The position numbers and the translations under genes were made by a program. Source: Thermoproteus sp. (lineage in GTDB: Archaea > Thermoproteota > Thermoprotei > Thermoproteales > Thermoproteaceae). Taken from it: DNA of 64,000 nucleotides. This document shows positions 1-64,000 of the stretch, one piece after another (position 1 is the stretch's first letter; the number at the start of each line of letters is the position of its first letter). The DNA lies in assembly GCA_049976425.1 (NCBI GenBank), contig JBMFIG010000005.1:22644-86643 (forward strand), in the 5' to 3' direction. The notes beneath the pieces were generated by a model that did no database searches, was not told the DNA's origin, and saw only the letters and a list, made by a program, of their open reading frames with translations.

Positions 1-1230
1 CTGGAGTCGACCGGAGTGCCCGCCGCGTCTCTTAGGACGTCTGTGGAGGACGTCGCCAACGCAATGGCGTCTCTAGGTGTGTACGTGCTCCCGGTGGTGG
101 ATAAGGACGGGAGGCCTATCGGGGCCGTGACGGCTTGGGACATCCTCAGAGCGTATTTCGAGGGGCCTAAGGAGGGCAGAGAGGACGTGGAGCCCGAGAG
201 GCCTATATCTGAGGCCGTCGAGGCTAGGCCGAGGGAGGCCGCCGCGAAGCCCGTCAAGTTTGCGACCGGCGTCAGAGCCCGCGAGCTCGTGAGGACCGAC
301 ATACCTACCGTAGGCCTCCTGGACAGCGTATCGCACGTGAGGCGCGTGATGGTGAGGACGGGGGCCCCTGTCGTCGCTGTGGCGAACGAGGACGGAAATA
401 CTGTCGGATTCATCTCCAGGCGCGATCTGCTGTTCTACCTCGCCGAGAGGTCTCTGGGATATTGGAGAGTCCAGAAGGGGAAGAGGCTCGTGTTGAAGGA
501 GAGCGTGATGCCCGGCGAGCAGGCCAAGGTGTTGAGGGAGGAGGGGACGGCGTCCGAGCTCATGAAGGTGGACGTGCCGAAGCTCGCCGCCGACGCGTCG
601 GCTGAGGAGATCGCGTACGCCATGCTCTCGTCTGGATTGGACTACGTGCTCGTGGTGGGCGGATCGGGCGAGCCTCTGGGCATAGTGACTAGGGACGACT
701 TGGTCAAGGCCTACGCCGATAGGGGGAGGGAGGACGCCACGGTGGCCGAGCTGATGACGCCTGCCGACATAGCGGTCGTCAACCCCATGCACAGCATATC
801 TCACGTGGTGGAGGTAATGAAGAAATACGAGCTAGACGGCGTGTTGGTCGCCGAGGGCGGCGACATAAAGGGCGCCGTGGTCGACAACAAGCTGTCGTTG
901 ACGCCGATAGAGGAGAGCCTCAGAGGCGAACGCATCTTCGTGGTCACCAAGAGCGGGTCGAGGAGGGAGGGGTCGAGCAGGTTGAGGTACCCCAAGGCGG
1001 GCACGCTCACGGCGCTCGACATAGCCGACGACCCGCCGCCGTCGGTGCCGCCTACACTAAAGGCCAAGGAAGCCGCCAGACGGCTGTTGCAACACGGAGT
1101 GCTGGCCGTGCTCGACCAACAAGGTAAACTGATCGGCGTCTTGACGGGCTTCGACGTAGTGCGCGATCTGGCGAGGTCCTACGTTGCGTTTAAGTCGGAG
1201 ACGGCCAAGAAGGTGGAGGAGAAGGCGTAA
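1..1230 (+). CDS. Multi-CBS-domain protein (5' end probably outside the window)
   Basis: Repeated CBS motifs (LPVVDKDGRPIGAVTAWDIL, VGFISRRDLL, LGIVTRDDLV, LIGVLTGFDVV); frame is open from position 1. Confidence 0.85.
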   Translation: MESTGVPAASLRTSVEDVANAMASLGVYVLPVVDKDGRPIGAVTAWDILRAYFEGPKEGREDVEPERPISEAVEARPREAAAKPVKFATGVRARELVRTDIPTVGLLDSVSHVRRVMVRTGAPVVAVANEDGNTVGFISRRDLLFYLAERSLGYWRVQKGKRLVLKESVMPGEQAKVLREEGTASELMKVDVPKLAADASAEEIAYAMLSSGLDYVLVVGGSGEPLGIVTRDDLVKAYADRGREDATVAELMTPADIAVVNPMHSISHVVEVMKKYELDGVLVAEGGDIKGAVVDNKLSLTPIEESLRGERIFVVTKSGSRREGSSRLRYPKAGTLTALDIADDPPPSVPPTLKAKEAARRLLQHGVLAVLDQQGKLIGVLTGFDVVRDLARSYVAFKSETAKKVEEKA

Positions 1231-1562
1231 TGGACGTAAGGACGGTCGTAGAGCACAACGCATGGCATACGCCGGAGGGGGTATATCTAAGGCTTGTAGT
1301 GGTCAAGAGCTGTCCCGACGGCGAGGAGAGGCTGGTCGTCGAGGGCGCCGACCTGGTCCTATACACGTGCGAGGAGGTGCCTCTCAGGGACGTGGCGGCT
1401 GCCTATAGATTTTTCGAGAGGATTGGGCTGAGCGCCGAGCTGATATACGGAGAGTCGTCGAGGGTCAAGGTCTTTAGGGTGAGGGGCGACTACGAGAAGG
1501 TGGTGGCCGCGATAGCGGCGTCGGCGGTTGTGTCCGAGGCGCCCAGTTGGGCCCAGTCTTGA
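1230..1562 (+). CDS. Hypothetical protein, 110 aa
   Basis: ATG overlaps the stop of the CBS gene (TAATG); genome-typical codon usage. Confidence 0.7.
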   Translation: MDVRTVVEHNAWHTPEGVYLRLVVVKSCPDGEERLVVEGADLVLYTCEEVPLRDVAAAYRFFERIGLSAELIYGESSRVKVFRVRGDYEKVVAAIAASAVVSEAPSWAQS

Positions 1563-1610
1563 CGCGCAGTAGCGGTAGCAAAGTATATTAACGGGGGATA
1601 ACCCCCCTTT

Positions 1611-2036
1611 GTGTCTGCCGGCGAGCAGCCAACCACGGAGGCCAAGCCCCAGAAGTTGCGCTGGGGCATAGCTTGGATATACTCCAGCAGCAATAACACG
1701 ATCATAACCATAACGGATCTGACGGGGGCCGAGACGGTGGCAAGAGTCAGCGGAGGCCAGGTGGTCAAGGCCGACAAGGACAAGCCATCTCCCTGGGCCG
1801 CGATGCAAGCGGCCTACAAGGCGGCCCAGCTGGCTCTGGCGAGAGGCATCAATGCGGTGCACATAAAGGTGAGGGGGCCCGGCGGATACGGCATGAAGGT
1901 GCCTGGGCCCGGCGCGAGCGCGGCCATAAGGGCTTTAGCCAGAGCCGGTCTAGTGATCGGCAGGATAGAGGACGTGACGCCAATACCGCACGACACTATA
2001 AGGCCTCCGCATGGCCGTAAGGGCAGAAGGGTCTAA
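1611..2036 (+). CDS. rps11p: 30S ribosomal protein S11 (uS11)
   Basis: [18 protein letters not shown] and [26 protein letters not shown] motifs. Confidence 0.97.
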
Positions 2037-2331
2037 GAAAGCCGATTGCCTAATACTCGAGGTGGACTACTCGCGGGATAGGCCGAACGATTGGACCAAG
2101 CAAGTCTTGAGGTATGCCAGGATCCGTTCGCGGAAGCTCGTGGTCTTGGCCAGAGGCGGCTCCGCCTCTGCGTTTCTCGCCGATTTAAGAGCTCTGTCGG
2201 CCGATAATATGGACTTCCCGGTGCGTATGTACAACGACATAAGCGTGGAGGAGGCGGCCGCTATGGAGAAGTGCTCGACCTACGAGGTGCGGAGCCTCGG
2301 CGATATAATTAATTTAGCCGCGGGCAGATAG
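2011..2331 (+). CDS. Hypothetical protein, 106 aa
   Basis: ORF overlapping the 3' end of rps11; plausible alpha/beta composition. Confidence 0.6.
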
Positions 2332-2337
2332 GCTCTG

Positions 2338-2387
2338 GTGATGACAAGGCATTAGGGGCGCCATATCGCCGACGCTGGAACTGCTGA
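2338..2387 (+). ncRNA. Candidate C/D box sRNA
   Basis: GTGATGA (C box) at 2338 and CTGA (D box) at 2384, 50 nt span, filling a convergent intergenic gap; internal D'/C' boxes are degenerate. Confidence 0.55.
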
Positions 2388-2390
2388 GGC

Positions 2391-3425
2391 TCACCGCTCG
2401 GCGGCGCGGATCTGTCTCAGCTTCTGCAACATATAGGGCACGTAGTAGTCCTCTAAGATCCTCGCCTTCAGCTCCTCGACGCCCGAGCACGTCTTGGCGG
2501 AGATCCTCATGCGGATCTCCCCGAACAGCTCCTCGGCTTTCTTTATATCGTCGTCACTAGCTAAATCTATTTTATTTATAACTGCTATAATAGGTATATT
2601 AAAATTATTTTTAATACTATTAAAAATATTTATCTGAGTAGAGAGATCGAAGCCGCCGTAATGGGTAGGATCTACCAAGAACACCACGACCTTGGCTAGG
2701 TATCTCAAGGCCAGCACGGCCTGTAGCTCTATCTTGTTCATCTCGTCGAAGGGCCTGTCCAGCAAGCCCGGCGTATCGATTACCTGAATTCTATCTCCTC
2801 TGACGAATATATGGCCCACGTGGATCTGTCTCGTGGTGAACGGGTATTCGGCTACCTTGGGCTTCGCTGTCGAGAGGCAACCCACCAAGCTACTCTTGCC
2901 CACGTTGGGGGCGCCCGCCACCACGACTGTGAATAGATCTGGGTCCACGTCGGGCAGTCTCCTCAGAAAAGCCGCGGCGGATCTGGCGATCTCCAGCTCG
3001 GGCGCCAAGTCCTCTATCAAGTCGACCGCCCTCGCTATGTAGGCCTTCCTGATCCGGTATATCTGTTCCTTTGAGTACGCGGTTCTCAGAGCCATAAGCG
3101 CCTCTCTGGAGATCGACTTGACGGCCGCGGCCGCATTGCCTATCTTGCCCAACGCGTGTTTGTACCTTGCGATCCCCACCCCCAGCTCCAGGAGCTCCTT
3201 ATAGAACGGGTGTAGGTCGTTGACGAAGGGCATAGAGACGGCCATCTCCCTAAGGGCGTCGGCCAGCCCCTTCGCCGATTTCTTGATCCTCACCGCCTCG
3301 AGCCGCCTCAACCTCTCCAGGCCCGGCTCTGTCGAGGGGCTCTTAGCCTCCGCGGATTTATACACTCCGAAGAAGTAACTCTTCAGCTCCTCCGGCGAAT
3401 ATATGTACGGCGTGTTGAAACGCAC
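2391..3425 (-). CDS. NOG1-family GTP-binding protein
   Basis: G1 GAPNVGKSS, G2 YPFTT, G3 DTPGLLDRP, G4 NKID; helical N-terminal domain. Confidence 0.92.
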   Translation of the reverse strand: MRFNTPYIYSPEELKSYFFGVYKSAEAKSPSTEPGLERLRRLEAVRIKKSAKGLADALREMAVSMPFVNDLHPFYKELLELGVGIARYKHALGKIGNAAAAVKSISREALMALRTAYSKEQIYRIRKAYIARAVDLIEDLAPELEIARSAAAFLRRLPDVDPDLFTVVVAGAPNVGKSSLVGCLSTAKPKVAEYPFTTRQIHVGHIFVRGDRIQVIDTPGLLDRPFDEMNKIELQAVLALRYLAKVVVFLVDPTHYGGFDLSTQINIFNSIKNNFNIPIIAVINKIDLASDDDIKKAEELFGEIRMRISAKTCSGVEELKARILEDYYVPYMLQKLRQIRAAER

Positions 3426-3449
3426 GGATCTACACGGTCCCTATATAAA

Positions 3450-3497
3450 TCAGCATGCGTCCACTCTTCACAGATCAGCGTAGCTCAGCGTCGTCAC
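3450..3497 (-). ncRNA. C/D box sRNA; D' guide complementary to tRNA D-arm
   Basis: Minus strand: GTGACGA-cgctgagctacg-CTGA-tct-GTGAAGA-gtggacgcatg-CTGA (C, D', C', D boxes). Confidence 0.85.
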
Positions 3498-3527
3498 GTA
3501 GGGGACGATCCATATCCTTATAAATCA

Positions 3528-4583
3528 TCAACTACGGCCGGCTCTAAAGCCTATGCCGTTGACCGAGATAATCGCAGGCCTTCCGTCCTTTAGCGAGAAC
3601 TTAACCGGCAGAAACCTCTCTATTATGTAGGCGTTGGTCCTCGAATGGGATGTGATCTCGGACACAGACGCCTCGCTGGGCCCTTCGGCCAGGGCCATGT
3701 AGAGCATGATCATGTCGCCCATGTGGGCGTCCAAGGCGGCGCCCGACGAGATCTCCCTCAAGAGCTTCTCGGCGGCCTCTCTGCCGACCGCCTCCGCAGG
3801 CTTTCCTCTCTCGCCCAGCGCGTCGGCTCCCAACACCAAGCCTCTGTCCGTCTCAGCCCACAGAACCACGCCAGAGCCGGGCCCTAGACCGTCCTGTCGA
3901 TGCTCCACGGCGATCTCCACGGGCACGCCCAGCCCCCTTAAGGCCTCCTCGGCGGCCTTAGCTTGTCTCTCTGCCACGTGGCGCGGCAGATTCACCGCGT
4001 GGGAGATCCCGGCGATCCTCCTTATATCTCCCCTCTCCCTCCACGACACAGGCGCGAGCCGCTCCACCGGCTCTACGGACAACTCGACGAGCCCGCCTCC
4101 CTTCGGGTAGTGCCCCCTCCTTATTAGGTTGAGGGAGGCCCTTACGCCCATAAGGGCCAGAAGCTTGAACATGACGTTGGCCAAATAGTCCACAGGAGGG
4201 GCCATGGGAACGTCGGTGCCCCCTCTTATGGTAATCTTGGATCTACACCGAGAGAACGCCAAAACGGGCAACACGGTCTGTACGACGAGGCCGACGCTCC
4301 CCGCTGTCCCTATATCGAAGGAGAACTCGCCGCATTTGCGGCTACGCGGAGAGAACACGAGCCTGGTGGATCCTATCTCGGCTCCGGCGACTTCGGCGTC
4401 TGTCAACGCGGCGGCCGCCCTCACTGCTGTCAGGTGTTGATGTTGCAGGCCCGGGTTGCGCCTCTTGGCTCTTATGTTATATATCTCGACGGGCCTCAGG
4501 AGCAGGCTGGATAGCGCCAGAGACGTCCTCAAGATCTGTCCTCCCCCCTCTCCGTAGGATCCGTCTATGGTAACCGCCTGCAC
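3528..4583 (-). CDS. rtcA: RNA 3'-terminal phosphate cyclase
   Basis: [48 protein letters not shown]. Confidence 0.96.
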
Positions 4584-4624
4584 GCTGTTAAATCAACGTT
4601 AAAATAAACTGATTAGGCGCATCA

Positions 4625-6016
4625 GTGGCGCTCCAAGCGCTTGTATCGCCGGGCTCTGTGGCGGTGATTGGGGCCTCGGCAAAGCCTAGGACCATAGGCT
4701 ATACAATCTCGGCGCAGTTGATCAAGAGATTTAGGGGAAGGGTCTACCTAGTAAATCCGAACTACGGCGAGGGGGTGATAGAGGGAAGAACCGTGAAGTT
4801 CTACAGATCGGTCCTGGAGATAGAGGACGAGGTGGATATGGCTGTAGTGGCCGTGCCGGCGAAGGCCGTGCCGGGGGTGTTGGAGGAGGCCGGACGTAAG
4901 GGGGTCAAGGTCGCCGTAATAGTCAGCGGCGGCTTCGCGGAGGCGGGCAACGCCGAGCTGGAGGCCGAGGTCGCGCGCGTAGCTAGCGCATATGGGGTGC
5001 GCGTCCTGGGCCCCAACTGCGTCGGCGTCTACAACGCCGAGGTTGGACTGGACACGATGTTCCTGCCTGAGGAGAAGGCCGCAAGGCCTGCGGGAGGGCC
5101 CATCGCCTTTATAAGCCAGAGCGGCGCCGTCATGACGGCCGTCTTGGATTGGGCGGCCGCGGAGGGTATCGGCATAGGTTTAGCAGTCAACGTGGGCAAT
5201 AGGGCCGACATAGGCGAGGGGGAGATCCTAGAGCTCTTGAGGAGGCTCGACTACGTGAAGGTCGCGGCGTTGTACATCGAGGGGTTCAGGAGACGTAGGG
5301 AGGTCGAGGAGTTCTTAAGATCCGCTAAGGCGTTCTCCAGAGATAAGCCTGTCCTAGTTTACAAGGCGGGCCGCGGCGCGGATTCGGCGAGGGCCGCTAG
5401 GTCGCACACGGCGGCTTTAGCGGGCAACTACGAGTACTATAAGGCACTGTTCAGACAGGCGGGGGCTATCGAGGCGGAGGATCTACTGGATCTCTTCGAC
5501 ATGGCGCAAGCGCTGGCCCTCCTGCCTCTGCCGAAGGGGCCGAACGTGCTCGTCGTGACGTCGTCGGGCGGCATAGGCGTGCAGGCGACCGACTTCTTGC
5601 TCGAGCAGGGGCTCAAAGTGCCGAAGACGCCGCAAGCCCTCGAGGAAGAGCTCAGGCGAGTCCTCCCGCCTCTGGCCTCTTTGGGGAACCCCATAGATCT
5701 CACAGGCGGCGCGACCAACGAGGACTTCGCCAACGCGCTGGAACGCGCGCTTGATCATTTCGACATGGCGCTGGTCGCGGCCTTGATACATCCCCCCGGC
5801 CTCGACGAGAGGCTGGCCGACTACATAATAGAATCGAAGCGTCGGGGGAAGCCCGTCGTAGCAGTAAGCATCGGCAACTCGCCCGCCGTGAAGGAGCTCG
5901 AGAGGCGGCTCAAGGGCAAGATCCCCGTATACAACTCGCCTAGGAGAGCCGCGCGGGCTCTATGGGCCTTGTATAGGTACTCAGAGATAAAACGCGGTAG
6001 GTCTACGCCTACATGA
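4625..6016 (+). CDS. acdA: ADP-forming acyl-CoA (acetate-CoA) ligase, alpha subunit
   Basis: SVAVIGAS CoA-binding fold, RVLGPNCVG, FISQSGA, SHTAALAG phospho-His motif, NPIDLTG. Confidence 0.88.
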   Translation: MALQALVSPGSVAVIGASAKPRTIGYTISAQLIKRFRGRVYLVNPNYGEGVIEGRTVKFYRSVLEIEDEVDMAVVAVPAKAVPGVLEEAGRKGVKVAVIVSGGFAEAGNAELEAEVARVASAYGVRVLGPNCVGVYNAEVGLDTMFLPEEKAARPAGGPIAFISQSGAVMTAVLDWAAAEGIGIGLAVNVGNRADIGEGEILELLRRLDYVKVAALYIEGFRRRREVEEFLRSAKAFSRDKPVLVYKAGRGADSARAARSHTAALAGNYEYYKALFRQAGAIEAEDLLDLFDMAQALALLPLPKGPNVLVVTSSGGIGVQATDFLLEQGLKVPKTPQALEEELRRVLPPLASLGNPIDLTGGATNEDFANALERALDHFDMALVAALIHPPGLDERLADYIIESKRRGKPVVAVSIGNSPAVKELERRLKGKIPVYNSPRRAARALWALYRYSEIKRGRSTPT

Positions 6017-6789
6017 TAGCCCTCCTAACAGACTTCGGGACCAAGGACTACTTCGTTGCCGAGATGAAGGCCGTAATACTCTCCATAAATAAGGACGAGA
6101 TCGTAGTCGACATAACCCACGAGATACCGCCACAAGACATACGTTCAGGCGCCTTCGTGTTGTGGAGGGCCTACAAGTGGTTCCCAAAGGGCACCATCTT
6201 CGTCGCCGTGGTGGATCCCGGCGTCGGCACGGCGCGTGCGCCCATCTTGTTGAAGACAAGGAACTACTTCTTCGTGGGGCCTGACAACGGCTTGCTGAGC
6301 CTCGCCGCTGAGGAGGACGGGGTGGAGGAGGCGTATAAGATAACTGCACAGCTGCCGTCGACCTCAAGCACCTTCCACGGACGCGATGTGTTCGCCTATA
6401 CGGCGGCGCTCCTATCCAAGGGCGTGCCCCCGAGCTATCTCGGCGTGAGGATAGCCGACTATGTAAGGCTTGAGAGGCCCGAGGCCGTGAAGGACGGCGG
6501 GGTCTTGAGGGGTCAATTAATATATATTGATAGGTTTGGAAATGTATTTACATCTATAGATGAAAAACTTGTAAAGGAGATCGCGGAGTTCGGCGACCGC
6601 CTGTGCGTGAAAATCTCTGGGAGGGTGTACGAGATGAGGTTCTTGAGATCCTACGGGTATTCAGAGGTCGGCGAGCCCATCCTCCTAATAAATAGCGAGG
6701 GGTTTCTCGAGATAGCGGTGAACAGAGGCAACGCCGCCGAGAAGCTCGGCCTTAAAGTAGGCGAGCGGGTAGATATCTACAAGTGCTGA
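6013..6789 (+). CDS. SAM hydroxide adenosyltransferase (DUF62, chlorinase/fluorinase family)
   Basis: LLTDFGTKD, VVDPGVGT, FVGPDNG, STFHGRDVF, IDRFGNV. Confidence 0.93.
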   Translation: MIALLTDFGTKDYFVAEMKAVILSINKDEIVVDITHEIPPQDIRSGAFVLWRAYKWFPKGTIFVAVVDPGVGTARAPILLKTRNYFFVGPDNGLLSLAAEEDGVEEAYKITAQLPSTSSTFHGRDVFAYTAALLSKGVPPSYLGVRIADYVRLERPEAVKDGGVLRGQLIYIDRFGNVFTSIDEKLVKEIAEFGDRLCVKISGRVYEMRFLRSYGYSEVGEPILLINSEGFLEIAVNRGNAAEKLGLKVGERVDIYKC

Positions 6790-6968
6790 AGCGCCTCTTT
6801 CACAGCTTGGCAGATATGGTCCGGAGAGACGCCGTCTTTCAACATCTGTATGACCAACAAGCCTAACACCGTCGGGTAGTCCGAACGCAAGCCCACTGCC
6901 ACGTACTCCTTGCCCGAGACAACCGCCTTCAGCTTGACCGAGCCGCCTGCGCTCTCCACCGAGATCAT
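6777..6968 (-). CDS. Small hypothetical protein, 63 aa
   Basis: ATG ORF with an upstream TATA-like element, filling the gap. Confidence 0.6.
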   Translation of the reverse strand: MISVESAGGSVKLKAVVSGKEYVAVGLRSDYPTVLGLLVIQMLKDGVSPDHICQAVKEALQHL

Positions 6969-7015
6969 GGGGGCTGTCTGGAGCTAGCTATATAACAATT
7001 GGAGGGCGGAGGCCG

Positions 7016-7675
7016 CTAGATCGCAGAAATTATCGACAGCAACAACTGCACGGCGTCCTGCGCGTTGTCCGCTATGCGGTCCGCGCTATATATCAGCGAT
7101 ATTATATGGTTGAACTCCACTGCAGATAGGCTGAGCTTGTATACCTCGTCCAGTATGTATTCTTTCACCTCGTCCACCTCCTCCTCAAGCGTGCTGACCA
7201 TCCTCGCATATCTGCTACAGAACTCCAAGTCCCTGGTCTTCTCAAGCATAGCGCCGACGTACTCAATTATCGTCTTGTCGAGGTCCAGCATCTCCCTAAA
7301 CTTGCCCTCAACTATCTTTCTAATATTATCGTTTTTCCATACGATATATCCCCGTCTTATTTCTTTTGATATATAATAAAGATTATCCAGTATATTATCT
7401 ATTCTATCGAGCAATAACTCCGCGTTGCCTATGACGCTGGGGACCAAGGCCCCCTTGGATATGTTGTCGTCTAACCGCCTGATGATCTCGTCGCCTTCCC
7501 GCTCTATGGCGGCTATCTTCCTGACGACCTCGTCTAGATAGTCCTCGGTTAGATCGGGCTTAGCTATCACTTGCTGTATTAGCTCCAGGGCTTGAAGCGA
7601 ATAGCCTACGTGCGCCTTCAAGCGATCTATCATGGCGTCCCATCCCGAGGTGAACCAACGCCTTAGAATACTCAC
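7016..7675 (-). CDS. DUF47 / PhoU-like helical protein
   Basis: IEREGDEI, LEEEVDEV and ADRIADNAQDA acidic repeats. Confidence 0.85.
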   Translation of the reverse strand: MSILRRWFTSGWDAMIDRLKAHVGYSLQALELIQQVIAKPDLTEDYLDEVVRKIAAIEREGDEIIRRLDDNISKGALVPSVIGNAELLLDRIDNILDNLYYISKEIRRGYIVWKNDNIRKIVEGKFREMLDLDKTIIEYVGAMLEKTRDLEFCSRYARMVSTLEEEVDEVKEYILDEVYKLSLSAVEFNHIISLIYSADRIADNAQDAVQLLLSIISAI

Positions 7676-7743
7676 ATAGCCCGGTACAAAGCCGGTTAAA
7701 AAGTGTGGGGATAAGTTTCTATAGATGGTCGTGTCGATCTCTC

Positions 7744-8874
7744 GTGAAGGAGGCTGTCCTCTACAAGCCTCTGGCCGACGGCCGCGTGATCTGTACGGCG
7801 TGCGCCAGGTACTGCAAGATCCCTAAAGGCTATTGGGGTTTCTGCGGCGTTAGGTCCAACGTGGGGGGCAAGCTGTATCTATCGGTATACGGCCTCATCT
7901 CAGCTATAGCCGTCGATCCCATCGAGAAGAAGCCCCTCACGCATTTCTATCCAGGCGCCATGGTGCTTTCTCTGTCGACGTTCGGTTGTAACTGGGCTTG
8001 TCAATATTGCCAAAACTTCGACCTAAGCCAGAGGAGGAGGGTCGAGGGATTCGAAGTTGCGCCGGAGAAAGTGGTGGAGCTCGCCGAGACTTACGGGGCT
8101 CACGGGATCACCTATACCTACAACGAACCCACTATATTCATAGAATACGCGCACGACATAGGCGTGCTCGCGCGCAAGAGAGGCCTCTTCAACACGTTTG
8201 TCACAAACGGCTTCATGACGCCGGAGGCCGTTGAGTACGCCTCGGAGTTCTTGGACGCCGCCACGGTCGACTTTAAGGGCAACGGCAATAGAAAGTTCCT
8301 AGCCAGATTCTCCATGGTGCCCGACGTGGAGCCGATATACCAGACGTTGGAGGAGATGAAGAGGAGGGGCATCTGGGTAGAGATAACGGATCTTGTCGTG
8401 CCCAAGTACGGCGACAGCTTGGAGGACGCAAGGAACATGGTGAGGCGCATAATCGACATACTGGGGCCCGAGGTACCGATACACTTCCTCCGCTTCCACC
8501 CCGACTACAGAATGTTGGACGTGCCCCCCACTCCGGTAGAGATCCTAGAGAGACATGTGGAGCTGGCGAAATCCGAGGGGATGAAGTACGTGTACGTGGG
8601 CAACGTGCCGGGGCACAAGTACGAGCACACCTACTGTCCGGAGTGCGGGAGGCCTGTCATCAAGAGGTACGGCTTCGATATAGTTGAGATCAACTTAGTG
8701 GAGCGGGGCGGAGAGTACCGGTGTAAGTTCTGCGGCGCCAAGATAAACATAGCGGGCAGGATCTTGCCTACGTGGAGGCTCGAGAGCCGCTTCGCCTACG
8801 TGCCCATAAACCTAGTGGCCAGATACGTGAAGCGGACCGACGCGCCGGCTCCCCAGAGCGGGCCTAATATTTAA
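7744..8874 (+). CDS. AmmeMemoRadiSam-type radical SAM enzyme (PFL-activating-like)
   Basis: CTACARYC, DPIEKKPLTHFYPG, GCNWACQYCQN (CxxxCxxC), YTYNEP, YVYVGNV, TYCPECG; GTG start at 7744 preferred over 7705. Confidence 0.88.
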   Translation: MKEAVLYKPLADGRVICTACARYCKIPKGYWGFCGVRSNVGGKLYLSVYGLISAIAVDPIEKKPLTHFYPGAMVLSLSTFGCNWACQYCQNFDLSQRRRVEGFEVAPEKVVELAETYGAHGITYTYNEPTIFIEYAHDIGVLARKRGLFNTFVTNGFMTPEAVEYASEFLDAATVDFKGNGNRKFLARFSMVPDVEPIYQTLEEMKRRGIWVEITDLVVPKYGDSLEDARNMVRRIIDILGPEVPIHFLRFHPDYRMLDVPPTPVEILERHVELAKSEGMKYVYVGNVPGHKYEHTYCPECGRPVIKRYGFDIVEINLVERGGEYRCKFCGAKINIAGRILPTWRLESRFAYVPINLVARYVKRTDAPAPQSGPNI

Positions 8875-8896
8875 AAGACGGCACTGAGATGGGGCC

Positions 8897-9511
8897 ATGT
8901 CTGAGGAGTACGGCATCGGCGCCACGGCTGTCGGCATAAGGGCCAAGGATGGCGTCGTCCTTGCGGCGGAGAAGCGCATAACTTACGGCTTCTACTCTCT
9001 AAGCTCGTCGGGCAAGAAAGTGTACGTAGTGAACGACAGGATGGCGTTGGCCTCCGCCGGAGTGATCGCCGATATGCAGACGATAGCGAAGATATTGAGA
9101 GTAAACGCCAAGATGTACGAGCTCGAGTCTAGGAGAAAGCCGAGCATCGCCGCCATGGCGAAACTGCTGTCGGTCATCATGTTCAACAGGAGGATCATGC
9201 CGTTTATAGCCGAGGTGTTGGTGGGGGGTTACGACGAGGAGGGTCCCCACGTCTTCGTCCTCGATCCCGTGGGTAGCTTGATAGAGGACGACTACGCGGC
9301 TCTGGGGACTGGGGCCAAGATGGCCATAAGCATCCTGGACGCCAACTACAGCAAGGACGTCGATGTGTCTGGGGCCAGGAAACTGGCCATAAACGCAATA
9401 AGGGCCGCGTTGGAGAGAGATCCCGTCTCGGGCGGCGGGATAGATCTAGTGACGGTGACCGCCAATGGCGTTAGCGAGGAGGAGATAAAGGTATCCACCA
9501 TCGTAGGCTAA
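8897..9511 (+). CDS. psmB: Proteasome beta subunit (probably non-catalytic paralog)
   Basis: [38 protein letters not shown]; G-A-T instead of G-T-T at the processing site. Confidence 0.92.
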
Positions 9512-10173
9512 CAGCTGGCTTCGCCCCACTTGTCGAAGGCCGTAGTTACGGCTCTCCTCTTAAGTTCGTTGGCCTTATTGTGGGCCAAGAGTATTGGTAG
9601 CGGCATGGAGCTGTCTGCGCATAGCTCCTTCACGACCTTGACGGCGTCGTCCAAGGTGATCCTATTGCCTATCGAGACGTAGAGGGGCTTTCGGCACCTC
9701 ACCACCGCGCCTATCACCTTCCCGTTGCGGGGATCGACCAGTCTATCGCCCACCACATCTCCGAATAGTCTGGATTTCGCGACCCCTATGGTGGGCACCC
9801 CCAGAACAACCCCAAGATGCGCCGCTATCCCTAGACCGTATGGATGCGCTATCCCTTGCCCGTCCACCATAACCACGTCGTAGCCGATCGCCAACCTCCT
9901 CAGAGCTCTGACCATCGGCATGAGCTCTCTGAACGACAAGAGAGTCGGCACGTAGGGGAATACCACCCTATTTACGGAACAGCTGTAGCCCACAGCCCTG
10001 CCCTCGCGGACGGAGTATGCGGCGGCCACCGAGACGCCAAGATCCCCTCTATAGGCTACGTCGAGCCCTACCACTACGTCGAACTCGCCAAGCGGCTCCT
10101 CTACGACCTTCTCGGCTAGCCTGCTTTGGACCCTCCTCGCTAGATCTATTCTAAACCCTTCTGGAACCTTCAC
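9508..10173 (-). CDS. nfi: Endonuclease V
   Basis: [33 protein letters not shown]. Confidence 0.95.
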
Positions 10174-10840
10174 AGAAAGTCTCCAGTATCTTATTTATTA
10201 TCTTCGTGGTAGAGCATAGGTCGCACTCGTAAGGCTCCGCGCGCAGTATCTGAGCCTCTATGCCTCTACGCCTGAACTTCTCGGCGAGGGATCTCTCGTC
10301 GAACGGCTGGTTGGCGCCCAACAGAACGACGTCGGGCCTCTCCTCCTCGACCACCCTCAACATGTCGTCTTCATAGCCTATCCTCGCCTTATGCACGTAG
10401 TAGATGCTCGACACAACCCTAGCCCTATTCTCGGCAGGTACGGATATGCTACGGCCCTTTATCTTCGCCGCGTTCGTATCTCGGGAAACGACGGCGACAA
10501 CGCGGCCGAGGCGCCAAGCCTGCTCCATATAGCTTATATGGCCGGGATGCAGTAGTTCGAAGGTCCCAGCTATCAAGACCTTCTTGTAGTTCTTCTCGAT
10601 CTCGCTCGGCCTACTCCACACGAAGTCGGCGTAGCCCAGAAGCCTCAAGGCGTCGAGCAGCCCCTCTGCATATGACGCCGCGGCTACCGACGTGAACACA
10701 TCGCCTCTGGAGAGATAGTATTTCGAATCCCTTAAATAAGCCTCGGCCAGCTCGACCACCTCTCTGACCCTATCGTCGAGAACCTTGAGGGTTCCTAGAG
10801 CCCGCTCTAGATTCCTCACGTATATCTCCGCCCGCTCCAC
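10151..10840 (-). CDS. DUF357 domain fused to a RibL-like FAD synthetase/cytidylyltransferase domain
   Basis: N-terminal AEAYLRDSKYY...SYAEGLLDALR (DUF357); C-terminal GTFELLHPGH (HxGH) and STTKII. Confidence 0.82.
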   Translation of the reverse strand: MERAEIYVRNLERALGTLKVLDDRVREVVELAEAYLRDSKYYLSRGDVFTSVAAASYAEGLLDALRLLGYADFVWSRPSEIEKNYKKVLIAGTFELLHPGHISYMEQAWRLGRVVAVVSRDTNAAKIKGRSISVPAENRARVVSSIYYVHKARIGYEDDMLRVVEEERPDVVLLGANQPFDERSLAEKFRRRGIEAQILRAEPYECDLCSTTKIINKILETFCEGSRRV

Positions 10841-10908
10841 AAGGCGAAGGCCCCAGCCTATTAAAAGCCTTTGGTCAAAACTTAAATATAGCGCGAATAG
10901 CCTGGTCG

Positions 10909-11103
10909 ATGGCCGAGGAGCTCCAGGAAGCGGCTAAATCCATAGTGACCGGCTTGAGGCAAGCTGAGGAGCTGATAAAGCAGGGCAAAAAGGAAGAGGC
11001 CAAGAAGCTCTACAAAGAGCTGAAGAGGCAGGCGCTTGAGAAGAAGCTCTATAGGGGTTTCGCCGGTCTTTTTAGGAAAGTCGAGAGGCTCATACGGGAC
11101 TAA
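10909..11103 (+). CDS. Small basic helical hypothetical protein, 64 aa
   Basis: ATG about 20 nt after a TTAAATATA box; amphipathic helical pattern. Confidence 0.7.
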   Translation: MAEELQEAAKSIVTGLRQAEELIKQGKKEEAKKLYKELKRQALEKKLYRGFAGLFRKVERLIRD

Positions 11104-11515
11104 CCTCGACGACGAAGAACTCGCGCCCATTGCACATGGCTACGCCGAGCACTTTTTCCACCAAGATCTTCTCGCCGGGTCTTAACGTGCTCTCGTCGGG
11201 GCAGTCCCGGCATCCCCTACACTCGCCCTCGTACGTCACGATGACGCCTTCAAGCGCCTTTTTCCTAGGCAGTAGAAGCCTAAGGGGGACCTCCTCGACG
11301 ACTACCGGCGTCATCTCGCCGCCCGTGATCTTGCATCTCTGGCCCAACGACGGGCGTACCTCGGTTATCACGTAGGATCTACCCGGTCTAAGCCTTCCCA
11401 TGCAGACCTGATACAGCCTACAGCTGGAGCACTCGTCCGGTATCCTCACAACCCTAAATCTATGGCCAACTTCGGCTTGCTCCTTGGATACCAGAGTAAC
11501 CACGGTCCTTCCCAC
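11090..11515 (-). CDS. UPF0179 family protein
   Basis: VTLVSKEQAEVGHRF, CxxC..C and later Cys motifs. Confidence 0.8.
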   Translation of the reverse strand: MGRTVVTLVSKEQAEVGHRFRVVRIPDECSSCRLYQVCMGRLRPGRSYVITEVRPSLGQRCKITGGEMTPVVVEEVPLRLLLPRKKALEGVIVTYEGECRGCRDCPDESTLRPGEKILVEKVLGVAMCNGREFFVVEVSPV

Positions 11516-11614
11516 AAACAGCCGAGCTAGTATTCGCGATAAAATATTTGCGCCGACTTAGCGCCGGGCGATCATGAGACGCTACGATAATTTTATTTGC
11601 GGATATATCTTCCG

Positions 11615-12550
11615 GTGTCCATTAGGTCTTTAGTAGAGGCATATAACGCCTTGGATAAACTCGATCTCCGAGTACTCAGACTGCTCGAGGTGGCGCACGC
11701 CAGGCGCGAGTATGTACCCTATAGATTGGTCGTGCGCTGGGCTGGGATAGACGAAGGGGCTGTTGGGCGATCGCTTTCTAAGTTGAATAGGCTAAAGCTG
11801 ATTCAACGATTCAGAGGCCCCTACGAGGGCTTCCGTCTAACATTCGGCGCCTATGACGTGTTGGCCCTACACACATTAAGGAAATCGGGCAAGCTAGTCA
11901 GCATATCTCCAACGCCTATAGGGGTCGGGAAGGAGTCCGTGGTCTATTCCGGGGAGACTCCGAGCGGTGTCAAGGTGGCTGTGAAGTTCCACAGAACTGG
12001 GACCTCCTCGTTTATCAGAGCCAGGAAGGTGCGGGCCTTCTTGGGCAAGAGGAGGCATTTGACCAAGCTGTACGAGGCTAGGCTTTCGGCCCATGCAGAG
12101 TTCGCGGCGCTCAGAGCCGTGTTCGACGGAGGCGGCCTCGTGCCGGAGCCCATCGCCGTAAATAGGCATGTGGTCGTGATGAGATATATCGAGGGCGTAG
12201 ACGCGTATAAGGTCAGACCAAATGATGCTCCATCGATAGCTAGGGACGTCGTTAAGACGGTAGAAGTGGCGTTGGAGAACGGCATAATCCACGGCGATCT
12301 ATCGCCGTATAATATACTGATAGGCGATAGGGCATATATTATAGACTGGCCCCAGTGGATCCCGGCGTCTCACCCCAACTCGCTCGAGATTTTATCGAGG
12401 GACTTGACGCGTCTAGAGGAGTTCTTTTCGCAACTCAATATAACTATAGATAAAGATAGATTATTTAATATTATATACAATCATAAATATAAAAATATAG
12501 ATATTGAAGATATATATGAAAAAGTACTGAGGACATTTATAAGAATATGA
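11615..12550 (+). CDS. rio2: RIO2-type Ser/Thr kinase with N-terminal winged helix
   Basis: GFRLTFGAYDVLAL, IGVGKESVVY, VKFHRTG, IHGDLSPYNI, IIDWPQW; GTG start at 11615 preferred. Confidence 0.9.
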   Translation: MSIRSLVEAYNALDKLDLRVLRLLEVAHARREYVPYRLVVRWAGIDEGAVGRSLSKLNRLKLIQRFRGPYEGFRLTFGAYDVLALHTLRKSGKLVSISPTPIGVGKESVVYSGETPSGVKVAVKFHRTGTSSFIRARKVRAFLGKRRHLTKLYEARLSAHAEFAALRAVFDGGGLVPEPIAVNRHVVVMRYIEGVDAYKVRPNDAPSIARDVVKTVEVALENGIIHGDLSPYNILIGDRAYIIDWPQWIPASHPNSLEILSRDLTRLEEFFSQLNITIDKDRLFNIIYNHKYKNIDIEDIYEKVLRTFIRI

Positions 12551-14307
12551 GAGTATTGGGGCTAGACATAAGCGGCAGAGATAAATTCGCTTACACTGTA
12601 GCGGAGGCTGGATCGACATTAGAACAAGGCACTGCCTCGGCTACCGAGCTACTCAAGGTCATAAAGAAGTACAAGCCCGAGGTGCTCGCGGTGGACAGCA
12701 TATCGGAGCTGATGGAGCACGGAAAGATCGTCGTCAAGGCGTTGGGCAGGTTGCCCTTTAATGTGGAGGTCGTCGAGGTGACGCGGACCGAGGACAACAC
12801 GAGTATTCCAATGGAGGTGTTGGTGGAGAAGTATTTCAAGGTATCCCGAAGCCATCTGGATCCGCTAGAGACGTCCCTCTTCGCGGCGTTGTTAGCCGAG
12901 AGAGGGCTTGGGGCGAGGATCAAGCTGTACGAGGAGGAGACCGTTATCCTGATAAAACGCGTCTCCTCCACGAGCCCCGGCGGGATGAGCCGTAATAGGT
13001 ATATGCGTAACGTTAAGCATAGGATAAGGGATCTGGCCGACCGCATATCCAGACGGCTCAACGAGGTCGGGCTCGACTACGACCTCTTCTTCAAGGAGGA
13101 GTCGGGCGATATAACATCTGCGAAGTTTGTGGTCTACGCCAGGAGGGATCTGGTCAGGAGGTATGTCAAGCCTCTCAAGAGCTCCGACGTGGTGATAAGG
13201 ATCTTCTCAGAACCCGTAAAATCCTACGAGTCGGAGAGGGGCGATCAGTATCTGATAGTCGGGGTAGATCCCGGGATAGTGACGGGAATCGCCATAATGG
13301 ACTTAGAGGGCAAAGTGCTTCATACGGAGGCCAGGAGGAATCTGTCGAGGGGCGAATCGCTTAGGAGGATATATCAATGGGGGGTGCCCGTCATAATAGC
13401 CACCGACGTCTCCGACGTTCCTGAATACGTCAAGAAGCTGGCCGCTATGAGCGGCGCAGTTCTGTACAAGCCTGAAAAAGATCTTTCTGTGAGCGAGAAG
13501 AGCTCAATAGCCGAGAAGATAGGATATCCCGTCAAGACGAGTCATGAGAGGGACGCCCTGGCGGCCGCCTATAAGGCTTTTGCGGAGTATAGGACTAAGT
13601 TCGAGAGGCTTGAGAGGGATTTCGGGGCGATATTGACAAGGCGGCAACTCGCCGAGGCTAAAGCGCTTGTGGCGAGAGGTAAATCGATAGCACAAGCCGT
13701 CGCGGAGGTTTTGAAAGGAAATAAGGAGATGGGATATACAAAGGTTGTATATATACCGATAGAGAAACCCTGTAAAAATATAGATGAATATAATAAAATG
13801 ATGATAAATGCATTAGAATATGAAAAAAATCAGCTTGAGAAGGAAATAGAGGAGCTTAGATCCAGAGTATCCTCGCTGTCTCGTGCCCTCAACGATTCGT
13901 TGTGGAGGGATGCTAAGTATAGAGAGCTACAGAGGCGTGTCGAGGATCTTTCTGTCTCCCTCAAGACTTGTATGGAAGAGAAGGAGAAGTTTGCGGAGGA
14001 GCTTATGGAAATTGTTTTGGGTTTGGTATCGGGCAGATACAAGCTGTATAGGGAAGACGAGATATCTGAGTGTAGGAAAGCTGGCGGCATCCTCTGTAGC
14101 GACATCTCTACGGTAGAAGAGGCTGTAAATAACGGCGTACTCGGCGTCCCTGTAGGGCTTGTCACTAGGTATAGATCTAAAGGCTATTATATAATTGACG
14201 AATTTAAGAGACAGGAATTGACCGAGAGGATAAGAAAAGCATTAACCGAAAGGAGGATAGATTTAAAGAAACTATTGGACGAATATAGAAGACGGTTGCC
14301 GGGCTAG
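12547..14307 (+). CDS. DUF460 domain protein (two RNase H-like domains plus coiled coil)
   Basis: RVLGLDISG, PGGMSRNRY, IVGVDPGIVTGIAIMDLEG, HERDALAAA, C-terminal coiled coil. Confidence 0.85.
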   Translation: MRVLGLDISGRDKFAYTVAEAGSTLEQGTASATELLKVIKKYKPEVLAVDSISELMEHGKIVVKALGRLPFNVEVVEVTRTEDNTSIPMEVLVEKYFKVSRSHLDPLETSLFAALLAERGLGARIKLYEEETVILIKRVSSTSPGGMSRNRYMRNVKHRIRDLADRISRRLNEVGLDYDLFFKEESGDITSAKFVVYARRDLVRRYVKPLKSSDVVIRIFSEPVKSYESERGDQYLIVGVDPGIVTGIAIMDLEGKVLHTEARRNLSRGESLRRIYQWGVPVIIATDVSDVPEYVKKLAAMSGAVLYKPEKDLSVSEKSSIAEKIGYPVKTSHERDALAAAYKAFAEYRTKFERLERDFGAILTRRQLAEAKALVARGKSIAQAVAEVLKGNKEMGYTKVVYIPIEKPCKNIDEYNKMMINALEYEKNQLEKEIEELRSRVSSLSRALNDSLWRDAKYRELQRRVEDLSVSLKTCMEEKEKFAEELMEIVLGLVSGRYKLYREDEISECRKAGGILCSDISTVEEAVNNGVLGVPVGLVTRYRSKGYYIIDEFKRQELTERIRKALTERRIDLKKLLDEYRRRLPG

Positions 14308-15515
14308 AAGAGTCTGACCTTGCCTTCCAGGACTAGTTGCGTTATCGACGTCACGCGGCTCAATTCCTCAGACGCGATTGCCTCCGCCTCCCTCTTCACC
14401 TCGCCCGTCAGCTCGCCGCCGTCGGTAATAATCTCGATGTTGAGTATTCTCGGCTCGGTTATGGGTTTCCCTATCTGGCTAACCACCTCAACAGAGACCT
14501 CTCTGACTCCCTTCACCTCAGCATATATCCGATCTGCCACCTTCTGGGCTAGTATGTTATATATCTTGCCCACGTGCGATACGGGATTCTTACCGGCGGC
14601 GGCTTCCATGGACATAACTCTCATGGGGGTTATGAGGCCGTTGGCCCTGTTGCCTCTGCCCGTCATGCCGTCATCGCCGTGCTCCGCGCTGGTGCCGGTA
14701 ACTGTTAGATAGAATATGTTATACTCCGGCTTGTCCGCGGTGTTTACGTCCACCGACACGTTGTATCCAGGCGCTATCTTCGCCGCAAGGTCCTCGACAT
14801 ATCTCCTCACCTCTTCCTTGACCGATATATAGTGGTCTTTATCCTTCACAAGCTGGCTTATCATGGCGGCCGCGATAGTGAGCTTTATATCTCGGCCTAT
14901 CCTTATGCCCATCACCTTGATATCCTCGCCGACCTCAGGCAACCTCGATTTAAGCTCCACGGAGTTCAAAGTGCGCTCGACCCTATATACCAAGTTCTCC
15001 AGCGGCGATAGAGGAGCGTAGCCTACGCCGATAGACGTATCGTTTGCAAGAGGTATCGACTTAGCCCCCAAGTCGTAGACCCCTGTAAGGTCGGCGGAGC
15101 CCTGCCCGATTCTGTAGTCTATTATTATATGTTTATCTGGATCCAGGTATCTGAAGTTCTCCCTAATCCATCTCCTAGCCGCCTCTAATACCAAAGGCCC
15201 GACAGGTATGCGCTCGACCTCGCCTCCCCGCCTAACCTCCACGGTGGCGCGTCCCGAGACGAGTATGTATATGGGCTGGATAACCTCTCCGCCTCCGAAC
15301 ACCGGCCTCGCCTGTCCTCCGACCACTAACGTCTTGTCGACGTTGTGGTGGAGTATTACGCCGTACTTCTGTAGATAGTACCTAGATAAGTATAGGCTGA
15401 CGTACTCCGAGATGCCGTCGGCGATGTAGTCCGGATGTCCCTGCCCCTTCCGCTCTACGATCTCGACGTTCTGCTCCTCTACAGGTATCCTATTGGCTTT
15501 AGTTACCGTTATCAT
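14304..15515 (-). CDS. mat: Archaeal methionine adenosyltransferase
   Basis: EIVERKGQGHPD, LHHNVDK, ANDTSIGVG, GEDIKVMG, GKNPVSHVGK. Confidence 0.96.
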   Translation of the reverse strand: MITVTKANRIPVEEQNVEIVERKGQGHPDYIADGISEYVSLYLSRYYLQKYGVILHHNVDKTLVVGGQARPVFGGGEVIQPIYILVSGRATVEVRRGGEVERIPVGPLVLEAARRWIRENFRYLDPDKHIIIDYRIGQGSADLTGVYDLGAKSIPLANDTSIGVGYAPLSPLENLVYRVERTLNSVELKSRLPEVGEDIKVMGIRIGRDIKLTIAAAMISQLVKDKDHYISVKEEVRRYVEDLAAKIAPGYNVSVDVNTADKPEYNIFYLTVTGTSAEHGDDGMTGRGNRANGLITPMRVMSMEAAAGKNPVSHVGKIYNILAQKVADRIYAEVKGVREVSVEVVSQIGKPITEPRILNIEIITDGGELTGEVKREAEAIASEELSRVTSITQLVLEGKVRLF

Positions 15516-15772
15516 GCCGCCGCCTCCTCGCTGGAGATATAAATTATCTGGCTTCCTCTTATGAGGATTCTGCCGTATTTCATCTTCGTAGCGCCGTTCT
15601 TGTCGAGCTCCTCGGCCTCGTCGAGGACTAAATTCATACAGGAGTCGTATATGCTCAAGATCCCTCGCACGACCACATCGCCCTTAAGCCTAGCAACGAC
15701 CACTTTGTTCACCATCTTCGAGAGCACCTTCAACGGCGAGGGCAGTTTCAACTGCTGGGCTTTGTTCGACAT
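15512..15772 (-). CDS. Sm-like archaeal protein (SmAP)
   Basis: Sm1/Sm2 motifs GILSIYDSCMNLVLDEAEE and GRILIRGSQI; ATG at 15772. Confidence 0.9.
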   Translation of the reverse strand: MSNKAQQLKLPSPLKVLSKMVNKVVVARLKGDVVVRGILSIYDSCMNLVLDEAEELDKNGATKMKYGRILIRGSQIIYISSEEAAA

Positions 15773-15816
15773 TGCTAAGCCCCTCAAGCCCGTTAATAAA
15801 ATTTTACGGGGATGTG

Positions 15817-16014
15817 TCAGCGGACCTCGAACTTGAGGACGTCGTCGATCCAATCGACGTGGGCCAATAGAGTCCTGCGGCAACAATACCTAGCCACGCC
15901 CAACTCGTCAAGCACTTTGCCGGGGTCCTCGCCCGCCAGCACTCTCCGCTTGAAAGGCTCCCAGAGATGGCCCAGAGGCCTTCCGCAGGTGAAGCATCGA
16001 ATTGGCGCCATCAT
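15817..16014 (-). CDS. rpoN: RNA polymerase subunit Rpo10
   Basis: PIRCFTCG...RYCCRRTLL. Confidence 0.97.
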
Positions 16015-16018
16015 GGCC

Positions 16019-16468
16019 TTAACGATACGCCTTCTGCCTTTTGGAGCGCGCGTGTTTGAGGCCGGGCTTCTTGGGCTCTGTCCTCCTAGGATCGCCCTTA
16101 AGCATATATGGGTCGTATTGCATATATAGCTCCCTCAATTTCTGGTCCTCGAAATATTTCACGAGCCCTCTTGCTATCGCCATTCTAGCCGCGACGGCTT
16201 GGCCCATATAGCCGCCGCCGTGGACCTCTACGTCTATGTCGACTTTGTTCACCAGATCTCCGGCCAGCAATAGCGGCTCGACGATCTTCTGGCGCGCCAT
16301 CTCGATAGGCCAGAGCTCCAAGGGATATCCGTTTATCCTGACACGGCCTATGCCGGGCCTTATCACGGCCTTAGCGATCGCGGTCTTCTTCCTCCCAACA
16401 GCGAGGACTACGCGCGGCGATTCTTGTGCTACGTAGGCGCCAGGGGCCCTAGTAGCGGCCTCCGTCAT
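16019..16468 (-). CDS. rps9p: 30S ribosomal protein S9
   Basis: [33 protein letters not shown]. Confidence 0.97.
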
Positions 16469-16473
16469 GGCCC

Positions 16474-17004
16474 CTATTTAGCTATGGATTTTATCTTTTC
16501 CGACAACATCTGTGCTTCCTTCCACTTGTTCCAAGCCTTGGGATCTATAAGCCTCCAGAGCTCCTCTAACGTCACAGCCTTGTATAGAGGCTTAGGCCTT
16601 ATCAGAGCCTCAGGGATATGATAGAGCTCCCCGCTTAGGCCAGGAGGCACCGACATGAATACCCTGAGTCTCTTCAACGCGTATCGCCCCTCTTTTTGTT
16701 TATACGGCAACATGCCCCGGACAATCCTCTTGAATATGCGATCCGGCCTCCTAGGTATCTTAGGCCCCACTTTCTCCGGATTGTAGTGGGTCCTCCACAG
16801 AGATATCTTCCTCATGTACCAGTTCACCACCATCTTTCTACTGCCCAGTATGAGCGCCTTATCTATATTGACCACCACGACGTTCACGTTCCTATTGTCG
16901 CGAAGGATCTTGGCAACTGCCGAGGCCAGCCTCCCGACGACGTGATTTGTGGCGTCGATTACGATAGTCCCCTTCTCTATCCGTTGAGGTAACGGCTTGC
17001 TCAT
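16474..17004 (-). CDS. rpl13p: 50S ribosomal protein L13
   Basis: IDATNHVVGRLAS, RRPDRIFKRIVRGMLP. Confidence 0.96.
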   Translation of the reverse strand: MSKPLPQRIEKGTIVIDATNHVVGRLASAVAKILRDNRNVNVVVVNIDKALILGSRKMVVNWYMRKISLWRTHYNPEKVGPKIPRRPDRIFKRIVRGMLPYKQKEGRYALKRLRVFMSVPPGLSGELYHIPEALIRPKPLYKAVTLEELWRLIDPKAWNKWKEAQMLSEKIKSIAK

Positions 17005-17369
17005 ATCACTATCTTGACGTTGGTGCCTTTCGGATTCTCCTTCACCAGATTCGGTATAGGAACTAACCGGCCGCCGGATTTGACTACGGCCTCGGCGGCT
17101 GATCTAGAGGCGGCCAGAGCGGCCACCGTCACTCTCTTCTGCAATTTGCCGTTTCCCAACAACTTCCCCGGTATCACGACCACATCGCCGTCGTTGACAA
17201 CCCTATTCAGCTTCCCCAGACCTACGGCCACCCTTTGTCTTCGCGGTCTGGCTAGCAAGTCGGCCACGTATGCCCAGATAGGTGCCTCGTTGGACTTAGC
17301 GGCTTTCCTAAGAAATCTGATCAACATCCTCAGCTGTATGTTAGTAGGGCCTGTGGGATTAGGCGGCAC
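17001..17369 (-). CDS. rpl18e: 50S ribosomal protein L18e
   Basis: APIWAYVA, VVVIPGKLLGNG, NPKGTNV. Confidence 0.96.
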   Translation of the reverse strand: MPPNPTGPTNIQLRMLIRFLRKAAKSNEAPIWAYVADLLARPRRQRVAVGLGKLNRVVNDGDVVVIPGKLLGNGKLQKRVTVAALAASRSAAEAVVKSGGRLVPIPNLVKENPKGTNVKIVI

Positions 17370-17391
17370 GCCGCCTCTTCTCTAGCCGTAT

Positions 17392-18231
17392 TTAAACGTT
17401 CTCGGCCTTGGATTCCCCGGACTCAGCGCTGGTCAATCTATAGATCTCCTTTTCTAATGTCTCTAGGAACATGTTCAATTTAACCTTGAAGATGCGAAAA
17501 GCCTCACCCAGCATCTTATCAACATCCATGTTGCCATAAGACTCGATATTCATTATATACTTAAACCGATCCCAGTCTACGGCCAGCAGATGTCCGCAGA
17601 GATTTTCGCAAGTCTTAAGCTTGCCAAATGTGCATTTATATGGGTCGAATTCGTTTAGGCTATTCCCAAAGGCATCCGGACATATGGACTTACATTGAGC
17701 TAGGCATTGAGGATCTTCGCCTTTGACAATTAGCTTGGGAAAGTAATAGTAGGTAGCTAGACCCGCCTGCCACTTGGCGTGTTCCTTCGCGCGGCCGAGC
17801 CTGGCATATGCCTCAAGCGAAATGGACTGGCCTTTAACGAGCTTAACTATGGGTATGTCTGGATACACGGGCTTCACATCTGGGTGGTCTGACACCAGAT
17901 CGCCGGAATACACAGTCTTAGTATCGTCGGCAGTAACTTGTAGGGTAAATCTGACGGTGCACTCGGCGGGATCCACCATACCGGTTTCGCACTCCTCTAT
18001 CTTCGGAAAGAGATCGAGAGGAGTAGTAAGCGGAATTAGCCCAAGCCTGTGCGCCAACATCTCGTCGTACATCGACGACGTGTTGTTCACTATCAATACT
18101 TGGTCTATAGCGAAGACAGGCACCTCCGATATGATAATTCGCCTTATGGAATTTATTAAAGAAGGCTTTACACCCTCTATATACAGTTTTAAATGGAGGT
18201 TGTCCCGTTCAAGGACCTTTGCAGACGGCAT
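17392..18231 (-). CDS. rpoD: RNA polymerase subunit Rpo3 with Cys-rich insert
   Basis: NSIRRIIISEVPVFAID, DEMLAHRLGLIPL, EHAKWQ. Confidence 0.96.
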   Translation of the reverse strand: MPSAKVLERDNLHLKLYIEGVKPSLINSIRRIIISEVPVFAIDQVLIVNNTSSMYDEMLAHRLGLIPLTTPLDLFPKIEECETGMVDPAECTVRFTLQVTADDTKTVYSGDLVSDHPDVKPVYPDIPIVKLVKGQSISLEAYARLGRAKEHAKWQAGLATYYYFPKLIVKGEDPQCLAQCKSICPDAFGNSLNEFDPYKCTFGKLKTCENLCGHLLAVDWDRFKYIMNIESYGNMDVDKMLGEAFRIFKVKLNMFLETLEKEIYRLTSAESGESKAENV

Positions 18232-18674
18232 TAACGCGTAGGCTTCTGCTTTTTGCCACGCAACACAGCCAGGATCGAGACCCCGTTGACCTTAGTGACC
18301 TTGAACCTTATGCCCGGGATATCGCCGAGAGATCTGCCCTCAGGCCCGCCTATACGCTCTATTATCACCTCGTCGTGCTCGTTGATTAGGTTAAGCCCGC
18401 CGTCGTAGGGAACGAACGCCGTCACCACCTTGCCGTTCTTCACCAACTGGACCCTGACGCATTTCCGCACGGCCGCGTTGGGTTTACGCGCCTCGACGCC
18501 TACCTTCTCGAGCACGATGCCCCTAGCCATCGGGGCGCCCTCAAGGGGATCGAACCGCTCGGCGAGTTTCAGAACTCTTCTCTTATAGGTTATGTCGTTC
18601 CACCTAAACCTCTGCCTTTTCTCCTTCAACTTCCTCGCCGCGAATAAGCCGACAGGGGACTTCTTGCCGGGCAC
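18231..18674 (-). CDS. rps12p: 30S ribosomal protein S12
   Basis: [31 protein letters not shown]. Confidence 0.97.
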
Positions 18675-18718
18675 TAGCCCTTATTTCTGCCCGTATATAA
18701 AGTTTGATGCGGATCCCG

Positions 18719-19153
18719 CTAAGTCAACACGACCCTATCTACGTCGTAATACCTCTTGGCCAACAACTTGGCCTTGGCTATATTCCTCCCGTTCTTGCCT
18801 ATAGCCAAGCCCTTATCCTCGGGCACGACCGTGGTTATCGCGACCAAATTGCCGGAGGGCGACTTGGTCACCTTGACGGCTATAACTCTCGCGGGGTATA
18901 GGCTGTTCTTTATAAGCTCTTCTGGAGTCTCAGCGTATTCAACGACCTCTACATCTCTCCCTATTATCTGCCTCAACATCCTCACGTTGTTGCCGCCCTT
19001 GCCCACCGCCAATGCGGCTTGGTTTTTGCCCACTACGAAAATTATTCTATTATAATCGCTATCGACAACCACATCAAGTGGAGTAACGCCTGTCATCGAC
19101 TCGAAAAGCGTAGCGTATCTTATCTCTTCGTCTGTAAGCCTTATATCAGGCAT
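18719..19153 (-). CDS. nusA: Archaeal NusA (two KH domains)
   Basis: AVGKGGNNV and AIGKNGRNI GxxG KH motifs; conserved position after rpl30e. Confidence 0.94.
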
Positions 19154-19460
19154 GTCCAGCCAACTTCAATATCTCGCTCTGGCCTGGATCCACGATCGCT
19201 ATGGCCGAGATCTTAAAGGGCTTTCGCGCAGCCGCGCCTAACTCTAGGCTGGAGCCCGGAAAGACTAAGATTGGAGTGCCCGCGATCTTCGAGTAGTACT
19301 CGAGATCCCCTCTTATCCTCGGTGGGGCGTTAGCCGCTAGGACGACCATCTTGGCGCGTCCGCTAAGCACGGCGTTCTTGACGCTTTTATAGCCGATAGA
19401 CACCTTGCCCGTCGCGATAGCCACCTGGAGCTCTCTAGCTAGATCTATCGACGAACTCAC
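19146..19460 (-). CDS. rpl30e: 50S ribosomal protein L30e
   Basis: [28 protein letters not shown]. Confidence 0.95.
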
Positions 19461-19497
19461 GGCCCTTGGGATTGAGATGCATATATAAGTTTTAGGC

Positions 19498-20637
19498 CTA
19501 GAGGCGCATCAGCAGTCTAACCATGCCCGTCCCTATGGGTATATGGCGGCCAGCTATTATGTTCTCGAAGACGCCCTTAAACGGCTCCACCTCGCCTCTC
19601 ACCGACGCCTCAACCAACGTCTTAACGGTCACCTCAAACGCGGCCTTAGCTAGCGGCGACTCCTTGGAACCCACAACACCGTGTCTGCCGATGGGCCTCA
19701 CTTTGCCTAGCCAAGTCATCGCGTCGGCTACAGTATACATGTGTCTACTATCCACGTCCAGGCCTTGTTCAGCGAGGACTCTCCTGATCTCAAGCGCTAT
19801 CAACGTCCTAGCCACCTCTATCCCCAATACCTCGGCCACCTCGTGGAGATCGTTGCTGTAGGTCCTCGTGTGGTCGACCTCGTCCAGTTGCAGGACTCCC
19901 TCTAGGTTGCTACCTTCGGTTATGATGTACCACTCTCCCGTACTCCTGTCCTGATCTACCAAGACCTTCCTAACGCCTTTTATACCGCTTATCCTCGTCT
20001 GAAGCACCTTATCGCGTAGCTTCCTCAACTTCAACATATCGGGGTTTGCAAGCCTAATAGTTATAGTATACCCTTCTATTTCTATGGAAACACCTTTACC
20101 ACGCATTCTTGAAAGTATCTTCTCAATATCTTTTATATTTATTTCTCTATATTTCATCTGTTCTGGATCAAGCTCTATCACGACACTATATGTTATATAA
20201 TCTATATCAACAGATTTAGCAAGATTTTCTATAGTAGTCAATTGTATCTTTTTAGCAACTTCAGTAGCTGATTCTTTAGATTTATTGTAGGGAGGCTTTA
20301 AATATACATACATAAGCGGCGTCGAGGGCTTCCTCCTGGCGTCGACTATCTCTATCATCCTAGGCAGACCGCGCGCCATGGAGAACTCCCTCAAACCGGC
20401 GAAGTGGAATGATCTCAAGATCATCTGGGTCGACGGCTCGCCTATGGACTGCGCGGTTATTATGCCTATGGCCTCGCCCGCATCTATTAGAGACAAGGCG
20501 TAGAGCCTCAGAGCTCTATAGATTATTCGTAACGCAGCCTCCTCGTCAAGGCCCTCTACGGCCTTCTTGAGATCTTCATATAAGGTCCTGGGAATAACCG
20601 ACGACAGATCTTCGAGCAGTTTCGCGACCGACATCAC
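19498..20637 (-). CDS. rpoA2: RNA polymerase subunit Rpo1C (A'')
   Basis: [20 protein letters not shown] trigger loop, [18 protein letters not shown]. Confidence 0.96.
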
Positions 20638-23288
20638 CTTATGTAGAGCCTCATTATATTTACGTTTGCCGGCTTGCCGTGATCCGACTTAGATACATCG
20701 GTGCCGTCGTCGCCGTACAGAGGTTGCAAGAGAAGCCCGGAGCCGTAACGCACGGTGCCGTCGTAGGCGACGTACGCGTCTTGCAACGCGTTTATTATCC
20801 TACGTTGCATGTATCCGCTCTGCGCCGTGCGGACAGCTGTGTCTATCAAGCCGTCCCTCCCGCCGGCCGCGTGGAAGAAGTACTCGACAGGCGTAAGCCC
20901 CTTGACGAATGAGGAGGATACGAAACCTCCTGAGAACGGCCCTATATCGCCTACGGGGAAGTGAGGCAGAGTCCTGGTCCTATACCCTCTCTTGATCCTC
21001 TCGCCTCTTATGGTCTGTTGGCCTAAGGTGGCCACCATTTGGACTATGTTGGTCAAGCTTCCGCGCGCCCCCGTCTTGGCCATTAGATAGGCCTCGGAGT
21101 TCTTATCTATATACCTCTCCACTACTCCCTCAGCGTCGCTACGCACCTTTGAGAGCACCTCGGCCAGTCTATTCTCGAGGGTTTCTTGCACAGTGTAGCC
21201 CGGCATGGCCTCCAGCTTGCCCTCTCTGTAGAGCTCTATGAGCTCTAAGGCCTTATTTATACCGCTATCAATTATCTTGCCGACCTCTTTAACGGCCTCG
21301 CTAGGTATATAGAGCGAGTCCAGGCCTATGGAGAAGCCTCTGAGATCTAGGAATCTCAAGAACACCCTTAGCGAGGAATCTAACCATTTCCTGGCCACAT
21401 CCGACGGGTAATCTCTAGCTATTCGGTGCCAAAGCGAATCTACCTGCTCGGCACCTATGGATTTCTTGTCCAAGGTGCCCGTCACCATATTGCCGTTTAT
21501 TATAATTATCCACTCATCGGTCTCGCACGTGTAGGGCTCCTTACAAGCCGACTTAAACGCTGTGGGTTGCACCCAGTTGAGGTCCTTGGGCAACGCCATG
21601 CTGATTATCTGCTTCCCCGTCCACAGCTCGACGGGGTGCATTATGGCCGGCTCAGGCAGGTCTCCCTCAAGCTTCATGGCGCCGGCTAAATACGCCGCCT
21701 CCTTCTTAGTGAGCAACGTAGTTTTGCGGGAGAGTAGGTAGGCGCCTATTATATAGTCCTGTCTAGCGCCTATTATGGCGCCGCCGTAGCGCGGCGTCAC
21801 TATATGTTCTTGGACCAACATTAGAGTTCTCGCCTCGGCCCTCGCCTCCTCCGTCTGCGGTATGTGCAGGTTCATTTCGTCGCCGTCGAAGTCGGCGTTG
21901 TAGGGCGGGCATACGGCCAGATGTATCCTAAACGTCCTGCCCGGCAGAACTCTGACTATGTGGCCCATCATGGACACTCTGTGTAGCGACGGCTGTCTGT
22001 TGAAGAGGGCTATATCGCCGTCCCTTATGTGGCGCTCTACGATCCAGCCGGGGGCCAGCTTCTCGGCGAGCTGTTTCCTGTCCTTGACGTATCGCAGATC
22101 GACGCGCCTGCCCTCCGGCGTTATCACGTAGTTGGCCCCCGGCCAAGTCTCGGGCCCCCTCATCACGGCTTGCCTGAGATCGTCTATGTTCCACTCGGTG
22201 ACTCTCTCGGGCACTGTCAATATCTTGGCTATGTCTATGGGCACTCCGACCTCGTTTATGCTCAGATTGGGATCGGGGCTTATCACTGTGCGGGCCGAGA
22301 AGTTGACGCGCTTGCCCGAGAGGCTTCCTCTGAACCTCCCCTCCTTGCCCTTAAGCCTCTGCGCTATGCCCTTCAGGGGTCTGCCCCCTCTATGTTTCGC
22401 CAGCGGGATGCCGGGTAGCTCGTTGTCGAAGTAGGTCGCCGTGTGGTACTGGAGCAAGTCCCAGAGGTTGTCTATTACGTTAGTCGGCGCGCCCGTCTCG
22501 AGCGCTATCTTCAACTTCTCATTCATCCTCATTATGTCGACAAGCTTGTGCGTCAGATCGTCCTCGCTCCTTATGCCCGTCTCGAGCTGTATGGAGGGCC
22601 TAACGTGGGGAGGCGGGACGGGGAGAGTTCTGAGTATGCCCCACTCCGGGCGGGCGACGGTCGGATCGACTCCTAGTAGCTCGAGGTCGCTGTTAGGCAC
22701 CTTGACCAGCCGCTCCAGTATAGTCTCAGGATCCAGCTTTACCAAGGCGCCCGTCTCCGTCTCCTCGTAGAAATTGTAAGGCCGCTCGAACCTCACCTTG
22801 TTGCGTTTATATCCGCAGTGAGGACATGTGGTCCTCTCGGCGGCTTTCCTGAGGATCTTCTCGTGGAGGTTGGTGGCCAAGAGCTTCCACCTGCCCTTGA
22901 GCCTCTGAAGGCGCTCGCTATATCTCTTTATCTCCTCGTCCTTCAGCATTATCCTGCCGCAGTTGGGGCAAGTAGCCCTCAACACGTCGTATATGAACCT
23001 GGCGAACTCGACGTGGATCACCGGCTTCGCGAGCTCTATATGGCCGAAATGGCCAGGACACACGTCGTAGGGCTGTCCGCAGGTCTCGCACCTGGCGCCC
23101 GGCTCCGCCACGCCGAGTCTGCGGTCCATCAAGCCGCCGCGGATAGGTAGCCCGCCTTCGTCGTATATCTCGGATGTCGTGATCTCCAAAACAGAATATC
23201 GCCTTATTAGATCGGGGCTGAGAATCCCGAACTTGATATCTTTGATAACCTTAGTAGGGACTACATCGGCCTGTTGTTGAACGGCCAC
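20634..23288 (-). CDS. rpoA1: RNA polymerase subunit Rpo1N (A')
   Basis: CPGHFGHIEL, LFNRQPSLH, catalytic NADFDGDEMN, DTAVRTAQSGY. Confidence 0.98.
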   Translation of the reverse strand: MAVQQQADVVPTKVIKDIKFGILSPDLIRRYSVLEITTSEIYDEGGLPIRGGLMDRRLGVAEPGARCETCGQPYDVCPGHFGHIELAKPVIHVEFARFIYDVLRATCPNCGRIMLKDEEIKRYSERLQRLKGRWKLLATNLHEKILRKAAERTTCPHCGYKRNKVRFERPYNFYEETETGALVKLDPETILERLVKVPNSDLELLGVDPTVARPEWGILRTLPVPPPHVRPSIQLETGIRSEDDLTHKLVDIMRMNEKLKIALETGAPTNVIDNLWDLLQYHTATYFDNELPGIPLAKHRGGRPLKGIAQRLKGKEGRFRGSLSGKRVNFSARTVISPDPNLSINEVGVPIDIAKILTVPERVTEWNIDDLRQAVMRGPETWPGANYVITPEGRRVDLRYVKDRKQLAEKLAPGWIVERHIRDGDIALFNRQPSLHRVSMMGHIVRVLPGRTFRIHLAVCPPYNADFDGDEMNLHIPQTEEARAEARTLMLVQEHIVTPRYGGAIIGARQDYIIGAYLLSRKTTLLTKKEAAYLAGAMKLEGDLPEPAIMHPVELWTGKQIISMALPKDLNWVQPTAFKSACKEPYTCETDEWIIIINGNMVTGTLDKKSIGAEQVDSLWHRIARDYPSDVARKWLDSSLRVFLRFLDLRGFSIGLDSLYIPSEAVKEVGKIIDSGINKALELIELYREGKLEAMPGYTVQETLENRLAEVLSKVRSDAEGVVERYIDKNSEAYLMAKTGARGSLTNIVQMVATLGQQTIRGERIKRGYRTRTLPHFPVGDIGPFSGGFVSSSFVKGLTPVEYFFHAAGGRDGLIDTAVRTAQSGYMQRRIINALQDAYVAYDGTVRYGSGLLLQPLYGDDGTDVSKSDHGKPANVNIMRLYIR

Positions 23289-23488
23289 GCCAACCGGTGG
23301 AAGTCGCTATATAAATTTTTATTTAAGGACATTTCCTCCGTCTGAGCCGGATCCTCGCTGAATGGTCGTGTAAAGCTAGCAAATATAGATCCACCTCAAA
23401 TATTATAAATTCCGATATAATTCTATATTAGAATAAACATTATTGTTGATATAAAATAGTAAAAGTAATATTGGCTATTAAAATCTCC

Positions 23489-26400
23489 TTACTCTAAGAT
23501 TTCCGCCAGCTCCAACTTCGGGTAAATCCCTAGCGCGATCAGCTCTTGTAGCAGTAGCTTAAATGCATAAGGCACGACGACTTTGGCGAACTGGCCCGAC
23601 TCGCCATGTATGGGACATTTCGGCCTGTTCGTCTTCGCGTCTAGGTAGGCTGGGAGTCCGCACAGCTCGCAGACGTACATGGTATATTTGTCGCTCGACT
23701 CGACCATCCTCTCGTAGAGGAGGGCGGAGGCCCCATGGGCTATGAGCACGTCGCGCTCCATCTCGCCGAGCCTCAGCCCGCCCTCGCGGGATCTGCCCTC
23801 TGTGGGTTGCCTAGTCAATATCTGGACAGGCCCTCTGGAGCGGGCGTGTATCTTGTCCGCGACCATGTGGTGTAGCTTCTGGTAATACACTATCCCTATG
23901 AATATATCGGCGACGAGCTTCTCGCCAGTTATGCCGCTGTACATGACCTCCTTGCCGTCCCACCTGAACCCCAGCTTCATGAGGAGCTCCCTCAGCTCTC
24001 CCTCGGTGACTCCCTCGAAGGGAGTGGCGTCGATAAGCTGACCTGTCAACGCGCCGGCCTTGCCCGCTATGGACTCCAACAGCTGGCCGACCGTCATGCG
24101 CGAGGGCATGGCGTGGGGGTTAACGATTATATCGGGGACTATCCCGTCCTCCGTGAAAGGCATGTCCTCTTGCCTCAACAACATGCCTATGACGCCCTTC
24201 TGGCCGTGGCGCGAGGCGAACTTGTCGCCCAGCTCGGGCACACGTAGCTCCCTTAATCTCACCTTAACGAGTTTGTTACCCTCAGGCGATTCTGTTATGA
24301 CGACCCTATCGACTATGCCTCTTTCACCCCTCCTCACGGGAATTGAGGCGTCGCGCCTCTCCTTCAAGATTTTCTCAGTCTCGAGGGTCATATAGAAGCG
24401 CGGCGGAGCGGTCTTGCCTATTATGACCTCTCCGCCCGTCACGTAGACCTCAGGAGGGGCTATTCCGTCCTCGTCCAGGTGGCTGTAGGCCTCCGGCCCC
24501 CTATATCCTCTGGCCGAGGAATCGGGGACCTCTATCCTGTCCTCCTCGCCTCCCGGATATTTCTGCTCCTCGGTCTCGTAGGTGCGATAGAAGTTCGAAC
24601 GGAAGAGGCCGCGATCGACCGATGACTTGTTCATGATAACGGCGTCCTCTATGTTATAGCCTGTGTATGTCAACAGCGCCACTACGGCGTTCTGGCCCGC
24701 AGGCTTTCTCGAGTAGCCAATTAGCTCGAGCCCTCTGGTCGTCACTATAGGCCTTTCAGGATAGTAGAGCATATGGCCGCGCGAGTCCAGCTTGTACATG
24801 AAGTTGGCCTGCGGCAACCCCAGCGACTGTTTAGCCATAGCGGCCTCGTACTGGTTCCTGGGCGATTGGTTGTGCTCTAGATAGGGTATTATGGACGCTA
24901 TTGCGCCCAGAATAGAGGAAGGCACTATCTCCATGTGCGTGTACTTGCTCATATCGGGCTCAGGCCCCACCGCTATGTAGGCGTTTTCCTCCTCGTCGGC
25001 GTCTAGGTACTCCACGACGCCCATCTTGACCAAGTCGTTCCAAGTCAGTTCGCCCGATGCGAGCTTCTGGACGTGCTCCTTTGTGAGCTTCAACTTGCCG
25101 TCCTCGATCACCAGTAGAGGCCTCCTGATACGGCCTCCATCGCAGTTCACGTAGACCGCGTCGCCCAGATGCGCCACGTTGACCTCATCAGATATCTTGC
25201 CCTGCCGCCTCATCTTGCGTAGAGTCTTGACGAGCTCCTCAGGGTTCTGGTGGATGCCTACGAGCCGCCCGTTTAGGTAGACCTCCGCGCCCTCAAGCCC
25301 TCCCCTCCTCGCCTCGAGCACCGGCACTACGCCCAGCTCGTTCAGCGTCTTCTCAACGACGGCCTCGTCGACGCCGATGGTTATCTCGGCCAACAGAGCC
25401 AGGTTCTTGACAAGCCCTACGTTCTGCCCCTCGGGCGTCTCGACGGCGCACAGCCGGCCCCACTGCGTCGGGTGGAGGTCGCGGGCCTCGAAGTGGGGTT
25501 GGGTCCTGCTGAGCGAGGAGACGACCCTCCTCAGATAGCTGAGGGTCGAGAGGTAGTTCGTTCTGTCCAATATCTGCGAGACGCCGGTCTTCCCGCCGAC
25601 CCAGTTGCCGGTCGCCAGCGCCTGCTTGACGCGCTCGGTTATTATGTCGGGTCTGACTATCGTCTGTAGATGCGGTATCTTACCTCTCGCGTAGTACTTC
25701 TCAAGCTGGTTCTTGAGCTCTTGGAGGAACTGCTTCATGACCGTCCTGAACAGCTGGGCCAGGAGGTCGTTCACGAGCCTCACGCGTTTGTTGGCCACGT
25801 GGTCCTTGTCGTCGGGCTTCCTCCTGCCTAACTGCATCTCTATAAGCCCCTTGACCACCTGGCCTAGCAACAACGCCTTCTTTATCCTGGCCTCCTCCAT
25901 CGCCTTCTCGTCGGGCTTCTGCGGGTTGAGGTTGGGCAAGAAGTATTTGTCCAATATCTGGAGGGCTCTCTCTATCCTTATAGGCCTCGGCTGGCCCACG
26001 GCGATCTTTCCGCCTACGAAATCGAGGGCGTCGTCCCTAGTGGTGGCGATCTCCTGGCCGGCCAACAACGAGGGCAGGAGCTCCTTCTGTATGTCCGGGT
26101 CGTCCGAGACGGCGAGCACTATGTCTTGGTCGCTCTCTAGGCCCATGGCGCGCATGTATACCGTGAACGGGATCCTGACCGGTATGGCGGATAGAGTCAC
26201 ATAGATGACGCCGTCTTTGTGGTACTCGACCGTCATCGTGGCGCGGTAGCCGGGCCCGGTCGATATGACCTTAGCTAGATATCTGATCGTCGGCTTATCG
26301 CCGACGTCGTATATGGGCCGATCGGTGACTAGGTCCTCCTGGCTTATGACGACCCGCTCGCTCCCGTTTATTATGAAGTAGCCGCCGGGATCTTCGGGAT

Positions 26401-26872
26401 CCTCAAAACGCTTGGGGTACTCCTCCGGCTTCAACCTCGTCAAGTTGCACTTCTTGGACTTGACCATTATGGGTAGCTCGCCGGCGTATATGGTCTCGGT
26501 AGCGTACGGCTCGTCGTCGACGTAGAGAGTCACGGTCAAGTACATCGGGGCGCTGTACGTGGCGTTCCTGAGCCGGGCCTCCATGGGGTATATGACCGTC
26601 TCCGAGCCGTCCGGCTCCTTTATCCTCGGCCACCCTATCTCGACGCGCTCTATGGCGACTTTCAGACCCTTTATCTCGGTCTCGACAACGCCCATCTCCT
26701 CTATTATCTTGGGCAACTTCCTGTCGATGAAGTCGTTGAAGGCCCTTATCTGGTGGTCGACTATTCCTCGATCTCTGATAAAGGCCTTGACCAGGGCCCA
26801 CCTATCGTCTGAGGCGGGGAACCCGCCGTCCCCGGCCCTATACCTTATCGGTAATGGGAGCAGATCCACCAT
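23489..26872 (-). CDS. rpoB: RNA polymerase subunit Rpo2 (unsplit B)
   Basis: GYFIINGSERV, ETPEGQNVGLVKNL, GDKFASRHGQKG, GLRLGEMERD. Confidence 0.98.
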   Translation of the reverse strand: MVDLLPLPIRYRAGDGGFPASDDRWALVKAFIRDRGIVDHQIRAFNDFIDRKLPKIIEEMGVVETEIKGLKVAIERVEIGWPRIKEPDGSETVIYPMEARLRNATYSAPMYLTVTLYVDDEPYATETIYAGELPIMVKSKKCNLTRLKPEEYPKRFEDPEDPGGYFIINGSERVVISQEDLVTDRPIYDVGDKPTIRYLAKVISTGPGYRATMTVEYHKDGVIYVTLSAIPVRIPFTVYMRAMGLESDQDIVLAVSDDPDIQKELLPSLLAGQEIATTRDDALDFVGGKIAVGQPRPIRIERALQILDKYFLPNLNPQKPDEKAMEEARIKKALLLGQVVKGLIEMQLGRRKPDDKDHVANKRVRLVNDLLAQLFRTVMKQFLQELKNQLEKYYARGKIPHLQTIVRPDIITERVKQALATGNWVGGKTGVSQILDRTNYLSTLSYLRRVVSSLSRTQPHFEARDLHPTQWGRLCAVETPEGQNVGLVKNLALLAEITIGVDEAVVEKTLNELGVVPVLEARRGGLEGAEVYLNGRLVGIHQNPEELVKTLRKMRRQGKISDEVNVAHLGDAVYVNCDGGRIRRPLLVIEDGKLKLTKEHVQKLASGELTWNDLVKMGVVEYLDADEEENAYIAVGPEPDMSKYTHMEIVPSSILGAIASIIPYLEHNQSPRNQYEAAMAKQSLGLPQANFMYKLDSRGHMLYYPERPIVTTRGLELIGYSRKPAGQNAVVALLTYTGYNIEDAVIMNKSSVDRGLFRSNFYRTYETEEQKYPGGEEDRIEVPDSSARGYRGPEAYSHLDEDGIAPPEVYVTGGEVIIGKTAPPRFYMTLETEKILKERRDASIPVRRGERGIVDRVVITESPEGNKLVKVRLRELRVPELGDKFASRHGQKGVIGMLLRQEDMPFTEDGIVPDIIVNPHAMPSRMTVGQLLESIAGKAGALTGQLIDATPFEGVTEGELRELLMKLGFRWDGKEVMYSGITGEKLVADIFIGIVYYQKLHHMVADKIHARSRGPVQILTRQPTEGRSREGGLRLGEMERDVLIAHGASALLYERMVESSDKYTMYVCELCGLPAYLDAKTNRPKCPIHGESGQFAKVVVPYAFKLLLQELIALGIYPKLELAEILE

Positions 26873-27111
26873 CAGCCCGGCACCACGAGGCGGTATATAA
26901 CTGATTCTCCCGCGGTCTCCGAACGTCTCACTATCCTCAACACGTCGCCGGGCTTCGCCCCGACGGCTTTGACCAAGGGATCGCTCGACCTAATCCAAGG
27001 TATCTGCCAAGGCCTTACGTGGAGCCTCCTTAGAAGCGCTCTGGCCTCCTCCTTGGTGAGGATAGAAACCTCTACGGGACCCAGCACGTGCTCTAATATC
27101 TTCTTGCTCAC
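26872..27111 (-). CDS. rpoH: RNA polymerase subunit Rpo5
   Basis: QIPWIRSSDP, GDVLRIVRRSETAGE...YRLVV. Confidence 0.95.
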   Translation of the reverse strand: MSKKILEHVLGPVEVSILTKEEARALLRRLHVRPWQIPWIRSSDPLVKAVGAKPGDVLRIVRRSETAGESVIYRLVVPG

Positions 27112-27156
27112 ACGCCCCCTCCACCCGCTGATTTAAAACTTTTTTGCTTGCTCCCG

Positions 27157-28941
27157 TCAGCTCTTGGCCTTTGCGATAAGGGCGTCGATCTCTGCCTTGA
27201 GACTCTCTATGAATTTGCCGAGCTCTCTCTCTACATCGTCGTTCTTGATCTCCATCCTCAGCCTGGGGAGGCGTTTGACCAGCTCGAGTTCTCTGAGGGC
27301 CGATGCCGGCACCCCGGCCTCTACGGCCTTCATTCCAGCCTCGTAGTATGTGTAGATGGCCCTCATCAACAGGGCCTGTTTCTTGGGCATAGACGGAGTG
27401 TCGACGGGGTTGAAAGCGTCTTGTTTCAAGAAGCCCTCTCTTATTAGGAAGGCCGTGTTCAGGATATGCTTCTCCTGTTCGCTAAGGGCCTCTGTGCCGA
27501 GGATCCTGACGACCTCCTGCAACTCGGCCTCTCTGCTTAATATTGACTGGAAGACGTCTCTGATACGGCGCCAGTCGGGGTCGACGTTCTTAGCCCACCA
27601 CTCCTGTACGGTCTCCACGTAGCGGGAGAACCCCATCAGCCAGTCTATCGCCGGATAGTGGCGCGAGTAGGCGAGGCGGGGGGACAGCGGCCAGAAAGCC
27701 CCTATGAAGCGCAGGGTGTTGGAGGTGACGGGCTCGGTGAAGTCGCCTCCGGGCGGGCTCACGGACGCTGCTATGGTCAGCGAGCCGACGCGCTCCTTGC
27801 TGCCTATGAGGACCACGCGGCCGGCGCGTTCGTAGAACTCGGCTAGACGCGTCGGCAGATAGGCGGGGTAGCCCTCCTCGCTCGGCATTTCGCCTATACG
27901 TAGAGCCACCTCCCTCATGGCCTCCGCCCATCTGCTCGTGGAATCGGCCGAGACCAACACGTCGTAGCCCATATCGCGGAAGTACTCGCCTATAGCGGCG
28001 CCGGTGTATATGGACGCCTCCCTCGCCGCCACGGGCATGTTGGAGGTGTTCACTATTATCGTGGTCCTCTCGAGCAACGACTTGCCCGTGTAGGGGTCCT
28101 TCAGCTTCAGCAAGCCCTGAAGCGCGTCGGCCGCCTCGTTCCCCCTCTCGCCGCAGAGCACAGGCACTATGACTCTGCTTTGGGCGTATAGGAAGAGCGT
28201 GCGTATGGTCACGGTCTTCCCCGAGCCGAAGGGTCCCGGTATGGCCGCGGCGCCGCCCTTAGCTATGGGGAACATGGTGTCTATGGTGCGCACGCCGGTG
28301 ATCAAGGGCTCCACAGGCGGGAGCTTCTCGCGGAAGGGCCTGGGTCTGCGCACCGGCCATTTATGCCACATCTTGACCTCCACGACGCCTGACTTCGTCC
28401 GGATCCTGGCTATGACGTCGTCGACCTTGTATTTGCCTTCGGCTATCCACTCGACTACTCCCGGCCCGTTGCCGGGCAGAGGCGGGTACATAATTCTATG
28501 TTCTATTAACGAGGTCTCCTGGACAGCCCCCAACACGTCGCCCGGTTGCACCTCCTCTCCCGCCTTGACGAGCGGCTTGAAGTCGTATTCGGCCTTGAGA
28601 TCTAGAGGCGGAGCTCGGTCGTAGCCTATTCCCCTGGCCACAAACGGCGTATTGGTCATCTCGAATATGGACTTCAGAGGCCTCTGGACGCCGTCGTATA
28701 TCTTTCCCAGAATGCCCGGCCCAAGCCAAGCGCTTAGGGGCTCGCCGCTTCTGACCACCGGCTCTCCGGGCTTTATCCCCGTAGTGTCCTCATACACCTG
28801 TATAAACGCCTTGTCTCCCTGTACCCTGACAACCTCGCCGAACAGCTTAAGCTCGCCGACGAACACGAGCTCGTAGAGCCTGGCGCCAGGCAGATCGGCC
28901 TTCACTACGGGTCCCGATATGTACTCTATACGCCCGCTCAT
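27157..28941 (-). CDS. atpA: A/V-type ATP synthase subunit A
   Basis: Walker A GPFGSGKT, CGERGNE, NTSNMPVAAREAS, DSTSRWAEA; no intein. Confidence 0.97.
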   Translation of the reverse strand: MSGRIEYISGPVVKADLPGARLYELVFVGELKLFGEVVRVQGDKAFIQVYEDTTGIKPGEPVVRSGEPLSAWLGPGILGKIYDGVQRPLKSIFEMTNTPFVARGIGYDRAPPLDLKAEYDFKPLVKAGEEVQPGDVLGAVQETSLIEHRIMYPPLPGNGPGVVEWIAEGKYKVDDVIARIRTKSGVVEVKMWHKWPVRRPRPFREKLPPVEPLITGVRTIDTMFPIAKGGAAAIPGPFGSGKTVTIRTLFLYAQSRVIVPVLCGERGNEAADALQGLLKLKDPYTGKSLLERTTIIVNTSNMPVAAREASIYTGAAIGEYFRDMGYDVLVSADSTSRWAEAMREVALRIGEMPSEEGYPAYLPTRLAEFYERAGRVVLIGSKERVGSLTIAASVSPPGGDFTEPVTSNTLRFIGAFWPLSPRLAYSRHYPAIDWLMGFSRYVETVQEWWAKNVDPDWRRIRDVFQSILSREAELQEVVRILGTEALSEQEKHILNTAFLIREGFLKQDAFNPVDTPSMPKKQALLMRAIYTYYEAGMKAVEAGVPASALRELELVKRLPRLRMEIKNDDVERELGKFIESLKAEIDALIAKAKS

Positions 28942-29498
28942 AGCACCGACGCGACTGCCTTCTTTATCTCCTCTACGTTGGTCTCCAATAGGGTATCCAA
29001 CGTCATATCGAGCACTATCGCTCCATCGCGCGAAGATGCGACGAGCCCTCCCGACATATCTCTGTCGACTACCTCGCCCTTTAAGCCATGCTTCCTCATC
29101 AATATAGTCAAGGTGTTCCTATCCTTAGGGGAGGAGTACACTATCATGTCCTCCCCAATTATTTCTCTGGCCTTAAGAAGGGCATTCTCTAAAAATTTTA
29201 TATATTTTTCATTTGTTCTATTCTTATCAATATAGTCAGTTATATCTTTTTTAATTTCCTTTAATATATCTTCGTATGTATTTGATATTATTTTTCTATT
29301 TTCAATAAGAGCTTCGTAAAGGATTCTTTCCCGCTCCAGCGTAACTTGGCTTTGTGCATTGCTTATCTCTTCAGAGTATTTAGATAATAATTCATAGGAT
29401 CTTTGTTTAATCTTGGTTTCAAGGTCGCTGAGAAGCTTCTGCTTTAGTTCTTCCAATTCTCTTATGTGTTGGTTTATGAGATCCTCGAAAAGACTCAT
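28938..29498 (-). CDS. atpE: A/V-type ATP synthase subunit E
   Basis: Coiled-coil N-terminus, SGGLVASSRDG...DMTLDTLL; coupled to atpA. Confidence 0.85.
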   Translation of the reverse strand: MSLFEDLINQHIRELEELKQKLLSDLETKIKQRSYELLSKYSEEISNAQSQVTLERERILYEALIENRKIISNTYEDILKEIKKDITDYIDKNRTNEKYIKFLENALLKAREIIGEDMIVYSSPKDRNTLTILMRKHGLKGEVVDRDMSGGLVASSRDGAIVLDMTLDTLLETNVEEIKKAVASVL

Positions 29499-29539
29499 GA
29501 AGGCCTTAAAGGCCCATTTTTAAAGTGTTTTCGGCGCCG

Positions 29540-29830
29540 CTATCCGCCTAGTATTTGGCGAACTAGCTGAAGATAGTTGACCTCCTTTTCCATATTCTCC
29601 AACACGCTGGGTATCTCCACGAATATCTTATTTGTATTTCTAAGTCTAAGCTCGTCTAGTTCTTTTCTAAGTTGTTTAGCGAAGTTAGATGAAATAAAAA
29701 ATACATTATAAATATTAATATTTTTTAATATGTATTCATATAATTCTTTTGCATCAGTAAAAGCTCGTCCATCAAACCCCATTAACTTAAATAAATCGAC
29801 AGTGTATCTGTCGCCGAGGACTATAGACAT
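29540..29830 (-). CDS. atpF: A/V-type ATP synthase subunit F
   Basis: VLGDRYTVDLFKLMG, FVEIP, LVRQILG. Confidence 0.85.
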   Translation of the reverse strand: MSIVLGDRYTVDLFKLMGFDGRAFTDAKELYEYILKNINIYNVFFISSNFAKQLRKELDELRLRNTNKIFVEIPSVLENMEKEVNYLQLVRQILGG

Positions 29831-29859
29831 GACGGCCAGCCCACACGTATTTTAAAGGA

Positions 29860-30363
29860 TTACCAAGGCTCTTTCTTCAGCCTCAGCCTATAAGCCGCTA
29901 TATTGGTCGCTCTGTGGATGGCCGGCGTAATTATCACGGAAATAAATATAGCTGTTATCGGTATCTGCGCGTATAGAGAGTAGACTAATAGAGACATGAG
30001 CAGAAAGTCTAGCTGGTCTAGGGGAAATGCAGGGTGTCCGCGTGGAAGGCACAACCTCCTTTTTATAAAGGCGCCGATCAGATCTCCTACGAGGGCCGAC
30101 GCCGAGAGCACTGCCGCATCTCCAACGCTAAGGACGCTGTACAGCAGATTGGGCAACCACCCTATGGTAGTGCCTAGCGCGAGCCCTATAGCAAAGCCCT
30201 CGAAGGTCTTCCCGTCGCCAAATATTCTAGAGCCGCGCCAACTCCTGCCTAAGTCTATCGGATGCCTTCTTGGCAGAGCCGAGGCCAGCACGGCCAGCCC
30301 GTTGGCCACGTAGGGAGGCCATATAAGCACTAGCGAATATGCCAGTAGTTGCAGTATACTCAT
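29860..30363 (-). CDS. carS: CDP-archaeol synthase
   Basis: PYVANG, PIDLG, IFGDGKTFEG, GDLIGAFIKRR, LDQLDF, KKEPW. Confidence 0.92.
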   Translation of the reverse strand: MSILQLLAYSLVLIWPPYVANGLAVLASALPRRHPIDLGRSWRGSRIFGDGKTFEGFAIGLALGTTIGWLPNLLYSVLSVGDAAVLSASALVGDLIGAFIKRRLCLPRGHPAFPLDQLDFLLMSLLVYSLYAQIPITAIFISVIITPAIHRATNIAAYRLRLKKEPW

Positions 30364-30680
30364 TCGTGTGTCCTCATTATATGCGTGAACAAGCTCTCGC
30401 GGTCGACGAACTCCCTGCCGCAGACGCCGCAGAAATATCTACTGCCTTCGCCTATCGCGAAATGACTACGTATATGGCTTCTTATATCGGTCTTCTTTAC
30501 TTTGGCATTACATATTCCGCAGATGGCGTCGTTGCCCGAGAATTTCACGTGCTTCATGTAGTGCGACACTGCGTCGTCCCAAGTTATCCGGGCGCCGCAT
30601 ATGGTGCATTTATATTCAGGAGACGCCACGAGATATCCATCCCCCTTACCTTGACATATTAAGCAGACCTCGCCGGGCAT
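30360..30680 (-). CDS. Tandem C2H2 zinc-finger protein
   Basis: Three CxxC-x11/12-HxxxH-type units plus an N-terminal CxxC. Confidence 0.8.
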   Translation of the reverse strand: MPGEVCLICQGKGDGYLVASPEYKCTICGARITWDDAVSHYMKHVKFSGNDAICGICNAKVKKTDIRSHIRSHFAIGEGSRYFCGVCGREFVDRESLFTHIMRTHE

Positions 30681-30726
30681 GCGGGCAGAGGGAGGAGCTT
30701 TTATTAAATTTGACGCCCGGCCCTAT

Positions 30727-31200
30727 GTGTTCGGTATAGCCATGCCCGACTGGAGGGACGGCGTAATAGCCGTGGTCAAGGCGGACGAGTCGGTTGACGA
30801 CGCGGTCAGATACATAATGTCGTCGTGCGGAGTCTCTACCCTAGACATAGCAGAGTTGCCTAGATATAAACTATCATGTATAGAAACTCTTCTAAGAAAT
30901 TATAGATATGAATCAATAATATATATTACAGATATCTACGGAATAGTAAATAAAATAGCGCTAGAAAGCGGCATAAGCCGTTCTATCCTCTTTAACGAAG
31001 CGTGGTCCTATCTATCCAAGCATATCTGTAGCGGGATCGACTCGGCTCAATGCGACGGCGAGGTTAGGCTGCCGTGTTGTAAGTCCAATTGCGGCGCCTT
31101 GTGCGAACTGGCTAAGCTGGAGGCGCATATGCGGCGCGGGGTTGTGGTAGATCTGACGAGGAAATTGGCTGAGGCCTTAGGCGTATCTCAGAACCTCTAG
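30727..31200 (+). CDS. Hypothetical Cys-rich protein
   Basis: ORF downstream of TTTTATTAAA box; start uncertain (30679, 30727 or 30742). Confidence 0.6.
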   Translation: MFGIAMPDWRDGVIAVVKADESVDDAVRYIMSSCGVSTLDIAELPRYKLSCIETLLRNYRYESIIYITDIYGIVNKIALESGISRSILFNEAWSYLSKHICSGIDSAQCDGEVRLPCCKSNCGALCELAKLEAHMRRGVVVDLTRKLAEALGVSQNL

Positions 31201-32769
31201 GCGTTTCTCGCTCCACTTAGCCCTCAACATCTCCTTATAGCGCTCGATGTCGGCCTCGGCCTTATCAAGCCTTTTCTCGACATAATTTATGAAGTAATTA
31301 GTTAATAATCTAATAGGCGCGTAGTGGATGCCCTTGAAGTAGAACTTGTTGACTATATCGCGAGCCCAGAAGATAGAGTGTTTGGCGACCACCTTCAAGA
31401 GATCTATGTGTTCTGGGTAGAGGTTCATCTTGTCCAGCCACCCAGTCTTCTCGGCCTTGACGTGGCTCATGGGCACGTAGAACAACGGGACTATCAGAGA
31501 TCTGTAGGGCTTGAGCCTTTCTATCAGCTCTATCGTCTGGACCACGTCGTCCGGCAGCTCGCCGGGGAGGCCGACTATGAGGGTCACTGCAGGTATTAGC
31601 CTGAGCTCGTGCATTATGGCCATGGACTCTTCAACTATGTCGTGCCACTGCTCTATCTTATAGGGCGCCGCCTTGCCGGGCATTATCTGTTTGGCCACCC
31701 TAATAGAGCCAGTCTCTAGCCCTATTTCGGCGCCCCACCAGTCCTGATGCTCGTCTTTTATTATATCGGCTATCTTCGTCATGAGCTTTCCGTACTTCTT
31801 CTCGGCCAACAAGACGGCTACGAAGGTTGTGTGGCTCCACCCCACTTTTCTGTAATACTTCTTAGCCAACTTGTGTAGCTCTATAAGCGCCGTGGGGTTC
31901 AGCTCCACCCCGTTAGAGCCGTAGAGCGGCACCTCGTCCGAGTGCAGTATGCCGTCGACGACGCCGGCCCTCGCGTTTACCTTCAACTCCTCCTCGATCT
32001 TGCTGAGGGGATACCACCTCAGAGGCCTCAGAGTGACCGAACAGAAGGCGCAACCTCTGGGGCACCCCCTGCCTATCTCGACCAGGCCGTTTATGGAGGC
32101 TCCCTTGATCGTGGAAATCTCTTCCACGCTCGGAGCCTCGGAGGCCCCTACGTAGACGTACCTCGGCGGGGTCTTCCCCTCAAGCGCGTTCTTGACGACC
32201 TCGACTATAAGCTTCTCCCCCTCCCCGTCGAATATGGTGTCTATGCCCCAGCGCTCTACCAAGTCGGGGTAGTAGAGCCACTGCCAAGCCGCCGGCCCTC
32301 CGACCATAACCTTTAGGCCGCTCGCCCTCTTGGCCTCCCATATATCTCCCTCTATCCGCTCCATGAACTTCCTGAAGAGATACGCGTTAAGGGTCTCCTT
32401 GCCCAATATCACCCCCCATGTGCTTGACGGCGGATTTACTCCGAAGTAGTCGTGGTGGCTCAACATCAAGATCTTGGCGCTCTTGAGATATCGCGGGACG
32501 TAGTCTGGATCTATTATGGCGGCGTTTATACCTGCGTCGAGCAACTTCGCCTCTATTTTCCTCATGCCGTAGGGCGCCTGTATGGGCCTCCCCATCTTGT
32601 CCGTCTTTATCTTGGGGGCGAAGAGAAAGGTGTGGAACTTCTCGGAGAGGCCGAAGGGGAGCTCGACGAATACAGGGCCAGTGGTGCCGAACCCCAAAAA
32701 CTCCTTCCCGTGATAGTTGCTCATCATGCCCCTGTCTGTGGTCAATATCACGTCAAAGCCCATAACCAC
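31177..32769 (-). CDS. B12-binding radical SAM protein, GDGT ring synthase (Grs)-like
   Basis: GRGCPRGCAFCSVT radical SAM motif; N-terminal VILTTDR, APYGMRKIEAKL, HHDYFG, GGPAAWQ as recalled for Grs proteins. Confidence 0.75.
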   Translation of the reverse strand: MVMGFDVILTTDRGMMSNYHGKEFLGFGTTGPVFVELPFGLSEKFHTFLFAPKIKTDKMGRPIQAPYGMRKIEAKLLDAGINAAIIDPDYVPRYLKSAKILMLSHHDYFGVNPPSSTWGVILGKETLNAYLFRKFMERIEGDIWEAKRASGLKVMVGGPAAWQWLYYPDLVERWGIDTIFDGEGEKLIVEVVKNALEGKTPPRYVYVGASEAPSVEEISTIKGASINGLVEIGRGCPRGCAFCSVTLRPLRWYPLSKIEEELKVNARAGVVDGILHSDEVPLYGSNGVELNPTALIELHKLAKKYYRKVGWSHTTFVAVLLAEKKYGKLMTKIADIIKDEHQDWWGAEIGLETGSIRVAKQIMPGKAAPYKIEQWHDIVEESMAIMHELRLIPAVTLIVGLPGELPDDVVQTIELIERLKPYRSLIVPLFYVPMSHVKAEKTGWLDKMNLYPEHIDLLKVVAKHSIFWARDIVNKFYFKGIHYAPIRLLTNYFINYVEKRLDKAEADIERYKEMLRAKWSEKRLEVLRYA

Positions 32770-32811
32770 ATGCCGATGTGACGATTTAAAGCATTACTGG
32801 CGTAGATCGCG

Positions 32812-33435
32812 GTGGACGTGCTGGAGCTACGCCCCGTAGATAGGAGGGAGATGGAGGAGGTGCTCGCGGCTTTGAGGGAGTTCGGCGCAATGCCGGTCGA
32901 CATCGTCCTTATATTCGCCGATAGGGATTCTGCAAGAGAGCTGGCAGGAGCTGATGTGGAGACCGTCAAGGCTATTGAGCGCGAGGGCCATTACGTATTG
33001 GTTTTGGTGAGGCCCGATAAGCTATCTCTGTGGCGCGAGCTGGCCGCCATAAGCGCGTTGAACGATGTAGATGCGGTATCCATATGGGCGCGGCCTGAAC
33101 ACGTAGGCGGCGAGCTCGCGGAGTTGTTATCGATAGCACTATATAGGCGTGTGGTGGACCTATATATAGCGCGGAGGGACGTCCAACTGCTGGCGAGCTC
33201 CTTCAATCCACAGGACATGCCGGTGGAGGCTGACGACGTGAAGAGGTCTCTTGTATACACGCTGGCCCTAGACGCCACCGTCAGCATCGCGGTTGCCGGC
33301 TTTAGAAGCCTCGCCGAGGAGCTCTATCTGCGCGTTAAGAGGGTCCCGATATATGATCTTTACAGTAGATTTAGAAATTTCGTTATAAACAACTTTAAAT
33401 TCGAATATATATATAATTATTTATCCCTTATTTAG
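32812..33435 (+). CDS. Hypothetical protein, 207 aa
   Basis: GTG start after a TTTAAA box; convergent with radA. Confidence 0.7.
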
Positions 33436-34445
33436 TCCGTTAGGCCCTCCTCCGTTATCTTGAACGTAGCTTCGCGCTCGGGGTGGTAGGGCGAGTCGAA
33501 GATCTTCGCTATTCTTATATTCTCCTTGCTCTTCCTAAGCCATATGCGGTAGGTCGCTCCGTGGGCCAGCACGTTGCCTCCGGCGGGCCTCAGCGGGTTG
33601 CCGAAGAACACGTCGGGCTGGGCCATCACCTGGTTGGTCACCACCACCGCCACGTCGTAGGCGTCGGCTATCTTCAAGAGGTCGGCTATGTGTTTGTTGA
33701 GCTTCTGTTGCCTCTCGGCGAGGTTCTCCCTGCCCGGAAACTCGGCGCGGAAATGTGCCACTATAGAATCGACCACTAATAGCTTTACATTATCTTGTTT
33801 TATGATACGCCTCGCCTGCTCGACCAAGATCATCTGGTGGTCGGACGAGTAGGCCCTAGCGTAGTATATGTTCTTGAGCGCCTGGTCGGGGTCGAGCCCG
33901 CGCGCTCTAGCCATCTGGGTTATGCGCTCCGGGCGGAAGGTGTTCTCCGTATCTATGTATATGGCCTTGGCGTTGAGCCCGCCCCTGTCCTCCGGCAACT
34001 GCACCATGACGGCCAGCTGGTGGCAGAACTGCGTCTTCCCGGCGCCGAACTCGCCCGCTACCTCGGTCACCGCGCCCGTCTCCACGCCTCCGTTCAACAG
34101 CTCGTCGAGGGAGCGGACCCCTGTGGATATGCGTTTTATATTGACGCGTTTTCTATATACGTCTAGAGCCGATATGAAGCTGGACAGCCCCAGCATGCTC
34201 CTGGCAGCCTCTATTATCTGGGCCGCCCTCTCCTCGTTGCCTATAATATCGGCGATCTCCTTGACGGATGCGAAGGCGAGGTCCCTCACTGTGTAATAAC
34301 CCCTCTCTTTAAGCTTCTGGCCAGTCACCTTGCCGATACCCTCCAGCTCCTCTACGTCTAGCTCGGCCTGCTTCTCCGAGGGCCGCTCCACTACCTCCAC
34401 CTCGGCCTCCTCCGGCGCCTCCTCTCTCCTCCTCGGCCTCGGCAC
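33432..34445 (-). CDS. radA: DNA repair and recombination protein RadA
   Basis: N-terminal Hh[36 protein letters not shown]. Confidence 0.97.
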
Positions 34446-34475
34446 GTCTTAAATACTGGTCCGAACAATATAAAC

Positions 34476-34526
34476 TTGATGGAGAGCCTGCTGGCGCCGA
34501 TAGGTGAGGCCGGGGTCAGGGACTGA
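34476..34526 (+). ncRNA. Candidate C/D box sRNA
   Basis: TTGATGG (C-like)-agagcctgctggcg-CCGA-tag-GTGAGGC-cggggtcaggga-CTGA. Confidence 0.6.
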
Positions 34527-34552
34527 CAATATATTACGGACTACTCCAGTAC

Positions 34553-35380
34553 GTGGCGCTCAGAAATCTCCTCAGAGGCGTGATACCGGAGGATTTATTG
34601 ACTCTGGTACCCTCGTCCTTCGACATAATAGGATCTAGGCAAGGGGCCGTGGCGATAATAGAACTACCGGACGAGCTCGAGCCGTACAAGGTCGAGATAG
34701 CCGAGGCCATTAGGAAGCTGAACAAGAACATAGGCGCCGTGATAAGGCGGAGGGGGGCGAGATCGGGGCCCTATAGGCTATACAACTACGAGATATTGAT
34801 AGAAGGCCCTACCGAGGTTATACATAAGGAACATGGATATTTTATAAAGGTAGATCCTACTAAGGTATATTTCTCCCCTAGAGATCAAAGCGACAGGGCC
34901 GAGCTGGCCGATATGGTCCAGGACGGCGAGCGGGTGCTCTACCTATTCGCCGGCGTCGGGCCGTACGCGGTGGCCATAGCCAAGAGGCGGAAAGTGCGCT
35001 GGATATACGCAGTGGAGCTGAACCCGTGGGGTCTCAAGTACATGATCGACAATGTCAGGATAAACAAGCTGACCTCGGTGGTGCCTATCAGGGCCGACGT
35101 GGCTGACTTCTGCTCGGCCTTCGCCGCAAAGGCAGATAGGGTTTTGATGACATTGCCGCTGGGCGCAAAGGATCACTTAGATGTAGCTCTCCGTTGTGTC
35201 GAGGACGGAGGGTATTTGCATTTCTACCATACAGGCCCCGAGGAGGATCCGTTCCGCGAGGCCGAGGAGCTGGTCAAGTCGTTGTGCGCCGGATGTTGTA
35301 TCGTAGGTAGGAAGGTCGTGAGGGACTACGCCCCCCACATATACAAAATAAGGATCGACGTGAGGGTCAGAAGAACCTAG
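34553..35380 (+). CDS. Trm5/Taw2-family (Met-10+) tRNA-modifying SAM-dependent enzyme
   Basis: SSFDIIG, HKEHGYFIKVDPTKVYFSPR, LFAGVGPY, VELNP, VVRDYAP. Confidence 0.88.
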   Translation: MALRNLLRGVIPEDLLTLVPSSFDIIGSRQGAVAIIELPDELEPYKVEIAEAIRKLNKNIGAVIRRRGARSGPYRLYNYEILIEGPTEVIHKEHGYFIKVDPTKVYFSPRDQSDRAELADMVQDGERVLYLFAGVGPYAVAIAKRRKVRWIYAVELNPWGLKYMIDNVRINKLTSVVPIRADVADFCSAFAAKADRVLMTLPLGAKDHLDVALRCVEDGGYLHFYHTGPEEDPFREAEELVKSLCAGCCIVGRKVVRDYAPHIYKIRIDVRVRRT

Positions 35381-35861
35381 GGGTCTCCTGACCTCCCCTC
35401 CTCCTCTCTCCGCTCTCGCCTTGTCCGTGTCCGCTCCTCTGCATTATGTATAGGGTCATGACCTCGGGGACTCGGCCCTCCTTAGCGTATTTGGCCAACA
35501 GATCGCGGTACTCCGACGTGTGGTCTATATCTACTTGTATGAACTTCACGGCAACCTCGCGCAACATGCCCTCTAGTCGTCTGAGCATGTCAAGCGGCAT
35601 TATCGCGGTCACGAGGGGGTTGTTCAGCCACGACTCGAAGTCCTTCAACACGCGGCCTATATACCCCAGCATGGCCTGGGCCGAGTAGAGCAGAGTCAGC
35701 CTATCCGCAGCCTCCATGACCTTGCCGTGGGCTTCCAGATCGTTCACTATCCGTCTCTGCTCCTTGACCCACTGCTCCAGCCGCTCCATCATGCTCTCCA
35801 GGTAGTCCATTATCGGCTCTGAGGCCGGTACATCCGACATGTACACCACCTCGTCCGACAT
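35367..35861 (-). CDS. DUF2153 family protein
   Basis: LEQWVKEQ, ADRLTL, FESWLNNPLV, DIDHTSEYRDL. Confidence 0.78.
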   Translation of the reverse strand: MSDEVVYMSDVPASEPIMDYLESMMERLEQWVKEQRRIVNDLEAHGKVMEAADRLTLLYSAQAMLGYIGRVLKDFESWLNNPLVTAIMPLDMLRRLEGMLREVAVKFIQVDIDHTSEYRDLLAKYAKEGRVPEVMTLYIMQRSGHGQGESGERRRGGQETPRFF

Positions 35862-35886
35862 TAATAAAGTTATGTCTCCGCCGGGG

Positions 35887-37482
35887 TTAAAGGAGCGAGG
35901 CGAGCAATAGAGGGGCCAATATCAAATAGACCACCATCAACACGCCCAGTCTCTTGTAGCTCTCCACGACGCTTCTTATCTTGGCGAAATTAGGCCCGAA
36001 CACGTCCGCCTCGACCTCTACCTCTCTATAGGCCGCTCTCTTAGCCCCGAGAGAGCTCTCGGCGGCGGCGACGGCCTTGTTGACTAGCTTGAAGAGCTCC
36101 TCGCGCCTTATGCCGGAGCCGACCACTCTGTAGCCGCCTCCGCCTACGCCCATGCCGGTCGACGCGTGCGTATCCGTAGTAATCGCCTCGACCAAGGCAT
36201 AGGCTTTGCCGAACCTATCCTGTAGCTCCCTATAGAACGAGCCGTCCATGTTGTTTCCGTCGAATATCAACAGAAGGCTCTTCTGCCCGTCGCACTCGGC
36301 GACCACAGCGGCGACTCCGCCCGCTCCTAGCTCAAGCCTTAGCGGATCCACGAGCGAGGAGTCGGCTCTGCCTATCCCCACCTTGAATTCTCGGCAACTC
36401 TCGGGTTTCGCAACGACGTCAAGCGCCTTCTGGAGAGACGACACGTCCTCGTCGCTCCATTTGAGGGGGCCGTCGAACTTGTTCTGGGCGTCTACGATAA
36501 CATAGCCCTTTGCGTCCACCTTCTGCGCCACGTCCAGAGGCACGTCGTCAGAGGCCGAGCTGACTCTAGATATTATCGCCAACGGCGGGCCGACGCCCAG
36601 CGAGTAGGTAGTCAGCCTCACATCGCCGACTTCCAGCCTCTGAGGCCTCACGCCCCTTAACGCGTCCTCCGCCTGCATCGAGGAGGCTACCCTAAATATC
36701 TCGCCGACTATCTTCTCGACGTCATCCGACGATACGGGGTCCCGCTCGTGGCTACCGACGCCGTGGATAAACACCACATCGTAGCCGCTTCTGAGTCCCC
36801 TAGCCACCAGCTTCTCCACAAGGATACCCCCTCCGACGTTCCTAAAAGGCCCGGGATGAAAGTCCGAGACTACTATCAGATGCCTCCTCCCGCCCTCTAT
36901 GAGATATAGATGGATTTTTCCGCGGTCTCTAACTCCCAGAGGCTTGAAGACGTGGTCGAACATGCCCTCGGCGGAGACCGAGGAGTAAAGAAAGCTACTC
37001 AACATGCACAGCGCATCGCCGCCTTTAACCCTACCCGCCAGATATCTCTTCAACAGGGGCATAGACACGGCGTAGGCCGCGGCAACTGCGGCTAGCGCGT
37101 AGTCGTGCAGGTAAAGGTAGTATAGAGGCGTCAGTACCATGGGCACTAGATATACCCTATCTCTGCAACGCAGAGACATAGACATGGAAGAGGCCACGAC
37201 GGAAGAGATGAGTAGATAATGCAGAGGCGGCTTTTCGAGGATTAGATCAAACAGAGCGCCGAGGCCCAGGGCGAACGAGGTGACCTTGAACACGCCGGTC
37301 CGCGTCCACAAGCGGCGTCCGACAAAAAAGAAAAATAGGTAAAATAGTAAAAATGATATTATATATAATGCATTTCTTTTAATAATAATAGTAATTAATA
37401 TAACTGTAAATAAAATATATGACAGTATACTTGGCGCCTCATTGAAGACGTTGCTGTACACCTCCTCGAACGTCCTCTTCAT
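35887..37482 (-). CDS. DUF2070 family membrane protein
   Basis: N-terminal TM segments; HPGPFRNVGG, HGVGSHERD, DAQN, DGNN, TTDTH. Confidence 0.85.
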   Translation of the reverse strand: MKRTFEEVYSNVFNEAPSILSYILFTVILITIIIKRNALYIISFLLFYLFFFFVGRRLWTRTGVFKVTSFALGLGALFDLILEKPPLHYLLISSVVASSMSMSLRCRDRVYLVPMVLTPLYYLYLHDYALAAVAAAYAVSMPLLKRYLAGRVKGGDALCMLSSFLYSSVSAEGMFDHVFKPLGVRDRGKIHLYLIEGGRRHLIVVSDFHPGPFRNVGGGILVEKLVARGLRSGYDVVFIHGVGSHERDPVSSDDVEKIVGEIFRVASSMQAEDALRGVRPQRLEVGDVRLTTYSLGVGPPLAIISRVSSASDDVPLDVAQKVDAKGYVIVDAQNKFDGPLKWSDEDVSSLQKALDVVAKPESCREFKVGIGRADSSLVDPLRLELGAGGVAAVVAECDGQKSLLLIFDGNNMDGSFYRELQDRFGKAYALVEAITTDTHASTGMGVGGGGYRVVGSGIRREELFKLVNKAVAAAESSLGAKRAAYREVEVEADVFGPNFAKIRSVVESYKRLGVLMVVYLILAPLLLASLL

Positions 37483-38351
37483 AGACTTTCAATATATGAG
37501 CGTAAAGCCATTGATTGTGAATGAGATGAGATATATTTACTTAGATATGTGTTATGTTTAGGGAATCTATATATGTATAATGTTTCATTAAGGAGATCCA
37601 GTGCCATGTATCCGCTCGGCGAGATCTCCAACTCGCCGATCCTATTGGCGACAGATCTATGGACTCTGGGATTTACGTGAGGGTGGAGGAGTATCGCGTA
37701 GTCTAAGCCGTATCTCAAATAGTCGTTGATGGCCGAGAAACCCATATGCACCGTCCTCGTAATGTCTAGATACTTAATGCCAATAATATATTTATTTTCT
37801 AATTTTATTAAAATATCTATTTGTGTATTATATTTATTTATTAATTGAGGTATAAATGATATTTTAGTTAGTATCTTCTCTACCTTGCCCCATAGGAAAT
37901 ACCCTGCCGAGCTTATGTATCCCGACAACGCCTCTACGACGTCCCCTCCGCCGATGCCGGAGAGGCTCACGACGTAAGGCCTCTTGATCTGTTGCGTCTC
38001 TTCGTCCTCTATGGGCAGATATTCGAGCAACCGCTCGCTCAGCGCGGTATAGGGCACGTAGTAGAAGTCGCCCAAGCTCTCCGCCAGCCCGGCCCTCGCC
38101 ATGGCTTGTAGCGACGGGCATGGACTGGCCCTGCTGGAGCAGTCTATCAAGAGACTCCCCGAGAGGAAGCCGAAAGCCCTATTCTTTATGTTGTTGCTCC
38201 TTAACGAGGCAAGCGCCTTCAGCGCGTCGCCGGGCACGTCTACTATCTTCTCAAGTATCTTTTCCAAGGGATAGAGCTCGCCGGCTCTCTCGGCCTCGGC
38301 CCTATGATCGGCGGGAGTACACGAGAGCCTCTCGGCGCAGAGCAAGTCCAC
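37479..38351 (-). CDS. Hypothetical protein, 290 aa
   Basis: Long ORF coupled to the DUF2070 gene (ATGA overlap). Confidence 0.72.
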   Translation of the reverse strand: MDLLCAERLSCTPADHRAEAERAGELYPLEKILEKIVDVPGDALKALASLRSNNIKNRAFGFLSGSLLIDCSSRASPCPSLQAMARAGLAESLGDFYYVPYTALSERLLEYLPIEDEETQQIKRPYVVSLSGIGGGDVVEALSGYISSAGYFLWGKVEKILTKISFIPQLINKYNTQIDILIKLENKYIIGIKYLDITRTVHMGFSAINDYLRYGLDYAILLHPHVNPRVHRSVANRIGELEISPSGYMALDLLNETLYIYRFPKHNTYLSKYISSHSQSMALRSYIESL

Positions 38352-38377
38352 GGAACCACAGGTCCTTTAATAAATTT

Positions 38378-38428
38378 TCAGACAATCGAGCGCTCTTCAC
38401 GGGTATCTAGCCGGGGATAAATCATCAC
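38378..38428 (-). ncRNA. C/D box sRNA
   Basis: Minus strand: GTGATGA-tttatccccgg-CTAG(A)-taccc-GTGAAGA-gcgctcgattgt-CTGA. Confidence 0.8.
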
Positions 38429-38439
38429 GTGGAGTCCCT

Positions 38440-39036
38440 CTACATGTATTTTAAAAGGCCTCCCTCGCTACCGCCGAGGAATCTTCTCAAGTCCTCCTCG
38501 AGGGTGGTCCTCAGCCTCGGGTTGTAAAGCGCGGCTGCCGGGTGGTACGTTACGCATAACGTGGTCTCGACGCCAGCTATGCGGACCTTGAAGCACCTCC
38601 CCCTCACGTCGGCGATCTTGGCCACTCTACGGCCGGCGAGGGACATCAACGTCCTGGCGCTGTGTACGCCGAGAGCGACTATCAGCCGCGGCCTAATCGC
38701 CGCGATCTGCTCCACTAAATACGGCGTGCATGCGGCTATCTCGTCCTCTAGAGGCTCCCTATTGCCCGGAGGTCGGCACTTGACTACGTTGGTTATGAAG
38801 ACGTCGCGCCCTCTATCTATACCGTATTTAGACAATATACTTGTCAAGAGCTTGCCAGCAGGCCCCACGAAGGGCCTGCCCTCCTCGTCCTCCTTCTCGC
38901 CAGGAGCCTCGCCCACAATCATGACGCCCTTCTCGGCCCTCCCCTCTCCCGGAACCGCCAGCCGCCTTGTCTCGTGCAGTCTGCATCTGGTACATCTGCG
39001 TATCCGCTCAGCTATCTCCAGCAACTTATCGTCCAC
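38440..39036 (-). CDS. udg: Family 4 uracil-DNA glycosylase (Fe-S)
   Basis: CTRCRL, VGEAPG, GRPFVGPAG, TNVVKCRPPGNREP, TYHPAAALY. Confidence 0.94.
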   Translation of the reverse strand: MDDKLLEIAERIRRCTRCRLHETRRLAVPGEGRAEKGVMIVGEAPGEKEDEEGRPFVGPAGKLLTSILSKYGIDRGRDVFITNVVKCRPPGNREPLEDEIAACTPYLVEQIAAIRPRLIVALGVHSARTLMSLAGRRVAKIADVRGRCFKVRIAGVETTLCVTYHPAAALYNPRLRTTLEEDLRRFLGGSEGGLLKYM

Positions 39037-39098
39037 GGACGCCGTTTAATACCGACAATTAACTATTACTCTTTTTATAGCCGACGCGCGCCGGTATC

Positions 39099-39755
39099 GT
39101 GTTCTGGCGGCTGTTCTCGCCCCAGAAGCAGAAAGAGTTGCCGAAGGTTGGGGGGAAGCCCGTGTATATAGGAGGTATGTTGTTCTTGGGCACTGCCGAG
39201 CGCGGCGAGTTCGACGTGCGGAGGCATAAGCTGGTGGCCCTACACATAAGGGACAGCTCAGGCCTTCAGTATAAGCTCGACACCAGCGACGTGAGGGTCA
39301 AGATATCTAAAGAGAGCATAGATCTAGAGATTTCGGCGGTGCCCAAGTTCTTCGAGATAAAGATAAGAGAGCTCAACGATATTGTAAAGAGGCTCGGCGA
39401 CGAGAGGAGGAATATAGAGGACTCGTACAGGAAGCTCGAAGAGGCGTTGATAAGGGGCTCCATCAGCATGCAGATATATGAGGACTCCAAGAAGAGGATT
39501 GCAGAAAAGGAGAAGAGGCTGATAGCCTCCTGCATGGAGGCCGAGAGGAGCTTCGTGAAGATAAACGACGACCTGAAGAGGCTCCTCGGCGACGTGGAAT
39601 CGAAGAGGGAAGCGCTGGAGGCCAAAAGGCTCTTAGACAGACTCGATAGGGGCGAGGAAGACATGCTGGCTAATCTGATAGCTCTGAGAACTAACATAAT
39701 GTCGATAGAGCAGATGCTGAATACCTTATTATTGCAGTTGAGGCTGGTCTGCTAG
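39099..39755 (+). CDS. CdvA-like protein (PRC-barrel-like N-terminus plus coiled coil)
   Basis: GKPVYIGGMLFLGTAE beta-barrel pattern then RKLEEALIRGSISMQIYEDSKKRI helical motif resembling Sulfolobus CdvA; ORF itself is solid, the family call is by eye. Confidence 0.55.
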   Translation: MFWRLFSPQKQKELPKVGGKPVYIGGMLFLGTAERGEFDVRRHKLVALHIRDSSGLQYKLDTSDVRVKISKESIDLEISAVPKFFEIKIRELNDIVKRLGDERRNIEDSYRKLEEALIRGSISMQIYEDSKKRIAEKEKRLIASCMEAERSFVKINDDLKRLLGDVESKREALEAKRLLDRLDRGEEDMLANLIALRTNIMSIEQMLNTLLLQLRLVC

Positions 39756-39958
39756 TCGGCTATATCCACCCCGGCAAAGTCGCTTGGCGGTACGAGGCGT
39801 CCGCCGTCGTCGTAGTACCCGAGCACCGCGTGTTCCCTATTTGCCCTACACTTTCTGCAATATATGTAGATGCGGCCCTTGAAGGCTGTTAAGTTAAAGC
39901 CGACGTCCAGCACGCGCTCGTTGCCGCAGGCGGTGCAACGGAGTAGCCACTTCGTCAT
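39752..39958 (-). CDS. Small zinc-ribbon protein, 68 aa
   Basis: CTAC...CRKC...H; coupled to the upstream ATP-grasp gene. Confidence 0.75.
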   Translation of the reverse strand: MTKWLLRCTACGNERVLDVGFNLTAFKGRIYIYCRKCRANREHAVLGYYDDGGRLVPPSDFAGVDIAD

Positions 39959-40830
39959 TTCTTGAGCGAGGCGATATATTCAACTATATACTGGGCCGGG
40001 TTTATGCCGGTGCTGGACTTGAAGCCTCTCCAGTCGGGGGAGGCGTTGACCTCAAACACCACGTATCCGTCCTTGGCCTCGCCTACGTCGATGCCGGCGT
40101 AGACGAGGCCGAGGGCCTTGGTGGCCCTCACCGCTATATCCTCGAGCTCCGGGTTTAAGGCGCAGGGCTCCGCCCTCGCGCCCTGGGCGATATTGGTCTT
40201 CCACATGGTGGAGATCCTGTACATACAGCCGATGGCCCTGCCGTCGACCACTATAACGCGTATGTCTCTGTTGGGCTTCTCGACATATTTCTGGATATAG
40301 AGCGGGTTGTGGGATATCAAGAGGGTTCTCATGACCTGGAAAGCCAGATCGGGATCTGAAAAGAGCATTGCGCCGAAGCCCCTACTGCCCTGTATAGGCT
40401 TGACGACCACGGTCTCGAGGGCCTTAGTTGCGTTGTACGCGTAGAAGAGGTCCTCCGTGACTACGGTGGGAGGCACCGGTATCTTTGCCTTTCTAAGTAT
40501 GTAGAGGCTCATCAGCTTGTCTCTAGAGGCCATGAGGCCGCGGACGGGGTTTATGGCCGTGGCGCCCTCCTCTTCCAAGATCTCGAGCGTGGTGACTCGC
40601 CTTATCATAGTGTTGGCGTCTAGGAGGAAGCCGATGCCTCGGATGACCACCACGTCGGGCCTTATCGGGCCTCTCCGCGTCTCCACGAAGACGCCGTCTT
40701 GGGACATCCTGACCGACAGCCTTTGGATAGGCGCGTACCTGCTGCTGATCCCCCTCTTCTTTAGCTCCAGCAAGACGTCCCTAGTAGGCTCATCTGGTAT
40801 CGACGACTCGGCGACTACGAGCACCTCCAC
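39955..40830 (-). CDS. RimK/LysX/CofF-family ATP-grasp ligase
   Basis: RDKL, IPVPPT, VVKPIQGSRGFG, QKYVEKPNRDIRV, WKTNIAQG, FEVNASP; GTG start at 40830. Confidence 0.9.
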   Translation of the reverse strand: MEVLVVAESSIPDEPTRDVLLELKKRGISSRYAPIQRLSVRMSQDGVFVETRRGPIRPDVVVIRGIGFLLDANTMIRRVTTLEILEEEGATAINPVRGLMASRDKLMSLYILRKAKIPVPPTVVTEDLFYAYNATKALETVVVKPIQGSRGFGAMLFSDPDLAFQVMRTLLISHNPLYIQKYVEKPNRDIRVIVVDGRAIGCMYRISTMWKTNIAQGARAEPCALNPELEDIAVRATKALGLVYAGIDVGEAKDGYVVFEVNASPDWRGFKSSTGINPAQYIVEYIASLKK

Positions 40831-40907
40831 GGAGGGGCCGTAGTCCAGCTTATATAAGGATAGACGACATACCTCTAGTGAGGCTACGCACAAGTAGTGG
40901 CGTTGCC

Positions 40908-41444
40908 ATGTGCCCCTCCTGCGGATTCGCCATGCCTGGCCTAGATATATGTGAGCTGACTGGTACATGTGTTGAGTGCGCCCGCAAGGCCCTGGGAGAT
41001 ACATGCGCCAGATGTCCCGAGAGATCCCGGTGCGACTCGGCCCTAGAAGGTCTGAGGTTCGTCAAATCGCTTGAGCCCCAGCTGGACGTGTTCGTAGACG
41101 TGTCGCGGAGGGTCGTGAGCAAGGCGGAGAAGTACGGGAGAGTCGATATAGCGGTGGCCTTCATGAAGTCGCTCATGGGGCTCGTGAAGGCATTAAGGAG
41201 CGCGCCGCCGCAAGCGGCCTTCCCCGCATGGGTAGCCGCCATCTTGAGGCGCGATGTTGTGGCCAAATTGACGCGGACGCCATATGTGTTCGCCGGGGAT
41301 TTCTACGAGGAGTTCAAGTGGTTCTGCGCCGAGTTCGGTTGCCGCGGCCTTGAGGCCCCCCTATCCAACCTCCTAGCCTCTATATTGAGCTTGTCGTTGA
41401 TAGAGGGCGTTGCCGATCCGTCTCGCTATTTCAACTACGCCTGA
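40908..41444 (+). CDS. Hypothetical protein with Cys-rich N-terminus
   Basis: CPSC, C-x4-CVEC, CARC...C; start uncertain (40878 or 40908). Confidence 0.7.
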   Translation: MCPSCGFAMPGLDICELTGTCVECARKALGDTCARCPERSRCDSALEGLRFVKSLEPQLDVFVDVSRRVVSKAEKYGRVDIAVAFMKSLMGLVKALRSAPPQAAFPAWVAAILRRDVVAKLTRTPYVFAGDFYEEFKWFCAEFGCRGLEAPLSNLLASILSLSLIEGVADPSRYFNYA

Positions 41445-41992
41445 CGGCTACGCCCGGCCGCCCTCGGCGCGTAGTACGCGAAAAGCAATCCAAGGACCCT
41501 TCGAGATAGTATATACATAACCATAGCAATTATATTTATAATAAGATATGCTCCAAATGCGATATACATATTTATTTTAAAGCTAGATATGCAGATCGGG
41601 ATCTGCGACACGGCCGCGGTCTGGGTCTGGCAGATCATCTGGACTATGTTGTCCATCAACGGGGTGAAGGCTACGGCCGACAGCGCTATGGCTACTGCCG
41701 AGAACGCCAAAGCCGCCAGAAGCAACTTAGCGGCGGATCCATATTCCCCCCTCAACACGCCGGATTTAGACAAGTAGCCGGTTATTGCCGCCAAGATAGA
41801 TAGGAAATACGACGTTATCAACATAGCGCTCGGCAACTCGCCGAAGAGGAAATAGCTGGGCAACCCAAACGCCATGTATATCGCTATGCCGGCCACGGCG
41901 GCCGACATGGAGAGGGCCACGGCGGTCCATATATATCTGCTGTACTGCGCCCTCCTATCCTCTATCTCCTTCAGGGTACGCGCCCTGCTCAT
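41435..41992 (-). CDS. Hypothetical membrane protein (about 4 TM)
   Basis: Four hydrophobic segments; ATG at 41992 overlaps the upstream stop (ATGA). Confidence 0.72.
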   Translation of the reverse strand: MSRARTLKEIEDRRAQYSRYIWTAVALSMSAAVAGIAIYMAFGLPSYFLFGELPSAMLITSYFLSILAAITGYLSKSGVLRGEYGSAAKLLLAALAFSAVAIALSAVAFTPLMDNIVQMICQTQTAAVSQIPICISSFKINMYIAFGAYLIINIIAMVMYILSRRVLGLLFAYYAPRAAGRSRQA

Positions 41993-42162
41993 CTTGATAG
42001 GTAGATTATTTCGCGTATCTTCACCTTGCAGTGGGGGCATATGAGCAACCGCTCCAGCACTTTATTCCCGGTCAGATGCTCGATCCTCATGATTCTGCTA
42101 TCCTCGTTCATGGGCTTTCCACACGACGGGCATATCAATAGGTAGTCTAGGTCTACGGCCAC
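41989..42162 (-). CDS. Small zinc-ribbon protein, 57 aa (not in the ORF track)
   Basis: Manual translation MAVDLDYLLICPSCGKPMNEDSRIMRIEHLTGNKVLERLLICPHCKVKIREIIYLSR; two CPxC motifs; TATA-like box upstream. Confidence 0.78.
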   Translation of the reverse strand: MAVDLDYLLICPSCGKPMNEDSRIMRIEHLTGNKVLERLLICPHCKVKIREIIYLSR

Positions 42163-42230
42163 GGTATCACCATCTAGGCCCTATTAAAAGGTTCATGTGA
42201 GCTTAAATAACGCCCACTGTAGGGAGGTTC

Positions 42231-42647
42231 ATGGAGAAGATCCCGCTGTCGGCGTTAGTGGAGAGGATAAAAGCCGGCGAGAATCTAGAGGTCAGCGGCT
42301 ACGAGGGAGAGTACGCCGTGGTCGACAAGGTCAGGGGGATTGTGAAGGGCGATATATCCGCTGACGAGCTTGCCGACTTGAAGAAGAGAAAGCCGAGAGG
42401 TGGGCCTACCAAAAAACAGCTGGAGACCGCCGGCGAGGTAGCCAGAAGGCTTGCTGAGAACAGGCTTGCGTTCAAGGTCGTGTTCGGCCCTAGAGAGGCC
42501 ACGATAAGGGTGGGGAAGGGGTTTATAAGGCTCGTCGACGGGGTGAAGATCGCCGGCTTCTCGTCGCTCGACGAGGCCCCGCTTCCGCTGGTTATGGATA
42601 TCCTCGAGAAATACGGCGAGGTGAAGTTGTTGAAGCCCCTGAAGTAA
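42231..42647 (+). CDS. Hypothetical protein, 138 aa
   Basis: GGAGGT Shine-Dalgarno before ATG; TTAAATAA box upstream. Confidence 0.75.
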   Translation: MEKIPLSALVERIKAGENLEVSGYEGEYAVVDKVRGIVKGDISADELADLKKRKPRGGPTKKQLETAGEVARRLAENRLAFKVVFGPREATIRVGKGFIRLVDGVKIAGFSSLDEAPLPLVMDILEKYGEVKLLKPLK

Positions 42648-42683
42648 CCATAGGCGTTAAATTAGAGGAATCCAGGAAAGTGC

Positions 42684-43397
42684 GTGTTGCCGTCTTATCT
42701 GATAGCCGATATGTTCCCGCGCCTACAGATAGACGCCGGCGGAGGCGTCTGTGTTGAGTACGAGCGCGGCGGTCCCGTAATTAGGAGAGATTGTGCAGAT
42801 ATCGACTACCTAGTAGTGGAGCCGTATAAGGGCGTGTCGCGGCGCGCCGTCCCGGCCAGCCCGTTCAGCAACGGCGAGGCGGAGTTCCTCGACTTCTATA
42901 TCGTCGGCGGCTTTGGTCTGAGCAGATACAGAATCCTCGTGAGGAATGGGCGGGCCTCGCTACGGCGCATCCACGACGTAGACCTCTTCAACGGCTTCGT
43001 CAAGTCCGGCGAATACAGGGTCGTGGAGAAGGCGTTCGAGAACTACGTGAGGGAGTACGCGTCCAGTTGCGTGTTTGGGTGTCTCGCCTCAATGGCGCTG
43101 GCTGGCGTCTCCGGGATATCGCTTCCGGACGGCGCGTTCGAGCGCAGGGGAAAGATATACCATATCCCTGGACTCGCCGTATACGTAGACACTAGGGGGA
43201 GATCGAACACGATAGTCGAGATAGCCGCCTCGGCTCAGAAGGCCGAGGATTTCAGGGAAATAACGACAAGCCTCTTCAAGGAGGCCTACGGCGTGCATTG
43301 GGCATATATGGGCAGGTTGCTGGTCCTATCGCCGTCCATGTTGCTAGACCTATTCCTGTCCAGCCCTAGGAGGGCTGTTGTTGGGCCGGCTCCCTAA
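42684..43397 (+). CDS. Hypothetical protein, 237 aa
   Basis: Long ORF with genome-typical codons. Confidence 0.68.
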   Translation: MLPSYLIADMFPRLQIDAGGGVCVEYERGGPVIRRDCADIDYLVVEPYKGVSRRAVPASPFSNGEAEFLDFYIVGGFGLSRYRILVRNGRASLRRIHDVDLFNGFVKSGEYRVVEKAFENYVREYASSCVFGCLASMALAGVSGISLPDGAFERRGKIYHIPGLAVYVDTRGRSNTIVEIAASAQKAEDFREITTSLFKEAYGVHWAYMGRLLVLSPSMLLDLFLSSPRRAVVGPAP

Positions 43398-43698
43398 GCG
43401 TGACTATATTGATCCGGCCCTGCCGCCTCACCTCGACGAGACCCCTCTCGGCGAGCCTCCTAATAGCCTTATGCACCGTGCTTTTGGGCAGATCTAGGTC
43501 CTTCACTATATCTCCTTGGTAGGCCAAGCCGCCGCGGCTCCTTAAGTACTTGATTATCTGCTCATCGACGTCGGCCGGGCCCTCTATATCTTCCCCATTC
43601 GACGAGTTGTTGAGCGCCTTTAAGACGCGCTTCCGCCCTGTGTACATTGCGAAGACTAGGAGGGCTAGTTCCAACGCCAACAGTAGATAGCCTAACAT
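43366..43698 (-). CDS. Membrane-anchored winged-helix protein
   Basis: N-terminal TM helix; QGDIVKDLDLPKSTVHKAIRRLAERGLVEVRRQGR wHTH. Confidence 0.82.
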   Translation of the reverse strand: MLGYLLLALELALLVFAMYTGRKRVLKALNNSSNGEDIEGPADVDEQIIKYLRSRGGLAYQGDIVKDLDLPKSTVHKAIRRLAERGLVEVRRQGRINIVTLREPAQQQPS

Positions 43699-44177
43699 GT
43701 GCCGGCCCTCTGCAGAACGGAGTCGGAGATGTCCAGCGCCTCTATCAAGGTCTTGAAGCCTCTCTCCGCCTCCACGCCCATCCCCACCGTCCGCACCGAG
43801 AAGCCGAGCTGTTTAAGGTAGTCGCGGCAGTCTGCCGTGGAGAAGAGCTGGAGGCGCCTATTGGCGCAATCGCATTCCACGACCGTTACGCGGGCGCCCG
43901 AGGATACAGACTTACGCATCCTGGAGAGATCTCTGTCGACTATCCACCCATCGCTGGCCAGCGCGTATAGGAGATCTAGCCTCAGATCGCTGGGCATCGT
44001 CGCGCACAGAGATCTCAGAGACTCCTCGACTCCGTCAATGTAGGGAGTCGCCCTTATGCGCTCCCCTTCTTCCTCGACTTTCTCAGCCAGACTCCTCAGG
44101 GAGAGGTAGGCGACGACTCTTTCCAGCTCGGGGGCTTCGAAGACCAAGGCGTCTCCGTCCCTATACGCCAGACACAC
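43692..44177 (-). CDS. Hypothetical protein, 161 aa
   Basis: ORF overlapping the wHTH gene start; TATA upstream. Confidence 0.65.
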   Translation of the reverse strand: MCLAYRDGDALVFEAPELERVVAYLSLRSLAEKVEEEGERIRATPYIDGVEESLRSLCATMPSDLRLDLLYALASDGWIVDRDLSRMRKSVSSGARVTVVECDCANRRLQLFSTADCRDYLKQLGFSVRTVGMGVEAERGFKTLIEALDISDSVLQRAGTC

Positions 44178-44232
44178 GGAGAGGGCGCACCGTATAAATA
44201 TAAAGGTTTACGGCTTGTGCGTGCGGGAGGAG

Positions 44233-44586
44233 ATGGGACCGATTTTGAGCTTCAAGGAGAAATACCTGGAGAGGGTGTTGAGCGGGGGGAAGCGCGTGAC
44301 CATCAGGCTAGGCGCCTTGAGACCTCGCTTCCAGTTAGTGTACATAGCGTGTTGCGGCATGCTCTACGGCGAGGCTGTGATAACTAAGGTGGAGTACCTA
44401 AGGCTGAGGGATCTCGGCGAAGACGTGTTGAGGGAGGAGGGCTTCGGGAGCCTGGAGGAGGCCTTGGCGGAGCTGAGAGGCCTATATCCGAGGATCGGCC
44501 TAGACGACGTGGTCTCGGTAATACGTTTTTCGTTGATCAGGCGCTACGAGAAGCCAATATCTATAAACGCGATAAAGAGGACATGA
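44233..44586 (+). CDS. ASCH (PUA-like) domain protein
   Basis: LSFKEKYLERVLSGGKRVTIR, EEGFGSLEEAL, VSVIRF. Confidence 0.85.
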   Translation: MGPILSFKEKYLERVLSGGKRVTIRLGALRPRFQLVYIACCGMLYGEAVITKVEYLRLRDLGEDVLREEGFGSLEEALAELRGLYPRIGLDDVVSVIRFSLIRRYEKPISINAIKRT

Positions 44587-45608
44587 GGCGCCTCCTCGAG
44601 GCCCTTAAGGACTACGACTACGTGGTGTTGACAAAACCCAGCAACCTCGCCTACGCCGTAGGCTTCCCCGACGGTCTGGCCCTAGTGATCGACGTCAAGA
44701 CCGGCGGGACCACGCTGTACGTCTCCCGCCTGGATTATAGGAGGGCCCTTGCCTCCGTCACGGCGGATAGGGTCGTCGCCTTCGCGACGGCCGAAATACC
44801 GCCGAGAGGCCCGGGCGAGGAGCTCCTTGTTGCTAAGAACCTCTTCGAGAAGCTGAAGGAGACGCTGGGGGGACGGGTGGCGTCGGATAGTAGAGAGGTC
44901 GGCGAGGACGTATCCGGGAAGATTCTGGAGGTCAGATCCGTCAAAACCGAGGAGGAGGTCGGGAGGATGAGGAAGGCCTTGGAGATAACCGAAGAGGCCC
45001 TATCGCCTCTACAACATCTGGAGGGACGTAGAGAGCGGGAGATCGCGGCGGAGATATATAGGCGCATGATAGAGCTCGGGTCCGACGGCGTTGCGTTCGA
45101 GCCCATAGTGGGCTCGGGCCCCCACTCCGCATGGCCCCACTACAACTACGGGGATAGGCGCGTGACGTACGGCGACGCCGTGGTTATCGACGTAGGGGCC
45201 AGATATAGGTTCTACTGCGCCGACATGACCAGGACCTACCTAGTAGGCGATGTGCCGAGGCAGCTGAAGGATGCGGTGTACGCCGTCTACGAGGCGTCTA
45301 GGGCGGCCGAGAAGGCCATTAGGGCAGGCGCGGCGGCGCGGGAGGTAGATCTATCGGCTAGAAAGGTGCTCGAGGACTACGGCTTCGGGCAATATTTCAT
45401 CCACTCGACAGGCCACGGAGTCGGCGTAGAGGTCCACGAGCCACCCAGGCTGTCCGCCGCCTCGGACGACGTGTTAAAAGAGGGCATGGTGGTCACCGTG
45501 GAGCCCGGCGTCTACATACCCGGCATAGGCGGCGTGAGGATAGAGAATATGGTGTACATATCTCCGTCGGGCGCCGTGGTCATGAACAGGCTACCCTATA
45601 TTGTCTAG
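44583..45608 (+). CDS. pepQ: Xaa-Pro dipeptidase/aminopeptidase P (M24B)
   Basis: SAWPH, IDVGA...YCADMTRT, HSTGHGVGVEVHE, TVEPGVY, GVRIEN. Confidence 0.9.
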   Translation: MRRLLEALKDYDYVVLTKPSNLAYAVGFPDGLALVIDVKTGGTTLYVSRLDYRRALASVTADRVVAFATAEIPPRGPGEELLVAKNLFEKLKETLGGRVASDSREVGEDVSGKILEVRSVKTEEEVGRMRKALEITEEALSPLQHLEGRREREIAAEIYRRMIELGSDGVAFEPIVGSGPHSAWPHYNYGDRRVTYGDAVVIDVGARYRFYCADMTRTYLVGDVPRQLKDAVYAVYEASRAAEKAIRAGAAAREVDLSARKVLEDYGFGQYFIHSTGHGVGVEVHEPPRLSAASDDVLKEGMVVTVEPGVYIPGIGGVRIENMVYISPSGAVVMNRLPYIV

Positions 45609-46486
45609 CGGCGACGTGGGGGAGCCCTCACGGCATATACGCCGAATCCTCTTTCTACGGCCTTTACCATAAAGCCGGAGGACCTAAGCCTTTCGGCCAC
45701 GCCGCGCCATACCGCGACGCCTCTGTACTTAGAGCCGGTGGCGCCTGTGTAGTGGAACAGCCCTCCGCCGGGCTTCAGAATCCTCGCGTACTCCCTATAG
45801 AGGCCTTCGGAGTACAGAACCTGGGTCGCGTGGCTGAGCCTCGGCGGGTCGTGTATCACGTAGTCGAACGCGGCGTCCTTCAACGCCTCGACGAATCTGG
45901 CCGCGTCGTCGAGTATCAGATCTACCCCCTCTGAGAAGAGCCCTCTGCTGTAGGGGTTGTAAGACGCCAACAACAACACGTTGGGGTCGGCCTCCACTGT
46001 GACCACCTGGCGCGCCCTCTTCCTCGTCGCCTCAATCGCCGTGTAGCCCAGCCCGGTGCAACATTCGAATACCCTCCCCCTAACGAAACGCACCTTACGT
46101 CTGGTCACCGACAGGGGGTCCTCCAACACGCTGTGCATGGTTATGCCGTCTATCATCAAGGTGGGGGCCCACCCCCGCCCGAACACGCACAGCTTATAGA
46201 AGCGTGCGCCGGCGATCGAAAGCTCCCGCCAGTTCCCGTCAATCAGCGCATAAACCTCGCAACTCTCTTCAGATACCTCGGGGAGCTCATCCAGCGATAT
46301 CTCGTATACGTTGGAGCCGTATTCGAAGCTGGCAGTCCCACCGCCGCCGTAGATCACCCTAGTTCTGCTTATTTCAAGATCGAAGGAGACCTCGGACTTG
46401 CCGCGTAGAAGGTCCTCTATCTGCCACCTCGACAGCACAGGCACAGCTATAGGCCGGAGCTTACTTTCAGAGCCCTCACCCTCCAC
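45605..46486 (-). CDS. Class I SAM-dependent methyltransferase (COG2521-like)
   Basis: PTLMIDGITMH, ECCTGLGYTAI, HDPPR, LFHYTG. Confidence 0.85.
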   Translation of the reverse strand: MEGEGSESKLRPIAVPVLSRWQIEDLLRGKSEVSFDLEISRTRVIYGGGGTASFEYGSNVYEISLDELPEVSEESCEVYALIDGNWRELSIAGARFYKLCVFGRGWAPTLMIDGITMHSVLEDPLSVTRRKVRFVRGRVFECCTGLGYTAIEATRKRARQVVTVEADPNVLLLASYNPYSRGLFSEGVDLILDDAARFVEALKDAAFDYVIHDPPRLSHATQVLYSEGLYREYARILKPGGGLFHYTGATGSKYRGVAVWRGVAERLRSSGFMVKAVERGFGVYAVRAPPRRR

Positions 46487-46535
46487 TCACGTTTTTTACT
46501 TGCCGACCTTATATACGGAGAAGTCTTATGGCCTC

Positions 46536-46832
46536 ATGTACGTTCAGTCCATACGCTACAGCCCAGTGGGGGAGTACCTGCGCCTGCTGATAATGCAGAG
46601 GCTGGCCCAAGGGCCGGCGCGCGTCGAGGAGGTGGACGAGCTCGCCAGGAGGGCCGTGGAGAGGGTCGGGGTGAGGTACGACTGGAGGATATGGCCGGAG
46701 CTCCTGAGGCGCGAGGTGGCGGTGAGGGACGGCGTGGCCGAGCTGACCGACGAGGGGAGGTGGCTCCTCAAGACGACCAGGGACGTGGTGGCCGAGTACG
46801 TGAGGAGGACGTTGGGGGTGGCGCTAGGCTGA
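46536..46832 (+). CDS. Small hypothetical protein, possibly winged helix
   Basis: ATG about 20 nt after TTATATA; ELTDEGRWLL wing-like C-terminus. Confidence 0.65.
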   Translation: MYVQSIRYSPVGEYLRLLIMQRLAQGPARVEEVDELARRAVERVGVRYDWRIWPELLRREVAVRDGVAELTDEGRWLLKTTRDVVAEYVRRTLGVALG

Positions 46833-48254
46833 AATCCTCCTCACGGCGAGATCCATAAGGGGCTCCAACACCGACTTGAGCACCGTTACGACGTCCTCGC
46901 CGCACCTCTCCACGGCGTTTTTCTTGACGTAGACGAATATATGAGGGGCCCTCCTCCAAGCCTCGTTAACCGCCTCTGCAAGCGGCGAAATTCTGGAAAG
47001 CGGTAACGGACCCATGGACGTCGATATATAGAGATCCTCGGCGTATGGGTCGAAACTGACGTAGGAGATTATGAGGTCGTCCGGCGACAGCCTACAACCG
47101 CCGGTCGCCTCGCCTAGCTCCACGTTTAGGCGCTCCACGAGCTTCTTCTTCACCTCGTCCATGACCGCCCAATGGAGGGGCCCCAGCCTATCCACCGCCT
47201 CGTTGATACGGGTCGGGTCCTTGAACACCTCGAGGAAATCCTTCTCCCTCTTCCACAACGTAATGTACTCGGGCGGTTTGCGGGACAGCAAATCCCTAAA
47301 TCTCCTATCCCTCACCATCACAGACGTGAAGTAGTCGTCGGTCGCCTTCCAGACGTTTTCCCCATCGACCTGACCTGCCGCGAATCTAGCTAGATCGCAT
47401 AGGTATTCGCAGATTTCCCCATCGCCGGAGCCCTCGGCGCATTTGGATATGTTGTCCGCGAGTATATTGCGGGCTATCTCTGTAAACAACACGGTCTTGT
47501 GGTGGAGGTAGACATGCCTATATAGGTTGTAGCGGGTTATCAGATACCCCTCTAGGTTGACCCTCGCCTTTTCGTTAAACTGGAACCTCCCCTCCACGAT
47601 CTCTAGGTTCTCCACGACTCTCTCGAGGTCGATGTGGGTGAAGCTCGTGCCGACGGCAGCCCCGGTGAAGAACATATCGCGCATTATGTAGTCGAGCCTA
47701 TCTGCGTCGAAAGATCCGGAGAGGATGTTGCTGAAGAGCTTGAGCTTGCCCCCCCTCTCGAACAGAAGAGACTTGACCATGTCGGGATCGTAGCCCAGCT
47801 CGGAAAGCTTAGGCGCCAGCCTATCTACGAGCAATCTTGTGGTGGCCTCATGCGGCTTTCCTCTATCGAATAGGGCGAGATCCACGTCGACGCACTTGTT
47901 TTTAATCGCCATGTGGAGCAGATCTCTCGAAAGCGCCTCGAACGAGTGGGAGAAGGGCAGATGGCCCAGATCGTGTAGCAGTGCGGAGACCCTCAGGTGT
48001 TTGAGAAGCCGCAGGTCCGTCTCGCCGATCTGTTGCATGACTCTCTCCCCTATGAGGGTGGCCACGTGCATGACGCCTAGGCTGTGGTCGAAGCGCGTGT
48101 GGGTCGCCGCGGGGTAGACAAGGTAGACGAAGCCGAGCTGTTTGACGTAGCGGAGCCTCTGTATGACCGGCTCGCCGTCGATGAGCTTGACCTCCTCCTC
48201 TGTGAGCTTGATGAAGCCGTGTACCGGATCCCTAACCGCCTTCTTGTACTGCAC
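46824..48254 (-). CDS. HD-domain phosphohydrolase (SAMHD1/dGTPase-like)
   Basis: RDPVHG, QRLRYVKQLG, HTRFDHSLG, LLHDLGHLPFSH, DADRLDY, VYLHH. Confidence 0.92.
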   Translation of the reverse strand: MQYKKAVRDPVHGFIKLTEEEVKLIDGEPVIQRLRYVKQLGFVYLVYPAATHTRFDHSLGVMHVATLIGERVMQQIGETDLRLLKHLRVSALLHDLGHLPFSHSFEALSRDLLHMAIKNKCVDVDLALFDRGKPHEATTRLLVDRLAPKLSELGYDPDMVKSLLFERGGKLKLFSNILSGSFDADRLDYIMRDMFFTGAAVGTSFTHIDLERVVENLEIVEGRFQFNEKARVNLEGYLITRYNLYRHVYLHHKTVLFTEIARNILADNISKCAEGSGDGEICEYLCDLARFAAGQVDGENVWKATDDYFTSVMVRDRRFRDLLSRKPPEYITLWKREKDFLEVFKDPTRINEAVDRLGPLHWAVMDEVKKKLVERLNVELGEATGGCRLSPDDLIISYVSFDPYAEDLYISTSMGPLPLSRISPLAEAVNEAWRRAPHIFVYVKKNAVERCGEDVVTVLKSVLEPLMDLAVRRISA

Positions 48255-48306
48255 GATAACAGAACGTCGAGTGTTTAAAAGGCAGTCGAGGCCGAGATGA
48301 CGCGGC

Positions 48307-49377
48307 CTACGTCGAAGGCCCGCCTGCGCCGCGCGATATCAGGAGCCTCAGCGCGCCGACCAGTGCACGGGGCGCCTTTCTCGAGGTCGCCATGGCGAGC
48401 GCGAGCGTCTTGACGTGGTCGTCGTAGTCTATCGCCAAGAACTCGGAGCCGTGGAATATCCTTAAGGCCTCGTGGACAAATCCCTTGACATACATAAGCT
48501 CGTAGACGGCTCTGGCCGCTGAGAGCCTCAAGATAGTGGGCCGCATAGAGTATTCATACGCCGAAGGGTCCCCCGTCCTCAACGCCTCGCCGAAGGACGC
48601 CCCGCTCTTTATAGCGAGTATTATGCCGCCGCCGCTTAACGGTTTAGTTAGGCCGGCCGCATCGCCTAGAAGCGCGACGTTGCCGTGGACGAGCCTCTTG
48701 AGAGGAGGTCCGGCCAACACGCCGCCGCCGAAAGGCTTGCCGACAGGCGTGCCTCCGACTATCTTCACTAACTTGCGTAGCTTGTCCACTACGCAACATC
48801 TGTCTGCGAGCCCTACCCTATATACGCCTCTGTCTATCTCGACTATCCAAGAGAAGTAGGCCTCCGAGAGCTTCTTGTTGTACACGACGGTTATACCCGA
48901 GAGGCCTATGTCGCTCTTCACGTCTACCTGGAGGCCGGGCAATCTGGTGACCTCGCCGTAAATATGCGAGAACCTCCTGACAGCCCCCTCAGCTATAGCT
49001 ACGTAGTCGTAAGGCCCGCGCCTGCCAGCTGACGTGTATACATATTGGCCCCTTATCGCCTCCACCCTCACGCCGAGCTTCAGCGAGGGGACGCCCTCAG
49101 AGAGCCGCCTCTCTAGCCCCGGCCTATCGAGGAGGTAGACGCCGTCTCTCACCTTGAACCATATCCAATGTCCTTGTAGGTCCGTCACCAGAAGTTCGTT
49201 GTATTTGTTCAAAACCGTATCGGGCGGTATGCCGACCTCCTCGGCAGATCGTCCGCTGACCAGGCTGGTGCAGTGGCGCGGGAGCCCTACCTCAGAGTGC
49301 TCCTCGTAGACGTCCGCGTCGATCCGCGAGGCCAGGGATAAACCCGCGGGCCCCGCGCCGATTACAGCGACGCGCAC
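48307..49377 (-). CDS. Geranylgeranyl reductase-family FAD oxidoreductase
   Basis: VIGAGPAG, VGLPRHCT, YFSW, LGDAAGLTKPLSGGGI. Confidence 0.87.
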   Translation of the reverse strand: MRVAVIGAGPAGLSLASRIDADVYEEHSEVGLPRHCTSLVSGRSAEEVGIPPDTVLNKYNELLVTDLQGHWIWFKVRDGVYLLDRPGLERRLSEGVPSLKLGVRVEAIRGQYVYTSAGRRGPYDYVAIAEGAVRRFSHIYGEVTRLPGLQVDVKSDIGLSGITVVYNKKLSEAYFSWIVEIDRGVYRVGLADRCCVVDKLRKLVKIVGGTPVGKPFGGGVLAGPPLKRLVHGNVALLGDAAGLTKPLSGGGIILAIKSGASFGEALRTGDPSAYEYSMRPTILRLSAARAVYELMYVKGFVHEALRIFHGSEFLAIDYDDHVKTLALAMATSRKAPRALVGALRLLISRGAGGPST

Positions 49378-49470
49378 CGTATCGGTTTATGGCGTATTAA
49401 TATACCTAGTATCCCCTACGCAGATAACAACGTACGAGGGCGGACAGGAGCTCGCCACGGCGAGTTCGGC

Positions 49471-49863
49471 TTAGTCCTCTGTAGGTTGTTTTTTGAGCCA
49501 GCCCAACGAGCCAATGTCCACGCCCTGTCCAGTTTTTATGAGGGATACCATGTTCCAAGTTATCAGCGCGATTATTATATGCCGGCATATAAGGCCCTTG
49601 ATGGTGTTGGCCTCGCAAGTGCACTTAGCGCCGTAGGGACCCACCGAGACGTAGTGCCACACGCCCCTTCTGCTACTGGACTCGACGGCCATGCGGACGC
49701 CCAATACCCTACCCCTCTCCTCGACGATCTCCAATATCCGGGCGCGCCTCGGCTCTACCGAGAAGTAGAGATCGAGTATCTTAGAGAGCCTTACGCCTAA
49801 GGTTCCCGAGAGGTCGAGAAGGAAGCGCCTAGCCCCTTCTTCCAAGGCCTCTGCCGAGCCCAT
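49471..49863 (-). CDS. SWIM zinc-finger protein
   Basis: CTCEA...ICRHII (CxC-xn-CxH). Confidence 0.8.
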   Translation of the reverse strand: MGSAEALEEGARRFLLDLSGTLGVRLSKILDLYFSVEPRRARILEIVEERGRVLGVRMAVESSSRRGVWHYVSVGPYGAKCTCEANTIKGLICRHIIIALITWNMVSLIKTGQGVDIGSLGWLKKQPTED

Positions 49864-50650
49864 CTACGAACTCCCTCGTGCCCGCCAATAAAGATATCCC
49901 CCGCGCCTCCAGCGAGTAATCTCCTAGTATTATGTACTCCATGCCGAGAGCTCTGCCGATCAGCAACGCCGCCGCCACGTCGAGCATCCTCAGCTTGCCT
50001 CTTAGATCCGCGAACCCCACGGCGGCGCCGAGGCCTGTTAGGAGGAGCTCGTAGCTGGAGCATCCAAGGCTACGCCCCTTGAGGCCCATTGACGATATGA
50101 GCGAGTAGACCTCGTGAGGCACGGACTCTCCCATGGCGACGAAGGCCACGTTCGCCGCGGCCTCAGCCCTCTTAAGAGGCGCGCCGTTTTTAGACGGCGG
50201 GGATCCAGGCCCCAGAGAGTATATCTCGCCGGTGGACGGAACCGCCAACACGGCGTACTCCAAGTCGTCGAGCTTCCCTGTGCGGTTGCGGCCCGCCGCT
50301 ATCGAGATCGTGAATACGGGGATCCCGAGGGAGTAATTTAGAGAGCCGTCGAGGGGATCCAGCACAAAGACGTAGCGTTCGTCGCCCCATCTGTAGATCC
50401 CGCCCTCCTCCGCTATGAGGACCCCGCCCTCGAAGGCCCCCCGCAACGCCGTGTATATGTACTCCTCCATCTGGGCGTCCACGGCCCTCGTCACGTCGTC
50501 GCCTCGGCGGGCCACGATCTCCAGCCCTTTGCCGTCCTTGAAGTGACTCCACAAGATCCAAGAGGCCTTGGCCGCTATGGCCTCAAGCCTTCCCAGCACG
50601 GCGTAAATAGCCGGCCCATATAAAAATTCAGCCAAAGCGCCACCGGCCAT
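49829..50650 (-). CDS. Inositol monophosphatase / FBPase family
   Basis: IAEEG, LDPLDGSLNY, RSLGC, LDVAAA. Confidence 0.9.
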   Translation of the reverse strand: MAGGALAEFLYGPAIYAVLGRLEAIAAKASWILWSHFKDGKGLEIVARRGDDVTRAVDAQMEEYIYTALRGAFEGGVLIAEEGGIYRWGDERYVFVLDPLDGSLNYSLGIPVFTISIAAGRNRTGKLDDLEYAVLAVPSTGEIYSLGPGSPPSKNGAPLKRAEAAANVAFVAMGESVPHEVYSLISSMGLKGRSLGCSSYELLLTGLGAAVGFADLRGKLRMLDVAAALLIGRALGMEYIILGDYSLEARGISLLAGTREFVDGLGRGLGRRG

Positions 50651-50711
50651 CTATGCCCGTAACCCTGACTACATCATCTGGAGATAAAAACCACCTCGGT
50701 TTATATATACG

Positions 50712-50761
50712 GTGAGGATGAGCGACGCGCCGATCGGTGACGACTAGGAGGTGAGCGCCGA
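50712..50761 (+). ncRNA. Candidate C/D box sRNA
   Basis: GTGAGGA-tgagcgacgcg-CCGA-tcg-GTGACGA-ctaggaggtgagcg-CCGA. Confidence 0.65.
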
Positions 50762-50814
50762 TCTCGGCTTGATATCGGCCACGAAACGTTATATATCGGG
50801 CAGTACGGGGCGAC

Positions 50815-51168
50815 GTGGGAGGACGGAGAAGGAGGAGGAAGATCATAGTTAGGCCCAAGAGGACCATACCCAAGATATTTGTATGCCCCAACTGCGGTGC
50901 GCAGACAGTCAACGTCAAGAGGATAGGGGATAGATACGTCGTCATCTGCGGCACATGCGGGCTGAGGGAGGAGTTCGAGGAGCATCCCCGTTGGACCGCC
51001 GTGGACTACTACAACGCCTTCGTGGACCACTTCCTCGAGGGCAAGATAAAGCCGCCCGAAGCCGAACAAGGGAGCGGCGCCGAGGCTACTGCCGAAGGCG
51101 AGGCGGAGCCGGGCGAGGCTGGCGGGGGAGGGGCCGAGGAGGAGGGCGAGGGCCATGAAGGTCCTTGA
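50815..51168 (+). CDS. elf1: Transcription elongation factor Elf1
   Basis: MGGRRRRRK basic N-terminus, FVCPNCG...[14 protein letters not shown], acidic tail. Confidence 0.88.
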
Positions 51169-51883
51169 ATATATATCGGAGGGAGTCAAGCACTTCACGC
51201 TTCTCGATCCCGACAAATCCGTCGACTACCTTAAGATAGCCAAGACGGCGTTGGACGCCGGGACGGACGGCCTCCTCGTCGGAGGCTCTCTGGGCATCCC
51301 ATCGGAGGAGCTCGACGAGGTTGTGAAGGACTTGAAATCCGTCGCGCACGTCCCGGTGGTTCTATTTCCAGGCACCATATGCCAAATCACGCCGAGGGCC
51401 GACGCGATACTGTTCCTAAGCGTATTGAACTCGCAGGATCCGTACTTCATAATAGGCGCCCAACTACAAGGCGCCGTCATACTCGCAAAGCATTACCCTC
51501 AGCTGGAGGTCATATCCACCGCATACCTGCTGGTCGGCGACGGCGGGGCGGCGGGATATATAAGTTCGGCTCGCCCCATCCCGCTGAGAAGGCCGGACAT
51601 AGCGGTCGCCTACGCGCTCGCCGCGAGGTACATGGGGTTCAACGCTGTGTATCTAGAGGCCGGTAGCGGCGCGCCCGAGCCCGTCCCTACAGCCATGGTG
51701 AGGGCCGTCAGGAAGTACCTAGACAGAGTATTGATAGTCGGCGGCGGCATAAGGTCCGGCAAAGCCGCTGAGGAGATAGCGCGGGAGAGGCCCAACGTCA
51801 TAGTGACGGGCACAATAGCCGAGGAGCAACCGGAAAAACTGGGCGAGATAGTGCGCTCCATAAGAAGCGCCATAAAGCCTTAA
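51155..51883 (+). CDS. Geranylgeranylglyceryl phosphate synthase
   Basis: [39 protein letters not shown]. Confidence 0.92.
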
Positions 51884-51907
51884 AAACCTGTACATCAACG
51901 AGAGCGG

Positions 51908-51995
51908 GCGGGGGTGCCCGAGCCAGGTCAAAGGGGCAGGGTTGAGGTCCCTGTGGCGTAGGCCTGCGTGGGTTCAAATCCCACCCCCCGCACCA
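51908..51995 (+). tRNA. tRNA-Leu(GAG), CCA encoded
   Basis: GCGGGGG/CCCCCGC acceptor stem, CAGGG-TT-GAG-GT-CCCTG anticodon arm, long variable arm, GGTTCAAATCC T loop. Confidence 0.96.
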
Positions 51996-52183
51996 TTCTA
52001 CTCCTCTAGGCACGCCGAAAATCGGCGACGCAGTCGACGTACGGCGCCCCTCCCTTAACCGCGGTTTGAGAAGGAATGACGGGCCCATCCGGCTCCGCAC
52101 TCATACTCCTCCGAGACTACGGAGGCGTCGGCGGGCGGGGAACCGGGGGGTTGATACGGCCGGTATCTAGCTTAAAGAATTTT

Positions 52184-52232
52184 TCAGCCCATGCGATTGA
52201 GGTCACCTATCGCCCTATCGGGGTGTCATCAT
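52184..52232 (-). ncRNA. C/D box sRNA candidate
   Basis: Minus strand: ATGATGA-caccccgatagg-GCGA-tag-GTGACCT-caatcgcatggg-CTGA. Confidence 0.7.
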
Positions 52233-52258
52233 TAATAAGGCCAAGTCGGGCCGCTTTT

Positions 52259-52582
52259 ATGGAATTTGCCGAGAGGGCGGTCGCCAGATTTAGGGAGATC
52301 TTCGGCGCTGAGGCCGAGGTGGAGATATTAGAGGCAGGGCGGGACTTCGTCAAGGCGAAATTCGGCGGGAATATGTGCTATACCTGCGGCACGTACGACT
52401 ACTTCGAGGATTTCGCCTACATGCTCGGCGACGAGGCCGGCGAGGAGTGGGCGGTGTCCGGATACGAACAACTGGACAGCGGAGAGTACGTCGTCGAGTT
52501 TAGGCCGAAGCGGCTGGTGGAGAGGGCCACACGGCATATCAAGATCGTCTTGGACGGCTTCTCCCTCGACTTAAAGGTCTGA
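52259..52582 (+). CDS. Hypothetical protein with CxxC (Nfu-like pattern), 107 aa
   Basis: ATG at 52259; VKAKFGGNMCYTCGTYDYFEDF. Confidence 0.72.
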   Translation: MEFAERAVARFREIFGAEAEVEILEAGRDFVKAKFGGNMCYTCGTYDYFEDFAYMLGDEAGEEWAVSGYEQLDSGEYVVEFRPKRLVERATRHIKIVLDGFSLDLKV

Positions 52583-53342
52583 AAGCCGCGTCTACCTCTC
52601 TGAGGGCCTCCAACAACGACTTCTCAGAGATCATCGCCGCATTGGCCACGTCCTTGGGCTCTAGCTTGTATCCGTGCGCCCTCGCCGAGAGTAGAAAAGC
52701 CGCGGCCTGGGCTATCTTGCCCCGTCCGACCACCGGCATTATTAGGCGCAGGATATCCAGCGCATTTTTGACGACGCCCTTATCAACGCCTAGATCTTCC
52801 GCGATTTTGAACATGAAGTATTTAGGCGGAGGCGGCGGCATGGAGACCCCCGCCGTCCTCTGGACCCACAACGCCCTTCTGGCGAGACGGCGGATGTCGT
52901 AGCCCTTAAACATATGGTCGGCGTATATCTTGGCGAGCCTGCAGGATACGAACAGGATCGCGGCGGCGGCGTACTCCACGTCGCCGGCTCTGCCCACGCG
53001 CGCCGCCAGCGCCTCCCCCGTATGTATACAGACCTTGGGCAAGCCCAAGTACGAGCCGAGCCTCTCCACCTCGGCGGAGATCCTACTGCCCGGCCTCTTG
53101 GCGATAGCTCTATAGATCTTGAACTTCGGCGTTACTATACCTCTCACGTCTCTCCAATCGTACTCGGTCCCGCCCTCAAGAGGCACGTAATCCGCGAGCT
53201 TCTTCGAGGCGGAGGGCCCCGCCGCAACAGCCGGCCCCAGCACGGTCCCGCAACTCCTACACACGACGAGTCCCTCGGAGTTCAGCGAGAGGTCGCGCCC
53301 TCCGCAGACCGGACATGCGCCGAGCTCGACTATGAGGCTCAC
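52539..53342 (-). CDS. Divergent transcription initiation factor B (TFB) paralog
   Basis: CPVCG...VVCRSCGTVL Zn ribbon; two cyclin-like repeats (AAAILFVSCR, AAAFLLSAR); GTG start at 53342 preferred. Confidence 0.8.
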   Translation of the reverse strand: MSLIVELGACPVCGGRDLSLNSEGLVVCRSCGTVLGPAVAAGPSASKKLADYVPLEGGTEYDWRDVRGIVTPKFKIYRAIAKRPGSRISAEVERLGSYLGLPKVCIHTGEALAARVGRAGDVEYAAAAILFVSCRLAKIYADHMFKGYDIRRLARRALWVQRTAGVSMPPPPPKYFMFKIAEDLGVDKGVVKNALDILRLIMPVVGRGKIAQAAAFLLSARAHGYKLEPKDVANAAMISEKSLLEALREVDAAFRPLSRGRSRPRRS

Positions 53343-53400
53343 GAAGATCGTCGAGATTTTAAAGCAGCTAATCCTTTTAACTCCCTGCGCGGTATTTTCC

Positions 53401-54390
53401 ATGAAGGCTTACATGGCGCGCGGCCCCGGCGCCGAGCTCGAGCTCGTGGAGGTCGAGAGGCCTAGACCGGGTCCGGGAAAGGCCCTCGTGAGGGTGAAGG
53501 CGGCGGGGATATGCTATAGGGATTATCTGGCTTGGACCGGGTGGCAGAGGGTGAAGTTCCCCACGGTTCCGGGCCATGAATATGCCGGCGTGGTCGAGGA
53601 GGTGGGCCCCGGAATCTCGTCGGTGTCGCCCGGCGATCGTGTGGCTGGCATGATGTACGAGTATTGCGGCGAGTGCGAGTACTGCAGATCCGGGCGGGAG
53701 AATCTATGTAAAAACAAGAAGGTGTTCGGCGAAGATCTGTGGGGCGCCTTCGCCGAATATATAGTGGCCGACGCTAAGTCTTTGGTCAAGATCCCCGACA
53801 ACGTCGACTTCGCCGCCGCGTCTTTCGCCGCCTGCGTCCTCTCGACTCTCGTAAGGGCGGCTAGGAGGACGGGGATAGGACAAGGCCACCTCGTCGTGGT
53901 GACGGGCGCGTCGGGCGGCGTGGGGATCCACGCGTTGCAGATAGCGAAGGCCTACGGGGCAAAAACCGTCGGCGTGACTAGGCCGGAGAAGGCCGAATAC
54001 GTGGCCAAATACGCCGACTATGTGGTGGCGAAACAAGACTTCGCCGACGAGGTGAAGAAGATGGGCTATGCCGACGTTGTCATCGAGACGGTCGGAGGCC
54101 CCACCATAGGCCAGTCCGCAAGGGCGCTGAAGCCCGGGGGCAAGATCGCCCTAATAGGCAACGTTGACCCCAATCCGCAACAGATTCAGCTGGGGCTTTA
54201 CATACTTAAGGAGATAGACGTACTGCCAGTGCTACAGGGCACAAGAGCCGATCTAGCGGAGGCGTTGAGGCTCTTGTCGGAGGGCAAGGTGAGGCCCGTG
54301 TATACTCTCCATAAGTTCGCCGAGTTGCCGCGGTTGCTGGCCGAGATGCCTAAGGCGAAACACGTGGGGAGGCAAGTGGTGGAGGTCTAG
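53401..54390 (+). CDS. Zinc-dependent alcohol dehydrogenase / acryloyl-CoA reductase family
   Basis: GICYRD, PGHEYAG, CGECEYCRSGRENLC, TGASGGVG. Confidence 0.9.
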   Translation: MKAYMARGPGAELELVEVERPRPGPGKALVRVKAAGICYRDYLAWTGWQRVKFPTVPGHEYAGVVEEVGPGISSVSPGDRVAGMMYEYCGECEYCRSGRENLCKNKKVFGEDLWGAFAEYIVADAKSLVKIPDNVDFAAASFAACVLSTLVRAARRTGIGQGHLVVVTGASGGVGIHALQIAKAYGAKTVGVTRPEKAEYVAKYADYVVAKQDFADEVKKMGYADVVIETVGGPTIGQSARALKPGGKIALIGNVDPNPQQIQLGLYILKEIDVLPVLQGTRADLAEALRLLSEGKVRPVYTLHKFAELPRLLAEMPKAKHVGRQVVEV

Positions 54391-54473
54391 CAAGCGCGTT
54401 TTCTGAACCTAAGCACCGTCACCGCTATCACTATCGCGTATATCGACGCCACGATCGCCGTGTCCAAGCCCAC
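54387..54473 (-). CDS. Putative 28-aa single-TM microprotein (not in the ORF track)
   Basis: MGLDTAIVASIYAIVIAVTVLRFRKRAC; TTTAAA about 22 nt upstream; hydrophobic helix followed by basic tail. Confidence 0.5.
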   Translation of the reverse strand: MGLDTAIVASIYAIVIAVTVLRFRKRAC

Positions 54474-54494
54474 CGACGTTTTGAAGCCAAAGGA

Positions 54495-54502
54495 TTTAAA
54501 TA
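54495..54502. promoter_or_regulatory. TATA box (TTTAAATA), possibly bidirectional
   Basis: Lies about 20 nt from ATG 54520 on + and GTG 54473 on -. Confidence 0.55.
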
Positions 54503-54541
54503 GGTTAGTTCTCTGCCCCATGGAGATCAGTCCCCCAAACC

Positions 54542-55252
54542 GTGGGGATTATAGGTCTGGGCAAGCTGGGCTCCGCGCTCGGGCTGAGGCTTAGGGAGAA
54601 GGGATATAGGGTAATCGGGTCGGTCAAAACTTCTGGATCCCTCGAGAGGGCCTCCAAGCTGGGCTTCGAGGTTCATCTAGACAACAACCTCGTGGTCGAC
54701 AAGAGCGACGTTGTGTTCCTCTCGGTCAAGCCCTATAACGTAGCCGAGGTGGCGATAAAGACCGACAAGCCCGTGGTGTCCTTCGTCGCTGGGGTGCCTC
54801 TGGCGAGGATCTCGGGCCTATCTACGAGGCCCTACAGGGCCATGACGAACATAGGCCTCACCGCCATCGCGGTATCCGGCGAATACGACAAGGAGGTAGA
54901 TAATTTGCTCAAATCGCTGGCTCCCGTAGTTCTGTGGGTAGAGGAGAAACTTCTCGATCCCCTAACGGTGGTGTTGGGTAGCGGCCCCGCGTTGGTGGCG
55001 AAGCTCCTCCGTGCATATGTGGAGGCCGCGGTGAACGTGGGAGTGCCCTGGGACCTAGCTAAAAGCATTGCTTCTGGCCTGTTCTCGACGGCCCCCCAGC
55101 TCGTCGAGAGGCTCGGATACGACGGCGTGGTGGAGGCCGTGGCCACGCCGGGCGGCACCACGATAAGGGCGATAACCAGAATGGCGGGCTTGGAAGGCCT
55201 TCTAGCTACGGCGGTTGAGGAGGCCGTGGCCAGGCTAATACCCAAGTCTTGA
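54542..55252 (+). CDS. proC: Pyrroline-5-carboxylate reductase (true start may be ATG 54520 across a frameshift)
   Basis: GIIGLGKLG, FLSVKP, VSFVAGV, GSGPA, VATPGGTT. Confidence 0.88.
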   Translation: MGIIGLGKLGSALGLRLREKGYRVIGSVKTSGSLERASKLGFEVHLDNNLVVDKSDVVFLSVKPYNVAEVAIKTDKPVVSFVAGVPLARISGLSTRPYRAMTNIGLTAIAVSGEYDKEVDNLLKSLAPVVLWVEEKLLDPLTVVLGSGPALVAKLLRAYVEAAVNVGVPWDLAKSIASGLFSTAPQLVERLGYDGVVEAVATPGGTTIRAITRMAGLEGLLATAVEEAVARLIPKS

Positions 55253-55993
55253 CAACGCTTCGTAGAAGAGGCGGTAGGCCTCGTCGGGATCTACAGGCGG
55301 CGCGGGGGGCTTCCCCTTTTCCTTCAACGCCTTTATGAACTCGTCGACGGCCTCGCCAGCCTCCTCCGCGTATAGGGGCGCCGCGGCGTCTCCCAGAAGC
55401 GAGAAGGCGTAGACGGAGAGGTAGCGGAAAGAAGTGCCTCCGTACTTTTCGACAAGCGGCCAGCGCTCGGCGTATATCCTCGCGAGCGCGAGGCCGACGG
55501 CGTAGCTCAGCCCTATGGTGTACTTAACAAAACGCTCGTGCTCCTCGACAGATCCCTCCACGACCGATGCGCCCAGGCTCTCGAAGAAGGCGCGCGCCCG
55601 ATCGGCCCCGTTCTTGCCCGGGACCTCCATGACTACGACCTTCTTACCTCTTATAGTGTCGGCGCCGGGCCCGAACATGGGATGTGCAGTGGCCGCCGAC
55701 GCGCAGTCGGGGAGCGAGGCGTACGCCGGCAATACATATTTTTTAAACGTCGCTATGTCGAGGACCAGCCTACCGCAGATATCCCGCCCCGAGAGGGACT
55801 TGACAACGTCTCCAGCCTCCCTGAAGCCCACGGCCACTATAATCACGTCGCTCAACTCGACGAGCTCGTCGAGGGTCTCCACATCGCTTTTAGCCCTATC
55901 TATGTCGTACACCGCGGTGCGATACAGCCTGGAGATCTCCTTCTTAAGCCAAAGCCCCATGCGGCCGCCCCCCACTATTCCGACGGCCGTCAT
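55235..55993 (-). CDS. tyrA: Prephenate/arogenate dehydrogenase
   Basis: IVGGGRMG, LDIATFK, HPMFGPG, EEHE. Confidence 0.85.
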   Translation of the reverse strand: MTAVGIVGGGRMGLWLKKEISRLYRTAVYDIDRAKSDVETLDELVELSDVIIVAVGFREAGDVVKSLSGRDICGRLVLDIATFKKYVLPAYASLPDCASAATAHPMFGPGADTIRGKKVVVMEVPGKNGADRARAFFESLGASVVEGSVEEHERFVKYTIGLSYAVGLALARIYAERWPLVEKYGGTSFRYLSVYAFSLLGDAAAPLYAEEAGEAVDEFIKALKEKGKPPAPPVDPDEAYRLFYEALSRLGY

Positions 55994-56571
55994 ACGCCCC
56001 AGTCGGTCAACAGAGCTAGCGTAGAGTAGAGCCCGTGTTCCCCGGAGGCCCTCAAGGCGGCCGACAACGTGGCCAGAGAGGCCGGGCCGAGCCTCAATCC
56101 TTTAGGCAAGGGAGGCGGCGGAAGCGGAGGGCTGTACGCCGCGTCGGCCCAACTGCAGTCGCCGTCGCCGAGCCTAGCCGCCACTATCGTCAACCCCGGC
56201 TCGACCTCCCTCGCCCTCCTCGCCACGGCCTCCCCGAGGGCCCCCGTGTAGCAGGGCACAGCCAGGGAGTCCACGCCGGGGGCCATCGCCAGGATCTCGT
56301 GGGCCACTGTGTTGTAGTACGCCTCGACTACGAGGGCCCTATCGACGACCGTGGCGCCCTCTTCCCTGTCTCCTACACAATCGGAGCAGAGCACCTCGGC
56401 TATTTCCCTAAATCTGCCATCCTCGAAGTAAACCTTACGGAAACGCCCCAAGATATAGGCGAGGGGCAGAGCCTTTATCGAGCCGGTGAGGTTGAGGAAC
56501 AGCGGCATGCCCAAGATCCTACGCGGCCCCTCCCTTATAACCAGTCGGGATAGCTCCACGTACACCTCCAT
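55990..56571 (-). CDS. Truncated/degenerate PLP fold-type II (cysteine synthase-like) protein
   Basis: FLNLTGSIK and AYYNTVAHEI...DSLAVPCYTGAL...PGLTIVAA. Confidence 0.6.
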   Translation of the reverse strand: MEVYVELSRLVIREGPRRILGMPLFLNLTGSIKALPLAYILGRFRKVYFEDGRFREIAEVLCSDCVGDREEGATVVDRALVVEAYYNTVAHEILAMAPGVDSLAVPCYTGALGEAVARRAREVEPGLTIVAARLGDGDCSWADAAYSPPLPPPPLPKGLRLGPASLATLSAALRASGEHGLYSTLALLTDWGV

Positions 56572-56613
56572 GTCTAACTACTCAATTCAAATTTTAACTA
56601 CCCGCTTAATCGC

Positions 56614-57306
56614 GTGGAGCGGCTTGAGAAGGTCAGATTACAGCTGGACGGGGTAAACGTACTGAGATCCGTCAAGAGGTTGCTGGGCTTGACGTACAAG
56701 GAGCTCTCGTCTCTGTTAGGCCTACCCGAGAGCGTGCTCTCGCGCTACTACACAGGCGATATGTTGCCCTCTGTCGAGACGGCGTCCGAGATCGTCGAGA
56801 GGCTCTTCGCCGAATATCCGCTGGACAAGATACTCTCGAAGACGTTGCGCGTGTACGAGACCTACGTCGACCTAACAGCGACGTACAACCCCGATCTGTG
56901 GACGCTCTACTCCATATATATAGCCAAGAAGTTCGGGGGCTTGAAGATCGACAAGGTGCTCACGGCGGCTGTCGACGGCATACCCCTTGCAGTGGCCGTG
57001 GCGCAGAGGTTCGAGGCGCCGCTGGTAGTGGCGAAGCAGTACAAGGAGCCTGGGGCCAAGAGCTTGGAGGTGTCCTATATAAAGGGCAATAGGGTCGTGT
57101 CGCTGTACGTGCCGCAGGGCCTTCTGGCCAAGGGCGACTCGGTGCTCATAATCGACGACGTGGTTAGGACAGGCAAGACTATAAGGGCGTTGGCGGATCT
57201 GGCCGAGGCGGCCGGTAGCGAGGTCGCGGCGGCGGCCGCCCTCCTCGCCTTCAGGGGATTCTCCGAGAAGTTCGAGTTCCCGGTGGATATAGTGCTGACG
57301 ATCTAA
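56614..57306 (+). CDS. HTH-phosphoribosyltransferase (PurR-like) protein
   Basis: TYKELSSLLGLPESVLSRY HTH; TAAVDGIPLA; VLIIDDVVRTGKT PRPP loop. Confidence 0.88.
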   Translation: MERLEKVRLQLDGVNVLRSVKRLLGLTYKELSSLLGLPESVLSRYYTGDMLPSVETASEIVERLFAEYPLDKILSKTLRVYETYVDLTATYNPDLWTLYSIYIAKKFGGLKIDKVLTAAVDGIPLAVAVAQRFEAPLVVAKQYKEPGAKSLEVSYIKGNRVVSLYVPQGLLAKGDSVLIIDDVVRTGKTIRALADLAEAAGSEVAAAAALLAFRGFSEKFEFPVDIVLTI

Positions 57307-57318
57307 TAGCCCGGACCC

Positions 57319-57370
57319 TCAGCCCTCCAGGTGTTCCTCAAAACTCGGCCGTCCCGAACGCCGTCATCAC
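57319..57370 (-). ncRNA. C/D box sRNA
   Basis: Minus strand: GTGATGA-cggcgttcgggacgg-CCGA-gtt-TTGAGGA-acacctggaggg-CTGA, flanked by CCC/GGG terminal stem. Confidence 0.82.
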
Positions 57371-57393
57371 GGGGCCGCAGCCCGGCTGACCGA

Positions 57394-57798
57394 TCACTGG
57401 GCGAGCTCCTGTTGTTGCTTGAGGTACTGCTCCACTATGTCGTACCCGTAAATGGCCTTGAACATCTCCCTACCCTCGGGCGTCATCTGCGTGGGGTCCC
57501 ACGGCCTCTCGAAATCCACATCCACCTCGACGTCCTTCGCCTCGGGCACGACCGACTGCACCGCGAGGCCCACCTCGTTCGCGAGCGAGGAGGCCACCGG
57601 ACAGCCGACCGCCGTGAAGGTCATGACTATCTTCAACGTCCCGTCCTCGCCTAAAGTGATCTCCCGAATAAGGCCGAGGTCGTACACGTTTATGGGTATC
57701 TCCGGGTCGTAGATATTTCGCAGTATCTCCACCAGTTGCTTGACCTTCTCAGGAGGCAGATTTGTCTTGAAGACCACCCCGTTTCCGCTCGGCTCCAT
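57394..57798 (-). CDS. DUF59/SufT-like Fe-S cluster assembly factor
   Basis: IYDPEIPINVYDLGLI, TFTAVGCP, PWDPTQM. Confidence 0.92.
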   Translation of the reverse strand: MEPSGNGVVFKTNLPPEKVKQLVEILRNIYDPEIPINVYDLGLIREITLGEDGTLKIVMTFTAVGCPVASSLANEVGLAVQSVVPEAKDVEVDVDFERPWDPTQMTPEGREMFKAIYGYDIVEQYLKQQQELAQ

Positions 57799-57845
57799 GG
57801 CGTAATATTCGTTTCATCTTTATTTAGTTAAGCCCCAGGAGGCCC

Positions 57846-58412
57846 ATGTACGCCGAGTATAAGGGCAAGTTCTACAGGCCGCTCCACCCGAGGCCCACCG
57901 TCGTCGTGGTCTCCAAATGCCCCGACGGCAAGATAAACGCCATGCCGGCCAGCTGGAACATGCCCGTCTCCGAGGAGCCCCCCACGATAGCCGTGGCGGT
58001 GGACAGATCGGCCTACACGTTCCAATGTTTAGAGCACTCCGGAGAGGCCACGATAAACGTGGCGCCCGCCGACATGGCCGACCTGGCCTACGCCCTCGGA
58101 TCGGTCAGCGGCAGAGACGTGGATAAGGTATCGGCGTTCCGGCTCAAGCTGTTGCCCAGCGACGTCGTCGAGGCGCCGGGGCTCGACGGATCCATCGCGA
58201 TATACGAGTCCAAGATAACGGCGAAGCTAGACGTCGGCGAGGTGAGGCTCTACGTCTTCGAGGTGCTTAAAGTCAAGGCGGCGCAGGGGCTCGTCGACGA
58301 GTGGGGGCCCGTCCTCGAGAAGACGAACTTGTTGCTCCACGGAGCGGGCAGAGTCTTCTATAAGGTAGATCCCAGAAAGATATGGGCCAAAAAACCGGCG
58401 GGCCGCCCATAG
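57846..58412 (+). CDS. Flavin reductase-like (flavoredoxin) protein
   Basis: HPRPTVVV, NAMPASWNMPVSEEPP, GSVSGRDVDK. Confidence 0.88.
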   Translation: MYAEYKGKFYRPLHPRPTVVVVSKCPDGKINAMPASWNMPVSEEPPTIAVAVDRSAYTFQCLEHSGEATINVAPADMADLAYALGSVSGRDVDKVSAFRLKLLPSDVVEAPGLDGSIAIYESKITAKLDVGEVRLYVFEVLKVKAAQGLVDEWGPVLEKTNLLLHGAGRVFYKVDPRKIWAKKPAGRP

Positions 58413-58586
58413 GGCTCGAGAGGCCGGACGTCGAGGGCCCCGTGGAACGTCTGCATCGTTTTAGGCCTACGAAGAACGCCGATATATACGCTGAGGATCC
58501 TCCGTCCTATAAAGCGATGTTGGTGTTGCTTTGAGGAGAGAGTGCTGTGGGCTTAGGCGCGTATGAGGTGTTGGGGAGTATAATAG

Positions 58587-58671
58587 TGCGGGGGGTGGGA
58601 TTTGAACCCACGCAGGCCTACGCCACAGGGACCTGAACCCTGCCCCTTTGACCTGGCTCGGGCACCCCCGC
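58587..58671 (-). tRNA. tRNA-Leu(CAG)
   Basis: Same as the tRNA at 51908 except anticodon CAG; CCA not encoded. Confidence 0.96.
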
Positions 58672-58998
58672 CGAAAAACCACACCACAGCGACTTAAAAG
58701 TTTTACCTCTGCATCGTCACGGCAGTGGAGAAACTAGGTCCTAAAACTGGGATACAGTCGGGCGGGCTGATCTGAAGATAGGGATGAGGTGGGTCGCTCA
58801 GCCCCTGGTACACACTGGCGCATATAGGCCTTGCCGACGTCGGATAAATGTCCCAGACGGCTTGGAGATCAAGCTCTCGCGACAATCCCCTACCGCCGTA
58901 GAACGGCTTGGATCCTAAGCACGGCGGCTAAGAAGCCGCGGAGTAAAGCCCGGATCGGCGGTTCTGCATTGTTTTTATTCTAGGCCTAATTATCGTTC

Positions 58999-59217
58999 GT
59001 GGACGTGCTGGACTATCTACAGAAGAAGGGCGTGAAGTTCTACGCCTACAAGGCCGGCGGGCTCACCATAGCGTATGTAATGGACGGCGAGGTGGACGCC
59101 GAGCCGGAAAAAACGGTGAGGGCCGGCGGCCACGTCTTTATGTATTTCGGCAATGTGGTGTTGGTCAAGCGCGAAGCAACTTCTCAAGCTCCAGGAGGTC
59201 CTTCAGCTCGAGCTTGA
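58999..59217 (+). CDS. Small hypothetical protein, 72 aa
   Basis: GTG after TTTTTATT box; 3' end overlaps rpoK. Confidence 0.6.
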   Translation: MDVLDYLQKKGVKFYAYKAGGLTIAYVMDGEVDAEPEKTVRAGGHVFMYFGNVVLVKREATSQAPGGPSARA

Positions 59218-59509
59218 TGGTCTTCCCGTCGGGGAGCTGTCTGACTATCGAGAAGTTCAGCTTGCCCTGTCTGAACTCCTCCATGGCGATCAAGACGGGG
59301 TCCTTCGTGCCGAGCGAGTTTATGTCCACTAGAGGCTGGGCGCCCATGGCCAGCTGTAGCGCGCGGGCCGCGACGACTCTGGCCACCTCGAACCTCGTCA
59401 ACCTCGGCGGGTAGAGGGATCGATCCACCAAGGCGGATCTGAGGGCTTGGATGAGCTTCTCGATTCTATCGACAAGCTCTGGAGGAGAAAGCTTACTCTC
59501 CATCGCCAC
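59165..59509 (-). CDS. rpoK: RNA polymerase subunit Rpo6
   Basis: LTRFEVARVVAARALQLAMGA, IAMEE, IVRQLPDG. Confidence 0.94.
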   Translation of the reverse strand: MAMESKLSPPELVDRIEKLIQALRSALVDRSLYPPRLTRFEVARVVAARALQLAMGAQPLVDINSLGTKDPVLIAMEEFRQGKLNFSIVRQLPDGKTIKLELKDLLELEKLLRA

Positions 59510-59557
59510 GAGGTCCGGGAGGAGTACTAAAATTTTGTGCCGCGTAAAAAGAGGGGG

Positions 59558-61204
59558 TTAGTCGGTCTTGCTCTCGCCCTCTTCCTCCTTCTTCTCGCCC
59601 TTCTTCTCCTCCTTCTTCGGGGCGCCGGCGGCTATGATGTCGTCTATGCGGAGCACCATTATGGCGGCCTCCGTGGCGGACCTCAGCACGTTCTGCTTCA
59701 CCAGCAACGGATCCCAGACGTTGAGGGCGGCCATGTCGGCCACCTTGCCGTTCAAGACGTCGACGCCAGCGGACACCTCGCCGTTGTCGTGCCTGCGCCT
59801 CAGCTCGGCTATGGCGTCGACCGGGTCGAGGCCCGCCGTCAGCGCCAGTATTGTGGGTATGCCCTCGAGGGCGTCGGCGAACTTGAGGGCGGCCAGCTGC
59901 TCCTTGCCGGGGAGCTTCCTGGCGAACTCCCTAACCCTCCTGGCGAGCTCCATCTCGAAGGCGCCGCCGCCCGGCACTATCTTGGGCATTCTGAACAAGT
60001 CCCTAGCCACGTGCAGGGCGTCCTGCATCGACCTCTCCACCTCGTCGAGCACGCGGTCGCTACCGCCTCTCACCAGGATAGTGACGGCCTTCGGGTTCTG
60101 CACCTTCTCCACGAACACCATCTTCTCCTCGCCGACCTTCCTCTCCTCGACCAGCCCGGCGGAGCCCAGATCCTCGGCCTTGGCGTCCTTGATGCTGGTG
60201 ATTATGCGGGCGCCCGTGGCCCTAGCCAGCTTCTCTATGTCGGAGCGCTTCACGCGCCTCACGGCCATGATGCCGCGTTTGGCCAAGAAGTGCTGGGCCA
60301 CCTCGTCTATGCCCTTCTGGGTGATCACCACGTTGGCGCCTATCTCGGCCAGATGGTCGACGTACTTCTTGAGTATGTCGGCCTCCTGGTCTAGGAAGGC
60401 CTTTATCTGGTCGGGGGAGCTGACGCTGATCTTGGTCGTCCACTCGGGCTTCTCGATCTCCAGAGGGGCGTCGAGCACGGCGATCTTGGCGTTCTCGACG
60501 CGCTTCGGCATGCCGGGGTGGACGACCTCCTTGTCGAGGACGATGCCCTGCACCAGCTGTGTCTCGTACAGCGACTTGCCCTTCTTCTTCTCTATCTTGA
60601 TCCAGTCCAGGTCGAGGTAGGGCGTGCCGTTCCTCTGCTCCACGGCCTGGAACGCCGCGTCCACGGCTATGCCGGCCAGGTAGTCCTTGGCCTCCGAGAC
60701 TATCTTGCTGCTCAGCGAGTTTATGACGACTCTGGCCATCTCCTCCTTGGTCAGCTGTATGGGCCTAGCTATCTCCTCGGCCACCTTGGCCGCGAAGTCC
60801 GACGCCTTCTTGAAGCCGTCGATTATTATAGTCGGGTGTATGCCCTCCTCCAGGAGCTCCTCGGCGGCCGTCAGAAGCCTCCCGGCAAGGACCACCACGG
60901 TGGTGGTGCCGTCGCCGACCTCGGCGTCTTGGGCCTTGGCCACCTCTATGAGCAGTTTAGCCGCGGGGTGCTGTATCTCCATCTCTTTCAATATGGCGGC
61001 GCCGTCGCCGGTGATGGTCACGTCGCCGAAGGCGTCGATCAACATCTTGTCCATGCCGCGGGGGCCGAGCGACGTGGCGAGGATCTCGGAGATGACCTTG
61101 GCCGCTTGTATGTTCGAACGCCTGGCGTCCTCGCCGGTGGTGCGCTGGGATCCCTCCTTCAGGATCATTACCGGAACTCCGCCAGCTCTTGGAGCTTGTG
61201 CCAT
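59558..61204 (-). CDS. ths: Thermosome (group II chaperonin) subunit
   Basis: [32 protein letters not shown]. Confidence 0.97.
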
Positions 61205-61276
61205 GGCTTGACATAATTAGCGTCTATAAAAGCTTTTCTCCGCAAAATTATTTTAGAGGGGGCCACCGCCACGGCA

Positions 61277-61795
61277 ATGGGCGAGGCCGAGAAGTGGATA
61301 CAAGACGTCTTCGTATTCGCCGCGATACTCTTTGTCGTGTTCTTCGTTGCGAAATACGTGCTACACGTCTCCTGGCCCTTCGCAGTTGTCTCCTCGTGGT
61401 CCATGATGCCCGACCTCCGCGTAGGCGATTTCGTGGTCTTGACGGGGGCAGGAAGCTGTCCTAACATCGGCGACGTGGTCGTCTACGTCGCGTCGCTCCC
61501 CTTCCCGCCCGGCGAATGGATAATACACAGGGTGATCGCCGTAGGGCCCGGCTGCTCCCTGGCGACGAAGGGCGACAACTCCATCACCAACCCCATATCC
61601 GACCAGCAGTACGGCGAGCCGCCTGTAACTCCCGACAACATAGTGGGCAAGGCCGCGTTGGTGGTGCCCTACATAGGGGTATTCCCCCTCATAGTCAGGC
61701 CGCAGAGCGCCGCCGGCTCCGGGCTCTGGCTGATGAGGCTCGGCGTATTCCTTATGCTTATAGCGGCCTACTACGCGGCGTTCAAACGCCTATAG
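61277..61795 (+). CDS. Signal peptidase I (Sec11-type)
   Basis: VSSWSMMPDLRVGD, IIHRV, TKGDN, NIVGK. Confidence 0.9.
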   Translation: MGEAEKWIQDVFVFAAILFVVFFVAKYVLHVSWPFAVVSSWSMMPDLRVGDFVVLTGAGSCPNIGDVVVYVASLPFPPGEWIIHRVIAVGPGCSLATKGDNSITNPISDQQYGEPPVTPDNIVGKAALVVPYIGVFPLIVRPQSAAGSGLWLMRLGVFLMLIAAYYAAFKRL

Positions 61796-61797
61796 CG

Positions 61798-62484
61798 TCA
61801 CTGGCCGTATTTGTAGCAGATCTGCCCCCCGCAATCCGTCGGCTTCAAGACGCCGTCTCTCTTAAGCCGCTCCAGCGCCTCTCTGAAATACAGGAACCTC
61901 TCCTCGAGGAGCTCGTTCCCGTACCACTCCACGAACTTCTCCATTAGTCTGTCCAGAGTCCACAACTGCTGTTTCTCCTCCCTCAACATACGCACTATAA
62001 AGCTCGACATATCTTCGAGGGCCGTCCACGGGTATTGGTACCAGTACCAGTCGCGCACCTCCACGGCGTAGTAGTCCGGCACGAACTTGGTGGTGCTCGT
62101 GATTACCTGAAGGGCCGCGGTCTTGACGGACTTCGGCCTACAGCACCTCTCCACGACCTCCTTCGCCAAGACGACGCTGTCGCCCGTGTCGACTATGTCG
62201 TCCATGACGAGGACGTTCTTGCCGGAGAGATCGACGGAAAGCCCGTATTTGACGTAGGCCTTCTCGGCGACTTGCGCCGCGCCCGGCCAGTGCACGACCT
62301 GGACGCTGAGGAGGTCCTGGACGCCTAGGAAGTCGCAGAGGAGCCTCGCCGGGACGTAGCCGCCTCTAGCTATAGCCACGACCACGTCGGGCGACCAGCC
62401 GCTGGATCTTATATTCTCGGCGAGCTTCCTCGCCCACGACACTATCTCGTCCCACTTGACCACCTTGACAGGCACCTTCGGCAC
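61798..62484 (-). CDS. Purine phosphoribosyltransferase (HGXPRT-like)
   Basis: VAIARGGYVPAR, VLVMDDIVDTGDS, PDYY, YPW. Confidence 0.88.
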   Translation of the reverse strand: MPKVPVKVVKWDEIVSWARKLAENIRSSGWSPDVVVAIARGGYVPARLLCDFLGVQDLLSVQVVHWPGAAQVAEKAYVKYGLSVDLSGKNVLVMDDIVDTGDSVVLAKEVVERCCRPKSVKTAALQVITSTTKFVPDYYAVEVRDWYWYQYPWTALEDMSSFIVRMLREEKQQLWTLDRLMEKFVEWYGNELLEERFLYFREALERLKRDGVLKPTDCGGQICYKYGQ

Positions 62485-62525
62485 TTACCCCCAAGACATC
62501 CACTCCTTTTATATATTGCCCCGCC

Positions 62526-63527
62526 CTATTTACAAGGACGCAACGCCACGAAGGTATACAAGTCCGAGCACACCGGCCTCCCCCTGAACTCGAAATCCCA
62601 CGTCCTGACCACCGCGCAGTCCGCGTCCACGCAGATGTTGAAATAGAGATCCCCCACGACGCATCTATCGCCGTCGCACGAGGCGTAGGCGCCTCTGATC
62701 CTCCCGCCGGAGGCCATGACGTTCAAGTTAGAGGCGGTGAACGGGCGGCCCCCCGACGAGAACAACACCGCGAAGCCCCCCATCAGCCTCGCCACGAGAT
62801 ACGGCAGAGCCCGCAGAATCCCCACGTCCAGGGCAACGCCGCCGGGGACCGCGAAGGGGTCCAACGCCGAGTAGAGCCCCAGGAGGAGCATCCACGAGTC
62901 GCCGTCTAGGGGAAGATCCCAGCTCAAGGCCGAGTACAAGCCGTACCGCATAGCCACCGCGAACCCCCTCCAGCTCCTGTCGACGAGCCTCAAGGCGTCG
63001 CCGAACCTCAAGAGGCCTAGGACCGCCCGCGTCCACTCGTCGAGGTCCGAGAAAGCCGACGGGTCGTAGGCCGCCAGCTCCCTCAAGCCGCGCGAGGCGA
63101 AGTAGCGGTCCACATAGCCGCAGACGCCGCCGGCAAGACGCGGGGCCTTCCTGTAGTATATATCCCAGAGGGTCGCGGAGCCCCGCACGAGCGAGTAGAG
63201 GTAGCGGGCGAGGCAGTCGCCTCTATTGAGCGCGTTCGTGGCGTGGAGCTCGGCTATCCTCAACGCGTCCGATAGACCCGGGGCGAAGGCCGCCCTGTAT
63301 ATAAACCTAGGCCTCCTGCGCGCCTCGCCGCAGAGCTCGACCCCGCCGACCTTGACAGGGCATTTAACCGCGTATGTGAACGCCAGAGGCCTGCCGCCCA
63401 CCAGCACCTCCCCGCCCCTCACCGAGACCTCCCCCGGCACGAAGGACGAGCCGAGCTTGGCGCCGTCGCGCCTCAGCTCCAGGACAAGGCCGTTGCCGAG
63501 ATCCACCGACATCTCGACGTCGAACAC
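62526..63527 (-). CDS. Hypothetical protein, 333 aa
   Basis: Long ORF with GTG start after a TTTTTAA box. Confidence 0.7.
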   Translation of the reverse strand: MFDVEMSVDLGNGLVLELRRDGAKLGSSFVPGEVSVRGGEVLVGGRPLAFTYAVKCPVKVGGVELCGEARRRPRFIYRAAFAPGLSDALRIAELHATNALNRGDCLARYLYSLVRGSATLWDIYYRKAPRLAGGVCGYVDRYFASRGLRELAAYDPSAFSDLDEWTRAVLGLLRFGDALRLVDRSWRGFAVAMRYGLYSALSWDLPLDGDSWMLLLGLYSALDPFAVPGGVALDVGILRALPYLVARLMGGFAVLFSSGGRPFTASNLNVMASGGRIRGAYASCDGDRCVVGDLYFNICVDADCAVVRTWDFEFRGRPVCSDLYTFVALRPCK

Positions 63528-63557
63528 GCCGGTAGGTCGGCCGGCGTTAAAAAGATA

Positions 63558-63604
63558 TCAGCGTTCAAATCCCTCACCACCGCTCAGCCATCGCCTCTCT
63601 TCAC
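63558..63604 (-). ncRNA. C/D box sRNA predicted to guide tRNA Cm56
   Basis: Minus strand: GTGAAGA-gaggcgatgg-CTGA-gcg-GTGGTGA-gggatttgaacg-CTGA; D guide is antisense to tRNA T loop GUUCAAAUCCC. Confidence 0.9.
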
Positions 63605-63689
63605 CGAAAGACAAAGCGCGGAGGTTTTTATCCTTACCGCCGAGTCGGTCCCGCGAAGGCGCGATAGGCAGAGGAGTCCGGCCAAGAAG

Positions 63690-63787
63690 CGCCGGGGGTG
63701 GGATTTGAACCCACGCCCCCTCGCGGGGACGGGATGTCTTGCTCCAGGTCTCGAGTCCCGCGCCTTGGGCCGCTCGGCCACCCCGGC
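63690..63787 (-). tRNA. tRNA-Ser(CGA) with 14-nt intron at 37/38 (63736-63749)
   Basis: GCCGGGG/CCCCGGC stem, CGGGA-CT-CGA-G[acctggagcaagac]A-TCCCG, long variable arm. Confidence 0.92.
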
Positions 63788-63896
63788 CGGATCCCCCTAG
63801 GCCGAGATATTTAATCTTTTCTGCGCCGCCTCCGCCCGGCATCAAGGCCGGCGACATATGGCGCAAAACTTTTAACTTCCGGACTTGGCAGTCTCG

Positions 63897-64000
63897 GCGG
63901 CGGTAGTCTAGCCTGGTTTAAGGGGCCCGGACGGGGGATTAAGGGCCCCGACTAGGGATGGCGGCCTCCCAAGCCGCTGATCCCGGGTTCGAATCCCGGC
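63897..64000 (+). tRNA. tRNA-Gly(CCC) with 35-nt D-loop intron (63921-63955); 3' end beyond the window
   Basis: GCGGCGG-TA-GTCTAGCCTGGTTTA[intron with GGGGCCC/GGGCCCC stem]GGATG-GCGGC-CT-CCC-AA-GCCGC; GGTTCGAATCC. Confidence 0.9.

What the first reader, a model, noticed from the sequence alone, without database searches (positions are those of the whole stretch)
39099..39755. CdvA-like cell-division protein in a lineage thought to lack Cdv and FtsZ
Seen: a 218-aa protein with an N-terminal beta-rich segment (GGKPVYIGGMLFLGTAERGEFDVRRHKLVALHI) followed by a long coiled coil containing RKLEEALIRGSISMQIYEDSKKRIAEKEKRL. Established: Sulfolobus CdvA is a PRC barrel plus coiled coil that recruits ESCRT-III, and Thermoproteales are described as lacking the Cdv/ESCRT system and FtsZ, with their division mechanism unresolved. 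Inference: from memory the CdvA helix reads roughly RALEELY-x3-I-x3-YDDMKRKL, and the spacing and domain order match. No cdvB or cdvC is adjacent, so this may be an orphan CdvA acting in an ESCRT-independent division or membrane-remodelling system. The MFWRLF N-terminus could be a membrane-binding amphipathic helix.
Basis: partly seen in the sequence, partly recalled or inferred. Interest (0 to 1): 0.85.

Follow-up and report, generated by a model that had tools for sequence, protein, structure and literature searches.

The report
Tail-less CdvA homolog in Thermoproteus
This gene encodes a diverged relative of the archaeal cell-division protein CdvA in an organism that lacks CdvA's usual partners; such relatives are already in print, but nobody has tested what they do.

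Summary
The ORF at 39099-39755 (+), 218 aa with a GTG start, is real, conserved and under purifying selection. An AlphaFold2 model (pLDDT 90.6) shows a small beta-barrel followed by three long helices. Two independent structure searches both rank the 2026 S. islandicus CdvA structures first. A profile-profile comparison with 35 canonical CdvAs gives 96.2% probability over 159 collinear columns, against at most 1.3% for reversed or shuffled controls. Intermediate proteins match both this family's profile and Pfam CdvA or PRC. The genome (99.4% complete) shows no ESCRT-III, CdvC/Vps4, FtsZ or SepF. The protein ends right after helix 3 and lacks the linker and E3B peptide by which CdvA binds CdvB. 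It is not new: Zhao et al. 2023 and Makarova et al. 2024 report CdvA orthologs in Thermoproteales. I also found a conserved GTG start behind a leaderless-type promoter. Function is untested; the best guess is a self-assembling division scaffold.

The parts
39072..39079 (+). TATA-like promoter element (TTTTTATA), beginning 27 nt upstream of the GTG; the geometry fits a leaderless transcript
   Evidence: Read directly. A TATA-like element begins 25-27 nt upstream of the start in 23 of 26 same-family orthologous loci. That this spacing means a leaderless mRNA is inferred from general knowledge of archaeal promoters.
39099..39755 (+). CDS of the CdvA homolog, 218 aa, GTG start, TAG stop
39099..39131 (+). 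N-terminal hydrophobic-basic segment (residues 1-11, MFWRLFSPQKQ), a candidate short amphipathic membrane-binding helix
   Evidence: The segment is conserved in the alignment. pLDDT is below 50 for residues 1-11. Mean helical hydrophobic moment of the first 7 residues is 0.67 in f1 (n=26) against 0.28 in canonical CdvA (n=35); the own value of 0.71 was reached by 0.65% of 2000 shuffles. The membrane role is inferred.
39150..39329 (+). PRC-barrel domain (about residues 18-77)
   Evidence: Strands at 21-76. Foldseek matches PRC barrels (reaction-centre H subunit, 8onw_C, 1pm3_A) over 60-70 columns at 3.0-3.4 A with probability 1.00. Distant full-length relatives P0070, P0071, P0072 and P0074 pass Pfam PRC's cut-off. 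hhalign of this part alone against CdvA gives 63.7%.
39330..39749 (+). Three-helix CdvA-type coiled-coil domain (helices 78-118, 124-178, 184-217)
   Evidence: VIA-align ranks 9s9g_A first: Z 13.1, rmsd 3.0 A, 129 residues, model 90-218 against chain 68-197. hhalign result.
39429..39521 (+). Signature segment at the helix 1 / helix 2 turn (residues 111-141), holding the invariant G120 and I122
   Evidence: It aligns without gaps to the CdvA turn motif. I122 corresponds to SiCdvA I100, a filament-interface residue. Invariant columns are listed.
39531..39533 (+). Cys145 codon (TGC), in helix 2
   Evidence: Invariant in A2 (16 of 16). Present in 35 of 35 f1+f3 orthologs and 0 of 7 more distant relatives.
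39750..39752 (+). Cys218 codon (TGC), the last residue, at the end of helix 3
   Evidence: A Cys within the last 7 residues occurs in 35 of 35 f1+f3 orthologs and 1 of 7 distant relatives. Its position next to Cys145 is inferred from antiparallel helix arithmetic on the secondary structure; no coordinates were available.

Best explanation
The gene encodes a diverged homolog, probably the ortholog, of the archaeal division protein CdvA. It has an N-terminal PRC barrel and the CdvA three-helix coiled-coil domain, but it stops where the ordered CdvA core stops, so it has no flexible linker and no E3B peptide for binding ESCRT-III (CdvB). The genome has no detectable ESCRT-III, CdvC/Vps4, FtsZ or SepF. 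Shown: the fold, the homology, the missing tail, the missing partners, conservation across the order, and purifying selection. Inferred: like CdvA, it self-assembles through its PRC and coiled-coil surfaces into filaments that act as an early, non-contractile scaffold of the still unknown Thermoproteales division machinery. Also inferred: the conserved N-terminal hydrophobic-basic segment may tether it to the membrane directly, and Cys145 and Cys218 may staple helix 3 to helix 2 by a disulfide. I put the homology at about 0.9 and the scaffold-in-division mechanism at about 0.5.
For: Structure: the AF2 model has pLDDT 90.6 and pTM 0.78. Foldseek ranks 1-9 are all S. islandicus CdvA chains (9s9i, 9s9g): E 1.6e-5 to 6.6e-4, 194-205 columns, TM 0.47-0.57. 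Rank 10 (CorA) has TM 0.23. VIA-align against 48,161 chains, independent of Foldseek, also ranks 9s9g_A first (Z 13.1, rmsd 3.0 A, 129 residues; next Z 11.2).
Sequence: hhalign of the 16-row family alignment A2 against 35 canonical CdvAs gives 96.2%, E 2.7e-9, over 159 collinear columns spanning the barrel and helices 1-2. The reversed-profile control gives 1.3%, and five column shuffles give at most 0.6%.
Bridges: P0070, P0071, P0072 and P0074 (E 5e-8 to 1.5e-5 to the family profile) pass Pfam PRC's cut-off. Single ORFs in G017, G015, G016 and G046 are hit by both A2 and Pfam CdvA; the G017 ORF scores 30.7 bits, above the cut-off.
Phyletic complementarity among 120 genomes of the class: the family is in f1 25/28 and f3 24/31; Pfam CdvA is in f1 0/28, f3 1/31 and f4 9/9; Snf7 is in f1 0/28, f3 1/31 and f4 8/9.
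Tail: all 35 canonical CdvAs carry a linker plus a terminal beta-type motif, and the solved construct's ordered core ends at about residue 197, which corresponds to our residue 218.
Interface: SiCdvA filament residues A90, L94, I100, I149, M153 and I156 map to K112, A116, I122, E171, A175 and L178. The register agrees between hhalign and VIA. I122 is I in 39 of the 42 orthologs and relatives tabulated.
Selection: dN/dS is 0.10-0.14.
Literature: the same conclusion about Thermoproteales CdvA orthologs is in passages of Zhao 2023 and Makarova 2024.
Against: The protein itself hits neither Pfam CdvA nor Pfam PRC at E<=10, nor any PDB sequence significantly.
The narrow Thermoproteaceae alignment A1 alone gives only 14% in hhalign, and each domain alone gives 54-64%.
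By the tool's own note, Z values up to about 13 are common among helical bundles, and the Foldseek full-length rmsd is 10.6 A.
Two of the six mapped filament-interface positions are charged (K112, E171).
The family was not found in 3 of 28 f1 genomes (both g3 genomes and one 73% complete genome) and 7 of 31 f3 genomes, including a 99% complete single-contig one.
Pfam Snf7 is insensitive for archaeal ESCRT-III: its control rings in Sulfolobus only below the cut-off. 'No ESCRT-III' therefore means 'not found with this model'.
There are no localisation, expression or interaction data. The gene is not next to the actin-family gene, which is on contig C1, and a 2024 review (passages) still names crenactin as the most likely division machinery.
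The Zhao and Makarova supplementary tables could not be opened, so identity with their listed proteins is inferred.
Confidence: 0.55

Rival explanations
1. It is a true CdvA homolog but has been redeployed outside cytokinesis, for example in vesicle budding, virus egress, or nucleoid or DNA organisation. Division would then be driven by crenactin and the arcadins or by something unknown.
For: It lacks the only CdvA element with a defined division partner, the E3B tail. There is no cdv operon context; the neighbours are a DNA glycosylase and a RimK-type ligase. The 2024 review passage favours crenactin. The CdvAB structure paper notes an earlier report that M. sedula CdvA filaments needed DNA, and that the role of CdvA in ring initiation is still enigmatic.
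Against: [quoted passage not shown] The gene is single-copy and near-universal in two families that lack every other known division system. Makarova 2024 reports that experiments on crenactin and the arcadins were inconclusive.
Confidence: 0.25
2. It is a PRC-barrel adaptor of the CdpB type, which only recruits other proteins through its barrel and does not polymerise. On this view the helical domain is a dimerisation stalk.
For: The barrel matches CdpB-type PRC structures (8onw_C at TMt 0.56, 1pm3_A at TMt 0.60). Zhao 2023 proposes that PRC barrels act as recruiters. Two of the six filament-interface positions are not hydrophobic.
Against: The CdpB partner SepF, and FtsZ, were not found. The whole three-helix domain, not only the barrel, matches CdpB's relative CdvA and ranks CdvA first. 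I122, A116, A175 and L178 keep hydrophobic or small character, and the f3 orthologs are more hydrophobic still at these positions.
Confidence: 0.12
3. The resemblance is convergent: an unrelated beta-barrel fused to a generic coiled coil.
For: There are no direct Pfam or PDB sequence hits. Coiled coils inflate structural and profile scores (note).
Against: The collinear two-domain hhalign match scores 96.2% with clean reversed and shuffled controls. Bridging ORFs are hit by both profiles. The phyletic distribution is complementary to canonical CdvA. The signature turn motif aligns without gaps.
Confidence: 0.05

Closest known systems
Diverged CdvA orthologs of Thermoproteales (expanded arCOG04054; Zhao et al. 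2023 bioRxiv 10.1101/2023.03.28.534520; Makarova et al. 2024 mBio, PMC10936438)
   Same: The same lineage, the same architecture (PRC barrel plus CdvA helical domain), the same 'almost all Thermoproteales' distribution, and the same inference of a role in the unknown division system (passages; my survey).
   Different: None shown. I could not open their supplementary tables, so I cannot confirm that their accessions are this family. Their main texts contain no occurrence of 'E3B', 'amphipathic' or 'cysteine', so the missing tail, the N-terminal motif and the Cys pair described here appear not to be discussed there.
Canonical CdvA of Sulfolobales (Pfam PF18822; PDB 9s9g, 9s9h, 9s9i; Drobnic et al. 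2026, PMC12818579)
   Same: [quoted passage not shown] The turn motif is shared, and I100 corresponds to I122. CdvA is the top structural match in two independent searches.
   Different: About 12% identity. No linker or E3B peptide. No CdvB or CdvC in the genome. An extra hydrophobic-basic N-terminus: the paper's discussion saw no membrane-binding region on CdvA filaments. A lineage-specific Cys pair. Two charged residues at mapped filament-interface positions.
CdpB1/2/3 PRC-barrel division proteins of Haloferax (Zhao 2023; Nussbaum et al. 2023 preprint, search listing only)
   Same: A PRC barrel, and a link to cell division.
   Different: By my recollection and the 76-residue 8onw_C chain, CdpB proteins are essentially barrel-only, and they work through SepF and FtsZ. 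Neither SepF nor FtsZ was found here. Our protein also carries the CdvA helical domain.
arCOG03733 / arCOG03734, CdvA-related paralog pair of Thermoproteales (Makarova 2024)
   Same: A lineage-specific pair with a CdvA-like helical hairpin. A candidate pair exists in this genome at contig C37:2663-3948 (-), with the same L-x2-L-x3-G-x-I-S-x3-Y type motif.
   Different: As described, those proteins have no PRC barrel, and one has an N-terminal Zn ribbon and a long coiled coil. Our protein has the barrel, so it is the CdvA ortholog and not one of these. The C37 assignment is tentative: single-sequence hhalign gives only 9-14%.

Membership tests
CdvA (structure-defined: PDB 9s9g / Pfam PF18822) | N-terminal PRC-barrel domain | tested here: met
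   Strands at 21-76. Foldseek matches PRC barrels at 3.0-3.4 A over 60-70 columns with probability 1.00. Distant family members pass Pfam PRC's cut-off. The protein itself does not hit Pfam PRC.
CdvA (structure-defined: PDB 9s9g / Pfam PF18822) | Three-helix coiled-coil domain following the barrel, by structure and by profile-profile comparison | tested here: met
   9s9g and 9s9i rank first in Foldseek and VIA-align (Z 13.1, rmsd 3.0 A, 129 residues). hhalign gives 96.2% with clean controls.
CdvA (structure-defined: PDB 9s9g / Pfam PF18822) | Direct match to the Pfam CdvA model above its gathering score | tested here: not met
   There is no PF18822 hit at E<=10 for the protein or in the whole genome at E<=1e-3. 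The control rings in Sulfolobus.
CdvA (structure-defined: PDB 9s9g / Pfam PF18822) | C-terminal flexible linker and E3B peptide that binds the CdvB winged helix | tested here: not met
   The protein ends at residue 218, which corresponds to about residue 197 of the solved chain. All 35 canonical CdvAs examined carry the linker and the terminal motif. All 35 f1+f3 orthologs end within about 5 residues of the terminal Cys.
CdvA (structure-defined: PDB 9s9g / Pfam PF18822) | [quoted passage not shown] | tested here: not met
   No Snf7 hit. The only Vps4_C hit is the D2 half of a CDC48-type ATPase (529.6 bits to CDC48; CdvC 233.9 against a cut-off of 650). Caveat: the Pfam Snf7 control scores below the cut-off even in Sulfolobus.
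CdvA (structure-defined: PDB 9s9g / Pfam PF18822) | Polymerisation into double-stranded filaments through hydrophobic coiled-coil contacts | tested here: inconclusive
   Only a residue mapping was possible. 4 of the 6 SiCdvA interface positions are hydrophobic or small (A116, I122, A175, L178) and 2 are charged (K112, E171).
CdvA (structure-defined: PDB 9s9g / Pfam PF18822) | Mid-cell ring localisation and a role in cytokinesis | not testable with these tools
   This needs microscopy in a Thermoproteales species. No such study turned up.
CdpB-type PRC-barrel division adaptors | Works with SepF and FtsZ | tested here: not met
   No SepF and no tubulin/FtsZ in the 99.4% complete genome. Both controls ring in FtsZ-using archaea.

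The most novel reading that the evidence does not exclude
In the order that lost ESCRT-III, CdvA has become an autonomous membrane cytoskeleton. It shed the CdvB-binding tail. It gained its own short N-terminal amphipathic membrane anchor, of the kind that ESCRT-III/CdvB paralogs use and that canonical CdvA lacks. It also gained a Cys145-Cys218 staple. On this reading it is the core filament of the long-sought Thermoproteales division ring, possibly working with the C37 CdvA-related pair. The three features co-occur in 35 of 35 orthologs of the two ESCRT-less families and in none of the 7 more distant relatives examined.
Probability: 0.2. Interest if true: 0.8.

Novelty: already known. Interest (0 to 1): 0.4.

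Why it matters
How Thermoproteales divide without FtsZ or ESCRT-III is a standing open question, and a 2024 review passage still calls the mechanism undiscovered and favours crenactin. A conserved, single-copy CdvA homolog gives a concrete handle for localisation, polymerisation and pull-down experiments. With the 2026 CdvA structure, precise interface mutants can now be designed. The existence of the homolog is already published. What this analysis adds is the anatomy that separates it from canonical CdvA: no E3B tail, a candidate membrane anchor, a Cys pair, and a conserved GTG start on a leaderless-type promoter. Each of these features is a testable prediction.

Tried and rejected
1. Complex prediction with two copies of the protein (alignment A1) returned 'no answer' with score 0.00, and the controls were not run. 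This is no evidence either way.
2. The look-up of sequencing runs (kind rna) for window 38400-40000 listed no RNA holder. Expression and the transcript start remain untested.
3. The search of earlier findings near the locus showed nothing.
4. The second hits of about 400 aa in genus g2 to the helical part of the family profile turned out to be signal-peptide / coiled-coil / transmembrane proteins (L048, L049). I rejected them as coiled-coil noise.
5. The Pfam Vps4_C hit on contig C40 is a CDC48 fragment cut by the contig end. I rejected it as CdvC.
6. The single Pfam CdvA hit in family f3 (G072, 145 bits) lies on a contig of about 2.5 kb in a 470-contig genome, and it resembles the CdvAs of another family. 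I treated it as probable contamination, which is not proven.
7. I considered whether the C-terminal QLRLVC is an E3B-like strand. I rejected this because it is modelled as helix at pLDDT 93 and aligns within helix 3 of the solved chain.
8. The search for related loci with the wide alignment A2 failed for lack of a conserved stretch. With A1 it returned 14 named loci, all Thermoproteus, Pyrobaculum or unclassified Thermoproteaceae/Thermoproteales.
9. The Cys145-Cys218 distance could not be measured, because model coordinates are not exposed. The juxtaposition rests on helix arithmetic only.
10. Single-sequence hhalign of the C37 pair against the CdvA profiles was weak at 6-14%.

Full report
OBSERVATION. 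The window holds an ORF at 39099-39755 on the + strand, 218 aa, starting with GTG and ending with TAG. The closest named relatives come from Thermoproteus, then Pyrobaculum, and all are annotated as hypothetical. The gene model is sound for four reasons. Residues 1-26 are conserved across genera. GTG sits at the same position in 31 of 34 orthologs, including all 26 of the same family. A TATA-like element begins 25-27 nt upstream in 23 of those 26 loci. dN/dS against four same-genus orthologs is 0.10-0.14; of six pairs tried, one was dropped for a length difference and one had saturated dS.

WHAT IT IS: SEQUENCE. The protein alone hits nothing meaningful in Pfam, NCBIfam or PDB sequences, only weak coiled-coil noise. 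The Pfam CdvA and PRC models find nothing in the whole genome. An exhaustive profile search with 18 family members found 12 proteins at E<=1e-3, including full-length relatives of 214-231 aa. Four of these (P0070, P0071, P0072, P0074) pass Pfam's PRC-barrel cut-off. A 16-row alignment including them (A2) was compared by hhalign with 35 canonical CdvAs cut from genomes of the phylum. The result was probability 96.2%, E 2.7e-9, over 159 collinear columns from the barrel through helices 1 and 2. Controls were a reversed CdvA profile at 1.3% and five column-shuffled profiles at no more than 0.6%. The narrow Thermoproteaceae-only alignment reaches just 14%, which explains why routine annotation misses the family. 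In other families of the class, single ORFs are hit at the same place by both the family profile and Pfam CdvA: G017, G015, G016 and G046, with the G017 ORF at 30.7 bits, above the cut-off.

WHAT IT IS: STRUCTURE. The AlphaFold2 model is confident (pLDDT 90.6, pTM 0.78). It has strands at 21-76 and helices at 78-118, 124-178 and 184-217, and only residues 1-11 are of low confidence. Foldseek against the PDB puts nine S. islandicus CdvA chains (9s9i, 9s9g; released January 2026) at ranks 1-9, aligned over 194-205 columns with TM 0.47-0.57. The next hit is CorA at TM 0.23, followed by PRC barrels. VIA-align, which does not rely on Foldseek, also ranks 9s9g_A first of 48,161 chains (Z 13.1, rmsd 3.0 A, 129 residues), about 2 Z units above designed helical proteins. 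The tool warns that such Z values are common for helical bundles, so I do not lean on this result alone. According to the structure paper (sections read), CdvA is a PRC domain, a three-helix coiled coil, a flexible linker and the E3B peptide, and it forms antiparallel double-stranded filaments.

HOW IT DIFFERS FROM CdvA.
1. No tail. The model's last residue aligns to about residue 197 of the solved chain, and the crystallised core construct was residues 1-205. All 35 canonical CdvAs carry a low-complexity linker and a terminal beta-type motif. None of the 35 orthologs in families f1 and f3 carries either.
2. No partners. Snf7, tubulin/FtsZ and SepF were not found in the 99.4% complete genome. 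The one Vps4_C hit is the second half of a CDC48-type ATPase cut by a contig end. Caveat: the Pfam Snf7 control scores below its cut-off even in Sulfolobus.
3. An extra N-terminus. The first 7 residues have a mean helical hydrophobic moment of 0.67 in f1 against 0.28 in canonical CdvA. Positions 2-7 hold about 4 hydrophobic residues and no acidic ones, and positions 2-12 hold about 2.4 basic residues. The structure paper states that CdvA filaments show no membrane-binding region, while CdvB paralogs bind membranes through N-terminal amphipathic helices of 9-11 residues.
4. A Cys pair. Cys145 and a Cys within the last 7 residues occur in 35 of 35 f1+f3 orthologs. Among 7 more distant relatives, Cys145 occurs in none and a C-terminal Cys in one. 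Helix 3 runs antiparallel to helix 2, so residue 218 should lie beside residue 144-145. This is arithmetic, not a measured distance. These genomes are related to one another, so the co-occurrence probably reflects a single evolutionary event.

FILAMENT INTERFACE. The six residues whose mutation abolishes SiCdvA polymerisation (A90, L94, I100, I149, M153, I156) map to K112, A116, I122, E171, A175 and L178. The mapping uses a gapless ortholog-to-chain alignment, the hhalign register and the matching VIA offset. Four positions are hydrophobic or small and two are charged. In f3 the equivalent positions are more hydrophobic. This is compatible with retained self-assembly but does not prove it.

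DISTRIBUTION. Among 120 genomes of the class, the family is found in 86. By family the counts are f1 25/28, f3 24/31, f15 20/23 (weak matches) and f4 1/9. Misses include both genomes of genus g3, four of six in g6 and three of four in g8, some of them complete genomes, so either loss or divergence beyond detection occurs. Pfam CdvA is found in f1 0/28, f3 1/31 (a short contig in a fragmented genome, probably contamination) and f4 9/9. Snf7 is found in f1 0/28, f3 1/31 (below the cut-off), f4 8/9 and f5 3/3. In a sample of the phylum, Pfam CdvA is in 119 of 201 genomes, but in 0 of 16 f1 and 0 of 8 f3 genomes. The complementary pattern fits orthology with divergence after the loss of ESCRT-III.

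CONTEXT. The gene is transcribed divergently from a family-4 uracil-DNA glycosylase. It converges on a 68-aa Zn-ribbon gene (4-bp overlap), which is followed by a RimK-family glutamate ligase. Of 34 orthologous loci, the ligase and the Zn-ribbon gene are adjacent in 32 and the glycosylase in 30. The Zn-ribbon protein has a conserved acidic C-terminus, so it is probably the ligase's own carrier or substrate. I see no evidence tying the pair to CdvA. The genome's actin-family gene lies on another contig.

LITERATURE. Zhao et al. 2023 (passages) state that they expanded arCOG04054 (CdvA) with orthologs in several Thermoproteales genomes, and that this implies PRC barrels are near-universal in archaeal division. 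Makarova et al. 2024 (passages) say such orthologs occur in almost all Thermoproteales. They add two CdvA-related families, arCOG03733 and arCOG03734, which are adjacent genes, one with a Zn ribbon. A candidate pair fitting that description lies at contig C37:2663-3948 (-) of this genome, though support is weak. Neither main text contains 'E3B', 'amphipathic' or 'cysteine'. Searches for experimental follow-up found none in the held library, and a 2024 review passage still favours crenactin. The supplements were closed, so I cannot check accession numbers.

VERDICT. I put the homology at about 0.9. The mechanism is self-assembly into a membrane-associated scaffold for an ESCRT-independent division apparatus, with a possible N-terminal anchor and a disulfide staple. 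It is inferred, and I put it at about 0.5. Interest is moderate: the question it bears on is open and now directly testable, but the key discovery belongs to earlier papers.

Noticed in passing
window 39752-41004 (-): A 68-aa CxxC...CxxC Zn-ribbon protein with a conserved acidic C-terminus lies directly upstream of, and co-oriented with, a RimK-family alpha-L-glutamate ligase. The ligase's best NCBIfam match is MptN-like, below the cut-off, while rimK_fam is above it. The pair sits next to the CdvA homolog in 32 of 34 orthologous loci across two families. It looks like a LysW/LysX-style carrier-ligase pair of unknown substrate.
   Followed up: partly
own genome contig C37:2663-3948 (-), outside the window: Two adjacent ORFs are the next-best hits to the helical-domain profile. 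The upstream ORF has an N-terminal 4-Cys motif, a Q-rich linker, a long coiled coil and a C-terminal CdvA-type turn motif. The downstream ORF has the motif but no Cys cluster. They fit the published description of arCOG03733 and arCOG03734 and are candidate partners.
   Followed up: partly
window 39054-39098 and the orthologous loci L003-L027: All 26 same-family orthologs start with GTG, not ATG, about 25 nt after a TATA-like box, and conserved sequence blocks lie further upstream. In the 17 loci with 216-223-aa orthologs (L003-L008, L011, L014-L018, L020, L021, L023, L024, L027; presumably Pyrobaculum) the block is ATCTTAA-like (including CTTAA/CTTGA variants) at about -42 to -33; L026 has only a CTTG remnant. 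In 7 of the 9 loci with 217-218-aa orthologs (own locus L002, L009, L010, L012, L013, L019, L025; presumably Thermoproteus) the block is TTAACTA-like; L022 has no clear match. A conserved non-AUG start on a probably leaderless mRNA hints at deliberately low or regulated translation.
   Followed up: partly
G041, G046-G050, G037, G023, G015, G016, G028 (loci not fetched): ORFs of about 1,085-1,140 aa in several families of the class that lack Snf7 hits carry a segment matching Pfam CdvA (20-30 bits). These are large proteins with an embedded CdvA-like hairpin.
   Followed up: no
L038, L039, L040 (G017, G015, G016): These bridging relatives have a PRC barrel, the helical domain and an acidic Glu/Asp-rich tail of 60-80 residues, in genomes without Snf7 hits. 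They resemble the Glu-rich CdvA-like proteins that Makarova et al. mention for Bathyarchaea.
   Followed up: partly
window 35887-37482 (-) and 37479-38351 (-): A DUF2070 membrane protein (531 aa) overlaps by 4 bp a 290-aa protein with no family match. The 290-aa protein is also syntenic in 24 of 29 loci (L003-L031).
   Followed up: no
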